This document shows positions 1-64,000 of a stretch of DNA of 64,000 nt, piece by piece (the stretch's first letter is position 1; every line of letters begins with the position of its first letter). A program made the translations under genes and the position numbers. Source of the DNA: an uncultured delta proteobacterium (GTDB taxonomy: Bacteria > Desulfobacterota > Syntrophobacteria > Syntrophobacterales > Syntrophobacteraceae); contig CAWEHK010000028.1 of the NCBI GenBank assembly GCA_963808625.1, positions 12,625 to 76,624 of the forward strand. Reading direction: 5' to 3'. The notes below the pieces were generated by a model that saw only the letters and a list, made by a program, of their open reading frames with translations, did not search any database and was not told where the DNA came from.

Positions 1-1550
1 ATTCTTTCGGTCATGGTCATGACCTCATACAAAGCCATACGCCCTCGATACCCGGTGTTATTGCATACGGGACAGCCTTTGCCCCGATAGCAAACAAACG
101 ACCCCAACTCATCTTCACGAACCCCGAGGTTGATGAGCGCATCATCGGGGACTTCCTCCACCACGCGGCATTCACGGCAAACACGGCGCACGAGCCTCTG
201 GGCCACCACCAGGTTGACCGCCGACGACACCAGGAAAGATTCCACCCCCATGTTTAGAAGCCTGACAATGGTGCTTGGAGCATCATTCGTGTGGAGGGTG
301 CTCAACACCAGGTGACCGGTTAGAGCTGCCTTAATCGCCACCTCGGCGGTTTCAAAATCTCTGATTTCACCGACCATGATGATGTCCGGGTCCTGCCGTA
401 AAAACGATCTCAAGGCCATTGCAAAGTTCAGTCCAATCAGGTCGTGGGTCTGTACCTGGTTGATTCCGGCCAGACTGTATTCGACGGGGTCTTCCGCGGT
501 TGAGATATTGTCACTGACCCGGTTCAATTCGGAAAGAGCGCTGTAGAGTGTCGTTGTCTTGCCGCTGCCGGTGGGTCCGGTGACCAGCACCATGCCATAG
601 GGCAGGCTTATGGCTTCCCGAAAAGCCTGGAATTGACTTTCCTCGAACCCCAGTTTGGTCATGTCGAGTTGCAGCCCGGTCTTGTCCAGGAGCCTGAGCA
701 CGACCTTCTCCCCAAAGAGTGTGGGCAGCACCGAAACGCGGAATTCCATTTCACGCCCTCGGGCTTTGAGCTTAATGCGTCCGTCCTGGGGCAGACGCCG
801 TTCGGCAATGTCCAGTCGACTCATGATTTTTAAACGGGAAACCAGCGCATTTCTCAGTTGCAGCGGGGGCCGCATCATCTCATAGAGCACTCCATCGATG
901 CGAAAGCGCACCCGCATGGTCTTTTCGTAGGGTTCGAGGTGGATATCGCTAGCCTGTTTTCGAATAGCATCCATGAGGATGTGATTGACCAGTTTCACCA
1001 CCGGCGCCTGATCGACAGCATCCTCCAGGAATGACATGTCCATCTCATCCGTGGACTCAATCAGGTCCACATCGACATCTTCTTTCAGCAGCCCGAGCAT
1101 GTCATCGACATTCTCGTTACCGGCCTGATCTTGATGCTGACTGAGCAATCCCTTGATAACAATCTCGGAAGCCACATGGACCTGGATGTTTTTCCTCGTC
1201 AGGAACCGGATGTCATCAATGACAAAGAGATTACCGGGGTCGGCCATGGCAACATTGAGGGTGTGACCAATCAAACCAAAGGGGACCGCCAGGTACTTCA
1301 TGGCAATTTCCGGCGGAATCAGCTCGACGATGTCTTTGGGAATGGAGAGTCCGGCAGGATTTATGGCCGGCACACGAAACTGCCTGGAAAGGAATTCCAC
1401 CAGGGCGGCGTCAGTGATATATCCCAGTTTGATCAAGACCGCGCCAATACGCTCCCCACTGTGTCGCTGTTCTTCAAGGGCCCGATTGAGCTGCTCGGGT
1501 TCAATCAAACCTTCCTGGAGCAGTAATTCCCCTAGTTTTTTTATCCCCAA
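1..1550 (-). CDS. pilB: Type IV-A pilus assembly ATPase PilB (runs off the left edge of the window)
   Basis: Manual minus-strand translation from TTG at 1550 (GAGGTG RBS): MGIKKLGELLLQEGLI (MshEN-like), Walker [14 protein letters not shown] near 555-590, LRQDPDIIMVGEIRD, LTGHLVLSTLHTND. Confidence 0.92.
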   Translation of the reverse strand, partial: MGIKKLGELLLQEGLIEPEQLNRALEEQRHSGERIGAVLIKLGYITDAALVEFLSRQFRVPAINPAGLSIPKDIVELIPPEIAMKYLAVPFGLIGHTLNVAMADPGNLFVIDDIRFLTRKNIQVHVASEIVIKGLLSQHQDQAGNENVDDMLGLLKEDVDVDLIESTDEMDMSFLEDAVDQAPVVKLVNHILMDAIRKQASDIHLEPYEKTMRVRFRIDGVLYEMMRPPLQLRNALVSRLKIMSRLDIAERRLPQDGRIKLKARGREMEFRVSVLPTLFGEKVVLRLLDKTGLQLDMTKLGFEESQFQAFREAISLPYGMVLVTGPTGSGKTTTLYSALSELNRVSDNISTAEDPVEYSLAGINQVQTHDLIGLNFAMALRSFLRQDPDIIMVGEIRDFETAEVAIKAALTGHLVLSTLHTNDAPSTIVRLLNMGVESFLVSSAVNLVVAQRLVRRVCRECRVVEEVPDDALINLGVREDELGSFVCYRGKGCPVCNNTGYRGRMALYEVMTMTER

Positions 1551-1607
1551 TGTGCACCTCTATAGACCTGATCGAAGACGGCCAATATAAAAAGCGTCAG
1601 AAATGCC

Positions 1608-1635
1608 TTGACAGCCGGAAAATCCTGGTTAATAT
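1608..1635 (+). promoter_or_regulatory. Putative sigma70 promoter (TTGACA-N16-TAATAT)
   Basis: Perfect -35 hexamer and plausible -10 about 60 bp upstream of the PxxKW gene. Confidence 0.4.
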
Positions 1636-1692
1636 GCGCTCCGAGTTCTCCATCGAGAACTATTACTTATACCAGAATTGGAGGTGGTTGTC

Positions 1693-1980
1693 ATGATTTG
1701 TGCGACGATGAAGGCGGGAATGGACTGCGCCTTCATGACGAAAGCAGGGTGTGGGTTTAGCGGCGGTTCCTGTCATCCGATAGTGGAGAAGTGTGATGGG
1801 TGCCAAAAGGTTATGGAATTGCCATCAGGGAAGTTTTGCAGCAGTTTTCCGAATCCTTCCAGCAAATGGAAGATGAGCAACTGTAACTTCGCCACGCATT
1901 CCAAGTGGGATTCACAAAGCCAACAACAAGCCAAAATCAATCCCCTTAAAGCATCCAAGAGAAGCACCAAAGGGAAGTAA
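1693..1980 (+). CDS. PxxKW family cysteine-rich protein
   Basis: Multiple Cys, PSSKW motif, CNFATH and C-terminal KINPLKASKR typical of this deltaproteobacterial family; GGAGGT RBS. Confidence 0.85.
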   Translation: MICATMKAGMDCAFMTKAGCGFSGGSCHPIVEKCDGCQKVMELPSGKFCSSFPNPSSKWKMSNCNFATHSKWDSQSQQQAKINPLKASKRSTKGK

Positions 1981-2064
1981 CCTGCGGTTGGTTCGTGAGA
2001 GCAGGCTTCATAACGATTGCTCAGCACGCTGTGGAGTCATGCTCTCACCACCAAAATCCTGTAA

Positions 2065-4020
2065 CTTGCATTTCGCTCTTTTCAAGAGGACGTTTTGGCA
2101 TTTAGGTGTTGACCTGTTCCAGTAACCTGACCGGGGCGGACGGGTCGCGAATCAACTACTGTCAAAGAGGAATTTGTATGAAAAATAGTCGCTCGGCACT
2201 TCCAGGATGGCAAGGATGTCTTCCTGAGATGGTGTCAGTTGCGAAATGAATCCTGGGCACTGCCGTCATTCAGGAGAATCCGCCCCTGAACGACGTACTT
2301 GAATGCCGCCAGAAGGGATTCGGTTTTGGGATTTCGGACATCTTTACGGTTTGGCATGAGTTGGTCCAGGCCGCGATCCCTTTGGGCAATGTTTCTTCTG
2401 GCGGTCCTTTCCATGAGCACCAGAAGTTGGAGGGCGATTTTGAATAGGAAGAGAAGTGCCTCGATTCGTTCAGGCGTGTGGAGATAGACAGGTTCGAGGT
2501 TCAGACCGCTCTTGGCCCTACGATTCGTGTGCTCGCAGTTGTACTGATTCTTATGAGCCATCATGGCTTCATGCAGGCTGAGATCCTGGACGGGTTTGTT
2601 GGTGATTAGCGGATAGTAGCCGAGATGGTAAAGTGCGTTGTCGAAGGCTGATTCACTGAAAGAAAGGCTGACGGTGAACCGGTCTTGAATGATGGTGACC
2701 TTTTCGACTTGCTCATTTGCTTTGACCCGGCCCCGCTTCTTGTTTTTGGATGAGACGATGGGGTCGTTGTTGATGGTGTAGCTGAAGAAGTCGCCCGTTT
2801 GGTATCTTGCGAGAATGGAAGAGCAGGCATGGTCGATGCTCTGTTCCGTCTTCAATGTATATTTATTGAGCTTCTCATCGAGTTGTTTGAAGGCCGCCAT
2901 GGTCTTCTCAATGCGGTTGCGAAGCGTACTGCTCTTTCTGACAAACAGCCCGTGATCAAAAAGGATGATCATGCGGAAAGGGTAGGTTTTTTCATCGTGC
3001 TCCACATGCAATGGCACTTCGAAAGCCCGGTTGATCTGCTTTTTGTAAGGCAGGAGGGTTTCCACCGGGTGGTTATCCAGAGCGGCATGGAAAGCGGATT
3101 TATAAGATTCGTACATGGGGGCTGGTGCAATGAAGAATCCGTCATGGTCGTGGATGTGGGCCATATTTTCCTTGGTGAGCAGTTTTGAATCGGCCACGTA
3201 AAGGAAGTCATTGCGGTCCAGGAGGTCGATTAGCTTTTGCCATTGCTCCACGTAAGTGGTCACATCGGCGGTATTGCCGCTGTACGCCTTTTGGAACAAG
3301 GGGAATCCACTGTCTGAGCTAACGGACAGAGACCATACAAATTGTTTGAGATCTTGCCGGTGTTTCTTGCTATGGCCGAAGGTAATTCGAATGCTGTCCG
3401 CTGTCTTGTTGTTGTCACAGTCACCGTAGACAGATGCTGAGGTGGTGTCGTTGTGACAGGTGCTCGTGACGATATTGAACTCGCGGATCATGTGCTGAGT
3501 GATGATGGTCTCCAGGTTGCCCAATCCATACGTGAACAGGGCGTCGAGGGTATCGGCAAGTCGATCGTCGAAATACTCTTCCGGCTTTATGTGAGGAAAG
3601 ACGACCTCCAGGACGGTGGTCTCGGATGCAAATTGAACGAACCTGTAGAGTTGCATGACTTGGAAGAGGATGCCGGTAATCATGGTAACCGAGGCCTCAC
3701 CATGAGTGAGGATCGTTCTTCTTGCGTCCAGAGGCACATGTGCATCGATGATCTGGGCGATGCGGCACCTTTCATAATAGGAGCGCAAGATGGGTGCAAA
3801 CCCGACTCCTTTAGTCTCCACACCATGGACCATGGACTGTTCGGCCATCTATCCCTCCTTCGGGAGGGTAGACTATGTTGAATAGAGCGTTTTGTCCAGC
3901 CGGGTATATGACTATTTGCGGCTATATTATCCAATTATCTGGCTCATTATGGGCCTAACTTTATTTTTCATCGTTTTTCTCAAAAATTGAAAATGCATCC
4001 AGAGAATAGCGAAATGTGAG
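2065..4020 (-). mobile_element. IS1634-family insertion sequence (1956 bp)
   Basis: 19-bp imperfect TIRs (CTTGCATTTCGCTCTTTTC at 2065-2083 vs reverse complement of 4002-4020 CTCACATTTCGCTATTCTC, 15/19) flanked by direct repeat CTGTAA at 2059-2064 and 4021-4026. Confidence 0.9.
2152..3848 (-). CDS. IS1634-family DDE transposase (frameshift near 2240)
   Basis: HNDTTS, ITFGHSKKHRQDLKQ, YVADSKL, PVYLHTPERIEAL motifs; tail LTPSQEDILAILEVP...FDSS* continues in another frame to 2152. Confidence 0.9.
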
Positions 4021-4263
4021 CTGTAAGTTTCCATTTTCTCTCACCTTTGTCCCGGTTCATGCGACGCCGTCGGGTCCCAATGAGGAGCCCCCTAATTTCA
4101 TTTGACTTCTCTCCTTGCGGTCGTTATGGCATAATAGCTTTGCGGCGCCTGGATGCATTGATTCCCGACGGGAGCAAGCCATGACCCGCACGCCAATGCA
4201 TCAGGGCGATATCTTCTGTCATTGCCTTGAGACACGAGGCCTCCTCGAAAGGAAAGCGTTGCC

Positions 4264-5472
4264 GTGGGAGAAACAGTCATTTTAACTGGAAACCAGACAG
4301 CAGCACTCGCCGCCAAACTCTGTCGCGTGCAGGTGGTTGCTGCCTATCCTATTACCCCCCAATCAAGAATACCGGAAGTACTGTCGGAGTATGTGGAACG
4401 GGGTGAATTGCAGGCCGAATTTGTCCGGGTTGAGAGCGAGCACTCCGCCATGGGCGTATGCATTTCAGCGTCCATGGTCGGTGCAAGAGTTTTCACCGCG
4501 ACGGCTGCCAATGGCCTGGCCTATATGCATGAGCAACTCCATTGGGCGGCGGGCGCGCGGCTCCCCATCGTGATGCCGGTGACGAATCGCGGTCTGGGGG
4601 CCCCCTGGACCATTCTCAATGATATGCAAGACACCATTTCTCAACGAGACACGGGATGGATGCAATTCTACTGCATGACCAACCAGGAAGTTCTCGATCA
4701 GATCATCCTCGCCTACCGGGTGGCCGAGCAACTCATGGCCCCTATTATGGTCTGCTTCGATGGCTTCCGTCTTTCGCACACGATGATGCCGGTGGCCGTC
4801 CCGTCTCAGGATGAGGTCGATGCCTTCCTGCCTCCTTATCGATTGCCTTATCGTCTGGACCCGGAAGCGCCGGTCAACATGAATCCGGTGGTAATGACCG
4901 ACCCCCTGCCCGGCCCCGACGGTGCTCCCTGTCCCAGTTACATGGGATTTCGGAGGCGCCTGCAGGAAACGCTGGAGGCGGCGCCGAGCGTGATTGCTCA
5001 AGCCGGAAGCGATTTCCAGCTCGCCTTCGGCAGGTCCTATGAGGACCCCCTTTATCGATATCGCTCCGAGGACGCCAGGTTTCTTTTTGTCGCCATGGGA
5101 TCCCTGGCCAGTGAGGCCAGTGCCGCTGCCGACATCCTCCGCGATCAGGGGACTGCTGCGGGCGTCATTGGGGTCCGGACGTTTCGGCCATTTCCGACCA
5201 GCGCTCTCGCTCAGGCCGTTGCCCAAGCCGATGGCGTCATCGTCGCCGAAAAAGCCATCAGCTACGGTTACGAAGGCGCTCTGGCCACCGAATTGAAAGG
5301 CGCACTATTCAGTCACAACGGTCATCGTCCGCTTGTATACAATTACATTTTGGGTCTCGGCGGCAAAGACGTCAAACCGTCAGACCTCGTGGAAGCCGCC
5401 GCCGATACCATGCAGGGCTTCGAAAAAGGGAACCGCCAGGAACATCCTCTCTGGATCGGCTCCGGAGTTTGA
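4264..5472 (+). CDS. porA: Pyruvate/2-oxoacid:ferredoxin oxidoreductase alpha subunit
   Basis: AYPITPQS, VESEHSAM, FDGFRLSH, GLGGKD motifs. Confidence 0.88.
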   Translation: MGETVILTGNQTAALAAKLCRVQVVAAYPITPQSRIPEVLSEYVERGELQAEFVRVESEHSAMGVCISASMVGARVFTATAANGLAYMHEQLHWAAGARLPIVMPVTNRGLGAPWTILNDMQDTISQRDTGWMQFYCMTNQEVLDQIILAYRVAEQLMAPIMVCFDGFRLSHTMMPVAVPSQDEVDAFLPPYRLPYRLDPEAPVNMNPVVMTDPLPGPDGAPCPSYMGFRRRLQETLEAAPSVIAQAGSDFQLAFGRSYEDPLYRYRSEDARFLFVAMGSLASEASAAADILRDQGTAAGVIGVRTFRPFPTSALAQAVAQADGVIVAEKAISYGYEGALATELKGALFSHNGHRPLVYNYILGLGGKDVKPSDLVEAAADTMQGFEKGNRQEHPLWIGSGV

Positions 5473-5506
5473 TCTAAACCACTCGAAAAGAAAGCACCAA
5501 GGAACC

Positions 5507-6407
5507 ATGACAACTGACAATCCTGGACCTTCCGGAACAAGAATATATCGAACCTGGAACACGCACCTGCGCGGGTTGCGGCTTGCCGATCGCGTATCGT
5601 TACATGCTCAAGGCCCTGGGTCCCAAGACCATCATGACCCACCCGGCATGTTGTCTGACGATTCTTCACGGCATCTATCCCAAGACCCCCGTGGCCATCA
5701 ATGCCGTGAACAACACCTTCGCCAGCACGGCAGCCTCGGCCTCGGGACTGGTGGCCGGCCTGAAGGCCACCGGCCAGAATGACTATACCGTACTGGCCAT
5801 GGCGGGCGATGGCGGGACTTTTGATATGGGCATCCAGGCCCTCAGCGGCGCCGCCGAGCGTGAAACCGACTTCATCTACGTCTGCTATGATAATGAAGCT
5901 TATATGAATACCGGAGTCCAGCGCTCCAGTGCGACGCCTTCCGGGGCTACCACCACAACGACCGCAGTCATTCCCAAGGAACAGCCGAAAAAAGATTTCC
6001 TCCAGATCATGGAAGCGCACCATCTGCCATATCTCGCCTCCGCATGTTCCTCTTATCCGGGGGACATTTTCAACAAGTTCCTCAAAGCCAAAACCATCAA
6101 GGGCACACGCTTCATCCATCTCAGTGTCCCCTGTCCGGCAGGATGGGTGTTTCCAACGAAAGACACGGTCAAGGTCGGAAGACTGGCAGTGGAATCCGGC
6201 GTGGTCTTGCTTTATGAAGTGGAGGACGGGGTCCTGAGGTTAACCGGAAAAACCTTGAACATGGCCCGCAACGCTCGGAAACGCCCAGTCGAGGAATACC
6301 TGCAACTGCAGGGGCGGTTCAAGAAGATGACGGCCGAACAGACTGCGGATTTCCAGCGTCAGGTTGATGACCGCTGGGACCAGTTGCTGAAGCGAGCCGA
6401 GTCCTAA
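5507..6407 (+). CDS. porB: Pyruvate/2-oxoacid:ferredoxin oxidoreductase beta subunit (TPP-binding; frameshift just after the start)
   Basis: TCAGCG upstream of the listed ORF, GDGGTFD..YDNEAYMNTG TPP motif, PCPAGW. Confidence 0.88.
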
Positions 6408-6538
6408 GCCCCGGCGCCATGGCCATTTGACGAATCAATGCCCATCGTCTCAATCCGTGATCGCTGAAAGCCTTCTTTCTCACCGCAGAGAACACCGAGG
6501 GCACAGAGAAAAGCTTTGAGAAAGACAAAGAGATTTCG

Positions 6539-6679
6539 CTCGTTCCCAAGCTCCAGCTTGGGAATACAGGACGGAAGCTCCGGCTTCACGTCTCGCCTGA
6601 GTACGAGGTGACATCTACACCTCCGACGAAGCTGGAGCTTCCACGCAGGTGGGTTCCCAAGCCAGAGCTTGGGAACCAG
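6539..6679. repeat. REP/BIME-like palindromic element (GTTCCCAAGC..GCTTGGGAAC family)
   Basis: Two GTTCCCAAGC-N-GCTTGGGAA hairpins enclosing GAAGCTCCGGCTTC and GAAGCTGGAGCTTC; lies between convergent porB and fabH. Confidence 0.75.
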
Positions 6680-6707
6680 CTTTGAACGGGAATTTGAGAC
6701 ACACCCC

Positions 6708-6751
6708 AAGAGCCAAGAGCTAACAGCCAACGGCTAAGAGCCAACAGCCAA
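6708..6751. repeat. Heptamer tandem repeat (AGAGCCA/ACAGCCA)n
   Basis: About 6 degenerate 7-mers immediately downstream of the fabH stop. Confidence 0.75.
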
Positions 6752-6753
6752 CT

Positions 6754-7752
6754 TCACTCCCACCAGCGCGTGAGCACGCTCCCCCAGGTGAAACCGGCAC
6801 CAAAAGCCGACATCACGAGATAATCTCCCTTTTTCACCTTTTTTTCCTCTGCCACGACCTCGTAGAGGCAAAGTGGAATCGTCGCGGCCGTGGTGTTGGC
6901 ATATCGGTCAATATTGATGACCACTTTACTCCGATCAATTCCCATGCGGTTGGCGCTGGCTTCGATGATGCGCAGGTTCGCCTGATGCGGCAGAAAGAAC
7001 GCTACATCGTCTCCGGTGAGTCCATTTTTTTCCAGGATTTGCGCTGAAACATTGGCCATTTCCTTCACCGCGAATTTGAATACCTGCTGTCCCTCCTGGT
7101 AGACGTAATGTTCCTTATTTTGACGGTCTCCAGGCTTGACGGCCGGCGGCTGCCTCCGGCTTTCATGTGCAGGTGCTTCCCACCGGAACCGTCGATCCGG
7201 TGGATAAAGTCCAAAACCCCGTACCCGGCTTCGGGGCAGGGCTCAAGGAGGACGGCAGCCGCAGCATCGCCAAACAGCACACAGGTATTGCGGTCCTCAT
7301 AGTCGATAATGCTGCTCATGACATCGCTGCCGATCACCAAGACCTTTTCATACCGCCCGGATTCGATCATCTGAACGCCCGCGGTGAGCGAAAAAATGAA
7401 ACCCGAACAGCCGGCAGAGAGATCAAAGCCCCAGGCGCGAGTGGCACCGATGCCCTCCTGCACCAGAGCAGGCCGTGGAGGGATAAAACATGTCCGGGGT
7501 CACCGTCCCCACAATGATGGCATCCACTTCCTCCGGGGCCGTATTGCCGCGTTCCAGGCAGTCCAAAGCCGCACGAATGGCCATATAGGAATTGCCCAGG
7601 CCGGGTTCCAGAATGCGCCGTTCGCGGATGCCGGTCCTGGTCATGATCCATTCATCCGTGGTGTCCACCATTTTTTCCAGATCTTGATTGGTAAGTCGCC
7701 GTTCCGGCAGGAAACGACCGACCGACCGAATGAAAGCATGTCTATTTGGCAT
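6754..7752 (-). CDS. fabH: 3-oxoacyl-ACP synthase III (split by 2 frameshifts)
   Basis: [26 protein letters not shown] (catalytic Cys), [21 protein letters not shown] spread across three ORF pieces. Confidence 0.92.
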
Positions 7753-7769
7753 TTTCAGTTACCACGCTG

Positions 7770-8563
7770 CTACATTATTCCTTTGTAATATCCGCCATCG
7801 ATTTGGATGGAGGCGCCCGTAATGAAACCGGACCGTTCGGAAGCAAGGAAGGTTACCAGGGCGGCGAACTCTTCCGGAGTACCCAAACGCCCCATGGGGA
7901 TCAAAGCTTCCCAGCTCTTGATGACCGCTTCAGGGGTCGTGCCGCGTTTCCCGGCGACATCGATGGAAATTTGCGCACCCTTTCGGTCATGGTGTAGCCC
8001 GGGACAGACATTGTTCACCGTGACGTTATAGGGAGCCAGCTCATTGGAGAGCGTTTTGGCAAAACCGATGACTCCGGAGCGCACCGTGTTGGAGAGAATG
8101 AGCCCATCGATAGGCTGCTTAACCGATATGGATGTCATATTGATGATCCGTCCCCAGCGTTTTTCCTTCAATATGGGAACAACTTCCCTGGTCATAATGA
8201 TGGTGCTCAGGAGATTCAATCTTATGCCCAGGTTCCACTGGTCATCGTCGACTTCGAGAAAGGTCCTGTCGGGAGGCCCGCCGGCGTTGTTGACAAGGAT
8301 GTCCACCGTGCCGAAATGTTCAATCCCCTTGCGAATAAAACCCCGTGGCCTGCTCGGCATTGCTCAGGTCAGCCGGAATGCCAATGATTTCTCCCCCCGT
8401 TGCCAGGCGGATTTCCTCGACCGCTTTGGGAAGCTCAGGATCATCGAGAGCACAAATGGCAACTCTTGCGCCCTCACGGCTCATCTCCATGGCCACGGCT
8501 TTTCCCAAACCCTGGCTCGCCTCCTGCAACAAAAGCTACTTTACCTTTTAAACCCAAATCCAT
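7770..8563 (-). CDS. SDR family oxidoreductase (3-oxoacyl-ACP reductase-like; frameshifted)
   Basis: MDLGLKGKVAFVAGASQGLG, ILVNNAGGPP, IPMGRLGTPEEFA, ITGASIQIDGG. Confidence 0.88.
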
Positions 8564-8658
8564 TGCTCTCTCCTCTTTTTCCATTCCGAAGAGGGCTTCC
8601 TTACGGCCTTCTATGCTGCATATTGTCCCATCACGTTCCTAGCCTCATCTTGTGATCC

Positions 8659-9385
8659 TCATAAAGCAGCGCGCATGGCCTCCGTATAGGTCCTGTCCTC
8701 CCGGTAGATGAAGAACGGGGGCGTAATCCGGAGTTCCTCTCCTGCTCCCTTCCTGCATTCCAGGTGCACCAGGCGGGCCTCGGAGGCAGCATCGGAGTGA
8801 ATTATCGTGAGCTGCTTCGGGTCAGGTCATACTCATGAGCCGTCACCAGAAGATGAGCGAGTCGCGTTGCCGGATAAATGACTGACAGCCGTCCGCCATG
8901 ACCAAGAAGATGCCTCGCCGCCCTGACACACGTCCGCAAGCGAGGACTTCAATTCATGCCGGGCAATGGCCCGCTGCCCATCCGGGTTCAGGCGACCGAC
9001 TGCGAAGGCGCCGATAAGGCGGATTGCTGGTCACGAGATCGAAACTTCCCGGTCGAAAATCCTGGAGAAATCCGGCGAAAATCTCGCTCATGAATCTCAA
9101 TCTTCTCACCAAAGCCATTGACTTGCATGTTTTGCTGCGCCAAGTCCACAAGGTCCGGTTGAATCTCCACCCCCACGATCCGCTTTCCCAGGTTGCGATA
9201 AGCCAGAATCAGCGGGATCACCCCACAGCCGGTCCCCAAATCCAGGATGCGATCATTGGGGTCGCACTCTGGTAAGGCCGGCAAGCAACACCGCATCAAT
9301 GGCGAAACCGGTACCCCCTTTTTCTGCTGATAAATGATCAGCTTTCCGTTGAAAAGCGCATCGCAGGTCAGCAAGAGCGATCCAT
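8659..9385 (-). CDS. tRNA1(Val) A37 N6-methyltransferase-like SAM methyltransferase (frameshifted; ends approximate)
   Basis: IYQQKKG, ILDLGTGCGVIPL, VEIQ, FDLVTSNPPY, ARHE motifs. Confidence 0.8.
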
Positions 9386-9389
9386 CTCG

Positions 9390-10739
9390 TCAGAGAAGGC
9401 CTGTCAAGCCGATGCCAAGAGTGTGGATGACCAGGCCGCTCCAGACTTTGGGATAGAAGTAGGTAGCCTTGTGAGGCATGATGAGTCCGGCGCTGGCCAC
9501 TTCCTGAACCTGTTCGATCCGGGTTGGATTGATAAAAAAACCTGCCTCATAGGTTCCTGATTGCACGGCGGAAACGGCTTCCAGAAGGTCCTGTTTGAAA
9601 TGAATATTGCGTTCGTTGGCGAGAAACACGTCGGAGAGTCCGAGCAGGTGTCGCAGCAACAACTGGTCCAGGATCACCACATCCAGACGGCGAAGCACTT
9701 CATTGATACCGCGACCGGAAAGATAAGACGAGATTACCTCACGTCTGGCCCTCAAAAGATAAAACCCATCAGCATGCCGCCAATACAAACCAATGAGCGT
9801 CTCTTTGGTCGACTGCCCTTTCTCCAGATCTTCACGCCACTAGCTTGTCCCTCGGTCGTCGTTTTGTAATTCGATAACATCAAAGTAGGCTGACAGCATC
9901 GCGCAAGAAGCCTTGAGGTTCCCAGGGGCCCATATGTCTCAGCAACCGATGGGTCGGAAGGATCGTCAGCCCGCCTTGATCCAGATTGGACAAGATACAT
10001 CATGATGTATTCGAAAGGGGCATCGGCAGGGGTATTACCCAGTTGCTGGCGCTGAATGGAGCGATAATTGAGGGCCGTCTCATAACGGTGATGCCCATCG
10101 GCTATATAGATCGGTTTGTCAAGCATCAGGGCTGTCACCTGTCGGATAGATCTCCGGGTTCACCACCCGCCATAGCTGATGCTTCATCCCTACCCGGTCC
10201 GTGAACGACATCACCGGGGTCGGTTCCCTGCCCATTCGCAAGAGGTGGTCAACCACCATGCCGGGATCGGAGTAAAGCGCGAAAACCGGGCTGAGGTTGG
10301 CCTGACAGGCCAGCATCAGGCCGAGACGCTCATCTTTTACCGCCTGGAAGGTCTTCTCGTGGGGACGGACAAAGCCGGAGCTGAATTCTTCCAGACGCAG
10401 GGTGCAAATGAACCCATAGCGCGTTTGGCGCACTCCCGGCGCAACCGGATAATCCAGTTCGTAGTAGTAAAGGGCCGGTTGTTCATCACGCTTCAGGACC
10501 CTTTTCTGTTGCCACTCCAGCAAGTGCTTTGCCGCGCGCGTGTGGGGATTGTCGGCTTCCGTGTCGTCCGGGGTGGACTTGCCCAGCTCCAGATGAACCA
10601 TGTTATAAGGACTGAGGTGATGGAAGAGTTCCTGTTCCGCTGGGGAGATGACATCATAAGGCGGAATTACCACCGTGGACAGACTTTCCACCTTTTCCGT
10701 ATTGTAGCGCAGCCCACAGAATGGGGCGATTTCTGCCAT
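9390..10739 (-). CDS. DUF1015 family protein (split by frameshifts)
   Basis: IAPFCGLRYN, PPYDVIS, VRPHEKT, IYIADGHHRYETA, MPHKATYFYPK. Confidence 0.88.
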
Positions 10740-10905
10740 GATTCGCTATACCTTCACATCTAATAATTGCGACTGAAGTCAACTTCCGACAATTATCCTG
10801 CTTCTGCAGACGGCATGAAGTCTTTCAGACGCGGCTTTTTCAGCACCATGCAAGATAGCAAGATATCAGTGGCCTGTACTCTGGAGTCTGTCTAATCCCT
10901 TAAAG

Positions 10906-11024
10906 CTCGTTCTCAGCTCCGCTTGAGAACCACCGTTGAATGCCACGGACGAATGGCTGCAACGTGATACTCGAGACGAAGCTGAGCTTTCACCTGCGTT
11001 TACAAGCTGGAGCTTGGGAACGAG
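10906..11024. repeat. Degenerate second copy of the GTTCCCAAGC..GCTTGGGAAC REP-like element
   Basis: CTCGTTCTCAGCTCCGCTTGAGAAC ... GAAGCTGAGCTTT ... CAAGCTGGAGCTTGGGAACGAG. Confidence 0.65.
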
Positions 11025-11857
11025 CGAACGAGCGAGTTCGCCCCTCTTCTAAGGTGGAGCGAGGGAATTTCCTTCGAGTTCCACGTAAATTTGAATTTCC
11101 GACAACTCACCGATTTCACGACAGCCAGAAGGGTGCACGGGGTTTCATAAACTGCTCTGGCAAGGATGAGGGAGGAGAAATCCTCGGTAAGCTGCAACGA
11201 TTCGCTGAAGCGCAGGACCATGCCGGCCAGATCCACCCACCTCGAGGCTTGTTCCAGGACGGATTGGTCACTGCTGGCGATGATCGCTTCGGCATAGGGA
11301 AACTCGCGCTCCGGCACCGGCACGGCTCGTGCCGTTCCACTAAGGCCAAGAGCATTCATCTGCTGTTGATAAGAATGGGCCAGACGACCACTCTGGCTGA
11401 TGGGAGCATCAAAGAGAAACAACGCCTCGGCGGGCCGGAATTCCCCCAGGAAACGAAAAATGAGGTCCACCGCCAGAGAACTTGCCTCCGTCATCCGGAA
11501 GTTCGCCGATTGTCCCGCGAGATCGCGGATCACGCCATCATTGGCCCTCAGCAGCGGGCGCCCGAGAAGAGAACTTTCCACCGTGATTTGAACATTGTGT
11601 CCATCCACCACCAGCAAGGCATCCCTCCAGGCGGCTCCCAGACTTCGCCCGGCAAGGCGTCGCAAAGCATCCCCTTGACCGAAGACGCCCCGATGGAGCA
11701 GTTGCCGTTCCAGGTGACTCAACCGATAGCGATTGCCGACCCACTCGAGCGCAGACTTCCTCGGATACCCGTGATTCTGCAAGAGGAAGAAATCGTGAGC
11801 GGCTCGATGTATTGGACGCAAGGGTTCGCGCGTTTGACAAAGCGGAGTGGTGGTCAT
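11000..11857 (-). CDS. DUF434 domain protein (PIN-like fold)
   Basis: GYPRKSALEWVGNRYRL, VDGHNVQITVES, DGVIRDLA, FDAPISQSG, SSDQSVL; the 3' end runs into the REP element. Confidence 0.8.
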   Translation of the reverse strand: MTTTPLCQTREPLRPIHRAAHDFFLLQNHGYPRKSALEWVGNRYRLSHLERQLLHRGVFGQGDALRRLAGRSLGAAWRDALLVVDGHNVQITVESSLLGRPLLRANDGVIRDLAGQSANFRMTEASSLAVDLIFRFLGEFRPAEALFLFDAPISQSGRLAHSYQQQMNALGLSGTARAVPVPEREFPYAEAIIASSDQSVLEQASRWVDLAGMVLRFSESLQLTEDFSSLILARAVYETPCTLLAVVKSVSCRKFKFTWNSKEIPSLHLRRGANSLVRSFPSSSL

Positions 11858-11899
11858 GAAATGGTGAGAACGCGGCAATCCTGAAGAGGAAGCGAAACA

Positions 11900-13605
11900 T
11901 TACCGATTGAAGGCATTTCCAATATCCTTTTTTTCCTCATAATGCTGCAGGACTTCCTGGCGAAGCTCTTTTCGGAAAACCTTTCCCACCATGCTCTTGG
12001 GCAAGGACTGTCGAAATTCTACGGACCTCGGGACTTTATAGGGTGCCAGCCGGACCTTTGAGAACTGAATGATCTCCTCCTCCGTGAGGTCTTCTCCCGG
12101 CTTTATGACGATGTAGGCCTTCACAATTTCCCCGCGATAAGGATCAGGGACCCCGATGGCAACCGCATCGAGGACCTTCGGGTGTTCGTAGAGCACCTCG
12201 TCAATCTCTCGCGGATAAACATTATACCCTGACGAAATGATCATGTCTTTCTTCCGATCGACCACGAAGACATAACCATCTTCGTCCATTCTTGCGATGT
12301 CGCCGGTGTACAGCCATCCCTCACGGAGCGTGTCGGCCGTCTCCTGCGGCAATTTCCAGTAGCCCGCCATTACCTGTGGACCCTGGATTACCAATTCGCC
12401 GATCTCACCGAAGGATTTCTCCTCGACCCCCAGGTCCAAATCAACAATCTTGCAGTCGGTATCGGGGAGGGCAATGCCAATGGAGCCGACTTTCCGATCC
12501 CCCCCAAGAGGATTGGCATGGGTGACCGGACTGGCTTCCGACAGCCCATAGCCTTCAATGATTATACACCCAGTGAGCTCTTCAAATCTCCGCAGCACCT
12601 CCACCGGCATGGGTGCCGATCCGGTAATGCAGAGCCGGATCGAGGAGAGGTCATAAGAACGCGCGCTGGGCTCAGCGACGATGGCGACAAAGATGCTCGG
12701 CACTCCGGGGAAGAGTGTTGGTCTTCTCTTCTTGAGTATCTTCAGAAATTCACGAACCTCAAAGCGAGGAACGAGGATGACGGTGCAACCCGTGTAAAGG
12801 GGCAGGTTCATCGCCACCGTCATCCCAAAGACGTGGAAAAAGGGCAGGATCCCGAGGAACCGCTCTTCTCCCCGGCGCAGGTCCGGGACCCAGGCTTCAA
12901 GCTGCACGACATTCGATAGAAGGTTCCGATGGGACAGCATGACGCCTTTGGGTGTCCCCGTGGTGCCGCCGGTATACTGCAAGGCCGCCAGGTCATCCAG
13001 GGCGGCAGCAAAAGGCAACGGGTGCGGTGCTGTTTTTCGAACCAATTGCGAAAAATTGAGGACCCTGTCACTGTAGGGAACCGAGGTAAAAAGCTTCTTT
13101 TGCCTGGCTTTCAAGGGATAGAGGACTTTGAGCAGGAGGGGGAGATATTCTCTTATGCTGGTGACAATGACTTTTTTGACCCCCAGTTGCGGGAGGACCC
13201 TCTCTACCTTCGGATACAGGTGATCGAGCACAATCGCAAATTCCGCTTCCGCATCACTCCACTGGAATTCTATTTCCCTTTCCACATACAGCGGATTGGT
13301 CATCACCACCACCGCTCCCACCCACAAAGTCGCATAGTAGGCGATCATGGTTTGCGGGCAGTTCGGCAGCATGATAGCCACCCGGTCTGCCGGGTTTTAC
13401 TCCGAGCAGATTGAGGGCATTGGCCAATCTGAGAATTTGGTTCCAGAGGGAACCATAGGTGAGCTTGGCTCCAAAAAATTCGGTGGCGACGATGTGGGGA
13501 GAGTTGATGGCGTTTTTCTGCACGAAAAGCGGCAGACAATCGTCCGGAACACTTTATCGTATGAGGAACTCGTGGATCGTAGTTCTTATACCAGACCCGG
13601 TCCAT
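11900..13605 (-). CDS. fadD: Long-chain-fatty-acid-CoA ligase (N-terminal frameshifts)
   Basis: AMP-binding LQYTGGTTGTPKG, EGYGLSE, GWLYTGDIA, LPKSMVGK; N-terminus MDRVWYKNYDPRVP at 13605. Confidence 0.9.
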
Positions 13606-13730
13606 CTCCTCCCCCTCGGTATCCTAACGCGGGACTTTTACATTCATCGAGGTTGACATGCTTCTCTCACACCGCAGTCGCTCATATCCCTTCGGGACGC
13701 CCGAAGACACATGAAAAGAGACTTTTCGGA

Positions 13731-13798
13731 GCAGAGACGCGGAGGACGCAGAGAATTTGCTGTTGCTGGTTTTTTTCTGCGCTCTCTGCGTCTCTGCG
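13731..13798. repeat. Nonamer-based inverted repeat (GCAGAGACG)n...(CTCTGCGT)n hairpin
   Basis: GCAGAGACGCGGAGGACGCAGAGAA ... TTCTGCGCTCTCTGCGTCTCTGCG between etfA and fadD; related 9-mers at about 6484, 29007, 42726 and 49071. Confidence 0.65.
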
Positions 13799-13878
13799 GT
13801 GTGTTTTTATTAGTCCGTCAAGGCGAAGGATCTCAGCCTAACCAAGGATGAAACACACGAGAAAGCCCCATGCGCCGG

Positions 13879-14869
13879 TTAGCTGCAGGTCGCTTTATAT
13901 TGTCGCACTTCTTCCGTAAAGATGGGGATGAACTGAAACAGGTCCTCGACAATCCCATAGTCGGCTTTGCTGAAGATGGGGGCATCGCCATCCTTGTTCA
14001 CGGCCACGATAAACTTGGAGGAACCCATGCCCGCCAGGTGTTGGATCGCTCCCGAGATGCCCACCGCAACATAGAGATTCGGGTTGACGACCTTTCCTGT
14101 CTGGCCAACCTGGTCCGAGTGCGGCCGCCATCCGGAATCAACCGCAGCGCGGGAGGCGCCCACCGCTGCCCCCAGAAGCACCGCCAGTTCCTCCAGCATC
14201 GCATAGTTGGAGCCATCCTTCATGCCTCGACCACCGGAGATGATGATGTTCGCTTCCGTAAGCTCGATTTTGCCGGAGGTGTCAAGCTCGACCCGATGGA
14301 CCCATGATCGGGCCTCCGGAATGGGGACCTTGATCACCTCGAGCAGGGGCTTTTTGGTCTCATCAAACATGATACAGGACATGACGTTGGGACGGCAGGA
14401 AATAAAGGGTATGGCGCCTTCGGTCCATTCGCTCCAGGCAAAGCATTTTCCCGCAAAAATTGGCCATTTGGCCTTTATGACTCCCTCTTCACACTGAATC
14501 TCCACCGAGTCCTGAGCGAGCCCAGCCCCCAGCCTGGCCGCCAACCGGGCTCCCAAATCCTTGCCGTTGACCGAAGCGGGCAAGATGACCACCGCCGGAT
14601 CGCACTCTTTGATAATCGCCTCGGTAACGGTAACATAGGTTTCCGTCAAGTAATGCTCGAGCGCCGGGTCATCAGCCACGTAGACCGTTTCCACGCCGTA
14701 GGCTCCCAGATCAGAGGCTTTCTCCGTTACTCCCGAGCCGACGACAATCGCGCAAAGGTGCAGCTCCCAGAGCATCCGCAACCCTTCTCCCCTCACTGGC
14801 CACTTCAAAGGAAACACGGCGAAACTTCCCATCGCGGAATTCCGTGATTACGCAAACACATTTTGCCAT
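13879..14869 (-). CDS. etfA: Electron transfer flavoprotein alpha subunit (compensating N-terminal frameshifts)
   Basis: [44 protein letters not shown] at 14869 ([14 protein letters not shown]). Confidence 0.93.
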
Positions 14870-14884
14870 GGTGTTCTCCTTCCC

Positions 14885-15682
14885 TTATATCACCTTCGCT
14901 TCTTCGTGCAGAGCGCGGACCAGTTCTCTGGCCTTGCCTTCGAGATCCAGGTCGCCATCAATAATGCGTCCCGCCGGCCTTTGCGGAGGAGGCTCCAGCG
15001 AAGTGATAAGAATCTTGGCAGAATTCCCGCCAAACTCGGCAGGATTGAGGCCAAGATCGGTCAATGATTTCATGGCAAGAGGCTTCTTCTTCGCTTTCAT
15101 GATCCCGGGCAAAGAGGCGTAGCGTGGGTTCCAGATCGAATGGGAACCGCCAAAGGTGACCAGTGCCGGAAGGCTGGCCTCAAGAGTGACGATGCCCCCC
15201 TCGATGGGGCGCTTGATGGTTACGTTGGTCCCGTCCGAGTCAATGGAAACGGCCAGGGCCAGGTGAGGCCACCCCAGGAATTCAGCCATCATCGCCCCAC
15301 GCTGGGCCTGGTCATAGTCAACGGCCCTCGCGCCACAGCAAATGATGTCCGGGTTCAGCTCCTTCACCGCCACCGCCATCGCCCTGACAGCCCCGAGGAG
15401 GTCCCCTTCAGCCAGGATGGGATCATCAATCAGTACGGCATCATCCGCACCCATGGCCAGCGCCGTCCGAATGGCTTCAACCACCCGCTGCGGGCCGTAG
15501 CTTACGATCGTGACCTTGCCGCCGTGTTTTTCTTTCAACCGCAGCGCCGCTTCCAGTGCAAATTCGTCATACGGATTAATGACCCACTTGAGATCATCGG
15601 TGACGATAGACTTGCCATTGCTGGCGATGCGAATTACCGATTCAGTATCCGGAGTTTGCTTGAGCATCACCACGATATTCAC
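14885..15682 (-). CDS. etfB: Electron transfer flavoprotein beta subunit
   Basis: KQTPDT, INPYDEFALEAA, ALAMGAD, PRYASLPGIMKAKKK. Confidence 0.95.
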   Translation of the reverse strand: MNIVVMLKQTPDTESVIRIASNGKSIVTDDLKWVINPYDEFALEAALRLKEKHGGKVTIVSYGPQRVVEAIRTALAMGADDAVLIDDPILAEGDLLGAVRAMAVAVKELNPDIICCGARAVDYDQAQRGAMMAEFLGWPHLALAVSIDSDGTNVTIKRPIEGGIVTLEASLPALVTFGGSHSIWNPRYASLPGIMKAKKKPLAMKSLTDLGLNPAEFGGNSAKILITSLEPPPQRPAGRIIDGDLDLEGKARELVRALHEEAKVI

Positions 15683-15853
15683 GGCCGTTCCTCCCTTTTC
15701 GCGATATTTCTGGATGAGCAGTGTTCAGGTGTCAATACCAACTGCCCGGATGATGGGTGTATACTCTCCCCATGGCACCCATCGTCCCTTAGCACAGGAC
15801 ACTTCACGGATTCAAGCAGAAAGACCGGACAGATCAAAAAAGGATTGATGCGC

Positions 15854-16297
15854 TCACGCAGAAAGTCCACCAGTACCGTTGTGGCAATGGGCGCAGTACC
15901 CTTGAAGGAGAACTTGCTGGGATGTCACTTTGAAGCCATTTCTTTCCTGGAGCGAGAGCTTCAGTTCCATCATCGGTCCATCAACATCCTGGATGGACTG
16001 ACACTTCAGGCAGACCATGTGGATATGAGGAGAAGTTACGGCATCGTATCGCGCAACCTCGGTTAAGGGACTGACCTTCTGGATCAGCCCAACGTCATGG
16101 AATCGTTCGAGTGTCTTATAAACGGTGCCAAGCGAAATCATCGGGAACCGTTTTCTGACCTGTTGATAGACGGTTTCTGCACTCGGGTGTTCTTTGGTGT
16201 AAAACAGCGCCTGGTAAACGGCAAGCCGCTGGTGGGTAACCTGGAGGCCGTGTTCCCTCAGCGTCCCCATAAAGTCCTTATCTTCTCTCCCCTCCAT
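15854..16297 (-). CDS. Fur/PerR family transcriptional regulator
   Basis: THQRLAV, HPSAETVY, ISLGTVYKTL, HIHMVCLKC, GYCAHC; AGGAGG RBS before ATG 16297. Confidence 0.92.
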   Translation of the reverse strand: MEGREDKDFMGTLREHGLQVTHQRLAVYQALFYTKEHPSAETVYQQVRKRFPMISLGTVYKTLERFHDVGLIQKVSPLTEVARYDAVTSPHIHMVCLKCQSIQDVDGPMMELKLSLQERNGFKVTSQQVLLQGYCAHCHNGTGGLSA

Positions 16298-16504
16298 CCT
16301 TAACCTCCTTTTCGTAACAGCGTGCTTCTCCCACGAGGGTGACCATGAACTCGTGTTCCGGCCGTTTAACCCTCGTAAGTGGAAATTCTTACGAGTGCAA
16401 AAATCGCAAAAAATGCCGGTCTCCGGCTCGCTCGCTCGTGGCGCAACCGGAATACGATGCAGCCAGTCAGTACATTGTTTGGATTTTATAGGGAGTAACA
16501 ACCA

Positions 16505-18433
16505 TTAGGCAAGCTCTTTCGCCTTAGTAATGGTTATTTTATCGTCCGAATTTTGAGTCTTCAGCAGGGGAGGGTCGTGTGCCTTTTTCAAATAAATCAG
16601 TAGGATCCAAAGTGCTGCCGGAGTCATGCCCGGAATTCTCGAAGCCTGTCCGATGGACTTCGGCCTGATGTCCTCCAACTTTTGCCTGATCTCGTTGGAA
16701 AGACCCGGGACCTCGGCGTACGAAAGATGCTCGGGAATAGAGGTCTGCTCAAGCTTTTTGAACTTCAACACTTCCGCTTCCTGACGTCGCAGATACCCTT
16801 CATATTTGCACTCCACTTCCACCTGTTGCCGGACTGCTTTCGAAAGGGGCGTGGGAGATGGAGAGAACGTCTCAACATCTGCATAGCCGAGCTCCGGACG
16901 CTTGAGCAGCCGTTCCAGCGATGCCGGCTCTTGAAGCGGGGCCGATCCCCGGGCCTTGAGAAGGTCATTAACGGTCTCCGACGGCTGCAGCGACGTTCTT
17001 CGCAAACGTTTCAATTCAGCGCCTATCGCCTCCCTTCGCGCCACCAGTTCCCGGTAGGCGGAATCGGGCTGAAGTCCGAGAGCGTGGCCCTTTTCAAGGA
17101 GCCGCACATCGGCGTTGTCTTCCCTCAGCAGCAACCGATGCTCCGCTCGCGAAGTGAACATCCGGTACGGCTCATTGGTCCCCTTGGTAATGAGATCGTC
17201 CACCAGGACCGCCATATAGGCTTCCGACCGGTCCAAAACGAAAGGTGGTCGTTTCTGGACGCTTAAAGCGGCGTTGATCCCCGCCCACAAACCTTGCGCC
17301 GCAGCCTCCTCATAACCCGAGGTGCCGTTGATCTGGCCCGCCAGGTAGAGCCCCCGTACCAGCTTGGTTTCGAGGGTGGCGAGCAGTTGCGTTGGTTGAA
17401 TAAAGTCGTATTCAATGGCATACGCAGGTCTCATGACCTCTGCCGATTCCAGTCCGGCGATCGAATGAATGAGCTGCATCTGGATTTCATACGGGAGCGA
17501 GTTGCCGGTGCCGCTGGCATAGATCTCTTCCGTCTCCAAACCTTCAGGTTCCAGAATGATCTGATGGAATTCCCGGTGGGGAAATTTTATGACTTTATCC
17601 TCCAGAGACGGGCAGTAGCGGGCGGAAACCCCGGTAATGCTGCCATTGTAAAGAGGCGAAAGATGGATATGACGGCGCACCAGGCGGTGGGTCTCGGGCT
17701 GCGTTCTCCCGATAAAACACGATACCTGTGGCAAGGTGACGCCATCCGTGGTGAGTGAAAACGGCCTTGGTTCCGGATCGCCCTCCTGCTCCTTGAACTG
17801 GCTGAAGTCGATGCTCCGCCGGCGGATGCGCGCCGGGGTCCCGGTCTTCATGCGGCCCATGCTAAACCCCAGCGCCTGCAATTGATCCGCCAGAGCATTG
17901 GCGGGGAATTCTCCCGCTCTGCCGGCCTGGATCCGGGCCGGGCCGATATGAATCAAACCGTGCAGGAAGGTCCCGGTTGCCAGGATCACGGCAGGGGCCT
18001 CAAAACATACTCCAAGCTGGTCGACAATGCCCACCACGCGACCATTTTCCACCACCAGAGACTGTGCCAGAGACTGCTTCAACTCGAGATTTGCCTGCGT
18101 TTCCAGGCCGTGTTTCATAAGAGTGCGATAGCGTACCTTGTCATTTTGTGTGCGTGTGCCGCGCACCGCCGGTCCTTTTTTGGTGTTCAGCCAGCGAAAC
18201 TGGATCGCGGTCTGGTCCGTCACCCTCGCCATTTGTCCGCCCAGCGCGTCGATTTCCTTGACGAGATGCCCTTTCCCGATGCCGCCCACCGAAGGCGAGC
18301 AGGGCATGTGAGCCACCGTATCGAGAAAGATGGCCAGGGCCAGCGTGCGGCAGCCCATGCGCGCCGCCGCCAGTGCCGCTTCGCATCCCGCATGACCGGC
18401 GCCCACCACAATGACATCATAGCGCTTGGTCAT
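16505..18433 (-). CDS. mnmG: tRNA uridine-5-carboxymethylaminomethyl(34) synthesis enzyme MnmG (GidA)
   Basis: [60 protein letters not shown]. Confidence 0.97.
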
Positions 18434-18775
18434 CTCTTCAAATCCATGTCTCGAAGCTCCTCGATAATCGCGATCAACCTTGTTGCGCCAATTCCGCCGC
18501 GCTGTGATATCATTAAAAGGGTGTCCGAAAAGTCCTTCTCCGTGCGAGACTGACGATGCGGGGCTCATTCGTATTCACGACAAGGGCACTTACTTTCTCT
18601 TCTTAGACACGGACACGCTCGGAGATGCGGTGAACATCGCATCGTCCGCAGCGTCAATTTATCATTCAGTGCTGCGGATAAGGCAAGAGGGATCGTCAAC
18701 TTTTTCAAACGGGTGATTCGCGACCCGGAGGCCCGCATGGCATCCTTGGTCCTTCCCAGGCCGTGGGCTGATGGT

Positions 18776-19738
18776 ATGGAAACTGCCGCAATGTATCGTG
18801 ATTTCAGTTCTTATCTGCGCGAAGTTTTCGGGTGTCGCGTCCAGAAGATTACCATTGATGCCGGTCTGACCTGCCCGAATCGAGATGGTTCCGTTGGTTA
18901 CGGCGGTTGCATCTACTGCAATGAAAGGGGTTCCGGCACGGGTGCCGCACAACAGGTGCGAAGCATCAGAGAGCAGTTGGAGGCAGGTAAGGCCATTCTT
19001 TCCAAACGTTACAAGGCCAGGAAGTTCCTTGCCTATTTTCAGGCTTTCAGCAACACCTACGCACCGCTCGCTACGCTCAGGACGCTCTATGAAGAGGCCC
19101 TCACAGTGGAAGATGTCGTAGGGCTATGCATCGGCACTCGCCCGGATTGCGCCTCGGACGAGGTGCTGGACTACCTCGAGGAGCGGTCAAAAGATCGTCT
19201 GATCTGGATCGAATATGGCTTGCAGTCCGCGAGCGACGACACCCTCGCGCGCATCAACCGAGGCCACAAGGTGAGTGCCTTCCTGGATGCAGTTCGGCGG
19301 ACTCGGGCTCGTAAGCTTCCCATATGCGTTCATGTGATTCTGGGGCTCCCCGGAGAGAACCGCAACGATATGCTGGATACGGCTCGATTTCTTGCTTCAC
19401 AGGACATCCAGGCGGTGAAAATCCATTTATTATACATTGTCCGCGGGACTGTTCTCGAAGAGTGGTATCGTGCCGGGACCTTTCAGTGTCTCCGTCGCGA
19501 GGAGTATACCGCGATTGTCGCGGAGTTCCTGGCGCTGCTCCCGCCTCACGTCATCATCCAGCGCCTGACCGGTGATCCGCATCCCCAGGAATTGGTGGCC
19601 CCCGCGTGGGCACGGGAAAAGCAGCAAAACCTCCAGGCTATCCGTACCTACATGAAAGGACATGGGCTCTATCAGGGAAAGTTCCACCGTCCCGGTTTGA
19701 GTCGCTATGATCAGGACGGCCACGAAGTGGAAGCCTGA
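18776..19738 (+). CDS. TIGR01212 (YhcC-like) radical SAM protein
   Basis: TCPNRDG..GGCIYC, YFQAFSNTY, IGTRPDC, HVILGLPGE, QRLTGD. Confidence 0.92.
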   Translation: METAAMYRDFSSYLREVFGCRVQKITIDAGLTCPNRDGSVGYGGCIYCNERGSGTGAAQQVRSIREQLEAGKAILSKRYKARKFLAYFQAFSNTYAPLATLRTLYEEALTVEDVVGLCIGTRPDCASDEVLDYLEERSKDRLIWIEYGLQSASDDTLARINRGHKVSAFLDAVRRTRARKLPICVHVILGLPGENRNDMLDTARFLASQDIQAVKIHLLYIVRGTVLEEWYRAGTFQCLRREEYTAIVAEFLALLPPHVIIQRLTGDPHPQELVAPAWAREKQQNLQAIRTYMKGHGLYQGKFHRPGLSRYDQDGHEVEA

Positions 19739-19767
19739 TTGACACGGCGGGCAGAGTCAGTTAAATT
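19739..19767 (+). promoter_or_regulatory. Putative sigma70 promoter for gspG (TTGACA-N17-TAAATT)
   Basis: Consensus -35, 17-bp spacer and near-consensus -10. Confidence 0.5.
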
Positions 19768-19881
19768 CTTTGCTGCCAATATTTCAAAACAGGCTTTCCG
19801 AAAAATGATTTTGGATTTATTGATTCACATTTTGAGAACAGCAACCCGTTTGCATGGAGAAAGGGCATGAAGGAGGATTTG

Positions 19882-20320
19882 GTGAGACGATGCGAAGAGG
19901 AAAAATCCTTTAAAAATATCGCAACAGGGTTTTACTCTTATTGAACTTTTGATTGTCATGATTATTCTGGGACTGCTGGCGGCCCTGGTAGCCCCGAAAA
20001 TGTTCCAGAAGGTTGGCTCTTCCAAGCAGAAGGCAGCTAAGGCCCAGATCTCCATGATCGGCACCGCTCTCGACGCGTACCGCCTGGATGTCGGGAGCTA
20101 TCCCAACTCCGAGGAAGGTCTTGGTGCGTTGCGCAAGAATCCGGGTCACGGCGCCTGGGACGGACCGTATTTGTCCAAGGAAGTACCTAATGACCCGTGG
20201 GGGCGACCCTATGTGTACCGCGCACCGGGAGATCACGGGGACTATGACATGTACTCCCTCGGCGCCGATGGCCAGGAAGGAGGCGACGGAGAAAACGCGG
20301 ATGTCCTCGGCTGGGACTAA
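19882..20320 (+). CDS. gspG: Type II secretion major pseudopilin GspG (frameshift in leader peptide)
   Basis: QQGFTLIELLIVMIILGLLA prepilin site, ALDAYRLDVGSYP, WDGPYL, DPWGRPYVY, SLGADGQEGG. Confidence 0.93.
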
Positions 20321-20431
20321 GGGGCTCACCTCATTGCTCGCCTGTGACTTCTCTTCATCTTTGTTTTGGCTTGACGTTTTGATTCAGAAGTGATCATAGG
20401 AAAGGTCCAGGGCTAATACTTTTAATTTGGG

Positions 20432-20518
20432 GCGAGAGTGGCGGAACTGGTAGACGCACTGGACTTAGGATCCAGCCCTGGTGACAGGGTGGGGGTTCAA
20501 CTCCCCCCTCTCGCACCA
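20432..20518 (+). tRNA. tRNA-Leu (anticodon TAG)
   Basis: Acceptor stem GCGAGAG/CTCTCGC-ACCA, D-loop GGCGGAACTGGTAGACGC, anticodon arm CTGGA-CTTAGGA-TCCAG, long variable arm, GGTTCAACTCC. Confidence 0.97.
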
Positions 20519-20565
20519 CGTGATCGCTAATCCTTGTTGACTATTTGTCATTTAGAGAAAGGTTT

Positions 20566-21888
20566 ATGAACGTGGAGATGAACGTTTCCGTTGTCGATCT
20601 GAGCGCAAATCAAAAGAAACTCCAAGTGCAAATTCCCGCCTTGAGGGTTCAGGAGGAACTCGACGAGAAATATCGGGAATTGGCAAAAAGCATTCGTATC
20701 AAGGGATTCAGGCCTGGCAAGGTGCCCCGCAACATCATCAAGTCCTATTACGGAAAGACCGTAGAGAGTGAACTGTCCTCACGGTTCATCCAGGAAACCT
20801 TTCAGGATGCCCTTCGCGAAGCGAATGTGAAGCCCCTCGTGGAAGCCGATGTGGACGAGGTGCGATTTGAAGACGACGGCGCGTTTACCTATACTGCCCT
20901 CGTGGATGTTTCGCCGCCCTTTGAGCTGGAGGAATACAAGGGGCTCGCCGTTCATCGACCACCCGTTGAGATCACGGAAACGTGGGTCGCGATGGAACTG
21001 GAGCGAATCCGGCAACAGCACGCGCAACTCCGCAACCTGGAAACCGAACGACCTATTGCGGAAGGGGATGTCGTACTGGTCGACCTGGTCCCAACGGTGG
21101 AGGGGACCGTTTTCGAGAAGGGAAAAGCCAGCGACTACATGGTTGAAGTCGGGAAGCAGGCGATTCACCCCGAGCTCGACCAGCATCTCATAGGGCATCA
21201 CGCAGGAGAATCGGTGGCATGTGACCTGGACTTTCCCGACGACACGCCCATGACGGAGTTTGCCGGAAAGCGCGTCCGCTTTGACGTCACCATCAGAGAG
21301 ATCAAAGAAAAGCATACTCCTGAACTTGATGACGAGTTCGCCAAGGAGGTGGGGCAGTTTGAAACGCTTGAAGGTTTGAAACAAACCGTTCGTGAGCAAT
21401 TGCAGAAGCGGGAAACCGACAAGGCCACCGCCGAGGTGCAGCAGCAGATCATTGACCAACTCCTGGCAAAGGTGGACATCGAGCTCTCCTCCAGGGTCGT
21501 CGAACGCGAAATTGACCGCCTCCTGGGGATGCTCCATTATCAATTCGAAAGCCAGGGCCTTAAAGTCGACCGCAGCCGGCTGAATACCGACGAGATCCGC
21601 GCCGATTATCGTTCGCAGGCGGAGAAGAACGTGCGCTGGCGCCTCATCTCTGAATACCTCGCCAAGCGGGAGGAGCTTGACCTCGCGGAACAGGAGTTGG
21701 AGGACGTCTACCGGGACGTGGCGCGCGTGGCACGGATGGATGTTGAGAACGTGAAGCGAGATTATGCGGAGACTGCCATAGTCACACAGGCCAAAGAGGG
21801 CAAGCTTCAGGAAAAGGTCTTAAAGATGCTGGAGGAAGCGGCTGTTTTCACGGAAGGTGCAGCAGCGAAAGCATCGGAAGAGGAGTAA
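20566..21888 (+). CDS. tig: Trigger factor
   Basis: [10 protein letters not shown] ribosome-binding motif, PELDDEFAK; tRNA-Leu-tig-clpP-clpX-lon synteny. Confidence 0.96.
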
Positions 21889-21891
21889 CCC

Positions 21892-22500
21892 ATGTCCCTC
21901 ATCCCCATTGTCATCGAACAGAGCAGCAGGGGCGAAAGAGCTTTTGATATTTATTCACGGCTGTTGAGAGACCGCATCATTTTTCTTGGCACAGGGATTT
22001 CCGACGAGATCGCGAACCTGATCATCGCCCAGATGCTCTTTCTCGAGTCTGAAGATCCCGACAAGGATATTCATTTTTACATCAACTCACCGGGCGGTCT
22101 TGTCACGGCGGGATTGGCAATCTATGACACCATGCAGTACATCAAGCCGGACGTGTCCACCCTGTGCATGGGACAGGCGGCAAGCATGGCTGCCGTAATC
22201 CTCGCTGCGGGCGTGAAGGGGAAACGTTATGCCCTCCCCCACGTGCGCATCATGCTTCACCAACCCATGGGCGGCTTCCAGGGTCAGGCAACCGATGTCG
22301 ACATCCAGGCCAGGGAAATCCTCAGACTGCGCGAAGAACTGAATCGCATCCTGATGGACCATACCGGAAGGGGGCTGGATCAGATTCAGCGGGACACCGA
22401 TCGGGATTTCTACATGTCGGGGCACCAGGCCAAAGATTACGGGATGGTCGACGAAGTCATAACCAGCAGGGCCTTCGCTCGGATCGTCTCGGGCAAATAG
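21892..22500 (+). CDS. clpP: ATP-dependent Clp protease proteolytic subunit
   Basis: [33 protein letters not shown]. Confidence 0.98.
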
Positions 22501-22935
22501 ATATTCCTTTCGACCCATTCGGGTTGCCTTGCGTCAGCACACGGTAGAAGGCTCGCTCTCGGGGGAACAGGTCACCTGACCTTCATTCTGATGTCGTTTG
22601 ATCGGGTCCGGAAGTTTTTTCCTGCCGCTTTGTCTGGAATGAGAATTGTCTGAATCAGAAAGTGGGTCCCATCGTCCGGTTGAAACGAGTTCTCGCATTC
22701 ATGCGTTGCCGACCAACCGGCCGGGCGAATTTGCGCTCGTGGGCGGCAGCAAGCCTGTCTTTCCCTCAGCGCGCTCTTGGAAATCCGGAGATGAAGGCAT
22801 TTAAAGGTAGCTATGGTGCGTCTGCATGGTTATAATGTGTAAAGTCGAATAAAGAGACCACGCTTACGGAAGCGTCAGTGCGCAGAATGGGGGACCTGAA
22901 AGCGCGCTATTTTTATATGACCAAGGAGGACGTGG

Positions 22936-24189
22936 ATGGCTCGGAAGCGAGATGACCGCACGGGTGAGCTGAGATGCTCGTTTTGCGGCAAGAGTCAAGA
23001 CGAAGTGAAGAAACTGATTGCCGGACCAACGGTATACATCTGTGATGAATGTGTGGAACTCTGTAACGACATCATCGCAGAGGAATACGAAAGGGAAGAA
23101 TCGGCGCGCGGGACCAGCATCCCCAAACCCGTGGAAATAAAATGTATTCTTGATCAGTACGTGATCGGTCAGGATCGAGCGAAAAAGGTCCTTTCCGTAG
23201 CGGTCCACAATCATTACAAACGCATCGAGCTCAAACTCGATAAAAATGATGTGGAGTTGCAGAAGAGCAACATCCTCATGATCGGCCCCACCGGCTCAGG
23301 GAAGACGCTACTGGCGCAAACGCTCGCGCGCATTCTCAATGTCCCGTTTACGATTGCCGACGCCACGACCTTGACGGAAGCGGGCTACGTCGGTGAGGAT
23401 GTGGAGAACATCCTGGTAAGCCTCATTCAGGCTGCGGACTACGATGTTGAAAAAGCCTCACGGGGCATTGTGTATATTGACGAAATCGACAAGATCGCCA
23501 AGAAGTCCGACAGCCCGTCCATCACCCGTGACGTCTCGGGCGAAGGGGTCCAGCAGGCGCTCCTCAAGATCCTGGAGGGGACCGTAGCCAACGTCCCTCC
23601 GAAGGGAGGCCGAAAGCACCCGCAGCAGGAGTTTATCAAGATTGACACCACGAACATTCTCTTCATTGTCGGGGGCGCTTTCAACTATCTCGAGACCATC
23701 ATCCAGTCGCGGATCGGGGTTAAGGGAGTGGGCTTCGGCGCACAAATACGCAGCCGGGAAGATCGCAACATCGGCGAAATTCTGGCCCAGATTCAGCCCG
23801 AGGACCTTATCAAGTTTGGCATGATTCCCGAGTTCGTGGGGCGTTTGCCGGTGATCGCCACCCTGAATGAACTTACCGAAGATGAACTGGTGAGCATTCT
23901 GACCGAACCGAGAAATGCTTTGGTGAAGCAGTACAAAAAGCTTTTCGATTTGGAGGCCGTGCGCCTGCGGTTCACCGATGGCGCGTTGAGGGCCATAGCG
24001 AGAGGAGCAATCAAGCGGAAATCCGGAGCGCGAGGACTGCGTTCCATCATGGAAAACATCATGCTCGACATCATGTACGACCTCCCCTCCCATCCCGAGA
24101 TCCAGGAATGCATCATCAACGAAGAGGTCATCCTCAAAGGAGGAGAGCCCCTGTTGCTGTACCACGGGCAAGGCCAGGAATCGGCTTGA
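22936..24189 (+). CDS. clpX: ATP-dependent Clp protease ATP-binding subunit ClpX
   Basis: CSFCGK zinc finger, [30 protein letters not shown]. Confidence 0.98.
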
Positions 24190-24347
24190 GGGTCTCCCAA
24201 AACGATCCGACGAGCCAAGTCAGCCAACTGCCAGGAGCTAACCACGCCAACACAACCGAGAGCTGAGAGCCAGATAAGGTGGACTTAACGTGCAGGGTGC
24301 AGGGACCCAAGGTGCAATCCTGCTCAAGATAGAGAGAAGTTGGAGCT

Positions 24348-26792
24348 ATGTTCAGGATAAATCGCAGTAGGGAAGAGCTTCATAATGGTTCGGCATCGTT
24401 GATGATGCCTCTGCTTCCATTGAGAGATATCGTCGTGTTCCCACTGATGGTGGTGCCGCTATTTGTCGGTCGTGACAAGTCCGTGAATGCTTTGGAAAAA
24501 GCGATGAGCTCTGACAAGAAAATCTTCCTGTCAGCGCAAACCAAGGCAAAAACCGACAATCCCGCCGAAGGTGATATCTACCGTCTGGGCACCGTGGCCA
24601 ACGTCCTGCAAATCCTGAGGCTTCCCGACGGCACGGTCAAGGTCCTCGTCGAGGGTGACTATCGAGCCCGAGTGATGAACTTCGTTCCCCATGCCGACTA
24701 CTTTCTGGTCCAGATTGATCCCCTCCAGGAGCGCGGCGGGGAAACCGTCGAAATCGAGGCACTGCGCCGTGGCATTCGCGCGACGTTCGAAACCTATTCC
24801 CGGCATAATAAGAAGATTACTCAGGAAGTGCTGGAAAGTGTCGCCGCCATCGATAGTCCCTCACGATTGGCCGACACGATCACCTCCTACATGCCGTTTA
24901 AGCTCGAAGTGAAGCAGGACCTCCTCGAGACCCTCGATGTCGCCAGGCGTCTGGAAAAGCTCTTCGGTCATATCCGGGCCGAGGTTGAGATCATTCAGAC
25001 GGAGGAGCGCATCAAGGGCCGGGTCAAAAAGCAGATGGAGAAGACCCAGCGGGAGTATTATCTCACCGAGCAGATGCGGGCGATTCAGAAGGAAATGGGG
25101 GACAAGGACGACTTCAAGTCCGAACTCCAGGAGCTTGAAAAGCGCATCAAGCGGAAACGCCTGAGTCAGGAAGCGGCAGCCAAGGTCCGTGCGGAATTCA
25201 AAAAATTGAAATTGATGTCACCGATGAGCGCTGAAGCTACGGTGGTCAGGAATTACATCGATTGGATTCTTTCTCTGCCCTGGTTCGAGAAGACGAAAGA
25301 CAAGATCGACATCGATGAAGCCGCCCGCATCCTGGATGAAGATCATTATGCCCTGGAAAAGCCCAAAGAGCGGATTCTGGAATACCTCGCGGTCCAGGCG
25401 TTGGTGAAGAAGATCAAGGGTCCGATCCTCTGTTTCGTCGGCCCTCCAGGTGTCGGCAAGACCTCCCTGGCGCGATCCATTGCGCGTTCGATGAACCGGA
25501 ACTTCATCAGGGTTTCCCTGGGAGGGGTTCGCGACGAAGCGGAAATTCGCGGCCACCGGCGCACTTACATTGGTGCTCTGCCGGGAAAGATCATTCAGTG
25601 CCTGCGGAAGGTTAAAAGCAGGAACCCGGTCTTCTGCCTGGACGAAGTGGACAAGATGAGCATGGACTTCCGGGGAGATCCTTCAGCAGCACTGCTCGAA
25701 GTGCTGGATCCCGAGCAGAACTTCGCTTTCAATGATCATTATCTCGACCTTGACTACGATCTTTCCGAGGTGTTCTTCATAACCACCGCCAACAACCTGC
25801 ACGCCATCCCTCCGCCCTTGCGGGATCGCATGGAGATCATTCAGATGGCGGGTTATACGGAATTTGACAAAGTCAACATCGCCCGCCAGTTCCTGGTGGC
25901 AAAGCAGTGCAAAGCCAATGGCCTGTCGGCCGATAACGTCGCCTTCTCGGAAGATATGCTCTTCTACATCATTCGCCATTACACGAAAGAAGCCGGAGTG
26001 CGCAATCTCGAACGGGAAATCGCCACGGTTTGCCGCAAAGTCGCCAAGGAAGTGGTAAGGAACGGGCCTCAGACCAGAGTAGAGCTCTCCGAAGAACTGC
26101 TCCAGGAATACCTGGGAGTCCCCAAATTCCGCTACGGTCGCGCCGAAGAAAGAGACGAGATTGGTCTGGCGATGGGGCTTGCCTGGACCGAGTTCGGCGG
26201 CGATATCCTCGGGATTGAAACGGTGGTGATGCCGGGCAAGGGCAAGGTGCTGATCACCGGCAAACTCGGCGAGGTGATGCAGGAATCGGCGCAGGCTGCG
26301 TTGAGCTACGTCCGGTCACGGGCGGTTCGGCTGGGGATTGAACCGGACTTCTATCAGAACTTCGACATCCACGTTCACGTCCCCGAGGGCGGCATTCCCA
26401 AGGATGGCCCGTCGGCAGGAATCACCATGGCAACCTCGATTGTGTCCGCCCTGACCCGGATCCCGGCCCGAAGCGATGTGGCCATGACCGGTGAGATTAC
26501 TTTGCGCGGCAGGGTTTTGCCCATCGGCGGGTTGAAGGAAAAGATCCTGGCCGCCCACCGGGGATTGCTGAAAACCGTTTTGATTCCGCAGGAAAACGCC
26601 AAAGACCTGAAAGAGATCCCCGAAAAAATCCTTCAGGAAATCGAGATCGAACTGGTGGAACATATGGATGACGTGTTGCGCCTGGCAATGAATATCAGCG
26701 ATGACCGTGAGCTGTTCAAGGACTCCGCCGCTGCGCAGCCGGTAATCTTCGAAACACCGGCAACGCCCGGAGATGAGATTCGAACGCACTGA
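24348..26792 (+). CDS. lon: Lon protease (endopeptidase La)
   Basis: [35 protein letters not shown]. Confidence 0.98.
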
Positions 26793-26831
26793 GTACCGCT
26801 TCACATAATAAGGTGACCCTTGCCCCAGGAC

Positions 26832-26890
26832 GTCATACCCGCATGCTCCCCGCCTGAAGCCTGCGGGGACAAGCTTTAGCGGGAATCCAG
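26832..26890. repeat. GTCAT(T/A)CCCGC...GCGGGAATCCAG REP-like palindrome
   Basis: Member of a family recurring at about 30556, 35200, 40432, 45330, 48826, 51628 and 62817. Confidence 0.7.
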
Positions 26891-27538
26891 AAAGACACCC
26901 CGGATGTCCACCTTCTCCAGGATAGTGGACAATTGTCTGCGCGGGACTTTACTCGGCACTGCCAGTAGCTGATCCTCCTCGAGCCAGAAATTGCCCAGCT
27001 CGATTTCAATCTCGCTAAAGGGCTCGGCACGTACTTTGTCATCATCGACAAAACTGGTGAGCAAAGCCCACTTGCCGGATTCCAGCTTAAAGACATCCAG
27101 AGTTTTTGAAAGCGGGTCCAGAAGCCAGATATACGGTATTGCATATTGCGCATAGATTGGCATCTTGCGCACCTTGTCCACCCGTGCGGTGCTCGGTGAA
27201 AGGACTTCGCACACCCAGTCCGGAGGAATGCTCATCCATTCTTTTCTGGATAGGGCCGCCAGCCGTTCTTTTCTCCATCCCGCCAGGTCCGGAACGAAGA
27301 TATGCTCACCAAGCGCAATCTCCGGTTCATCAAGAATGATCCATCCTCCCGGACCCCCTCCCCTGCCGAAACTGTAAGGGAGCACCAACTCGCCCCCCAG
27401 CAGGGATGCAGCATGGGCGTGTTCCAGTGATGGTCGCGGAGTGACAATCAATTCGCCATCAATGATCTCCCCGATCATCGTCTCGGGAATGCTGTAAAGA
27501 TCATCGTAAGAGGCTCGCTTTCTTGCCGGTTCCGACAT
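26876..27538 (-). CDS. Uma2 family (PD-(D/E)XK-like) endonuclease
   Basis: GEIIDGELIVTPRP, GGWIILDEPE, VPDLAGW, PDWVCEVLSPST, KMPIYA..WLLDP. Confidence 0.92.
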   Translation of the reverse strand: MSEPARKRASYDDLYSIPETMIGEIIDGELIVTPRPSLEHAHAASLLGGELVLPYSFGRGGGPGGWIILDEPEIALGEHIFVPDLAGWRKERLAALSRKEWMSIPPDWVCEVLSPSTARVDKVRKMPIYAQYAIPYIWLLDPLSKTLDVFKLESGKWALLTSFVDDDKVRAEPFSEIEIELGNFWLEEDQLLAVPSKVPRRQLSTILEKVDIRGVFLDSR

Positions 27539-27841
27539 TACCTTATTCTCCTTCTGATCTAAAGGATGGCGCTCGCCTATTTGCCCTTCATCCATTTGGA
27601 CATTTTACTCTTAACTTCTCCTTCTCGCAATCCATCGAGGGACGGTATTGGCATCAATGGTCTCCTTCTCAATTATTTTTCCATAAAAACATCACGCCAA
27701 CCGAAGTGGAGAGGAACCACAGCGATTGAATGCGTAATAGATAACGGTCAAAAATCAGACCTCTCCCCGCGAAGACATATCAGTGAAATATCATCGCCCA
27801 TCTTTGACTTTTCAATACGATTCGGTTATCTCCTTATTGTG

Positions 27842-28987
27842 ATGAACAAAATTGACAGACCCAAAGACAAAGCCGCCCTTGCAACGATCATGGGAGCCTT
27901 CCCGGTCACGGCCATCCTTGGGCCGCGGCAGTCGGGCAAGACCACTCTGGCCCACGAGTTTCCGGCGGACCATTTTTTTGACCTGGAAAATCCGCGCGAC
28001 GTCGCCATGCTGGCGGAACCTCAACTGGCTCTGGAACCACTCTCCGGGTTGATCGTGATTGACGAAATCCAGCGCGCACCAGATCTTTTCCCCCTCCTTC
28101 GCTATCTGGTGGATACCCGTCCTGACCAGCACTATCTGATTCTGGGCAGTGCCTCGCGGGACCTGATCCGACAGTCCTCGGAATCGCTCGCGGGGCGTGT
28201 GGCTTATCATGAGCTCGGCGGCTTGCGGCTGACCGATGTGGGCGTGGAGCAGTGGCGACAGCTGTGGCTGCGCGGCGGACTGCCACCGGCCTACACGGCG
28301 GCGACCGACGAGGCAAGCCACCTCTGGCGCGAGCAGTATGTGGCCACCTTTCTCGAGCGCGACCTTCCCCAGTTGGGCATTTCCATCCCCGCCCCCACCC
28401 TGCGCCGTTTCTGGACCATGCTCTGCCATTACCACGGTCAACTCCTCAACCATGCCGAACTGGCTCGAGCCTTCGGCGTCTCCGACATGACCGTCCGGCG
28501 TTACCTGGACATTCTCGAAGGCACCTTCATGATCCGTCTGCTCCAGCCATGGCATGTGAACATCAGCAAACGCCTGGTCAAACGGCCCAAGCTCTATCTG
28601 CGGGACTCGGGCCTGCTGCATGTGCTGCTGGCAATCCGCTCGGTGCGTGATCTGGCCGGTCACAACAAGCTGGGCTCCTCCTGGGAGGGATTTGCCCTCG
28701 AGATTGCCGCCCGCGCGATTGGCAAACGCCACGAGGAACTGGCCTTCTGGGCAACTCACAGCGGCGCCGAAGTGGACTTTTTCTGGCAGGAACACGGCAA
28801 GAACTGGGCAATCGAGATCAAGTACGCCGATGCCCCCCGCTTCACCCCCTCCATGGCCAACGCCCTGAAAGATCTGGAGCTGACCCATCTCTGGGTCCTT
28901 TACCCCGGCGACCGGGCCTATCCGCTGGCCAAGGCGGCGAGCACGCTGCCGCTTGCCAGTGTTGCCGACCAATGGCGCTATGGATAA
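27842..28987 (+). CDS. AAA+ ATPase (AAA_14 plus DUF4143)
   Basis: GPRQSGKTT, IDEIQR, LGSAS, SESLAGR, RGGLP, KRPKLYLRDSG, AEVDF, IEIK. Confidence 0.92.
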   Translation: MNKIDRPKDKAALATIMGAFPVTAILGPRQSGKTTLAHEFPADHFFDLENPRDVAMLAEPQLALEPLSGLIVIDEIQRAPDLFPLLRYLVDTRPDQHYLILGSASRDLIRQSSESLAGRVAYHELGGLRLTDVGVEQWRQLWLRGGLPPAYTAATDEASHLWREQYVATFLERDLPQLGISIPAPTLRRFWTMLCHYHGQLLNHAELARAFGVSDMTVRRYLDILEGTFMIRLLQPWHVNISKRLVKRPKLYLRDSGLLHVLLAIRSVRDLAGHNKLGSSWEGFALEIAARAIGKRHEELAFWATHSGAEVDFFWQEHGKNWAIEIKYADAPRFTPSMANALKDLELTHLWVLYPGDRAYPLAKAASTLPLASVADQWRYG

Positions 28988-29268
28988 TTGGAGATCTATT
29001 TTCCCTCACGCGAAGTCGCGAAGCCGCAAAGGCAGCACCGGTTAGGCACTTTCACTACCTTCAAATGACTTTTGCAGGAGGGTCATCGTCCTCTCTATTT
29101 TTTCCTCTTACCCCGTGAACTCGCACTTGCTGCCCCTTCGCCATTATTCCGTGCGACTTCCAACTTCCACTTCCGATTACCCCCATTCTTCTCCTTGACT
29201 TTTACCGGACCGTTTCTTTAAAAGACTACGTTTATTATTAATTTTCCGATTTTACGCAAGGACTGCTT

Positions 29269-30531
29269 ATGCAACCCATCCAGGCCATCAGAGGCATGAA
29301 CGACATCCTGCCCGATCAGATCGGGTGGTGGCAAAGGGTCGAGGAAACGGCGCGGGAGGTTTTGACCACCTTCGGTTACCGGGAAATTCGCACCCCGGTC
29401 ATCGAGAAACTCGATCTCTTCGCCCGCAGCATCGGGGAAAGCACCGATATTGTGGAGAAGGAAATGTACGCTTTCCCGGACCGCAAGGGCGAGATGCTGG
29501 CGCTGCGGCCCGAGGCCACGGCATCCGTCGTGCGTGCCTTCATCCAGCACAACCTGCAGGCCGATCCGCTGGCGAGGAAGTTCTACGCCATGGGCCCCAT
29601 GTTCCGCCACGAACGCCCCCAGAAAGGGAGATACCGGCAGTTCTACCAGATCGATGCGGAAGCCTTCGGCATTGATGATCCGATGCTGGATGCCGAGGTC
29701 ATGTATATGCTCCGGCTTTTTCTCGAGCGGCTCGGGTTAACGGGTGTTGTCCTCCATATCAACTCCCTGGGCTGCCAGGAATGCCGCCAGGAATATCGCG
29801 AGGTTCTTAAGGAATTTCTCGAGAAAAACGAGGCGGAGCTCTGCCCGGACTGTCAGCGGCGCCGTCATACCAATCCTTTACGCACTTTTGACTGCAAGGT
29901 CGAGCGCTGCCAGGCAATTCTTGCCGATGCGCCGGTCCTGCTTCACTCGATTTGCGGAGCGTGCGCCGACCATTTCGAGAGCGTAAAGTCCTATCTTGAA
30001 CAGCTCAAGACCGCCTATGTCGTTAATCCGCGTATGGTGCGCGGCCTGGATTATTACATGCGGACCACCTTCGAGGTCATTACCGACCGTTTGGGCGCTC
30101 AGAATGCGGTCGGCGGCGGCGGGCGATACAACGGCCTGGTGCGCGACCTGGGCGGACCGGACCTTCCCGGGATCGGCTTCGCCATCGGCATGGAGCGGCT
30201 GATTTTATTGCTGCAGCAAGAACAGTCCGAAGCGCGGCGGTGTCCCAAGATCTTTGTGGCATCCTTGGGATCGGCCGCTCGCAATGCGTGTTTCCTCCTC
30301 GCCCAAGAGCTCCGCAGCCTGGGTTTGGAGACCGAGATCGACTACGAAGCAGGAAGTCTCAAGAGCCAGATGCGGCGGGCGGACAAACTGGGGGTCAGGC
30401 ACGTCCTGATCATGGGGGATGATGAAATTGGCAGAGGCGAGGTGCAGGTCCGCGATATGATGAATAAGACGCAAACGGTCCTGCCTTTGGAAGCGATTGC
30501 CCTAAGACTGCAAGAAATATATAAGCAATAG
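29269..30531 (+). CDS. hisS: Histidine-tRNA ligase
   Basis: IRGMNDILP, LRPEATA, FRHERPQKGRYRQF, RGLDYY, GGGRY. Confidence 0.98.
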   Translation: MQPIQAIRGMNDILPDQIGWWQRVEETAREVLTTFGYREIRTPVIEKLDLFARSIGESTDIVEKEMYAFPDRKGEMLALRPEATASVVRAFIQHNLQADPLARKFYAMGPMFRHERPQKGRYRQFYQIDAEAFGIDDPMLDAEVMYMLRLFLERLGLTGVVLHINSLGCQECRQEYREVLKEFLEKNEAELCPDCQRRRHTNPLRTFDCKVERCQAILADAPVLLHSICGACADHFESVKSYLEQLKTAYVVNPRMVRGLDYYMRTTFEVITDRLGAQNAVGGGGRYNGLVRDLGGPDLPGIGFAIGMERLILLLQQEQSEARRCPKIFVASLGSAARNACFLLAQELRSLGLETEIDYEAGSLKSQMRRADKLGVRHVLIMGDDEIGRGEVQVRDMMNKTQTVLPLEAIALRLQEIYKQ

Positions 30532-30555
30532 AGCCTCTTGCAAAAGTCCCTGGGC

Positions 30556-30934
30556 GTCATTCCGGCGTACGCCCATGCGCGTCAACTTAAGCATTTCCTA
30601 AATTTTACCCCGAAGGGGTTTCATAAGTCAGCCCAGGGTCAGCGATAGCGCCACCCTGGGTCAGGAGATGCCATAAACCATCTTACCCTGAAGGGGTTAC
30701 ATCAAACAGGACCATGGCGAGCACCCGGATCTGTTATGAGAAATCCTTTTTATGTAACCCTTTCAGGGTATGGATCTTTGTTGTGCACCCCCATACCCAG
30801 GGTGGCGCTTAGCTGACCCTGGGCTTAACTATACAACCCCTTCGGGGTAAAAAAGGATGCACCATCCTGATCGTGAACGACCATGCGCCTTCCATCGCGT
30901 TAAATTGACGCCAATGGGCTTTCGCCGGAATGAC
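30556..30934. mobile_element. Nested composite palindrome: REP arms > IS231-like-ended MITE (30574-30916) > ~250-bp CCCAGGG-type hairpin (30603-30852)
   Basis: Outer GTCATTCCGGC/GCCGGAATGAC; middle IRs CATGCGCGTCAACTTAAG vs CATTGGCGTCAATTTAAC (14/18); inner perfect 18-bp IR TTTTACCCCGAAGGGGTT/AACCCCTTCGGGGTAAAA plus two further internal IR pairs. Confidence 0.72.
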
Positions 30935-31208
30935 GCCGCGACTAAGTTTGTGCTTATGCCCCTCCGCCCAGCTGGTGGGCAAAGCCCGCATGGCAGTTAG
31001 GGGGCAGAGCCAATGCACCACCCCTTCGCCCCGCTGGCGGGCACGGCCCAGCCTACGGCAAGAGTGCGGCGGGACGGGGTGATTTTCCAGGTAATCGTCA
31101 TTCCGGGGCGGCGCCCTTGAACGATGAAAATGAGCCAGGATTGCATGCTGTAACTCAGCACTCAGCATCCAGGACTCAGCACTATTTTTTTGGTAAGAGG
31201 AGAGTGCA

Positions 31209-33047
31209 GTGAACCAAATGGAACAACCGGATGAAACCTACACCACCACTCCAACATCGCTTGACTCATTGGGAGACTGGAACAAGAGCCACGACTGCAA
31301 TTGCCTGAGCCTGGAAAATATCGATGAAACGGTGACCCTCATGGGCTGGGTGCAGCGCCGACGCGATCACGGGGGATTGATCTTCGTCGACCTGCGCGAC
31401 CGCGAAGGGATCACCCAGGTGGTCTTTGACCCCCAGTATGACGCCGCCGCCCACGAGCGTGCCCACTTTCTGCGCAGTGAATTCGTCATCGCCGTGCGGG
31501 GCAAAGTGCGCTCGCGCCCGGAAGGAATGGCCAACCCGAAGCTGGTTACCGGAGGAATTGAGATCATTGTCAGCGAGCTCAAGATATTGAATTCTTCCAA
31601 AACGCCACCCTTCCAAATCGAAGACGATCTCGAGGCGAGTGAAAACATACGGCTGCGCTACCGGTACCTGGACCTTCGCCGGCAAAGCATGTTTAAAAAC
31701 CTCCTCCTCCGGCACCGCGCGGCCCAGCTTACCCGTCAGTATCTCAGTGACAGCGGGTTTCTTGAGATCGAAACCCCGGTGCTTACCAAGAGCACTCCCG
31801 AAGGCGCTCGCGACTACCTGGTGCCGAGTCGCGTCAACGCTGGAAAATTCTACGCCCTGCCCCAATCGCCTCAGCTTTTCAAGCAATTGCTGATGGTTGC
31901 GGGAGTCGAGAAATATTTCCAGATTGTCAAGTGCTTCCGGGATGAAGACCTGCGCGCTGATCGTCAGCCTGAATTCACCCAGATCGACCTGGAGATGTCT
32001 TTCGTCCGGGAAGAACAAATCTATGAGCTGATGGAACGCTGGATGGCATGTCTTTTTCGCGACCTGCTCGGGGTGGAACTGGCGTTGCCGTTTCCGCGAA
32101 TGACCTATACTGAGGCCATGGAACAATTCGGGACCGATCGCCCGGATACGCGTTTCGGTTTGGATTTGATCGATGTCACCGATATCGCGCGGAGTTCCGA
32201 AGTTCGGGTGTTTCAGCAGGCCATCGAGCGCGGCGGCATGGTCAAGGCCGTGCGCCTGCCGGACGGCAGCCGTCTTTCCCGAAAGGACCTGGACGATCTG
32301 ATTGAATTTGTTAAAATCTTCGGAGCGCAGGGGATGGCCTGGATTAAGATCCAGGCCGACGGCTGGCAGTCGCCCATCGCCAAGTTCCTCAACGATGATG
32401 CCCGTTCCCGGCTGGTTGAGCGGCTCAACCTCGGTGCCGGCGATATCGTCTTCTTTGTGGCCGACCAGAGTAAAATCGTCCACGCCGCCCTGGGAAATCT
32501 CCGGGTCCGCCTCAGCCAGCAGTTGGACTTGATCGCGCCCGAAAGCTACAATTTTGTCTGGGTGACGCACTTTCCCCTGGTGGAATGGGACCATGATGAG
32601 AAGCGGTATACGTCCGTCCACCATCCTTTTACGGCCCCTCTCGAAGCGGACCTCGAGCGGTTGAGCCAGGAGCCGGAAAAGGTCCGGAGCCGGGCGTACG
32701 ATCTTGTCCTGAACGGTACGGAAATTGGTGGTGGAAGCATCCGCATTCATCGCCAGGATATCCAGGAGCAGGTATTCACCGTCCTTGGGATTACCCGGGA
32801 AGAGGCGCAGCAGAAGTTTGGGTTCCTTCTGGAGGCGCTCCAGCACGGTGCGCCACCGCACGGAGGGATTGCTTTCGGATTTGACCGCCTGATCATGCTC
32901 CTTTGCGGCTGCAGTTCGATTCGCGACGTCATTGCTTTCCCGAAAACCCAAAAGGCTACGTGCCTCATGAGTGGGGCGCCATCGGAGCCGGAGATGAACC
33001 AGCTTCTCGAACTTTGTGTACGGGTAGAAACCGAGCGAAAGAGTTGA
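31209..33047 (+). CDS. aspS: Aspartate-tRNA ligase (probably non-discriminating Asp/Asn type)
   Basis: [11 protein letters not shown] (His typical of ND-AspRS), [43 protein letters not shown]. Confidence 0.97.
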
Positions 33048-33100
33048 TGGTTGATAGTTGATGGTTGATGGTGGGTGGTTGATGGTGGATAGTTGATGGT
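33043..33100 (+). repeat. Heptamer tandem repeat (GTTGATG/GTTGATA)n
   Basis: About 8 units starting at the aspS stop; the same unit recurs at 42246-42272. Confidence 0.8.
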
Positions 33101-33150
33101 GACTGAGTAGTAGTCATAAGACATGCAACAGCCTACGGGAGGTTAATTTC

Positions 33151-34981
33151 ATGGCCCGCTGGAACGATAAGAAACGGGTTCTGGATCACGAGCATTCCAA
33201 ATACTGGCAGCACAGTTTGCTCGACATCCCGAGCCCCAATCTGATGAGAGAAATCTTCCCGTACGATGAAGTGCCGCGGATCGACTTCGACCACAAACTG
33301 CTGCCCATTGACCCGGCGGAAGACATCTTTATCACCGACACCACTTTCCGCGATGGCCAGCAGGCTCGGCCTCCCTATACGGTGAAACAGATCGGGACCA
33401 TCTTCGATTTTCTCCACCGGCTTTCCGGTCCAAATGGGGTAATCCGCCAAGCGGAATTCTTCCTCTACACCGAGAAAGACCGTAAGGCGATCGAGTTGTG
33501 TCTTGCCAAGGGTTACCGCTATCCTGAGATCAACGGCTGGATTCGGGCCGTGGAGCAGGACCTCCAGTTGGTGGCGGAGATGGGCTTGAAAGAAACGGGC
33601 ATCCTTACGTCGGTTTCCGATTATCATATCTTCCTGAAACTCAAGAGCGACCGCAAAGCCGTTCTGAAGAAATATTTGGGGATTGTCCGGGCAGCCTTGG
33701 AAAGAGGGATCGTCCCCCGGTGCCATTTTGAAGATATCACCCGGGCCGATATCTTTGGTTTTTGCGTTCCCTTCGCTCTGGAACTGATGCGGCTGAGAGA
33801 AGAAAGCGGGGTCGACATAAAGGTCCGCCTTTGCGACACTCTGGGATTCGGCGTTACCTATCCCGGGGCGGCCCTCCCGAGGAGTGTTCCGAAACTGGTT
33901 CGAGCCTTCATTGATGACGCCGGGGTTCCCGGACATCTGCTTGAATGGCACGGTCACAATGATTTTCACAAAGTGATCATCAATGCCGCCACGGCCTGGC
34001 TCTATGGGTGCAGCGGCGCGAACGGCACGCTGCTGGGCTTCGGTGAACGGACAGGGAATGCTCCCATCGAAGGACTCATCATCGAGTATATCGGCATCAA
34101 AGGGGACACGCACGGCATTGACACCACCGCGATTACCGATGCTGCCGAATATTTCAAAACCGAACTGTCCTATCGTATTCCTCCCAACTATCCTTTCGTC
34201 GGCGAAGAGTTCAATGCGACCCGCGCGGGAATCCATGCTGACGGTCTGGTGAAGGACGAGGAAATCTACAACATCTTCAACACCGAAAAGCTGCTGAAGA
34301 GACCCATCAGCATTATCATCGCCGACAAGTCCGGGGTTGCCAGCATTGCCTACTGGGTCAATGTGCGGCTCGGGCCTCGAGGGAGACCGGCGACTGGACA
34401 AGCGCCACCCGGGCATTGCCAAGATCTACCGGAGAGTGATGCAGGAATACGAGCAGGGCCGCAACACCGCCATCTCCACCGAGGAATTGGAACGGTGGGC
34501 AAGGCGCTATCTGCCCGAGTACTTTGTGAGCGAATTCGACCTGCTCAAGCGAAAAGCCTACGCCCTGGCCGCCCATCTGGTCGAAGAGGTGGTCGAGAGC
34601 GAAGTCATAAAGAGTATGGACCCAACTCGGCAGGAGACCGTCCTGCAAGCCCTGCTGGATTTCAATCCCTTCATCCAGTACATTTACATTACGGATCGAG
34701 AAGGGCTAAAAATTACCCGCAATATCACGCACATCACCGATAAGGCCAAGTATGAAAGCGCCCGCGTCGGGGAAGATCTCTCCGACCGCCCCTGGTTCAT
34801 CGAACCCATGAAAAACGGGAAGGTGCATGTCACGGACTTCTATACCTCCCGCTACACCGGAGCGCTCTGCATTACCGTTTCCGCCCCCATTACCAACGAG
34901 TATGAAGAAATCGTGGGAATTCTCGGCATTGATATTCGCTTCGAAGATTTGGCCAAGATGGAAAAGAATGGCAATGGGTGA
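33151..34981 (+). CDS. Re-citrate synthase-like DRE-TIM enzyme with C-terminal Cache/PDC-like domain (frameshift near 34375)
   Basis: PNLMREIFPYDEVPRI, ITDTTFRDGQQ, EWHGHNDF, GERTGN, AGIHADG; C-terminal YIYITDREG..DLSDRPWF..TDFYTSRYTGALCITVSAPI..IVGILGIDI. Confidence 0.82.
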
Positions 34982-34987
34982 GGGGTA

Positions 34988-35153
34988 GTGATGGGTGATG
35001 GGTGCTGAGTGCTGAGTGATGAGTGAAAGGAATTAGTGCTGGGTGCTGGGTGCTGGGTGATGAGTGAAAGGAGATAGTGCTGGGTGCTGAGTGCTGAGTG
35101 AAAGGAAATAGTGCTGAGTGCTGGGTGATAGGTGCTGGGTGCTGGGTGACTGA
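34988..35153 (+). repeat. Heptamer tandem array (GTGCTGA/GTGCTGG/GTGATGA)n with three GAGTGAAAGGA-N-ATAGT-like higher-order units
   Basis: Directly visible array after the stop at 34981. Confidence 0.85.
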
Positions 35154-35308
35154 GTATGGGTCCAACACCAAAGAATGAAGTGTCCATACATCCCAGGATG
35201 TCATTCCCGCCGTTGCTTTTAGCGGGAATCCAGAAGATGAGCCTGGATGCCCGGCTGTGCGAGCATGACGGGTGGAGAGCGGACACTCATATTTATGCGG
35301 CGCGGTAT
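35154..35308. mobile_element. 155-bp MITE (degenerate) carrying a GTCATTCCCGC palindrome
   Basis: TGA on both sides (35151-53 and 35309-11); sub-terminal GAATGAAGTGTCC / GGACACTCAT; same length as the copy at 40393-40547. Confidence 0.55.
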
Positions 35309-35385
35309 TGAGTGCTGATTGCTAAAGACCAAGAGCTAAGAGCCAGAAGCAGAGTGATGGGTGTCGAGGAGACGTCCACACAATA

Positions 35386-36180
35386 ATGAATTCAGATCGG
35401 GGTAAACCGGTGAGTGTGTTTCTTCAAAGAAATATCGGAATCGGCCTCGTTCTCGTCCTTCTTCTGATCAGTTGCGCCAAGAAGACTCCCCCGCCATCGG
35501 CATACCCGCCATCCGGTCTTCGCTCGCAAAAGCCTTACCAGATTAAAGGGGTGTGGTACTATCCTCTCCCTTCGGCTGACGGCTACGTGGAAGATGGCCT
35601 TGCCAGCTGGTACGGTCCTGAATTTCACGGTAAACCGACCTCCTGCGGCGAGCCCTATGATATGTATGCGATGACGGCCGCCCACAAGACGCTCCCGCTG
35701 GGGACTTACGTCAAAGTAACCAATCAGCGCAATGGCCGCTCGGTGATTCTTCGTATCAACGATCGCGGACCCTTCGTCTCCGGGCGCGTCATCGATCTTT
35801 CCTGCCGGGCCGCCCAGGAACTCGGATCCTATGGCCCAGGGCTGGCCCCGGTGCGGGTAGAAGCGGTACAGGTGGCCTCCGAACAGCAGATCGCCGGCAG
35901 CACCTACTGGAAAGTCGATCCCGTGCCCTCCTTCCGGTATGGGCTCTTTGCCGTCCAGATCGGCTCCTTTCGCGATCAGAATAACGCCAATCGCCTGAAA
36001 GAAAGGATGCAGAGCGGCTATACGACAACTCAGATCCTTCCTTTCCTGGATCGCGACGGCTATCGTTATCGAGTTCAGGTCGGATCGTATCAGGACATCC
36101 TGCTTGCTCAGGAGGAAATGAAGCGCTTGCGCAGCAACGGGTTCGCCGATGCTTTCGTGGTGGCGATGGAGGCAAAATAG
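35386..36180 (+). CDS. rlpA: Septal ring lytic transglycosylase RlpA family lipoprotein with SPOR domain
   Basis: LLISC lipobox, [25 protein letters not shown]-terminal VQIGSF SPOR. Confidence 0.93.
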
Positions 36181-36181
36181 T

Positions 36182-37486
36182 ATGCTCGAAATAATCAAAT
36201 ATCCTTCCGCACAGGCAGAAATCAGACTCTCCCACATTGCGAGTCGGAAAATGGGAGCCGACCCGTCTCTGGAAGCGAAGGTTTCGGAGATTCTGGAAAC
36301 GGTCAGGCGTGACGGAGATGCTGCCTTGGTGGAATATACCAGGCAATTTGACGCTCCCGATTTTGGCGCCGGACAGCTCACCGTCAGTCAGGATGAAATC
36401 GCCTCGCCTACGAGCAGGTTGATGCCGACTTTCGGTCCATCCTGCGGGCGGCCATTTCCAACATCGAGGACTTTTCACCGCCATCAACTGCGGGCTTCCT
36501 ACTTCATCACCAGCCCGGACGGGACCTTTCTGGGCCAGATGGTGAAGGCGGTTGCATCGGCGGGCCTTTATATTCCGGGAGGCAAGGGAGGAGAAACGCC
36601 CCTCATCTCTTCCGTACTCATGAATGGCATTCCGGCACGCCTCGCCGGGGTCGAAGACATCGCCCTCGTCACCCCGCCACGACGCAACGGTTCCGTCAAT
36701 CCCTACCTGCTCGTGGCCGCCGCCGAAGTCGGCGTAACCAGGATTCATAAGATCGGCAGCGCCTGGGCCATTGCCGCACTGGCTTACGGGACGCCGTCCA
36801 TCGCTCGAACCGACGTCATTGTCGGTCCCGGCAATATTTACGTCGCTCTCGCCAAGAAGCTGGTCGCAGGAGAGGTCGGCATCGATCTGCTGGCCGGTCC
36901 CAGTGAAATTCTGGTTATCGCCGACCAGGGCGCCAACCCGGATTACCTCGCGGCAGACCTCCTCAGTCAGGCGGAGCACGACGCCATGGCATCAGCCATC
37001 TTGGTGACGACGGAAAGCTCCGTAGCCAATAAAACGCGGCAGAGTCTCGGTCGGCAGGTGCAGCAACTGCCCCGTAGCCAGATCGCCAGGCAATCCCTTG
37101 ACAACTACGGGGCCATTTTCCTGGTCGCGGACCTCGAGACCGCCATGGAACTCGCCAACCGGATTGCTCCGGAACACCTCGAACTCCAGATCCTTGACCC
37201 CTGGCCCTGTCTGGGCAAGATCACCCACGCCGGAGCCATATTCCTTGGGGACTATACGCCGGAAGCCGTGGGTGACTATTTCGCCGGGCCCAATCACGTT
37301 TTGCCTACCGCAGGCACGGCGCGCTTCGCCTCCGCCCTTGGTGTGGAAAATTTCCTCAAACGCACCAGCGTCATTGCCTACTCCCGCGCAGCCTTTGAAA
37401 AAGATGCGGCGGCCATCCTCCGCCTGGCGGAGCTCGAAGGCCTGGAAGCCCACGCGGCGTCGGTGCGGGTCAGGTTGAAAGCATAG
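36182..37486 (+). CDS. hisD: Histidinol dehydrogenase (compensating frameshifts about 36405-36475)
   Basis: GLYIPGG, IVGPGNIYV, AGPSE, DLLSQAEHD, APEHL, GDYFAGPNHVLPT, EGLEAH. Confidence 0.96.
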   Translation: MLEIIKYPSAQAEIRLSHIASRKMGADPSLEAKVSEILETVRRDGDAALVEYTRQFDAPDFGAGQLTVSQDEIASPTSRLMPTFGPSCGRPFPTSRTFHRHQLRASYFITSPDGTFLGQMVKAVASAGLYIPGGKGGETPLISSVLMNGIPARLAGVEDIALVTPPRRNGSVNPYLLVAAAEVGVTRIHKIGSAWAIAALAYGTPSIARTDVIVGPGNIYVALAKKLVAGEVGIDLLAGPSEILVIADQGANPDYLAADLLSQAEHDAMASAILVTTESSVANKTRQSLGRQVQQLPRSQIARQSLDNYGAIFLVADLETAMELANRIAPEHLELQILDPWPCLGKITHAGAIFLGDYTPEAVGDYFAGPNHVLPTAGTARFASALGVENFLKRTSVIAYSRAAFEKDAAAILRLAELEGLEAHAASVRVRLKA

Positions 37487-37550
37487 TGATGGGTGATGAG
37501 TGATGAGTGCTGAGTGCTGGGTGCTGGGTAATGAGTGATGAGTGCTGAGT
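37486..37550 (+). repeat. Heptamer tandem repeat (GTGATGA/GTGCTGA)n
   Basis: About 9 units filling the whole gap between convergent hisD and cutA. Confidence 0.85.
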
Positions 37551-37882
37551 TATTGTGTGGTGGTATCCTGAGTATTATCAAGCACCCAATTTAAATACTC
37601 AGGGAGCCCGGCGGACAAAGGAAAGGTTACTATTTCCGGCACTTCGTAGCTGTGGAGCTCGCGAATACGGTCTTGGAGGAGAGGAAAGAGCTCGCTGCGG
37701 GTTTTCATAATGAGCAGATGTTCTTCCTCATCGCATATCTCCCCTTTCCAGCGATAGATGGAACGAATGCGAGGGATGATCTGAACACAGGCAGCCAGTT
37801 TCTCCTCAACGATGGTGCGGGCGATGGTTAGAGCTTCATCACCATTGCCGGCGGTAACCAAAACAACCGAAATGTCGCTCAT
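37550..37882 (-). CDS. cutA: Divalent-cation tolerance protein CutA
   Basis: KLAACVQI, SIYRWKG, HSYEVPEI, YLNW. Confidence 0.95.
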   Translation of the reverse strand: MSDISVVLVTAGNGDEALTIARTIVEEKLAACVQIIPRIRSIYRWKGEICDEEEHLLIMKTRSELFPLLQDRIRELHSYEVPEIVTFPLSAGLPEYLNWVLDNTQDTTTQ

Positions 37883-37920
37883 GGGACCTCTTTTCCTTTG
37901 AGTTTTTAAGAGAGCAAACC

Positions 37921-39712
37921 ATGCCGGACGGTTCACCCCGTAATGAGCCGTATAACAGCCTGCCATCGAGCTTCTTTGCCTGCCTCATCAGGGACATTCC
38001 CGTAGACACCTGGCTCCAGCTCCTCAAAAGCGATTCTGCGTTCAGGGCGGCCATTTTGGAAGGCTTTAACGCTCCTGCCAACAAGCTGGGCCGCCTCCTG
38101 CGGCAGCCTCACATCGTCAAGCGCCTGGAGCGTTTCATCCGGTCTGACCAGGCCATTCTCGAGGAGATCCTGCTGCTATGGGGACAGGAGCAACTGGCCA
38201 CCATGGCCTTTCTGGAAATGCTCGACCAAAGCTTTATACTCCAGAATTGGCAGGGTCTGAAGAACTTCATCGGTCCCGAACGCTTTTTTGCGGGGCTCCA
38301 TCTCCTTGGTTGTCTCGGCGAGAAGGATTTTCAGGAGTTGCTCGGGGAAGACTTCTGGAAACGCCGGACCCAGATGGAAGATCTCGAACCCCTTGCGCCC
38401 CTTTGGCTGGTTTGGAGTGGTTTTGTGAAGGAGTTTCCCGAGGCGGCGAACTGGTTCGAAAACGAAACCTCGGTCGCCCAAGAACCGCCGGACGCGGTTC
38501 GAGACGAGCCCAGCCGGGTGCTCCGCAACGAACTGCACCGCCTCGAGGAACGCTGCTCGAAGGTGCAACAGAAGCTTGACCGGGCGGAAGAGGAAAAGTC
38601 CCAACTGCAGCGGGACGTCACCCGATATCGCAAGGAACATGAAGAGCTTCGAAAGCAGATAGCCGAATCCGAAAACGCCTGTGGCAAACGCCTGCAAGAA
38701 GCGATGGCACAGGCCCGCGCCGAGTGGTTTCAGCGCTATCAGGCCATCCCCGGAGCGCCTCTCGATGATGCCAACGGGCTCCTCGATTCGCTCCTGGCGC
38801 GAACCCAACGGGCGTTCGAACGACAACGGCAAGCCGACGAAGAATACGGCCTGGTTGCTGCGGTCCGTCAAAAATTGCTGCATGTCGAACTGTACCTCAG
38901 GGAAATCGAGCGCATCTATGCGGATTCGCTGGTGGTTCACAGCGAAGTGACAAAAGCGAAAGAAGCGCTGCTCGAGGCCAGGAAGAAACTGCTCGGGCTC
39001 CCGGGCATCCAGAAAGTCCTGAACTCAGGAACCGGCGTTGCTTTCACCGGTCGATATGCGCCGGCAAATTCGGCTGCTGGATGTTGTTCCGGAGAATCTG
39101 CCGAGGATCACCGAATTCCAAAGGTTGGTCACCCGTTTGGTTGACCTCGGATTTATCGAAGATCCACAATCCATTATGGAAGACATCGAGCACAAAAAAC
39201 GTCAAATCATGGAAAGTCTCTATGCTGAACATCTAGCTTTACAGCAAGATAAATCTCAAGGCCGTCATTTTCAGAACCTCGATGATTTTCTGGAAAGCGG
39301 CGAAAGCAAGAAATATGACCTATACCTCGACGGGTACAATATTCTTTTTAAATTACAGGGCAAGGGTCGCTCTTCGTCGGTCCTCTCGCTGACCGCTCTC
39401 AGAGAGTCGTTCATTGACGCCGTGGTTAGGAAGGATCGTTATTTTCGCAAAGTATATCTGGTCTTCGACGGTCACGAGGATTCCCGGGACCGGCGAGGCA
39501 ACACGGAAATCATTTACACCGATAAGAACCTCGGCCATACTGCCGATGCGTATATCATTCAGGCGCTCGCAAAGGGCAAAGAGCGACAGGTGCTGCTGGT
39601 AACAGGAGACCAGGAGATCATTCAAACCATCGGAGATCGACTCTACGCTGTGGTTGATCCGTACCATTTTTATCTGTTTGTCTATGATTTGCCGTTTCCG
39701 GGCCTACCCTGA
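37921..39712 (+). CDS. Coiled-coil protein with C-terminal NYN/YacP-like (PIN-fold) RNase domain (frameshift near 39030)
   Basis: Central coiled coil; C-terminal YLDGYNI, LVFDG, TADAYI, LVTGD acidic motifs of NYN domains. Confidence 0.72.
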
Positions 39713-39739
39713 GGCTAACCGTCAATCCGGGATTTCGAT

Positions 39740-40411
39740 ATGAATTTGGACCATGTCAGTGAATACCATCGGGACCAGTGGCATAGCTTCAAAGCCATCG
39801 AGAAAGCCTGTGTCGGCCTATCCGAGGCGGAACTGGAAAAGCTGAGGGAAAGCCTGGAGTCCTATCTTCATTTCCGTGAGATTCTTCATTCCTATCAGGA
39901 GCAATATTTCGGCAGTTTTTGCCGGGCGACCTGTTTTGATAGCGGGTTGAGTGCCTGCTGCGGCTTTGAAAGCATCTTCACGTTCTTTGCGGATCAGATT
40001 ATCACTTATTTGCTGGCAACTCCGGAGGAGCATAACGCGCTTCTGCGCCGGCTCGAACAGCCGAACAAGACGGAAAGGTGCGTGTATCTCGGTGAGCGAG
40101 GGTGCCTCTGGAGGGTCAGTCCCATCTCCTGTGCCATGTTCTTTTGCGAACAGGCGAAGGAGACTGTTTTCAGCGTGAACCGCCCTGCTCAGGCTGCCTG
40201 GGAAGAACTCCAAATTCAGGAAAAGGCCTACACCTACCCCACTCAGCCAGTCCTTTTTGACGACCTCGAGAGGTACTTTATCGACCTCGGCGCCGATTCC
40301 CCCTACATGTACTTTCACAAAAGCCCCGGGTTGCTGCGGGTAAAGGCTCAGTCGGGCCTTGGGAAGTCGGTTGGAGGTTCGCAGACCGCTAAGTACAGCA
40401 CAGCAGAATGA
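39740..40411 (+). CDS. Cys-rich hypothetical protein (YkgJ/CxxCxxCC-like metal-binding)
   Basis: CRATC..ACC..CVYLGERGC..PISCAMFFC spacing. Confidence 0.55.
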   Translation: MNLDHVSEYHRDQWHSFKAIEKACVGLSEAELEKLRESLESYLHFREILHSYQEQYFGSFCRATCFDSGLSACCGFESIFTFFADQIITYLLATPEEHNALLRRLEQPNKTERCVYLGERGCLWRVSPISCAMFFCEQAKETVFSVNRPAQAAWEELQIQEKAYTYPTQPVLFDDLERYFIDLGADSPYMYFHKSPGLLRVKAQSGLGKSVGGSQTAKYSTAE

Positions 40412-40547
40412 GCGGCCCGTAATCTCAGGACGTCATTCCCGCATGTTCTTAGCGGGAATCCAGAGAATTGCAGTAGCCTGGATTCCCGCCAGAAGCACGC
40501 GGGAATGACGAACCCGAATTCGGACACTCATTCATGCGGAGCTATAC
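40393..40547. mobile_element. 155-bp MITE with TAA target duplication
   Basis: TAA at 40390-92 and 40548-50; TIRs GTACAGCACAGCAGAATGAGCGGCCCG vs GTATAGCTCCGCATGAATGAGTGTCCG; internal GTCATTCCCGC..GCGGGAATCCAG / CTGGATTCCCGC..GCGGGAATGAC doublet. Confidence 0.75.
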
Positions 40548-40587
40548 TAAGTAATCTTCATCCACCATCATTCAAAAGGGACGTCAA

Positions 40588-42250
40588 ATGCCGGCACCAT
40601 CTTTGATGCAGAGAATCTATGAGGGAACCTTAGCCAAGGACCTGCTTGATTCCTTCGCACCCATTCCGCGACCCGCAGAAGGTCGACCGTGTCGTGGAAG
40701 CTTACCGGCAACTCCTCCGGAAGTTCCCGCCGGAGACCCTCGAAGCGCTGGGGCGGCTCCCGCAGGAAATGCTCCAGGAAATGGCGGGGATCGGCTTGTT
40801 TGGACTCTCGATTCCCGCTGCCTACGGGGGGCTGGGCTTCAACACCCTGGAAACCATGAGGGTCGTCGAAGGGATGGTGGGGTTGGACATGGCTGCGGCC
40901 CTCGCTGCTCTCGCGCATCTGTTCATCGGGGTAAAAGGCATCGAGCTCTTTGGCGATGACGCGCAGAAACAGAAGTATCTTCCCGCGCCGCATCCGGAGA
41001 GCTGATCTTTTCCTACGCCCTGACCGAACCCAGAATCGGTTCCGACGCTCAGCACATCGAAACCAAAGCGGAACTGTCACAAGACGGCAGCCATTACCTC
41101 CTGAACGGACAGAAAACCTACATCACCAACGCCAATTACGCGGGGGCGCTCACCGTCTTTGCCCGGATGGACCCGGCTCGACCGGGCTTCCTGGGCGCCT
41201 TCATTGTCGAAACGGGATGGGCCGGCGTAAAGATCGGGAAAGACATGCCGAAGATGGGCCTCAAAGCGAGCTCTACTGCCGCGATTCAGTTCCGGGAGGT
41301 GAGGGTCCCCGTTGAGAATCTCCTGGGGGTGCCGGGCGACGGCTTCAAGATCGCCATGACCGTCCTCAATTACGGCAGGCTTGCTCTCGGCGCGGCATCG
41401 CTGGCCATGATGCGCCAATCCCTGGAGGATATGCGCAAACGGTCGTCCTCACGGGTCCAGTTTGGACTGCCCATCAAGGACTTTCCGTTGATTCAGGAAA
41501 AGCTGGCGAAAGACTCAATGCAACGCGTTCGTTTGTGCGGCCGTTAATGATTTCACCGCCACCCTTCTGCAGCAGCAACCCGAAAGGCAACCTCGCCATC
41601 GAAACGTCCCACTGCAAGCTTTTTGGGACCACCCGCGCCTGGGAGACCCTCTACGACGCCTTCCAGGTTGCCGGGGGCTCGGGGTATATCGCCACCAATC
41701 CTTACGAAAAACGCCTGCGGGACTTTCGCGTCGCCACCGTATTCGAGGGTACCACCGAAATCCACTCGATCTACCCCGCCCTTTCGGCACTGCGGAGTTT
41801 AGACAAGCAGGTTAAGGAGTTGGCCGAAAAGAAATCTTCCCGCCTCCGCTTTTTTTTAGCCAATTGGTTCCGCAGGGTTGAGTGGCCGCTGGAATTCAAA
41901 GACCGGACGCTGCAACGGGCATCAAGACTTGCCCGAAGCGAACGCCAACACGATCAGGAGGATGCTGCTGCTGGGATTGATTATTTATCGGAGGAAAGCG
42001 CCGGAGAAACAATTCCTCCTGCGTCGCATCACGACCCTGAGCCTTTATCTTTTCGCACTTCTCGCCGTCCTGGCCAGGCTCGAGCATAAAGAAAAGAGCG
42101 GCTTGCTCAACAAAGAAGAACTGGCTCTGCTTCACTATTTTATGGAAGAAGCCAGGGAAGCAAGGAAGACACAACCGAAGATTTTTCGATTCCAGGAAGG
42201 AGCGTTTGACCGCCGTCCTGGCGCAGGCCCTGTTTCACAAAGATCGTTGA
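40588..42250 (+). CDS. Acyl-CoA dehydrogenase (long ACADVL/ACAD9-like; several frameshifts)
   Basis: GLFGLSIPAAYGGLG, FSYALTEPRIGSDA, LNGQKTYITN, KMGLKASST, LNYGRL, QVAGGSGY, FEGTTEI. Confidence 0.88.
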
Positions 42251-42330
42251 TAGTTGATGGTTGATGGTTGAGTATGGCTTGACTGCTGCTGTCGCACAGG
42301 CCCTGTTTCCTTGACGATATTGAGCCATTG

Positions 42331-42543
42331 TCAATCATCGAGAGGACGCAGGCAATCCTGTGGGAAGCGGTGAGTGCCCTTCTCATCCAGGCTGACCTCG
42401 ATGAGCGCTTCCGGGTCGTTCTTGGAGACATCCGGATCGGTGATGATCCCGTGCATGCCGATGTATTTGTTCATATACTCCTGCCAGCTTTCATCATCCG
42501 ATTGCCGGTAAATCTCTATCTTTTGCCCTCTGCGAAATGCCAT
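42331..42543 (-). CDS. Small hypothetical protein (SH3/KOW-like pattern)
   Basis: GGAGG RBS; F.RGQKI..W..YM.KYIG..GII..IEV..HRFP..CL pattern. Confidence 0.6.
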   Translation of the reverse strand: MAFRRGQKIEIYRQSDDESWQEYMNKYIGMHGIITDPDVSKNDPEALIEVSLDEKGTHRFPQDCLRPLDD

Positions 42544-42827
42544 TTCCATCCCTCCGGGCAGTGATCAGTGGTTAGTGGTCAGCAGTCAGTGGTCAGTGAT
42601 CAGTGGTGCTCGACCGGCAGAGATATGGAAAGATCAGTGGAAGGCGACTTAGGAGTCTGCCCTAAAGTTCCCATCTTCCTTACAGGATCTGCACTTCAGC
42701 GCTTCCTTATCGCTCGTCCCTCTTCTCTGCGTCCCTTACGTCACTTACGTCCCTGCGTCCCTTTCGTCCCCTTACGTCCCTTACGTCCCGCCTGCGTCTC
42801 CCTATGCCCCGCATCCCCATGTCTCCG

Positions 42828-44990
42828 CTAACCAGGCGGCAGGTTTTCCGCGCGGCGGGCTGCCATACTCTGCCTGGCGCACGCTGGCACACAGGGTCTG
42901 GTCCACCGGAAACAGGTCGGCCTGGTTCAGGCGCTGAGAGATAAAATCGAGATACCTGGTGGTTCCGATCGCCGCACCACATTGCTCACAGCGCTGAAGA
43001 TCGAGTCGGTTCAAGGTGGTGCCACACAAGGAAAGGACTCTCTCACCCTCCTCGTCACCCATCGTCATGGCCTCATTCGGGCAGTTGGCCGCACAGGCGC
43101 CACAGGCGATACATTTTTCCGCGGTGAACCGGAGGTCGCTGGCGCCGGGATGGTCGAAATTCAGGTAACCCAGTTGCAGGGCATTCACCCCCATCTGGTC
43201 CCGGCAAACTTCCACGCAATGGCCGCAGCGGCCGCAGATGTCGCATCTGAGGCACCTTCGGGCTTCTTCCCGCACCGCATTTTCTGAGTAACCGAGTTCC
43301 ACCTGCTGAAAGGTGATACGCCTCCGGTCCGTGTTGAGCAGAGGCATCTCAGGCCGTTTGAGGATCATTTTGGTAGAGGCGGGAACCTCGAAACATTCCA
43401 GCCGGCCTCGCCGCACCGGGACCGGCGGCATTTCCGGCTGCGGAATACCCTGCAGGGTGCGGTCGATGGCCGCAGCGGCTCGCTTCCCTGCCCCGATCGC
43501 TTCGACGACGGTCGCGGGTCCCGAAACCGCGTCACCGGCGGCAAACACGCCGGGAATCGAAGTCAGCATGGTAATCCCGCTGGCCACGATCGTCTGCCGT
43601 TTGGACCATTTCAGGTCTTCGAAGGGCGCCAGGCTGTCGGTCTCAACCGTCTGGCCAATCGCCGGAATCACGGCGTCCACTCCGATGACATGATCACTGC
43701 CTTCCACCGGCACCGGCCGTCTTCGGCCCCGCTCATCAGGCGGTCCCAGTTCGGCCCGGAGGCAGAGCAGACCGGTTACTTTGCCGTCGACGCCCTGGAC
43801 CGCTTTGGGCACCGTAAGGAAACACAACTTCACACCCTCTTCTTCCGCCTGGTGGATTTCTTCCACATGCGCCGGCATTTCCGAACGGGACCTGCGGTAG
43901 ACCAGCGTAACCTCCTCACACCCGAGCCGAATGCAGGTGCGAGCCGCATCGATGGCCACATTCCCGCCGCCGACAATGGCCACTCGCTTTCCGGGAGACC
44001 GCCGGTCGCCAAGAGCCACCCGGCGCAGCAGGCCAACCGCATTGATCACCTGAGGGAAATCGTCCTCGCCCGGAATCATCAGCTTGTAGCTGCCGTGAGC
44101 CCCGATCGTTGCCAGGAAGGCCTCGAATCCTTCCTCCCTCAGCTGCGCGATGGTGACATCAGCACCCAGGCGGGTATTGAGCCGGATCTCCACGCCCAGA
44201 TCGGTGATCATCTCCACTTCCCGGTCGATGACTTCCCGCGGCAGGCGATACCGGGGAATCCCCACCATCATCATCCCTCCTGCCACGGGGAGCGCTTCGA
44301 TGATGGTCACCCGATACCCCTTCAGTGCCAGAAAGTAGGCTGCGGTCAGCCCTGCCGGACCGGCCCCGATGATCGCATACCTTGCGGCCGTTGTCGGGAG
44401 CCTTTGCCGGGTTGCGATAAGTCCCCTCGGACATGGCCCGCTCGGCCGCGAAACCTTTGAGATATTTGATCGAGATCGACTCGTCCAGCCGTCCCCGGAC
44501 GCACATGAGTTCACAGGGATTGGTGCACACCAGGCCGCACACCCACGGGAAAGGGTTGTCCTGCCGAATCAGCTCAATGGCCTCAGCGTCCCTTCCCATG
44601 CCGATCAAAGTCACATAACTCGGCACATCGATCCCCGCGGGACACGCCATCTGGCAAGGAGCCGGAGCCAGTTTGACACAATCGCCGGAGGGACAGATCC
44701 GCGTCTCGATGTGACTGGTGAAAACCTCCCGGTGTTGCTGCAGTAACTGCAACATCCTTTGCCCGGTTTCCACACAAGCGCTGCTTGCACCGATCCTCGA
44801 TGAGCTCACCGGCAAGGGCCTGCATCGCCTCGTAGTGGTCGGGTCCGCCCCGGCCCCAGGACACATCCTGAAGGAGTTCGAGAAGCTCTTCGGCCAGGCG
44901 CCGGCAGCGAGGCACGGTGAGCTCTCCCGAGGCGATAATCTCCGCCAGCTCCTTGACGGCGCCGGCAACTTCACAGGGTGGAGTCGTCAT
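42828..44990 (-). CDS. Fe-S flavoprotein: degenerate NuoF C-terminal segment + GltD/SudA/NfnB-like NAD(P)H oxidoreductase + ferredoxin domains (frameshifted)
   Basis: HIETRICPSGDC, PCQMACPAGIDVPSY, NPFPWVCGLVC, IIGAGPAG, GIPRYRLP, GGGNVAIDAAR, YRRS, CLRCDIC, CIACGACAANCP. Confidence 0.85.
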
Positions 44991-45011
44991 TGGCTTTTAC
45001 CTGAAAAATAG

Positions 45012-45098
45012 TAATGAGTGATGAGTGATGAGTGATGAGTGACGAGTGATGAGTGATGAGTGACTGAGTGTTGGATATTGCGTGCTGAGTCCTGAGTG
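45012..45098 (+). repeat. Heptamer tandem repeat (GTGATGA)n
   Basis: At least 8 units immediately upstream of the flavoprotein start. Confidence 0.85.
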
Positions 45099-45259
45099 CT
45101 CGTGGAGAGCCTCCAATATAACAGGGCTCATGTTCATCATTCGAGGGTACAACTCCAGCATGGCAATTGCCTTCAAAATTCATGGTCATCCAGGTTATGG
45201 CTGAGTCATCCACAGGAGTCTTGCGAGTTCCACCATTATGAGCCCTTGGGACCCTCTCA

Positions 45260-45434
45260 GAGGGTTTCTAAAAAGCCTCAGCATATGCCTTCTTAATGAT
45301 TGCGGTGAAAAATCCAAAAGTCCGGAATCGTCATTCCCGCATGGTCTTGGCAGGAATCCATGTACTGTTTGTTCCCTCGACCCCCGCCAGAAACATGCGG
45401 GGGTGACGACCTGAGGAGCTTTTGAGACGCGGTC
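45260..45434. repeat. MITE-like element with GTCATTCCCGC palindrome
   Basis: GTCATTCCCGCATG..GCAGGAATCCA and CCCCGCCAGAAACATGCGGGGGTGAC inside weak terminal IRs (GTTTCTAAAAAGC / GCTTTTGAGAC). Confidence 0.5.
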
Positions 45435-45939
45435 CTATTCAAAGGTGGCCATCGCTTTCAGCATATCGTTCTCGCTTTACGGGCGGCACTTCTTCCGGCT
45501 TGCCGAAATGCAGACAGTGAGTGGTGCAGACGGTTGCGCACGCAGGTTTCAGTCCGCCGTCCACACGGTCTTTGCAATAATCACACTTGACCACTTTGCC
45601 GGTCTCCGCGTGCCACTGCGGCGCCCCCCAGGGGCAGGCGGACATGCAGCTCTTGCACCCGACGCAGAGGCTCTTTTCGACAAAGACGATGCCGTCCTTT
45701 TCCCTCTTCTGCATGGCCCCGGTGGGGCAGGCAGCCACGCACCAGGGGTTCTCACAGTGGAAGCAGGGCATGAAGGTATAGGCTGCTCGCGGTAAATCAC
45801 CCACCAATTTCGGTCCGACGGTGATGATCTGGCACAGCCTGGGGCCAACCGGGAGTCCTTTGTTACTCTTGCAGGCCACTTCACACGAATGACACCCGAT
45901 GCACTTCCGAGCATCCTGGAACAGGTAGTATACGCTCAT
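45435..45939 (-). CDS. Four-cluster Fe-S protein (PsrB/DmsB/NrfC-like electron-transfer subunit)
   Basis: CIGCHSCEVAC, CFHCENPWCVAACP, CVGCKSCMSACP, KCDYC..PACATVC. Confidence 0.92.
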
Positions 45940-46051
45940 CTTCCATTCTCCCAAAACCACCGAATTTTCATGCCAACAACGCCATTAGGCATGAAAACAA
46001 AAACCGAAAAGATCAACGGTGTCTCGCCTTCTGACCTCTCACCGCTGGCAT

Positions 46052-46170
46052 GTTACTCATCACTCATTACTCACTACCCACCACTCACCACTCGTTACTC
46101 ATCACTTAGCACTCATTACTCATCACTTAGCACTCATCACTCATCACTCATCACTCATTACTCATCACTC
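46052..46170 (-). repeat. Heptamer tandem repeat (ACTCATC/ACTCATT on the + strand)n
   Basis: About 16 units overlapping the molybdoenzyme stop codon. Confidence 0.85.
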
Positions 46171-48250
46171 AACACCCTTACCCTAACGAAGGTATCATGG
46201 AGCGCCGGACTGCCCCCGACCTTATCCGAAACGTTTGCCGAAAGCACGCTGTCCGACACCCCCTTGTGGAAGCAGCGCGTCGCCCTTTGTGCTTCGTGGC
46301 CGAAGCCGTGGAGCATGAAAACTGTTTCCGGATGGATATGGTCGGTGACGAAGGCCCGGATGACGCCGGCTCCTTTCGAGGAGCTCACCTCCACGGACAT
46401 GCCGTCGCTGATCCCGAGTTTGGCCGCCTGTTTCGAGTTGATCCACAGGAGATTCTCCGGCACGATTTCGCTCAAATACGGATTGTTCTGCGTCGAGACA
46501 TGGGTGTGCGCAGCGCACCGTCCAACGGTCAGGCGGAACTGCCCTTCTTCGGGTCGAGGTACCGGTTCATAGGGAGGAAACGACGGGAAACCGGCGCCCT
46601 CGAGCAGGGAAGAAGCGATCTCGATCTTTCCCGACGGCGTTTTCAGCTTGATCCCATCATTGCGGTCCCAGAAAATCTGTTGACTGGCATACGACACAAA
46701 CCCCTTGGCGGAAAAATCCTCGAGCGTGAACCCCGTACCCTCCAACTGCCACCGCACCAGGTCTTCCATCGTTTCAAAGGGGAAATACCCACCGACCCCC
46801 AAGCGTTCAGCAAGTTTCTTTAGAAGTACGGAGCCCGGCAGGGTATCGTAGCGCGGCGCCACTGCCTGCAAGCGCAAAAACAGTTGCGGCTTCAGACCAT
46901 CGGCCTGCTGGACGAGTCGTCCGTTCCAGGTAGATGGATTCCGGCAGGACCACATCCGCGTACCAGGCGATATCGCTGAAATTGATATCGATGGAAACGA
47001 TCAGATCGAGCTTATCCAGGGCCTGCCTTGTGAGATTGGAGTCGGGAATCGACATCAGCGGATCGAAACGATTGGCGATAAGAGCTTTGATGGGATAGGG
47101 GTCCTCTTCCAAAATGGCAAAGGGCAGCATTTGTGCGACTCCGTGGTTGCCATCGGGAAGGGGCAGTGCTGCCGTACCCACCTTGTCGAAGCGCGGCATC
47201 GTCGGCTTGGGCAGATCCTGCTCGGTGAGCTTTCGGGGGGCCTTCCTGCCCACTTCGCCGGACCCTTTTTTGAAGAACAGCCCCCCCTCAGCCTCGATGC
47301 TCCCCATTAGAGCATTGAGGATCAGGATCGAACGCCGCAGATAGATCTCGTTGGTGTAACTGGCTCCGCGATAGCCCATGTGGAAGATGACGGCGGGCTT
47401 CTCCTGGCTTGCTTCTCGCGCCAGCGTTACAATCTCTTGGGCAGGGATACCGGTCTCGACCTCGGCCCATTCCGGGGTATAGGGGCGCACAAAATCTTCG
47501 AGCTGCGCCAGCCCGTGCACCCAGCGCTCGACAAAAACGGCGTCATAGAGCCTTTCTTTAAGGATGACATGGATCAGGGCGTAGTTGAGGGCAAGGTCGG
47601 TGCCGGGACGGATCATCCAGTAGCGGTCGGCTTTGGTCGCCGTGACGCTTACCCTGGGGTCGATATACGTCAGTTTTGCGCCCCTTTCCATCGCCTCCCA
47701 CAAGGCATTCACCGCTTTGACTTCGATGGCTTCAAAAATATTGCGCCCATAGAGAATGATGTTCCTGCTGTTCTTCAGGTCCATGCCGACCTGGGCATCG
47801 GTGTGACCGAAAAGGGAGCGACAGGCCGTGTTGACCGAACCTTTACAGAGGGCATCGTGAGTGAAGTGATTGGGTGACCCGAAGAGCACGCATGAAGGTT
47901 TTGCTCACGTGCGTGCTCAGGTTCGTCCGCTCCCCGAACAGGACGCTGTGGGCTCCATGCTTTGCGATGATGTCTTTGAGCTTGTCTGCGACAAAATCGA
48001 GGGCCTCATCCCACGTCGCTTTCCGCCACTCGCCCGCACCCCGCGCCCCCGTCCGCAGCAGCGGCGTCTGCAATCGTTCGGAATCGTTCAGCAGAGCGAT
48101 CCCCGCGGCGCCGCGGGGGCACAGGCTCCCTTCGATTCCGGGCACGTGCGGATTCCCCTGGATCCAGCTCACCTGGCCGTTCTCGGTAGTGACCCTGATG
48201 GGACACCGCACCGAACACATGAAACATAAACTGTAAACCTCTTTTGACAT
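46158..48250 (-). CDS. Mo-bisPGD oxidoreductase catalytic subunit, PhsA/PsrA (thiosulfate/polysulfide reductase)-like, no Tat signal (2 frameshifts)
   Basis: CFMCSVRC..LCPRG N-terminal 4Fe-4S, THDALC putative Mo-ligand Cys, IRPGTDLAL, ADVVLPE, KTPSGKIE, FMLHGFG. Confidence 0.88.
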
Positions 48251-48302
48251 GCTCTTTCTCCAACGAACTGAACGATTGGTCTATAAGAGATCTAATCGGT
48301 CG

Positions 48303-48665
48303 TCAAATCGAACTCAATACCTCCTCGACGTTTGCTTCCAAATCATCAATCTCGATGGGCTTGATCAAATATTTCGCAGCCCCCAGCAGCAAGGCCTGAT
48401 TGGAGGTCTCGGCAGAAGGATAGGCCGTTAGAATAACTACCTTAGCATGAGGGTCGCGCTCCCGAATGTGCCTCAGCAAGAAGATGCCGTCCAAATTCTG
48501 GAGTTTCAAATCCAATACCGTGAGGTCGGGCTTGTGACGCTCCAGCCATAACAGCGCTTCATGCCCCTCGTTGAAGGCTACAACCTCATGCCCCACGGCG
48601 GAAAGGATACGATCCAGCATGGTACAGGCATCTTGCTCGTCATCGACCACCAGAATAACCGCCAT
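48303..48665 (-). CDS. Single-domain response regulator (receiver)
   Basis: ILVVDDE, LDLKL (phospho-Asp), ILTAY, YLIKP. Confidence 0.92.
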   Translation of the reverse strand: MAVILVVDDEQDACTMLDRILSAVGHEVVAFNEGHEALLWLERHKPDLTVLDLKLQNLDGIFLLRHIRERDPHAKVVILTAYPSAETSNQALLLGAAKYLIKPIEIDDLEANVEEVLSSI

Positions 48666-48714
48666 CTGGCGTTCTCCAAACTGAGATTGAAATGAAAAAT
48701 CACTGACAGCATTA

Positions 48715-48730
48715 GGCAATTTTCATACCA
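48715..48730 (-). promoter_or_regulatory. Putative sigma54 (-24/-12) promoter for the receiver-molybdoenzyme operon
   Basis: Minus strand TGGTAT-GAAAA-TTGCC, 50 bp upstream of ATG 48665. Confidence 0.6.
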
Positions 48731-49473
48731 TAAAGGCCCGTTCCGACAATTCGCCCCCGGTGGTCAACTGCCTTGATTACTCGACATCCGCAGGGATACC
48801 AGCAGATCATGGGCCTCTCAAATCGTCATTCCCGCGTGTTTCTGGCGGGAATCGAGAGGCTGCAGAGTGACCGTAGGGAGGTGAGCACCAGTTCCAATTA
48901 CCGCTCCAGATAAATAGGCGTCCCGATGCCGATCGCCATACCGGCGAAAGCCGGTATCAGGGCAGTTTTCTGGATTCCGCTTTTCACCGGAAGGACGCGT
49001 CAAGATTATGGTCGCTTTATTGGGCGGATGTGTACGAACGGGGCGTCCAAAAATAAAAGGCCTGCTTTTACCACGAGGAACACGAAGTGATTTCTTCGTG
49101 CTTTCCGTGTTCTTCGTGGTTCAGAAAAAGGTTGAAATGGGTGCAAGTTTTTTTTGGACAGCTTTTAAGGAGCAAGGAACGAGGATCAAGGAATGAAAAT
49201 CAAACGCAAATCCGGAAGACCGCCAAATTCCGCACAGCACGCCGATGTGCCTTGCGTTCTCATGGTTTGAGCGGTTTAAAATCGCCTCTTCCTCGTCGGC
49301 CCTCGGTGCAATATTTTCCTTGCACTGCACTATTTTTATTGCACTCACCCCACCTGTTTGGCTGATAATAGGCGAAGCTGGAAGGCCTTCCTTACCTTGC
49401 TGGATCACGCGTATAGCGTCGCATGCGGCTATTGTTCGTGTTGAAGAATGACCTCGAATGATCCCTTCAGAAA

Positions 49474-49489
49474 TGGCACAAAGCTTGCT
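49474..49489 (+). promoter_or_regulatory. Sigma54 (-24/-12) promoter for the TauE/SafE gene
   Basis: TGGCAC-AAAGC-TTGCT, exact consensus. Confidence 0.78.
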
Positions 49490-49682
49490 CAAAGAGTTGC
49501 GTGATGCGAACGCTTTGGACCCAACCGACCGAGTGAGTTTAGGAATCTTCCGTCCCCCGGGTCCTGTTCCGCTTCCCCAAGCCGATGCGAATTAAGGATA
49601 GGAATGGGCGTTTTCGCTCCAAGCTCCGGTCCTTTCGTTTATGGTTGAGATGGTTGTACCTACAATTTCCAGGAGGTGATTG

Positions 49683-50910
49683 ATGAAAGTGAAAATGAAA
49701 TGGATTTTCAATTTGACGGTCGCGGTTGCCCTGGCTGTCTCCCCTCTCCTGCGGCCCTGCCGGCCTGCGCCCAGGCTCCGCAGGACGCTCCCCAGCAGGC
49801 CGCACCGGAGAAACCCCCGAGTCGTCGGGAGTGACTTGGGCCTTGCAGGGAAAATTGGTGAGGCCATCAAGAACGCTCCGGTCGGCAAGGGGAAAGGGCA
49901 GATCGATCCCGGCGCCCCGCCAGGAGTCTTCGGCATTCCCGGCGCGCCCCAGGTGAATTATATACTGGCCATTTTCTGGGCTATCTGGGTGGGGTGGATT
50001 TTCTCCACCGTTGGCGCCTTTGGCGGGATAATGGCCGGCGTCGGTCACATGAGTGTCTATGGACTGGGGGATTATGCACGGACTTTTAAGGATACCGTCC
50101 CTGCTCTCAACAAGACCCTCACCGACAGCATCCGTACCTCGAACCAGTGGCTCGTCGGTCTTTCTGCCGTATTGAGCGTCATCAATTACTTGAAATCCAA
50201 GCGCATGTCATGGCCGCTTGGCCTTGCCCTGGGCGCAGGTTCCATCGTCGGCGCCTTCAGCGCGGCCTCCCTTACCGGCGGCAAGGTCAGCTTCAGCCAG
50301 TATCAGGGATGGTTTGGTTTTTTTGTTCTGGTGGTGGCAGGATTCCTTTTTTACGAAACCACACCCCGAGGGGCAGGCCAGCAAGAAGGCGGCCAAAGCA
50401 GCGACCCAGGCTTTCGAACAAACCGTGAAGGAAAAAGGGGATGTCTGCGCTTTGGGCGTATGCGCCAAGGATTGGGGAATCACCCGGTCGACTTTCACCT
50501 TCTTCGGTTCGGAATTCAGCTTCAACCCCATCTGGGCCTTTTTCGGTGGTGTCGTTATTGCGGCAATTTCCGCATTCATCGGCGTCGGTGGCGGATTTCT
50601 TTATGTACCCTATTTAACCACTTTTGTCGGACTTCCCATGTATATCGTGGCCGGCACTTCCGCCCTGGCCGTGTTCATCAGTATGGTCACGAGCATCACC
50701 ACCTATATCCAACTGGCTGGGGCGGGCATGGACTGGGGCCTCGTCGGCATCCAGCTGGTGGGGGTTTTCATCGGCTCCATGATTGGCCCACGGACGCAAA
50801 AGTACATTCCGGACATTTGGCTGAAGCGATTGTTCATCGTCCTGGCCCTGTATGTCGGGATCGGTTACTTCACCAAGGGGTTCTTCGGCCAGGCTTGGGT
50901 GCCCATGTAA
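49683..50910 (+). CDS. Sulfite exporter TauE/SafE family protein with N-terminal signal-like extension (frameshifted)
   Basis: WVGWIFSTVGAFGGIMAGVG and IGVGGGFLYVP..AGTSAL repeats; AGGAGG RBS. Confidence 0.88.
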
Positions 50911-50985
50911 AGAGCGTTTTCCGCGCCCGGACCGCCGCCGACCGAGGGACCGGGCGCATTCATCATCCCCATGTTGAACAGGTGA

Positions 50986-51516
50986 ATGGCCATGCTGGAA
51001 TTGTTTGACACCGTCTTGATCAGTTTTTACCGAATAACCGGCAATCCCCTCTGGGACTATTTCCTCGGCACCTTCCTGCTCGCCCTGCTGGCGGTCCTGG
51101 TGGGGCAAGTTACGCTATTCCTGGTATATCGCGCCAACCGGAGCCATCTCGAGGACCTCGACAACGAGCTTGCGAACCTGAACCGCCTCACCGCCAGCGC
51201 CATGCAAATGGGCGATAAGCAAAGTTACAAGTCGCTGAACAAGGAAGCAAATGACACCTACGGACACGTTTTCTTCAACCGCTTCGGCCTTTCGGCGGCC
51301 TCCCTCTGGCCGGTCTTCTTCGCCCTGGCGTGGATGCAGGAGCGCTTCGCCCCCATCGCCATCCCGGTCCCCTGGATCAGTTTCAAGGCCAATTACTTTG
51401 TGGTATTTCTCCTGTCCTACATCGCCGCCACCATCCTCTTCCGCCGGACCAAAAGACGTCTATTCGGCTTTTCCAAAGAATCCGCAGAGCACGCCTTAGT
51501 GCCCCACACTTTATGA
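50986..51516 (+). CDS. Hypothetical membrane protein co-oriented with tauE
   Basis: Three hydrophobic segments, YKSLNKEANDTYG and SAASLWPVFFALAWMQERF motifs. Confidence 0.7.
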   Translation: MAMLELFDTVLISFYRITGNPLWDYFLGTFLLALLAVLVGQVTLFLVYRANRSHLEDLDNELANLNRLTASAMQMGDKQSYKSLNKEANDTYGHVFFNRFGLSAASLWPVFFALAWMQERFAPIAIPVPWISFKANYFVVFLLSYIAATILFRRTKRRLFGFSKESAEHALVPHTL

Positions 51517-51732
51517 TGCGTAGGTTCCCTCGTGATTAGACGGTGTCCAAAGACGCTGAACAAGCAGGTTTGTGGTGATTGCCGCGACCGATGACCCACC
51601 ATCACGCGGGAAACCAAACGAGGCCGGCATTCCCGCATGCTTTAAGTGGGAATCCAGATGCCTTGTTGTCCCAGGCCACCCGACACACACCCGCACCAAG
51701 CTTGTCCTCGCAAGTTTTGGGGATGAGTCCGG

Positions 51733-52626
51733 CTATTCATGGACCCTCTGCCCCTCGAGGATGAGCGGCAAGCCGTTCTTGGGGTTGCCGATGATGACGA
51801 TTTTGGTGTTGTTGCTGGTTGAAATTTTCTCGGTGGCTTCGATGCCTTTCCATTCGAGCAGGCTGGGGGTGATCCCCTGGGTCACGATTTTTTGGAATTC
51901 CGCGATCCCCTGGGCTTCAATCTTCTTTCTTTCCGCTTCCTGCCTTTCCCGGTCCAGGATGAACTTCATCTGCTCCGCCTGCTGCTCCGCCTGCAGCTTG
52001 CGCTCGATGGCCTCGGAAACCATTTGGGGCAACTTCACCGATCTTAGAAGCACCTTTTCCACCAGCAGCCCTTTTCCCGTGCAACGGGTTCGGCCAGCTT
52101 TTCCATCTCTGCCACAATGGCTTCCCGGCCGGCGGTGTAGAGGGCCTTGGCGTCGTACTCGGCGGTAACCGTGCGCAGCGACGCTCCGGATGAGGGGTTT
52201 CAGAATGGTTTCCTCGTAGCCCATACCGATCGTCTTGTAGATCTCCGGCGCCTTCTCGGCGAGCACCCGATTCCACACGGAAACCTCGAGATGCGTAATC
52301 AAGCCTTCCCGCGAGGGCGTATCCATGACTTCCTTCAACTCCTGGGTCCTCGTGGAAAAGACATGAATCTCGGCGAGAGGGTTACGCACATTGACCCCGG
52401 GAGTAAGAGAGGCGGGTGAGACCTGTCCCCAGAAATCCACCACTCCCACCGTGCCCGCCGAGATGATAACGAAGCACCGGAAGAGGACTCCCAGGACCAA
52501 TCCGCCAAGGGCAAACCGAACCAGCATCACCGGCGGGAAGGGTTGCATGCCGGACGCTTTTCGATAAGTCATGTACACGACCCCCAAAGCCACCGCGCTA
52601 ATTACGAAAAAGGCGATCACCAACAT
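51733..52626 (-). CDS. Prohibitin/SPFH domain membrane protein (compensating frameshifts)
   Basis: Two N-terminal TM segments, GTVGVV, AIERKLQAEQ, EAERKKIEAQGIAEFQ, LLEWKGIEAT, GLPLIL. Confidence 0.9.
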   Translation of the reverse strand: MLVIAFFVISAVALGVVYMTYRKASGMQPFPPVMLVRFALGGLVLGVLFRCFVIISAGTVGVVDFWGQVSPASLTPGVNVRNPLAEIHVFSTRTQELKEVMDTPSREGLITHLEVSVWNRVLAEKAPEIYKTIGMGYEETILKPLIRSVAAHGYRRVRRQGPLHRRPGSHCGRDGKAGRTRCTGKGLLVEKVLLRSVKLPQMVSEAIERKLQAEQQAEQMKFILDRERQEAERKKIEAQGIAEFQKIVTQGITPSLLEWKGIEATEKISTSNNTKIVIIGNPKNGLPLILEGQRVHE

Positions 52627-52647
52627 TTTCTCCTCCCCCAAAAAAAG

Positions 52648-52902
52648 CTATTCCAGGTCTGGAAGTTCCCTGCGTGACAGCAGGAGCCTTATGCTGCGGG
52701 GTTCGTACGGCTTCTTTTCAATCAAGCCCTTTCTCTCGAGCTGCACTACCATACCATGGACAGAGGGAGGAGTGGTTTTAAAGTACCTCTGCATGTCGGC
52801 TTCTGCCGGAGGATAGCCATTGAGCTTCGTGTAGTAGTATATGAACGCCAGATATTGCCCCTGCTTGTGCGTGTAACGGCCTCTCGATTTTCGCGCATCC
52901 AT
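52648..52902 (-). CDS. Small LexA-N/MarR-like winged-HTH DNA-binding protein (no peptidase domain)
   Basis: YTHKQGQYLAFIYYY..GYPPAEADMQRYF..PPSVHGMVVQLERKGLI..RSIRL. Confidence 0.82.
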   Translation of the reverse strand: MDARKSRGRYTHKQGQYLAFIYYYTKLNGYPPAEADMQRYFKTTPPSVHGMVVQLERKGLIEKKPYEPRSIRLLLSRRELPDLE

Positions 52903-53271
52903 CGATGTGCCTTTCCGCCCCTTGATCATGCATACATTGACCTGCCTCCAGGATGTCCGCCGGTTTCGTTCAAAACCCCCTGGCCCCTTTTCCTTAATGT
53001 CTTATTAAACAAGGCATCGGTCTTGAAGGATAGCGCAACCTCACCTTTGATTCAATCTCAGTCCCCGACCTGGTGCTCCAATAAGGTGGGAAGCGGGAAG
53101 CGCAGCCGGTTTCGCTGGTCTTGCCACGTCTTACGCTCGCGCTACCGGGAGATCAGCACACAATTGACCGTTTCTTTGAAAGAGGATAGCTTGCTGCTGT
53201 CACCAAGAGCAATCAAAGGTTCGCTGAATTGTCGATTTGGCGCAAAAGGTCCTCAAAAGGTGGAGCCCAAG

Positions 53272-54408
53272 ATGAAAATTCTGCAAATTGTTTTGCTGGT
53301 ATTCATTCTTTCACAACCCTCGCTCGTTCCGGGAGCACCCCAGGCCAATGCCGCCGCATCCAGCCGGCAAAAACTTCTGGTCGCCGTGACCGAGGATCCT
53401 CCTTACACGATGAAAACTGAGGATGGCCGATGGACGGGATTCAGCGTGGACTTGTGGTCCCAGGTCGCTCGCACCCTCGCGTGGGACTATGAACTCCTGG
53501 AGATATCATTCGAGGATATCATCGTGGCACTCCAGCGGGGCGCCATCGATCTCTCCATTGCCTGCATTTTTCAAACCCCCGAGAGGGAGAGGCTCTTTGA
53601 ATTTTCCACGCCCATAGGAAGCACCCGCTTGGGGCTGGCCACCCTGCCAAATAGAATCGAACATCCATGGTTGTCGGCTTTGCGCATCTTATTTTCCTGG
53701 AGTACCCTGAAAGTCCTTGGGATACTCTTCTTCATAGTATTTTTGACCGGCCTGGTTTTCTGGTTAATCGAGCGCAAACCGAACCCGGAACACTTTGGAG
53801 GTGGTTTCATCAAAGGAATCACGTCGGGCATCTATTGGGTGGGATCAACGCTAGCCTCGGGGGTTTGCTTCGGGATCGATCTGAAAACCTTGCCGGGAAG
53901 GATTGTCGGCCTTCTCTGGATGTTCGTTTGTGCGATTGTGCTGAGCGCCTTCATTGCCTCGCTCACCTCTTCGCTGACCTTGACGAAACTCACGACCCCC
54001 GTGATCCAATGGCACGACCTCAAGTCCATGCACCTCGGAACCGTAAAAGGCACGGTACCGGCAACGCTTCTGCAAAAGATGAATGCGAAATTCACGCTCT
54101 TCCCCGAAGAAGAGGACGTGTTGCAGGCACTTTTTGACAAGCGGGTGGACGGATTTCTCTATGATGAGGTCACCCTGAATTACTATGCATCCAGATCCGA
54201 TGGGCCATCCATCAGCGTGTATCCAACCGCCATGAAGCGCCTTCATTTTGCCTTCAGCATGCCCAACGGAAGCTCCATTCGAAAAGAAATCAACGCCTCG
54301 CTGCTATTGCTTATGAATGAACCCTACTGGGACTTTTTGGCGGACCACTACGGTCTTTCGGAGAATCGCAAGGAAGAACCGACTTGGGGAAGGCGAGCAA
54401 GCAAGTAA
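53272..54408 (+). CDS. Prokaryotic iGluR-like ligand-gated channel (split SBP_bac_3 domain + 2 TM + pore loop)
   Basis: Signal peptide; DPPY..GFSVDLW..TPERERLFEFSTP; TM1 ending FWLIERKPNPEHF; pore helix GIYW; KTLPGRIVGLLWM..AFIASLTSSLT; S2 lobe LGTVKGT. Confidence 0.85.
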   Translation: MKILQIVLLVFILSQPSLVPGAPQANAAASSRQKLLVAVTEDPPYTMKTEDGRWTGFSVDLWSQVARTLAWDYELLEISFEDIIVALQRGAIDLSIACIFQTPERERLFEFSTPIGSTRLGLATLPNRIEHPWLSALRILFSWSTLKVLGILFFIVFLTGLVFWLIERKPNPEHFGGGFIKGITSGIYWVGSTLASGVCFGIDLKTLPGRIVGLLWMFVCAIVLSAFIASLTSSLTLTKLTTPVIQWHDLKSMHLGTVKGTVPATLLQKMNAKFTLFPEEEDVLQALFDKRVDGFLYDEVTLNYYASRSDGPSISVYPTAMKRLHFAFSMPNGSSIRKEINASLLLLMNEPYWDFLADHYGLSENRKEEPTWGRRASK

Positions 54409-54759
54409 GTGACGGCACTGCGGCAAGACGTAAAAGAGCCGGAGAAGCGTGCTTCTTCCCGGCTCATTGAAGGATTGGGGTGGCGGAGGCACGGTGGCGG
54501 CGTAAAGCATCATGACTAACGAGGTAGAAGAGCGTTTCGCAGCAAACGATCGTTCTGATGAACGCATGCTGCCCAGGGGTTCAGGCAACTGAACCCCAAA
54601 CAGCCGATGAAGCTCACGGTCAAGGACCCGCTCGCGGGCTGCGTTGCCACCCTCCCAAAATCTTCTGTACAAAGATGTCCTTGACAGAATTGGCGACACC
54701 TGTTACCCATAAAACCACAAGAAGCAATTTCTTCTCACCTCACCCACAGGAGATCCGCC

Positions 54760-55551
54760 ATGAACAAGCAAGCCCTATGCATCGGTATTAACGACTACCC
54801 TGGTACTCAAAACGACCTCTCCGGCTGCGTGAATGACGCCAATGACTGGGCTGCCGCCCTCGGGGCGCGCGGTTTCGCTGTTACCAAACTGATCGATGCC
54901 CAGGCCAGCAAGGCGGCCATGGTCGCGGCCATAGGCAAGATCATCGGCAATGCCTCACCCAACGACACGGTGGTCATTACCTACTCCGGACATGGGACCT
55001 GGGTGCCCGACCAGAGCGGCGACGAGCCGGACCATCGTGACGAAGGCCTCTGCCCCTGGGACATCGGCCAAGGCAACGTATTGCTGGACGATGACCTGCA
55101 TGTGCTGTTGTCGAACCATGCGGCTGGCGTGCGCATCATCCTCATTTCCGACAGTTGCCACTCTGGCTCCGTTTCCCGTGGCGATACGTCCGATCTGGAT
55201 CCCGGCATGCCGCGTGCCCGCTTCCTGCCCCCGGAAGTGTGGATGACCGGCGTCACGCTGCCGACCGAAACCCCCAAGCAGCTTTCCGGCGGCATTGCCC
55301 GTGCGGGAGGCGATCTACTCATGGCCGCCTGCCTCGATACGCAGTACAGCTGGGACACAAGCTTCAACGGTCGTCCCAATGGCGCATTTACCTATTATGC
55401 CCTGAAGACCCTGGCCAAGCTGGGAGCTAACGTTAACTACTTGGAATGGTTCAAGAATATCAGCCCAACCTACCTGCCGACCAACCAGCTGCCACAGAAC
55501 CCGCGACTGTTCGGTTCCGCCAGGGCGCGCAAATGGAAAGTGTTCGCCTGA
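54760..55551 (+). CDS. Stand-alone metacaspase (peptidase C14)
   Basis: ALCIGINDYPG..LSGCVNDA, YSGHG (His 54991), ISDSCHSG (Cys 55156), GAFTY, QNP; AGGAG RBS. Confidence 0.95.
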   Translation: MNKQALCIGINDYPGTQNDLSGCVNDANDWAAALGARGFAVTKLIDAQASKAAMVAAIGKIIGNASPNDTVVITYSGHGTWVPDQSGDEPDHRDEGLCPWDIGQGNVLLDDDLHVLLSNHAAGVRIILISDSCHSGSVSRGDTSDLDPGMPRARFLPPEVWMTGVTLPTETPKQLSGGIARAGGDLLMAACLDTQYSWDTSFNGRPNGAFTYYALKTLAKLGANVNYLEWFKNISPTYLPTNQLPQNPRLFGSARARKWKVFA

Positions 55552-55564
55552 AGCAGTCAGCCAC

Positions 55565-55586
55565 CGGACGCGCTGTCGCGTCCGGT
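55565..55586 (+). terminator. GC-rich hairpin after the caspase gene (no U-tract; attenuator or processing stem)
   Basis: CCGGACGCG-CTGT-CGCGTCCGG perfect 9-bp stem. Confidence 0.4.
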
Positions 55587-55687
55587 CCGGCTGTGGCCGC
55601 ATGCAGCCTGGCCGGGAAGAGCCGGCCATAACTCTCCTCTCTCTCGATCCCGGTCGTGCCCTGCGTAACTTTGCCACTTAAGCCGCC

Positions 55688-55930
55688 ATGACCGGACCGC
55701 TTTTCATCAGCTATCGCCGCAGCCATCAGGCCGGAGCACTCGGGGTCAAGGCGATGCTGGAAACTGCCGGGTTGCACGTCTGGCTCGACCTTGATGAAAT
55801 CGACACCGATCGCACGCTGCTTGCCGAGCACCTGCTTTGGTTCTCCGAATGCGACCTCGGCAGGTTGGACAGCGATTAACGCATGATCCGTGGTTACGTC
55901 CGCCAGTTGGCCGGTCTCGAACCCGACTGA
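55688..55930 (+). pseudogene. TIR-domain gene remnant (N-terminal TIR strand/helix fused to a probable C-terminal tail; internal stop)
   Basis: PLFISYRRS..LETAGLHVWLDLDEI is the TIR_2 N-terminus; rest of the TIR fold absent; TAA at 55877 then in-frame RMIRGYVRQLAGLEPD* to 55930. Confidence 0.72.
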
Positions 55931-55966
55931 CGCCTATCCCGAATCAGCCACACCAAGGAGTCCGCC

Positions 55967-58900
55967 ATGACCACTTTCAAGCCTCCGCTGAAACTTCTTC
56001 TCCCTCTTGCTACACAACCTGAAGAAGGCGTGAGCGGGACGCTGCCGCGCGTGCTGGCCCACCCGTCCAGCCGCGGCGAAGGCGGCGGGGCTTTGGGCCT
56101 TTTGCCGAATGTGAAGCCGCTCAAGACGTGGCCGTTGGCCCAGGCCAGCCGTAGCGGAGATGCTCCGGCGCACAAGGAAACCGCGGCCGATCGCAGGTTG
56201 CTGGCGCTGGAGGCGGGCGACGGGACGGCGATCTTTATCCGTGCCGATGCGCTGGCCGAGCGGGTGGCGCGGGTACGGCCGGAGGCGGTGGCGGGCGAGG
56301 CGGTCGATTTGGCAAAATTCCGCGATCCGGAGGCAACGAGCCGAGGGCTTGGGGACTGGTTGTGGAGGCAGGTTACGGAATTGCAACTCGAGCCGGACGA
56401 GATTACCGATCTCGCGAAGCAGAAGCTGGGCGACTGGCTTAAGGATGTGGCGCTGGGCAAGCTGGAGGATGCCGCGGTGATGGCGGCCTCGACTTGGGGC
56501 GCCAAGGCGCTGATGGAAGCGATCGAGGAAAGGCTGGCGGGCGAGCCGGGGCTTTACCAGTGGCAAGGCGGCGTTTTGCAGCCGCGCGACCTGTGCCGCG
56601 CCGGCGACGCGCGCCTGACCGGATGGTCGGGCAGGCCGGCGCTGGTCTTCATCCACGGCACTGGTTCGCACACCCTGGGCAGCTTCGGCGATCTGCCGGA
56701 CAGCGACGACTGGCGGGCCCTGGCCGCGATCTACGAGGACCGGGTGTTCGGTCTGGAGCATCGCACCTTCTCGCTGGGGCCGATCGACAACGCCCTGGCG
56801 CTGGCCGAGACTCTGCCCAAGGGAGCGACGATTCATCTCGTGACGCATTCGCGCGGCGGCCTGGTCGGCGATCTGCTTTGCCTGGGGGCACTCTCGGACG
56901 AAGTAGAACGGCTGATCGGTGAATTCCGTCGCGAACCCCCTCCGCACGAGGCCGAGCGCGAAGCCGGCGACGCGAGTGAGACGCTGAAAAAAGCACGCGA
57001 GAAGTTGTCGGCCGAGGAGCAGGATAAGCTGCGCAAGCTGGTCAAGCTGCTGGATGAGAAGGCGTTGAAGGTGGAGCGCTATGTCCGGGTCGCCTGTCCC
57101 GCGGCGGGTACGGCCTTGCTCTCGGATAACCTGGAGGTTTTTCTTTCCTGTTTACTGGAACTGGTGCGACGCGGCGGCGCCTGGGCGGCGGGTGCTGCGG
57201 CCGGGGCGCTGGCTGGCGCGGTGTCCGGCGGTATTGCCGGGCCGACAGCAGCCAGGCTGGCACGCGATGCCTTTGACCGTGGTTTGAAGCTGTTGGCGCG
57301 TGTCGTAGTGGAAATTGCCGACAAGCGGCTGGAGCCGCAATTGGTGCCCGGTATCGAGGCGATACTTCCGGAGTCGCCGATGGGGACATTCCTGGCCCGT
57401 GCGCCGCGTCGGCCCGGCGTAAGCATGGCCGTGATCGCCGGCGACATCGAAGGCGGCGGCATTCTTAAGCGCATCGTGGTGACGTTCACCGACTGGATGT
57501 TCTTCGACCGCGCCGACAACGATCTGGTGGTGGACACCGACTCTATGTATGCCGGCATTGCCGGCCGGGGAGGGCATGCCTTGTTTGATCAGGGCGCCGA
57601 GGTAAGCCACTTCGCCTACTTCCGCAACCGGCGTACGCGCAGTGCGCTGCGCGGCTGGCTCGAGGAGGCCGAGCCGCGCCGACTTCCGGAATGGACCGAG
57701 ATGGAAACGCCGCTGGCCGAGCGCGCGGCGCTGGCGCGCGGTATCGAGTCACCGCCGCTCGACAACAGTCGTCCCGTGGTAATCTTGCTGCCGGGCATCA
57801 TGGGTTCTCATCTGGAAATCGACCGCAAAGAAGCGGATAAGCCGGGCTCCGGCGACCGCGTCTGGCTCGACGCGATCGACCTGTCGCACGGCGGTCTGCG
57901 CAAGCTTGCCATCGACAAACCCGGCGTGCAACCGGTTGAGCTGGTCGACCTGGCTTACGGCAAGCTGGCCCGACATCTGGAAAAAACGCACCGGGTCATT
58001 TGCTTTGCCTACGACTGGCGTTTGGCCAACGAGCAGCAGGTGGAGCTTCTGGCAGAAGAGGTCCGAAAGGCGCTGAAGCGGCACCCCGACCAGCCCGTCC
58101 GCATCCTCGCCCACAGCATGGGCGGCCTGGTGGTGCGGGCGCTGAACGCCAGATATCCCGGAACTCTGGGAGGACATCGTCAGGCGCGACGGCGGCCGGC
58201 TGGTGATGCTCGGTACGCCCAACCACGGTTCGCACCTGATGGTGGAAACCTTGCTTGGCCGTTCGGACACGATCCGCCTGCTCGGCCGCATCGATTTGGG
58301 CAACAAGTTACAGACGGTGCTGAACATCGTGGCCGGCTTTCCCGGCGCTTTGCAGTTGCTGCCCCGACCGGGCTTCCGGGATGCCGGCGGCGACGCGGTG
58401 CGGGATTTCTTCGACCCGGCAGTCTGGCAGCAACTGGCGGAGCTCAACGATGACAGGTGGTTCGGCAAGGACCTTGGCGGTCGACCGGCGGAAGACGATC
58501 TTGGAAGAGCCAAAAAGTTCTGGGAGACACTGGCTGCGGCGCCGCCCCTCACTCATCCCGAGCGTATCGCCTACATCTATGGCCAGGCGGAGAACACGCC
58601 TTGCGGTCTGAAGATTCAGACCGATTCCAGCGGTAATCCGTGCGGTCTGATCATGCTTGGCACGCCGTATGGCGACGGTTCGGTGAGCTGGGCTTCCGGC
58701 AAAATGGACTGGCTACCCGACGAGCGCTGCTGGCTGATGCCTGTCGACCACACCGGTCTCGTCAATACGCCCGAATACTTCGACGAGCTCGAGGCGCTGC
58801 TGGCCACGGGCTGTGCCAGGCGCCTCGCCCGCCTGCCGGTGGCGCGCGGCGAAGCGGCGGCGCCGGTGCGCGAATACCAGGCCGGTCCGATGCCGGGTTA

Positions 58901-61900
58901 CCCGAGCGAGCGGGAATTGGTTGCCGCACTGGTCGGCGGCCATTCCCGGCCGCGCCGACAGAAGGCGAAGCGCGTCGAACTGAAGGTGCTGGTGCGGGCC
59001 GGCGATTTGCGCAGCCTGTCGATTCCCGTGCTGTGCGGGCATTACATCGGCGATCCCATCGCCGGCGCCGAATGGGTGATCGACCGCGATCAGGTGGGCG
59101 GAGCCTTGACCAAACGCGAGCGGCTGGGCGTGCATGCCGGCCCGCTCAGCACCGCCTCGGTGGTGTTGATGCCGCGCAGCCCGGAGGAAGTCCGGCGCGG
59201 TACCGGCAAGGGCGCGTTGATCGTCGGCCTGGGCGAATTCGGCGAGTTGAACGCCGGTGATGTACGCGAAACGGTTCGCGCTGGCGTGTTGCGTCTGCTG
59301 CTGCATGCCGGCGACCGGCAGATCGAGCAGGGCTCCGGGGAACAACCCGATGAGGCGACGCCGGAACTCCGTCTGGCGAGCGTGTTGATCGGCTACAATT
59401 CGACAACCACTATCTCGGTCGAAGATTCGGTCGCTGCCGTCACGCTGGGCGTCGCGGAAGCCAACCGGCAGTTTTCCGAAAGCGCCGGCGGACGCCCGCG
59501 GGTACAGGTCGGGAGCCTGGAATTCATCGAGCAGTACGAGGATGTGGCGATAACCGCCGCCCATGCCGTCCATGAGCTGCCAAGGAGCCAGGCACGGGCC
59601 CTCGGCGCCCTCGGGCTGCGGTTGACAGTAGCAGACGAACTGATCTACGGCGAAGGCGTGCGTCCGCGGCTGTCAGTGGGCACCGCCGAGCATTACTGGC
59701 CGCGCCTGATCGTGACCGACCACGACCGCAGCGAATCGGGCTGCCCACCCGAGTGCTATGAAGTGCGCATCGACTCGCCGATTCCCGAAGAGGCGCGGGC
59801 AGCACTACTGGCCGCCTATGGCTGCGACCGGAACAGGAAAAATGAGTCTGATGGTACAACCAGTCCCGCACCAGCTACCCCGGCATCGTCACCCGGACGC
59901 TATCCGAACAAGCTGAAATACCTCTTTCTGTCCGAGCGGGCGCGGGCCGAAACGGTGGTTCAACAGCGCCAGCCGGGGCTGATCGAAAAACTGGTGGCCG
60001 CCGAGACCTGGAACACCAGCTACAACGCCGAAAGCGCGATCGGCCGCACGCTGTTCCAGTTGCTGGTGCCGCTCGGCTTCAAGAGCACGGCTCGCGAGAC
60101 GAGCAACCTGATGTTGGTGCTCGATGCCTACACCGCCAATCTGCCTTGGGAAATGCTGATCGCCGAAAGCGAGCCGATGGTGCTCAGGACCCGGATGGTG
60201 CGCCAGCTGGCGACCCGAAATTTCCGCCAGGCGGTGAGCGGCACCCGCCAACACAGTGCCTACGTCGTATACAACCCATCGACCGAAGGCTACTATGCCG
60301 AGTTCGGCGGCAATCGCCCTCCAGTAAAAAAGGAGGACGATCATTTGGATCCCCTGAAAAACGCCGAGGAGGAAGGTGAGGCCGTCGCGGCTTTGCTCGA
60401 AGGAGCCGGCTACCATGTCGAACGCGCGCCGGCGGAGAGTCGCGCTGCCGACGTGATCGGCCGCCTGTTCAAGCAGCCCTACCGGGTGCTCGTGGTGGCG
60501 GCCCATGGCATGTTCCAGGTGACTGACCGGCAGGGTGTTGCCCGCAGCGGCGTGGTGCTGTCGGACGGCCTGATGCTGACCGCGGCCGAGGTTGAGCAAA
60601 TGGAGGTGGTGCCGGAGTTGGTCTTCCTCAGTTGCTGCCATCTCGGTGAGGTTAACGTGGCAGAGGGCTGGGCGCCGAACAAGCTGGCCTACAGCCTGGC
60701 GCGCGAATTGATCGAAATGGGCGTGCGCTGCGTCGTGGCCGCCGGATGGAAGGTCGATGACGGTGCGGCCAAGACCTTCGCGACCACCTTCTTCGAATTT
60801 TTTGTCAAGCGCAACGAAACGTTTGGCGAAGCCATCTTCCAGGCACGCCTTGCCTGCTATGACCGCCATCGGGAGTGCAATACCTGGGGAGCTTACCAGG
60901 CCTATGGCGATCCGGCCTTCACGCTCGGCCCGCGAGCCGAAGGCAAACCGGCCGATCAGACGGAGATGTCGCCGGCTGAACTGGTTGACTGGCTGGAAAC
61001 CCGTCGCTTGGAAGGCGGGCGCAAAAGCAGCGACAAGGGCGATTACAAAAAAGTGGCGGCGGAGGTGAAGCGGCGCCTGGCCGCGGCGCCCGCCCATTGG
61101 GCGGCACGCCCCGATGTGCTGACGGCTTTGGGCGCGTTGCATGGCGCCTTCGGCGAAGAAGGCTTCGCGGCGGCGTGCGAGGCCTACCTCTGCGCGATCT
61201 CGGCCGAGAGCGGCGCGGGCGGCAGCGCGCCGCTAGCCGCTATCGAACAACTGGCCAACCTCGAGGCCCGCAGCGCGGAAAAACTGGTCCGCCACCTGGT
61301 AGATGTCCAAACAAGGGAGACGAACCTCGCTGAAGCCAAGGAACGTGTCGAACAGGCGATAGCCCGAATGGAGAATCTGCTGGCGCTGGCCGGGAAGTCG
61401 GCCGTAACCAGGCCCAATACTGAGCGCTGGAGCATCCTCGGCAGCGCTCGCAAGACGATGGCCGTGGTCCTGCGCGAAGGCGGGAGAGGCTGGGACGAGA
61501 TTGAACCCTGGCTGGCAAGCGCCCGCGAGGCCTATTACAAGGGCGAAGGCGACCCCTCGGCGCCCGGCTTCGACCCTTACGGCATGATCAACCGGCTGCA
61601 GCTCGATGCGCTGCTGGGCAAGCCGCCAGCCGGCTTTGCCGAGTCGGTCGCGCTATGCCAGGCTGCGGCCCGGCGGCGGTTCGCGGAGAAATTCGAATTC
61701 TGGGATGCGGTCAAGACCGTCGATGCGGAAGTAGCCGGCTGGCTGGCCACAGGCGATGTAACGGCGAGCGCTGCGGCCGATACGGCGGCGAAATTCGCGG
61801 CTGCGTACCGGAGCGAGGTGGAAAAACTCGGTCCTGAACCGCGCCAGTTCGAATCAGTCATTCGTCAGATCGAGCTTCTGGCCGACATGTTCGCCGAAAA

Positions 61901-62114
61901 GGCAAAATCGGGCGCATCCCCGGCATCTGATCAAGTGCGCAACGACGTCCTGCGGCAAGTGGCCGGCCTCCTCAAGGCGCCCGGCCCGGGCAATACGGAA
62001 AAGGGCCGGCCTGATGTCGCAGAAACCGCAGCCACAGCCCCCGCCAGCGCTCCGCCAGCGAAAGCTGTGAAAAGCGAGAAGAAGAGACCGACCAACAGGA
62101 AGGCCAAACACTGA
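55967..62114 (+). CDS. Giant ~2050-aa protein: two alpha/beta-hydrolase (lipase-like) domains + M17-N/macro-like domain + CHAT protease + TPR (single frameshift near 58158)
   Basis: FIHGTGS/THSRGG; LPGIMGS/AHSMGG/GTPNHGS/GDGSV; CHAT LPWEML, AAHG, FLSCCH, AGWKVDD, WGAYQAYGDP; removing one base at 58157-60 gives continuous RYPELWEDIVRRDGGRLVMLGTP; AAGGAG RBS. Confidence 0.85.
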
Positions 62115-62340
62115 GCCCGAAGAATCCAGCGGCTTCGAGAGCGAAGCGGGAGAGGCGCACGTCAGGTGTCTTCCAGGCCACTAAACTCGTTTGTCCGATA
62201 GCGGCCGTCCGGGTTTCGGTAAGATCCAGGGCGGCGAGGCCGGCGTCCGGATTCTTGCCATCGGTGATGAAACTGTCTGCAAGGCGCCCGCTCACAGAAC
62301 GCAGGAAGTCACCGGCGTCAATGGTACGCGCAATCACGCA

Positions 62341-62527
62341 GGAAAATGCTGAGTGATGGCGGCGATGAATTCCTCGGCAGAAAAGATCTTGAAGTTCTTT
62401 TGTTGCCCCCATGGGTCATGGCCGAGCGGTAGAGGACTTTGCCGGTGTCCTCCAGGTAGGTAATCTTCTGTTCTGAGAAAGCGTTTCGCACGATATATTC
62501 CGCAAGTTGCCTGCTGTCACGGACATC
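62341..62527 (-). pseudogene. IS91-like (Y2 rolling-circle) transposase fragment
   Basis: [44 protein letters not shown] resembles the Y2_Tnp C-terminal region. Confidence 0.62.
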
Positions 62528-62529
62528 CA

Positions 62530-62790
<261 letters not shown>

Positions 62791-62791
<1 letters not shown>

Positions 62792-63029
62792 GGGGTCTAA
62801 AAAGTTCTTTCATCCCGTCACCCCGGCGAAGGCCGGGGTCCAGAAGGTCTTGAAATCCTGGATTCCGGCTTTCGCCGGAATCTTCCATGCAAGGGGCTTG
62901 CGCCCCGTTCAATGAAAGTAAAATTGGCATACAATTTGCTTAAAAAAATAGAATCTATAAATGATTGATTTGCCATGATAAATTTTTACTTTCGCCGGAA
63001 TGACGTAGGGGAACTTTTTGGACACGCTC
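62791..63029. mobile_element. 239-bp MITE with TAA target duplication carrying CCGGCGAAGGCCGG / CCGGCTTTCGCCGGAAT palindromes
   Basis: TAA at 62788-90 and 63030-32; TIRs GGGGGTCTAAAAAGTTC vs GAGCGTGTCCAAAAAGTTC. Confidence 0.65.
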
Positions 63030-63668
63030 TAAGCGTCGGTTCTCAACGGAGGCTTAACCGGCCATTGAATCCCATCCAGCTTCAAGGGCTGCAAGCCCTT
63101 GGCCTCAAACCAGCCATCTTTGCCGAGCAACCCAGGGCCGGATGACCACCACCGCGAGGTGGGCCTGAAAAATACCCACTATCCCATCAATTTGGGTGCG
63201 GAAGGTAAGCTCCCACTCACCACCACCGAGTTCTCCGCCTGGGCGCCCGGCATGGTATGACGGTGTCCTATTCTGTTGACAAAACTCTCATCAGCTGTAA
63301 TTTGGGCACACCGCAGGTAAAGACTATTTCTCCTTTCATCGCAAATCAGGCCCTGCGTTGAAGGATTTGATGAAATAATTTATCAAGATGCTGCCGACTT
63401 CTTTGCATCTGGACTGAGGGCTGCGAGCCTGGTCCGAGTCGGCCGCATGGCGGTAGTGGATGAAAGTATTCTCATCGGCTCAATCGGCGAAATCGCTTTA
63501 TTTCAAACCTATGCGAAAGAGACCGGACCGGCCGGCAATACAAGTTGAGCGATTAACGCAGGTGATGCGGTTGCCACTGAAGATTGAAATCCATGCCAGC
63601 GGAGCGAAGAGCCGCAGACGCTCCGACCGGACCCGGGATCGCTGGAGCGCGCAGCAGGGGGGAAAGAG

Positions 63669-63956
63669 ATGAAGAGAACGCAAAGGGAGGCTGGCGACCG
63701 CGCGGCTGATCTGGAAGAGTTGTGCGGAGATCCCATCGATGCGCATGGCGACGACGAGCAGCATCGACAACCGTCCGTTCCTGCGATGCCTCCACGGTTA
63801 AGGCTTGTGCCTCTGGCGCCTCTCGCGGCTTGAGGAAGCCAAGCGCCGTTTCGAACGGATGCTGTGGCTCAACCCCTCGGACAACCAGGGTGGCGCTTCC
63901 TGGTCGACGAGATGCGGGCGAAGACCGCCTGGGAAGACCACCAAAATAAGCGATGA
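63669..63956 (+). pseudogene. Internally deleted TPR-containing protein remnant
   Basis: DLEELCGDPIDAHGDDEQ joined out of frame to IDNRPFLRCLHG*GLCLWRL..EEAKRRFERMLWLNPSDNQG..FLVDEMRAKTAWED; in-frame TAA. Confidence 0.6.
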
Positions 63957-64000
63957 GGCGATGATCGCAATGACGAAGAAGCCGAACCGGAAACTGCAGG

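Follow-up and report, generated by a model that had tools for sequence, protein, structure and literature searches.

The locus at positions 54,760–62,114 of the window, a 64,000-nt stretch of an uncultured delta proteobacterium, is a two-gene system in which a stand-alone metacaspase gene precedes the gene of a giant protein that combines two serine hydrolase domains with a CHAT protease of its own and a TPR-S tail. A new observation is that five Arg-(Gly/Ser/Ala) sites, located in the pro-region and in the linkers flanking both hydrolases, are conserved even among homologues of 34% identity. We propose, tentatively and with not quite even confidence, that the giant serves regulated cell death as a zymogen polyprotein, in which the CHAT protease would act first, the metacaspase would amplify the signal and the lipases would be freed.

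Organization of the locus

The initial annotation, made from the sequence only, had described a three-gene set. Its third member, a TIR remnant, is a stub without counterpart in 80 related metagenome loci, leaving the metacaspase and the giant (Table 1).

Table 1. Features of the metacaspase/giant locus (positions in the window).
Feature	Position	Strand	Characteristics
Metacaspase C14, stand-alone, 263 aa	54760..55551	+	Pfam C14 E 4e-24; His78/Cys133
TIR stub, 63 aa, truncated, incidental	55688..55879	+	TIR_2 E 1e-4; PADLOC SAVED-TIR E 6e-9
Giant gene, ~2,050 aa read through the break with X	55967..62114	+	pro-region, hydrolase 1, hydrolase 2, macro-like, CHAT, TPR-S
N-terminal pro-region, beta-rich	55967..56536	+	poorly conserved apart from Arg36, Arg62, Arg126-Gly127
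Candidate cut sites in pro-region	Arg36 56072; Arg62 56150; Arg126-Gly127 56342	+	R-[GSA] in 67/77, 73/77, 75/77 rows
Hydrolase 1 (DUF7379), alpha/beta fold	56537..57661	+	PF24096 E 4e-26; triad Ser295/Asp519/His548
Arg591-Gly, inter-hydrolase linker, predicted cut site	57737..57742	+	R-[GSA] in 65/77 rows
Hydrolase 2, LPLA2/LCAT/Tle4-like fold	57764..58802	+	LCAT E 8e-7; triad Ser717/Asp903/His928
Single frameshift, inside hydrolase 2	58157..58166	+	splits the giant reading frame
Arg960-Gly past hydrolase 2 (LPVAR|G), predicted cut site	58845..58850	+	R-[GSA] in 74/77 rows
Macro-like / leucine-aminopeptidase N-domain fold	58971..59615	+	conserved GHY..D, E, R; VIA fold match
CHAT protease, both sub-domains	59685..60935	+	PF12770 E 3e-32; His1513 (60504), Cys1557 (60636); invariant WxVxD
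TPR-S helical repeat tail, predicted sensor	60966..61973	+	PF20308 E 2e-8

The G/C content of the giant gene (65.3%) is equalled in only one of 774 6-kb bins (55.7±2.5%) and that of the caspase gene is 60.4%, in agreement with the GC-rich locus noted before. The flanks contain repeated DNA with copies elsewhere in the genome and a piece of 23S rRNA, but the "mobile-element debris" said to border the locus was not recovered, as none of ten flank frames matches Pfam at E≤0.1. A promoter scan returned no sites. The copy in the window was probably acquired by transfer.

The giant had been described as one protein; its domain chain is real, whereas the reading frame of the window copy is split by a single frameshift into ORFs 55967–58453 and 58203–62114. 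This break is probably an assembly indel and the gene probably intact inside the cell. The window giant is 78% identical to an intact 2,046-aa homologue, and 113 of the 119 other homologues among the matches listed are at least 1700 aa long. Three further frameshifts fall into two upstream housekeeping genes, both of which are whole in most of the relatives compared. Across the genome, rpoB, gyrA and valS are whole, as is ileS, which shares the contig of the locus, and thus the indel burden is local rather than general. A giant paralogue on contig C53 is broken several times. Among contigs from sequencing runs, no near-identical piece spans the break, and one divergent contig lacks a base near 58148. 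None of the sequencing runs listed shares more than 0.10 of the locus words, and no RNA run is among them.

Domains and active sites of the giant protein

Both Ser-hydrolase domains seen earlier were confirmed, with elbow serines at 56849 and 58115. Hydrolase 1 (model residues 191–565) matches alpha/beta hydrolases with Z about 13, and its triad is kept in all 82 homologues. Hydrolase 2 has the fold and the Ser-Asp-His triad of LPLA2/LCAT-like phospholipases: in a relative (locus L046), model residues 594–936 superpose on LPLA2 (4x97) with a VIA Z of 27.3 and an rmsd of 2.9 over 302 residues, and Ser, Asp and His are kept in 79, 82 and 82 of the 82 homologues, respectively. From this fold, hydrolase 2 is a putative phospholipase or transacylase. 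The macro-like domain resembles leucine aminopeptidase (7y1s, VIA Z 15.4) and macroH2A (1zr3, Z 14.8) in a tie and has no Pfam macro match.

The CHAT protease carries the intact AAHG and SCCH motifs reported before (His at 60504, Cys at 60633/60636), matches PF12770 above the cut-off and has a separase-like fold; VIA Z scores for separase (5fby), Csx29, gingipain R and SAVED-CHAT are 21.7, 19.8, 18.2 and 15.3, respectively. Its H, C, W and D residues are kept in 82/82 homologues. Across these homologues, the active sites of the giant are near-invariant at a median identity of 34%. The TPR-S tail resembles the regulatory region of ASK1 (8qgy, VIA Z 15.8). No strongly hydrophobic segment is present (maximal window 1.36). 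PADLOC and NCBIfam models gave no match to the giant, a profile search of its C-terminal half against PDB sequences yielded one weak match (SAVED-CHAT, E 1.9), and an atlas search with the pro-region peaked at 0.76.

The partner metacaspase

The intact His/Cys dyad claimed for the caspase was verified: SGHG lies at 54985 and DSCH, with Cys133, at 55156. This dyad and matches to solved metacaspases (GSU0716, 3bij, E 1.8e-31; yeast Yca1, AtMC4, AtMC9 and TbMCA2) identify the protein as a metacaspase-type caspase. Residues D84, E89, D94, E95, D101, D110 and D111, which we take to be the Ca ligands of metacaspases, are invariant. Arg140, in the linker past the catalytic Cys (SVSR|G, 55177), is the predicted activation cut and bears the same Arg-small motif as the joints of the giant. 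Of 33 partner caspases, 32 have Arg as the linker residue and one has Lys; in some of them, P1' is occupied by D, E or W. Together with the metacaspase relatives, the linker Arg/Lys suggests an Arg/Lys-specific and Ca2+-dependent activity. Unlike the giant with its TPR-S tail, the 263-aa caspase carries no sensor domain.

Conserved arginines at the joints of the giant

In an alignment of 82 distant homologues, R62 and R126-G127 are the sole columns of at least 90% conservation ahead of residue 188. RG occurs in the 45-aa inter-hydrolase linker of 32/52 distant and 42/58 near homologues and in the linker past hydrolase 2 of 41/52 and 41/58, compared to 5–8/52 and 2–11/58 for five control segments of equal length. 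In the L046 model, three of the five sites fall into loops with pLDDT<50, and such loops make up 59 of 960 residues; R35 and R129 are among these sites, while R61, with a pLDDT of about 80, belongs to a confidently modelled part. A disordered loop (577–591) separates the hydrolases, and the LPLA2-like domain (594–936) is bracketed by R588 and R945. In total, R-[GSA] is conserved at ten positions. Five of these belong to folded domains and probably have a structural role, and eight such peaks exist for Pro as well; therefore, motif conservation alone is no proof of cleavage.

The Arg sites and the CHAT dyad are also retained where no protease gene adjoins the giant, including a 92% complete genome (G407) in which neither a caspase nor a clostripain was found, which favours cutting in cis. 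Four of five genomes with an unpartnered giant encode a caspase elsewhere, so that cutting in trans is possible too. A complex prediction for the L046 caspase with residues 1–600 of its giant scored 0.00, which counts neither for nor against the pairing.

Gene pairing, neighbourhood and distribution

The caspase gene lies directly upstream of the giant in 49/80 loci, in 44/66 loci with at least 1 kb of upstream sequence and in 19/32 after dereplication; in the other 22 of these 66 informative loci, no caspase gene adjoins the giant. In G000:C53, G066, G404 and G415, its upstream place is taken by a clostripain (C11), an Arg-specific protease. In all, three different clan CD proteases fill this slot. 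The caspase family is often found without the giant, and in 27 other genomes of the phylum none of its members has a giant within the 1.5-kb flanks. Quick trees of caspase and giant agree partly (Mantel rho 0.34), with one shared clade of seven rows and several swaps.

A location in a defence island, which the initial annotation had named as a point to check, was rejected: PADLOC matched 13 of 147 neighbour proteins at E≤1e-8, mostly generic, with about four plausible defence genes, and most neighbours are housekeeping genes, in several clades as stable neighbourhoods. TPR-S genes occur within three genes in 7/80 loci, and nSTAND1 and MoxR-vWA genes are also among the neighbours. In 18/80 loci, redundant loci counted, a gene for a cell-wall hydrolase (GH19, LysM-M15, GH46) is at most three genes away.

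The spread is patchy, with 8/60 relatives positive at E≤1e-15 (six of giant type) and 3/400 in a phylum sample. A scan of genome contigs found only five distant loci, and a plasmid search nine records, none covering 80%. Among 8,000 candidates scored, 918 match the family; the N-terminal half matches, at E≤1e-30, 1,918 clusters (50% identity), a number that takes in fragments and lone hydrolases.

A TIR-like stub does follow the caspase gene in the window, but it is not conserved, and TIR was rejected as core and constant third component. The TIR_2 match covers 37/122 positions and stays under the Pfam cut-off, the PADLOC match spans 43 aa, no other reading frame continues the stub, and none of 96 candidates is a longer parent. 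Elsewhere, 2/80 loci have a short TIR ORF ahead of the caspase, the giants of G404 and G102 carry a fused TIR, and TIR clusters occur in 4/80 loci.

Model and alternative explanations

In our model, a threat signal, for instance infection, would be read by the TPR-S tail and switch on the giant's own CHAT, which would cut after Arg at the conserved joints of the giant and in the linker of the partner metacaspase. Once activated, the metacaspase would amplify these Arg cuts in the giant. The phospholipase-like hydrolases set free in this way would break down the membrane and thereby kill the cell. The idea of a lipase released by caspase-family proteolysis, already raised in the initial annotation, gains support from the conserved pairing, the clostripain exchange, the Arg-small sites at the joints and the experimental precedent of LcCaspase; a role in immunity or cell death is what we infer beyond this. 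A more elaborate version, doubtful as a whole, would be an immune self-processing polyprotein that holds a sensor, a separase-like initiator and two lipases, freed by cleavage at five Arg joints. Its Arg-specific executioner, from either of two metacaspase subfamilies or a clostripain, would be exchangeable, other Arg-gated cargo would be connected as well, and the whole would form a cascade independent of CRISPR, with an LPLA2/LCAT-like killer and a trigger that is perhaps membrane damage or predation, not phage only. If our model holds, bacterial metacaspases and clostripains would have a natural substrate, and polyprotein processing would be an immune design. Membrane phospholipid would then offer a substrate hypothesis for protease-activated hydrolases, the target of which is left open in the part of Evans et al. 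considered here. For a large family that so far had a DUF label only, the predicted cut sites can now be given exactly, along with three catalytic centres and two proteases.

The same cuts might also run in reverse order, initiated by the metacaspase or clostripain, likely in response to damage through Ca2+ or a small molecule, with CHAT as a released effector or second-stage protease. The resemblance to Ca2+-activated eukaryotic metacaspases with the seven invariant acidic residues, the caspases encoded elsewhere in genomes with unpartnered giants, a Lysobacter caspase that cuts its hydrolase directly (10.1101/2025.11.14.688446) and the hydrolase-1 homologue beside a dead CHAT (see below) speak for such an order. 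We nevertheless consider it rather unlikely, given the invariant CHAT dyad, its persistence along with the sites in G407 and the presence of a predicted sensor in the giant but not in the caspase.

A different purpose, namely protease-gated lysis or lipid remodelling during autolysis, envelope stress or inter-cell conflict rather than phage defence, with hydrolase 2 as LCAT-like transacylase or phospholipase, would fit the nearby cell-wall hydrolases, the stable housekeeping neighbourhoods, the scarce PADLOC signal and the amidases noted earlier beside bacterial metacaspases (PMC3501461). It appears improbable in view of TIR fusions, TPR-S, nSTAND1 and MoxR-vWA neighbours, which suggest conflict systems, of the patchy spread and foreign G/C content typical of defence cargo, and of a hydrophobicity profile in which nothing points to export. 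Least credence is given to structural Arg sites, a merely co-transferred caspase and a decaying pseudogene cluster. While the frameshift and truncated TIR in a genome with whole rpoB, ileS, gyrA and valS, and a caspase family living mostly without the giant, are compatible with decay, it is made very unlikely by the single break in 6.1 kb, the close intact homologue, the local indels that hit housekeeping genes too, the lone invariant Arg within unconserved loops and the three clan CD proteases in the upstream slot.

Comparison with known systems

The initial annotation recognised no named system in this combination; the giant has no PADLOC or NCBIfam match, and the caspase/alpha-beta-hydrolase pairing is already known. 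No publication with this architecture was found among titles and abstract openings of papers outside subscription journals, nor any paper on DUF7379.

PsCaspase requires a P1 Arg with small neighbours (10.1101/2024.10.24.620036, as far as covered here). Type IV Thoeris likewise uses an Arg-specific caspase-like protease, and the window has a TIR piece beside its caspase. However, this caspase is only 33% identical over 145 aa to one beside a ThsB_TIR gene (L147), and instead of an intact short TIR in a two-gene operon with the caspase, the locus has a TIR_2-like 63-aa stub that is absent from related loci, and a dedicated giant partner; type IV Thoeris was rejected.

In type III-B systems, SAVED-CHAT cuts and activates PCaspase (10.1101/2023.06.23.546230, in the parts consulted). 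As there and in Craspase (Csx29), a sensor-bearing CHAT of similar fold stands beside a second caspase-family protease. In contrast, the giant has no SAVED, its lipase cargo is fused and its TPR is C-terminal; with no Cas model among the 147 neighbour proteins scanned, a CRISPR link was rejected.

The MoxR-vWA (VMAP) ternary systems include a predicted obligate caspase-hydrolase pair (Kaur 2020, PMC7159879), and the sections of that paper covered here note no double-hydrolase CHAT polyprotein. In the host, a MoxR-vWA locus (C35) encodes a hydrolase-1 homologue after a CHAT without His and Cys. MoxR and vWA are absent from the window, and among the 80 metagenome loci only L027 joins both systems.

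The closest likeness is to LcCaspase, which cuts LcHydrolase at R|G and causes cell death (10.1101/2025.11.14.688446, main text). Both systems share a caspase gene next to an alpha/beta hydrolase, here in 44 of the 66 informative loci, Arg-Gly motifs and a lipase-like effector. LcHydrolase, compared by its description, is a 296-aa single domain cut twice inside the domain (R73, R117), whereas here two hydrolases flanked by the sites belong to a ~2,050-aa protein that also includes a CHAT and a TPR-S, and a bare 263-aa metacaspase replaces the 594-aa LcCaspase; the terms "CHAT", "TPR" and "clostripain" are absent from that main text. Death after cleavage was seen there and is predicted here. 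Caspases are already known to pair with alpha/beta hydrolases, and the locus is therefore a variant among protease-activated death modules rather than a new kind.

Domain architecture and active sites

The giant, a protein of about 2,050 aa, matches DUF7379 and LCAT in its first part and CHAT and TPR-S in its second part in Pfam; no PADLOC or NCBIfam model matches it. Structures were predicted for the N-terminal half from L046, a relative with an intact giant (pLDDT 85.5), and for the C-terminal half from the window copy (82.8). In the L046 model, hydrolase 2 resembles lysosomal phospholipase A2 (Z 27.3, rmsd 2.9, 302 residues) as well as LCAT and Tle4, and hydrolase 1 is a second α/β hydrolase fold (Z about 13). 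Hydrolase 2 is followed by a macro/LAP-N fold, macro and LAP-N being tied at Z about 15. The CHAT domain is complete, with separase as its nearest fold (Z 21.7), then Csx29 and gingipain R, and its invariant WxVxD is reminiscent of the Arg-binding Asp of separase. The modeled C-terminal TPR tail resembles the ASK1 regulatory region. The caspase is a metacaspase whose nearest solved relatives are GSU0716, Yca1, AtMC4, AtMC9 and TbMCA2. Both hydrolase triads and the CHAT dyad are conserved in all 82 distant homologues of full length (median identity 34%, at least 1,650 aa, from P0168–P0271), apart from the Ser of hydrolase 2 (79/82). The metacaspase, two Ser-hydrolase domains and CHAT domain read from the DNA are all present, with near-invariant active sites.

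Arg sites at the domain joints

Arginine followed by a small residue marks the domain joints of the giant, which is a new observation. At positions 36, 62, 126, 591 and 960 of the read-through translation, R-[GSA] is present in 67/77, 73/77, 75/77, 65/77 and 74/77 near homologues, respectively, all of them below 70% identity. The pro-region is otherwise unconserved, R62 and R126-G127 being its sole columns of at least 90% in the 82 distant homologues. In the L046 model, three of the five sites lie in loops with pLDDT below 50, and R588 and R945 flank the LPLA2-like domain (594–936, L046 numbering). A motif-anchored test with five control segments found RG in the 45-aa linker before hydrolase 2 in 32/52 distant homologues and in the linker after it in 41/52 (controls 5–8/52; 30/82 without anchor excluded). 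The near set gave 42/58 before and 41/58 after (controls 2–11/58; 19/77 rows excluded). Because five further conserved R-[GSA] positions sit inside folded domains and a Pro control shows eight comparable conservation peaks, it is the position of the sites, not mere conservation, that bears the argument. The caspase carries the same motif in the linker following its catalytic Cys (Arg 32/33, Lys 1/33).

Four related loci (L017, L031, L074, L082) encode a 243-aa protein 5′ of the caspase, starting with MVSRG in three of four copies (the fourth is cut). It has no Pfam match, has an Evf-domain cluster among its Atlas matches (0.94, rank 28), and is possibly a further Arg-gated cargo.

Pairing with caspase or clostripain

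Of 172 metagenome loci carrying the giant, the best 80 were compared: a same-strand caspase lies directly 5′ of it in 49/80, in 44/66 with at least 1 kb upstream, and in 19/32 after 70% dereplication; two caspase subfamilies occupy this slot. Within the host's wider kin, the giant is preceded by a caspase in G402 and G425, by clostripain in G066, G404, G415 and on contig C53 of the host genome (G000), and by neither in G407, G416 and G102. Conversely, 0/27 other same-phylum genomes with the same caspase family have a giant within the 1.5-kb caspase flanks, and sampled giant-free caspases adjoin SLATT, papain-like or NusG genes. The link is one-way. The caspase and giant trees share one 7-row clade that includes the window pair, with swaps elsewhere (Mantel rho 0.34).

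Several loci of the host's phylum (L156, L160, L163, L177 and others) carry caspases of this family alone, near NusG-like and apparent polysaccharide-synthesis genes. Upstream of the C53 giant (L101:4679–17273), a second and distant paralogue, lie clostripain and a gene for nSTAND1. In G416 (L144:457–2337), a caspase with a DSCHSGSVSRA linker is fused to a GDSL lipase, a further lipase–caspase coupling.

Gene content, origin and integrity of the locus

Features of the locus and its flanks
Feature	Position	Remarks
Housekeeping genes with shown or suspected frameshifts	46158–48250, 49680–51008, 51733–52641	
Glutamate-receptor-like gene (SBP_bac_3 + Lig_chan)	52756–54408	directly 5′ of caspase, same strand
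C14 peptidase (caspase), 263 aa	54760–55551	co-oriented with TIR stub and giant
TIR-like stub, 63 aa	55688–55879	same orientation as caspase and giant
Giant gene, 6.1 kb	55967–62114	single frameshift near 58157–58166
23S rRNA fragment, 260 bp	62531–62791 (within 62341–63762)	98% identity to C22:2109–2368

Contig C28, from which the window is taken, belongs to an assembly of 4.8 Mb and 54 contigs. As noted by eye, the locus is GC-rich (giant 65.3% versus 55.7±2.5% in 774 genome bins). The nearest named relatives among the homologues listed are betaproteobacterial (58–62% identity), and giant-type matches within the host's 60 nearest genomes reach just 33–42%; the giant was likely acquired horizontally. 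The glutamate-receptor-like gene has no match among the recurring neighbor clusters of related loci. The 23S fragment is flanked by a repeat that we take for an IS91-type transposase remnant, without Pfam match, and by a palindromic repeat with ~30 genome copies; this region is either captured DNA or a misassembly.

The TIR remnant did not hold up as a component. Its continuation is absent from every reading frame checked around it, it has no match in the 80 related loci, and none of 96 candidates is a longer parent. The stub is incidental here, although in G404 and G102 the giant itself bears a complete TIR domain as a fusion.

By homology the giant is one 6.1-kb gene, as described, but its frame is split in the window copy. 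This frameshift is probably assembly noise: 113/119 other giant homologues listed have at least 1,700 aa, the closest among the matches listed (78% identity) is uninterrupted, and upstream housekeeping genes are also broken (oxidoreductase, two frameshifts; transporter, one), being uninterrupted in most relatives compared, although two relatives also have split genes. The C53 paralogue is interrupted by several frameshifts. Against noise, rpoB, ileS (also on C28), gyrA and valS are uninterrupted, and no public contig spanned the site at high identity. A further frameshift was suspected by eye in a Band 7 gene of the upstream stretch.

Proposed order of the proteases

In the simplest reading, the giant would be a zymogen polyprotein with predicted cuts by Arg-specific clan CD proteases. 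A Lysobacter caspase cuts an α/β hydrolase at conserved R|G sites and the fragments kill cells (10.1101/2025.11.14.688446), the type IV Thoeris caspase requires P1 Arg with small neighbors (10.1101/2024.10.24.620036), and SAVED-CHAT cleaves and activates PCaspase (10.1101/2023.06.23.546230). CHAT would act first: giants that have no protease gene next to them still keep the Arg sites and the CHAT dyad, and it is the giant that carries the sensor-type TPR-S. The main rival is the opposite order, with the partner protease before CHAT. It is favored by a caspase elsewhere in the genome for 4/5 genomes with an unpartnered giant, and by the host's TIR-MoxR-vWA locus, where a CHAT lacking both His and Cys precedes a hydrolase-1 homologue; however, G407 (92% complete) retains Arg sites and CHAT dyad, with neither caspase nor clostripain detected.

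The host locus on contig C35 (L107:7906–14838) is a ternary-type conflict locus comprising TIR, a MoxR-like ATPase, an unknown gene, a catalytically dead CHAT and a DUF7379 hydrolase–TIR fusion.

Defense and comparison with known systems

Evidence that the system serves defense is indirect. TIR fusions, TPR-S genes near 7/80 loci, TIR clusters near 4/80, nSTAND1 and MoxR-vWA links and the patchy spread of the giant argue for it. In contrast, the suggested defense-island enrichment did not emerge: PADLOC matches 13/147 neighbor representatives (147/163 scanned, without background control), about four of them plausible, and most neighbors are housekeeping genes. Cell-wall hydrolase genes lie at most three genes away in 18/80 loci, redundant loci counted, which fits lytic death whatever its cause. 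G102 also carries a ThsB_TIR gene and a 268-aa caspase (L147), likely a type IV Thoeris system.

We found no description of the giant's architecture in the literature covered, though supplements and subscription papers might contain one; joint action of caspases and α/β hydrolases has been predicted (Kaur 2020, PMC7159879). The giant–caspase system would operate as hydrolase modules activated by a protease do, and as the CHAT-to-caspase cascade does, but belongs to neither. The giant has a fused double hydrolase with Arg sites flanking its domains, unlike the Lysobacter module, its locus lacks the SAVED and cas genes of the SAVED-CHAT cascade, and the window locus lacks both the intact TIR of type IV Thoeris and the MoxR-vWA of MoxR-vWA systems.
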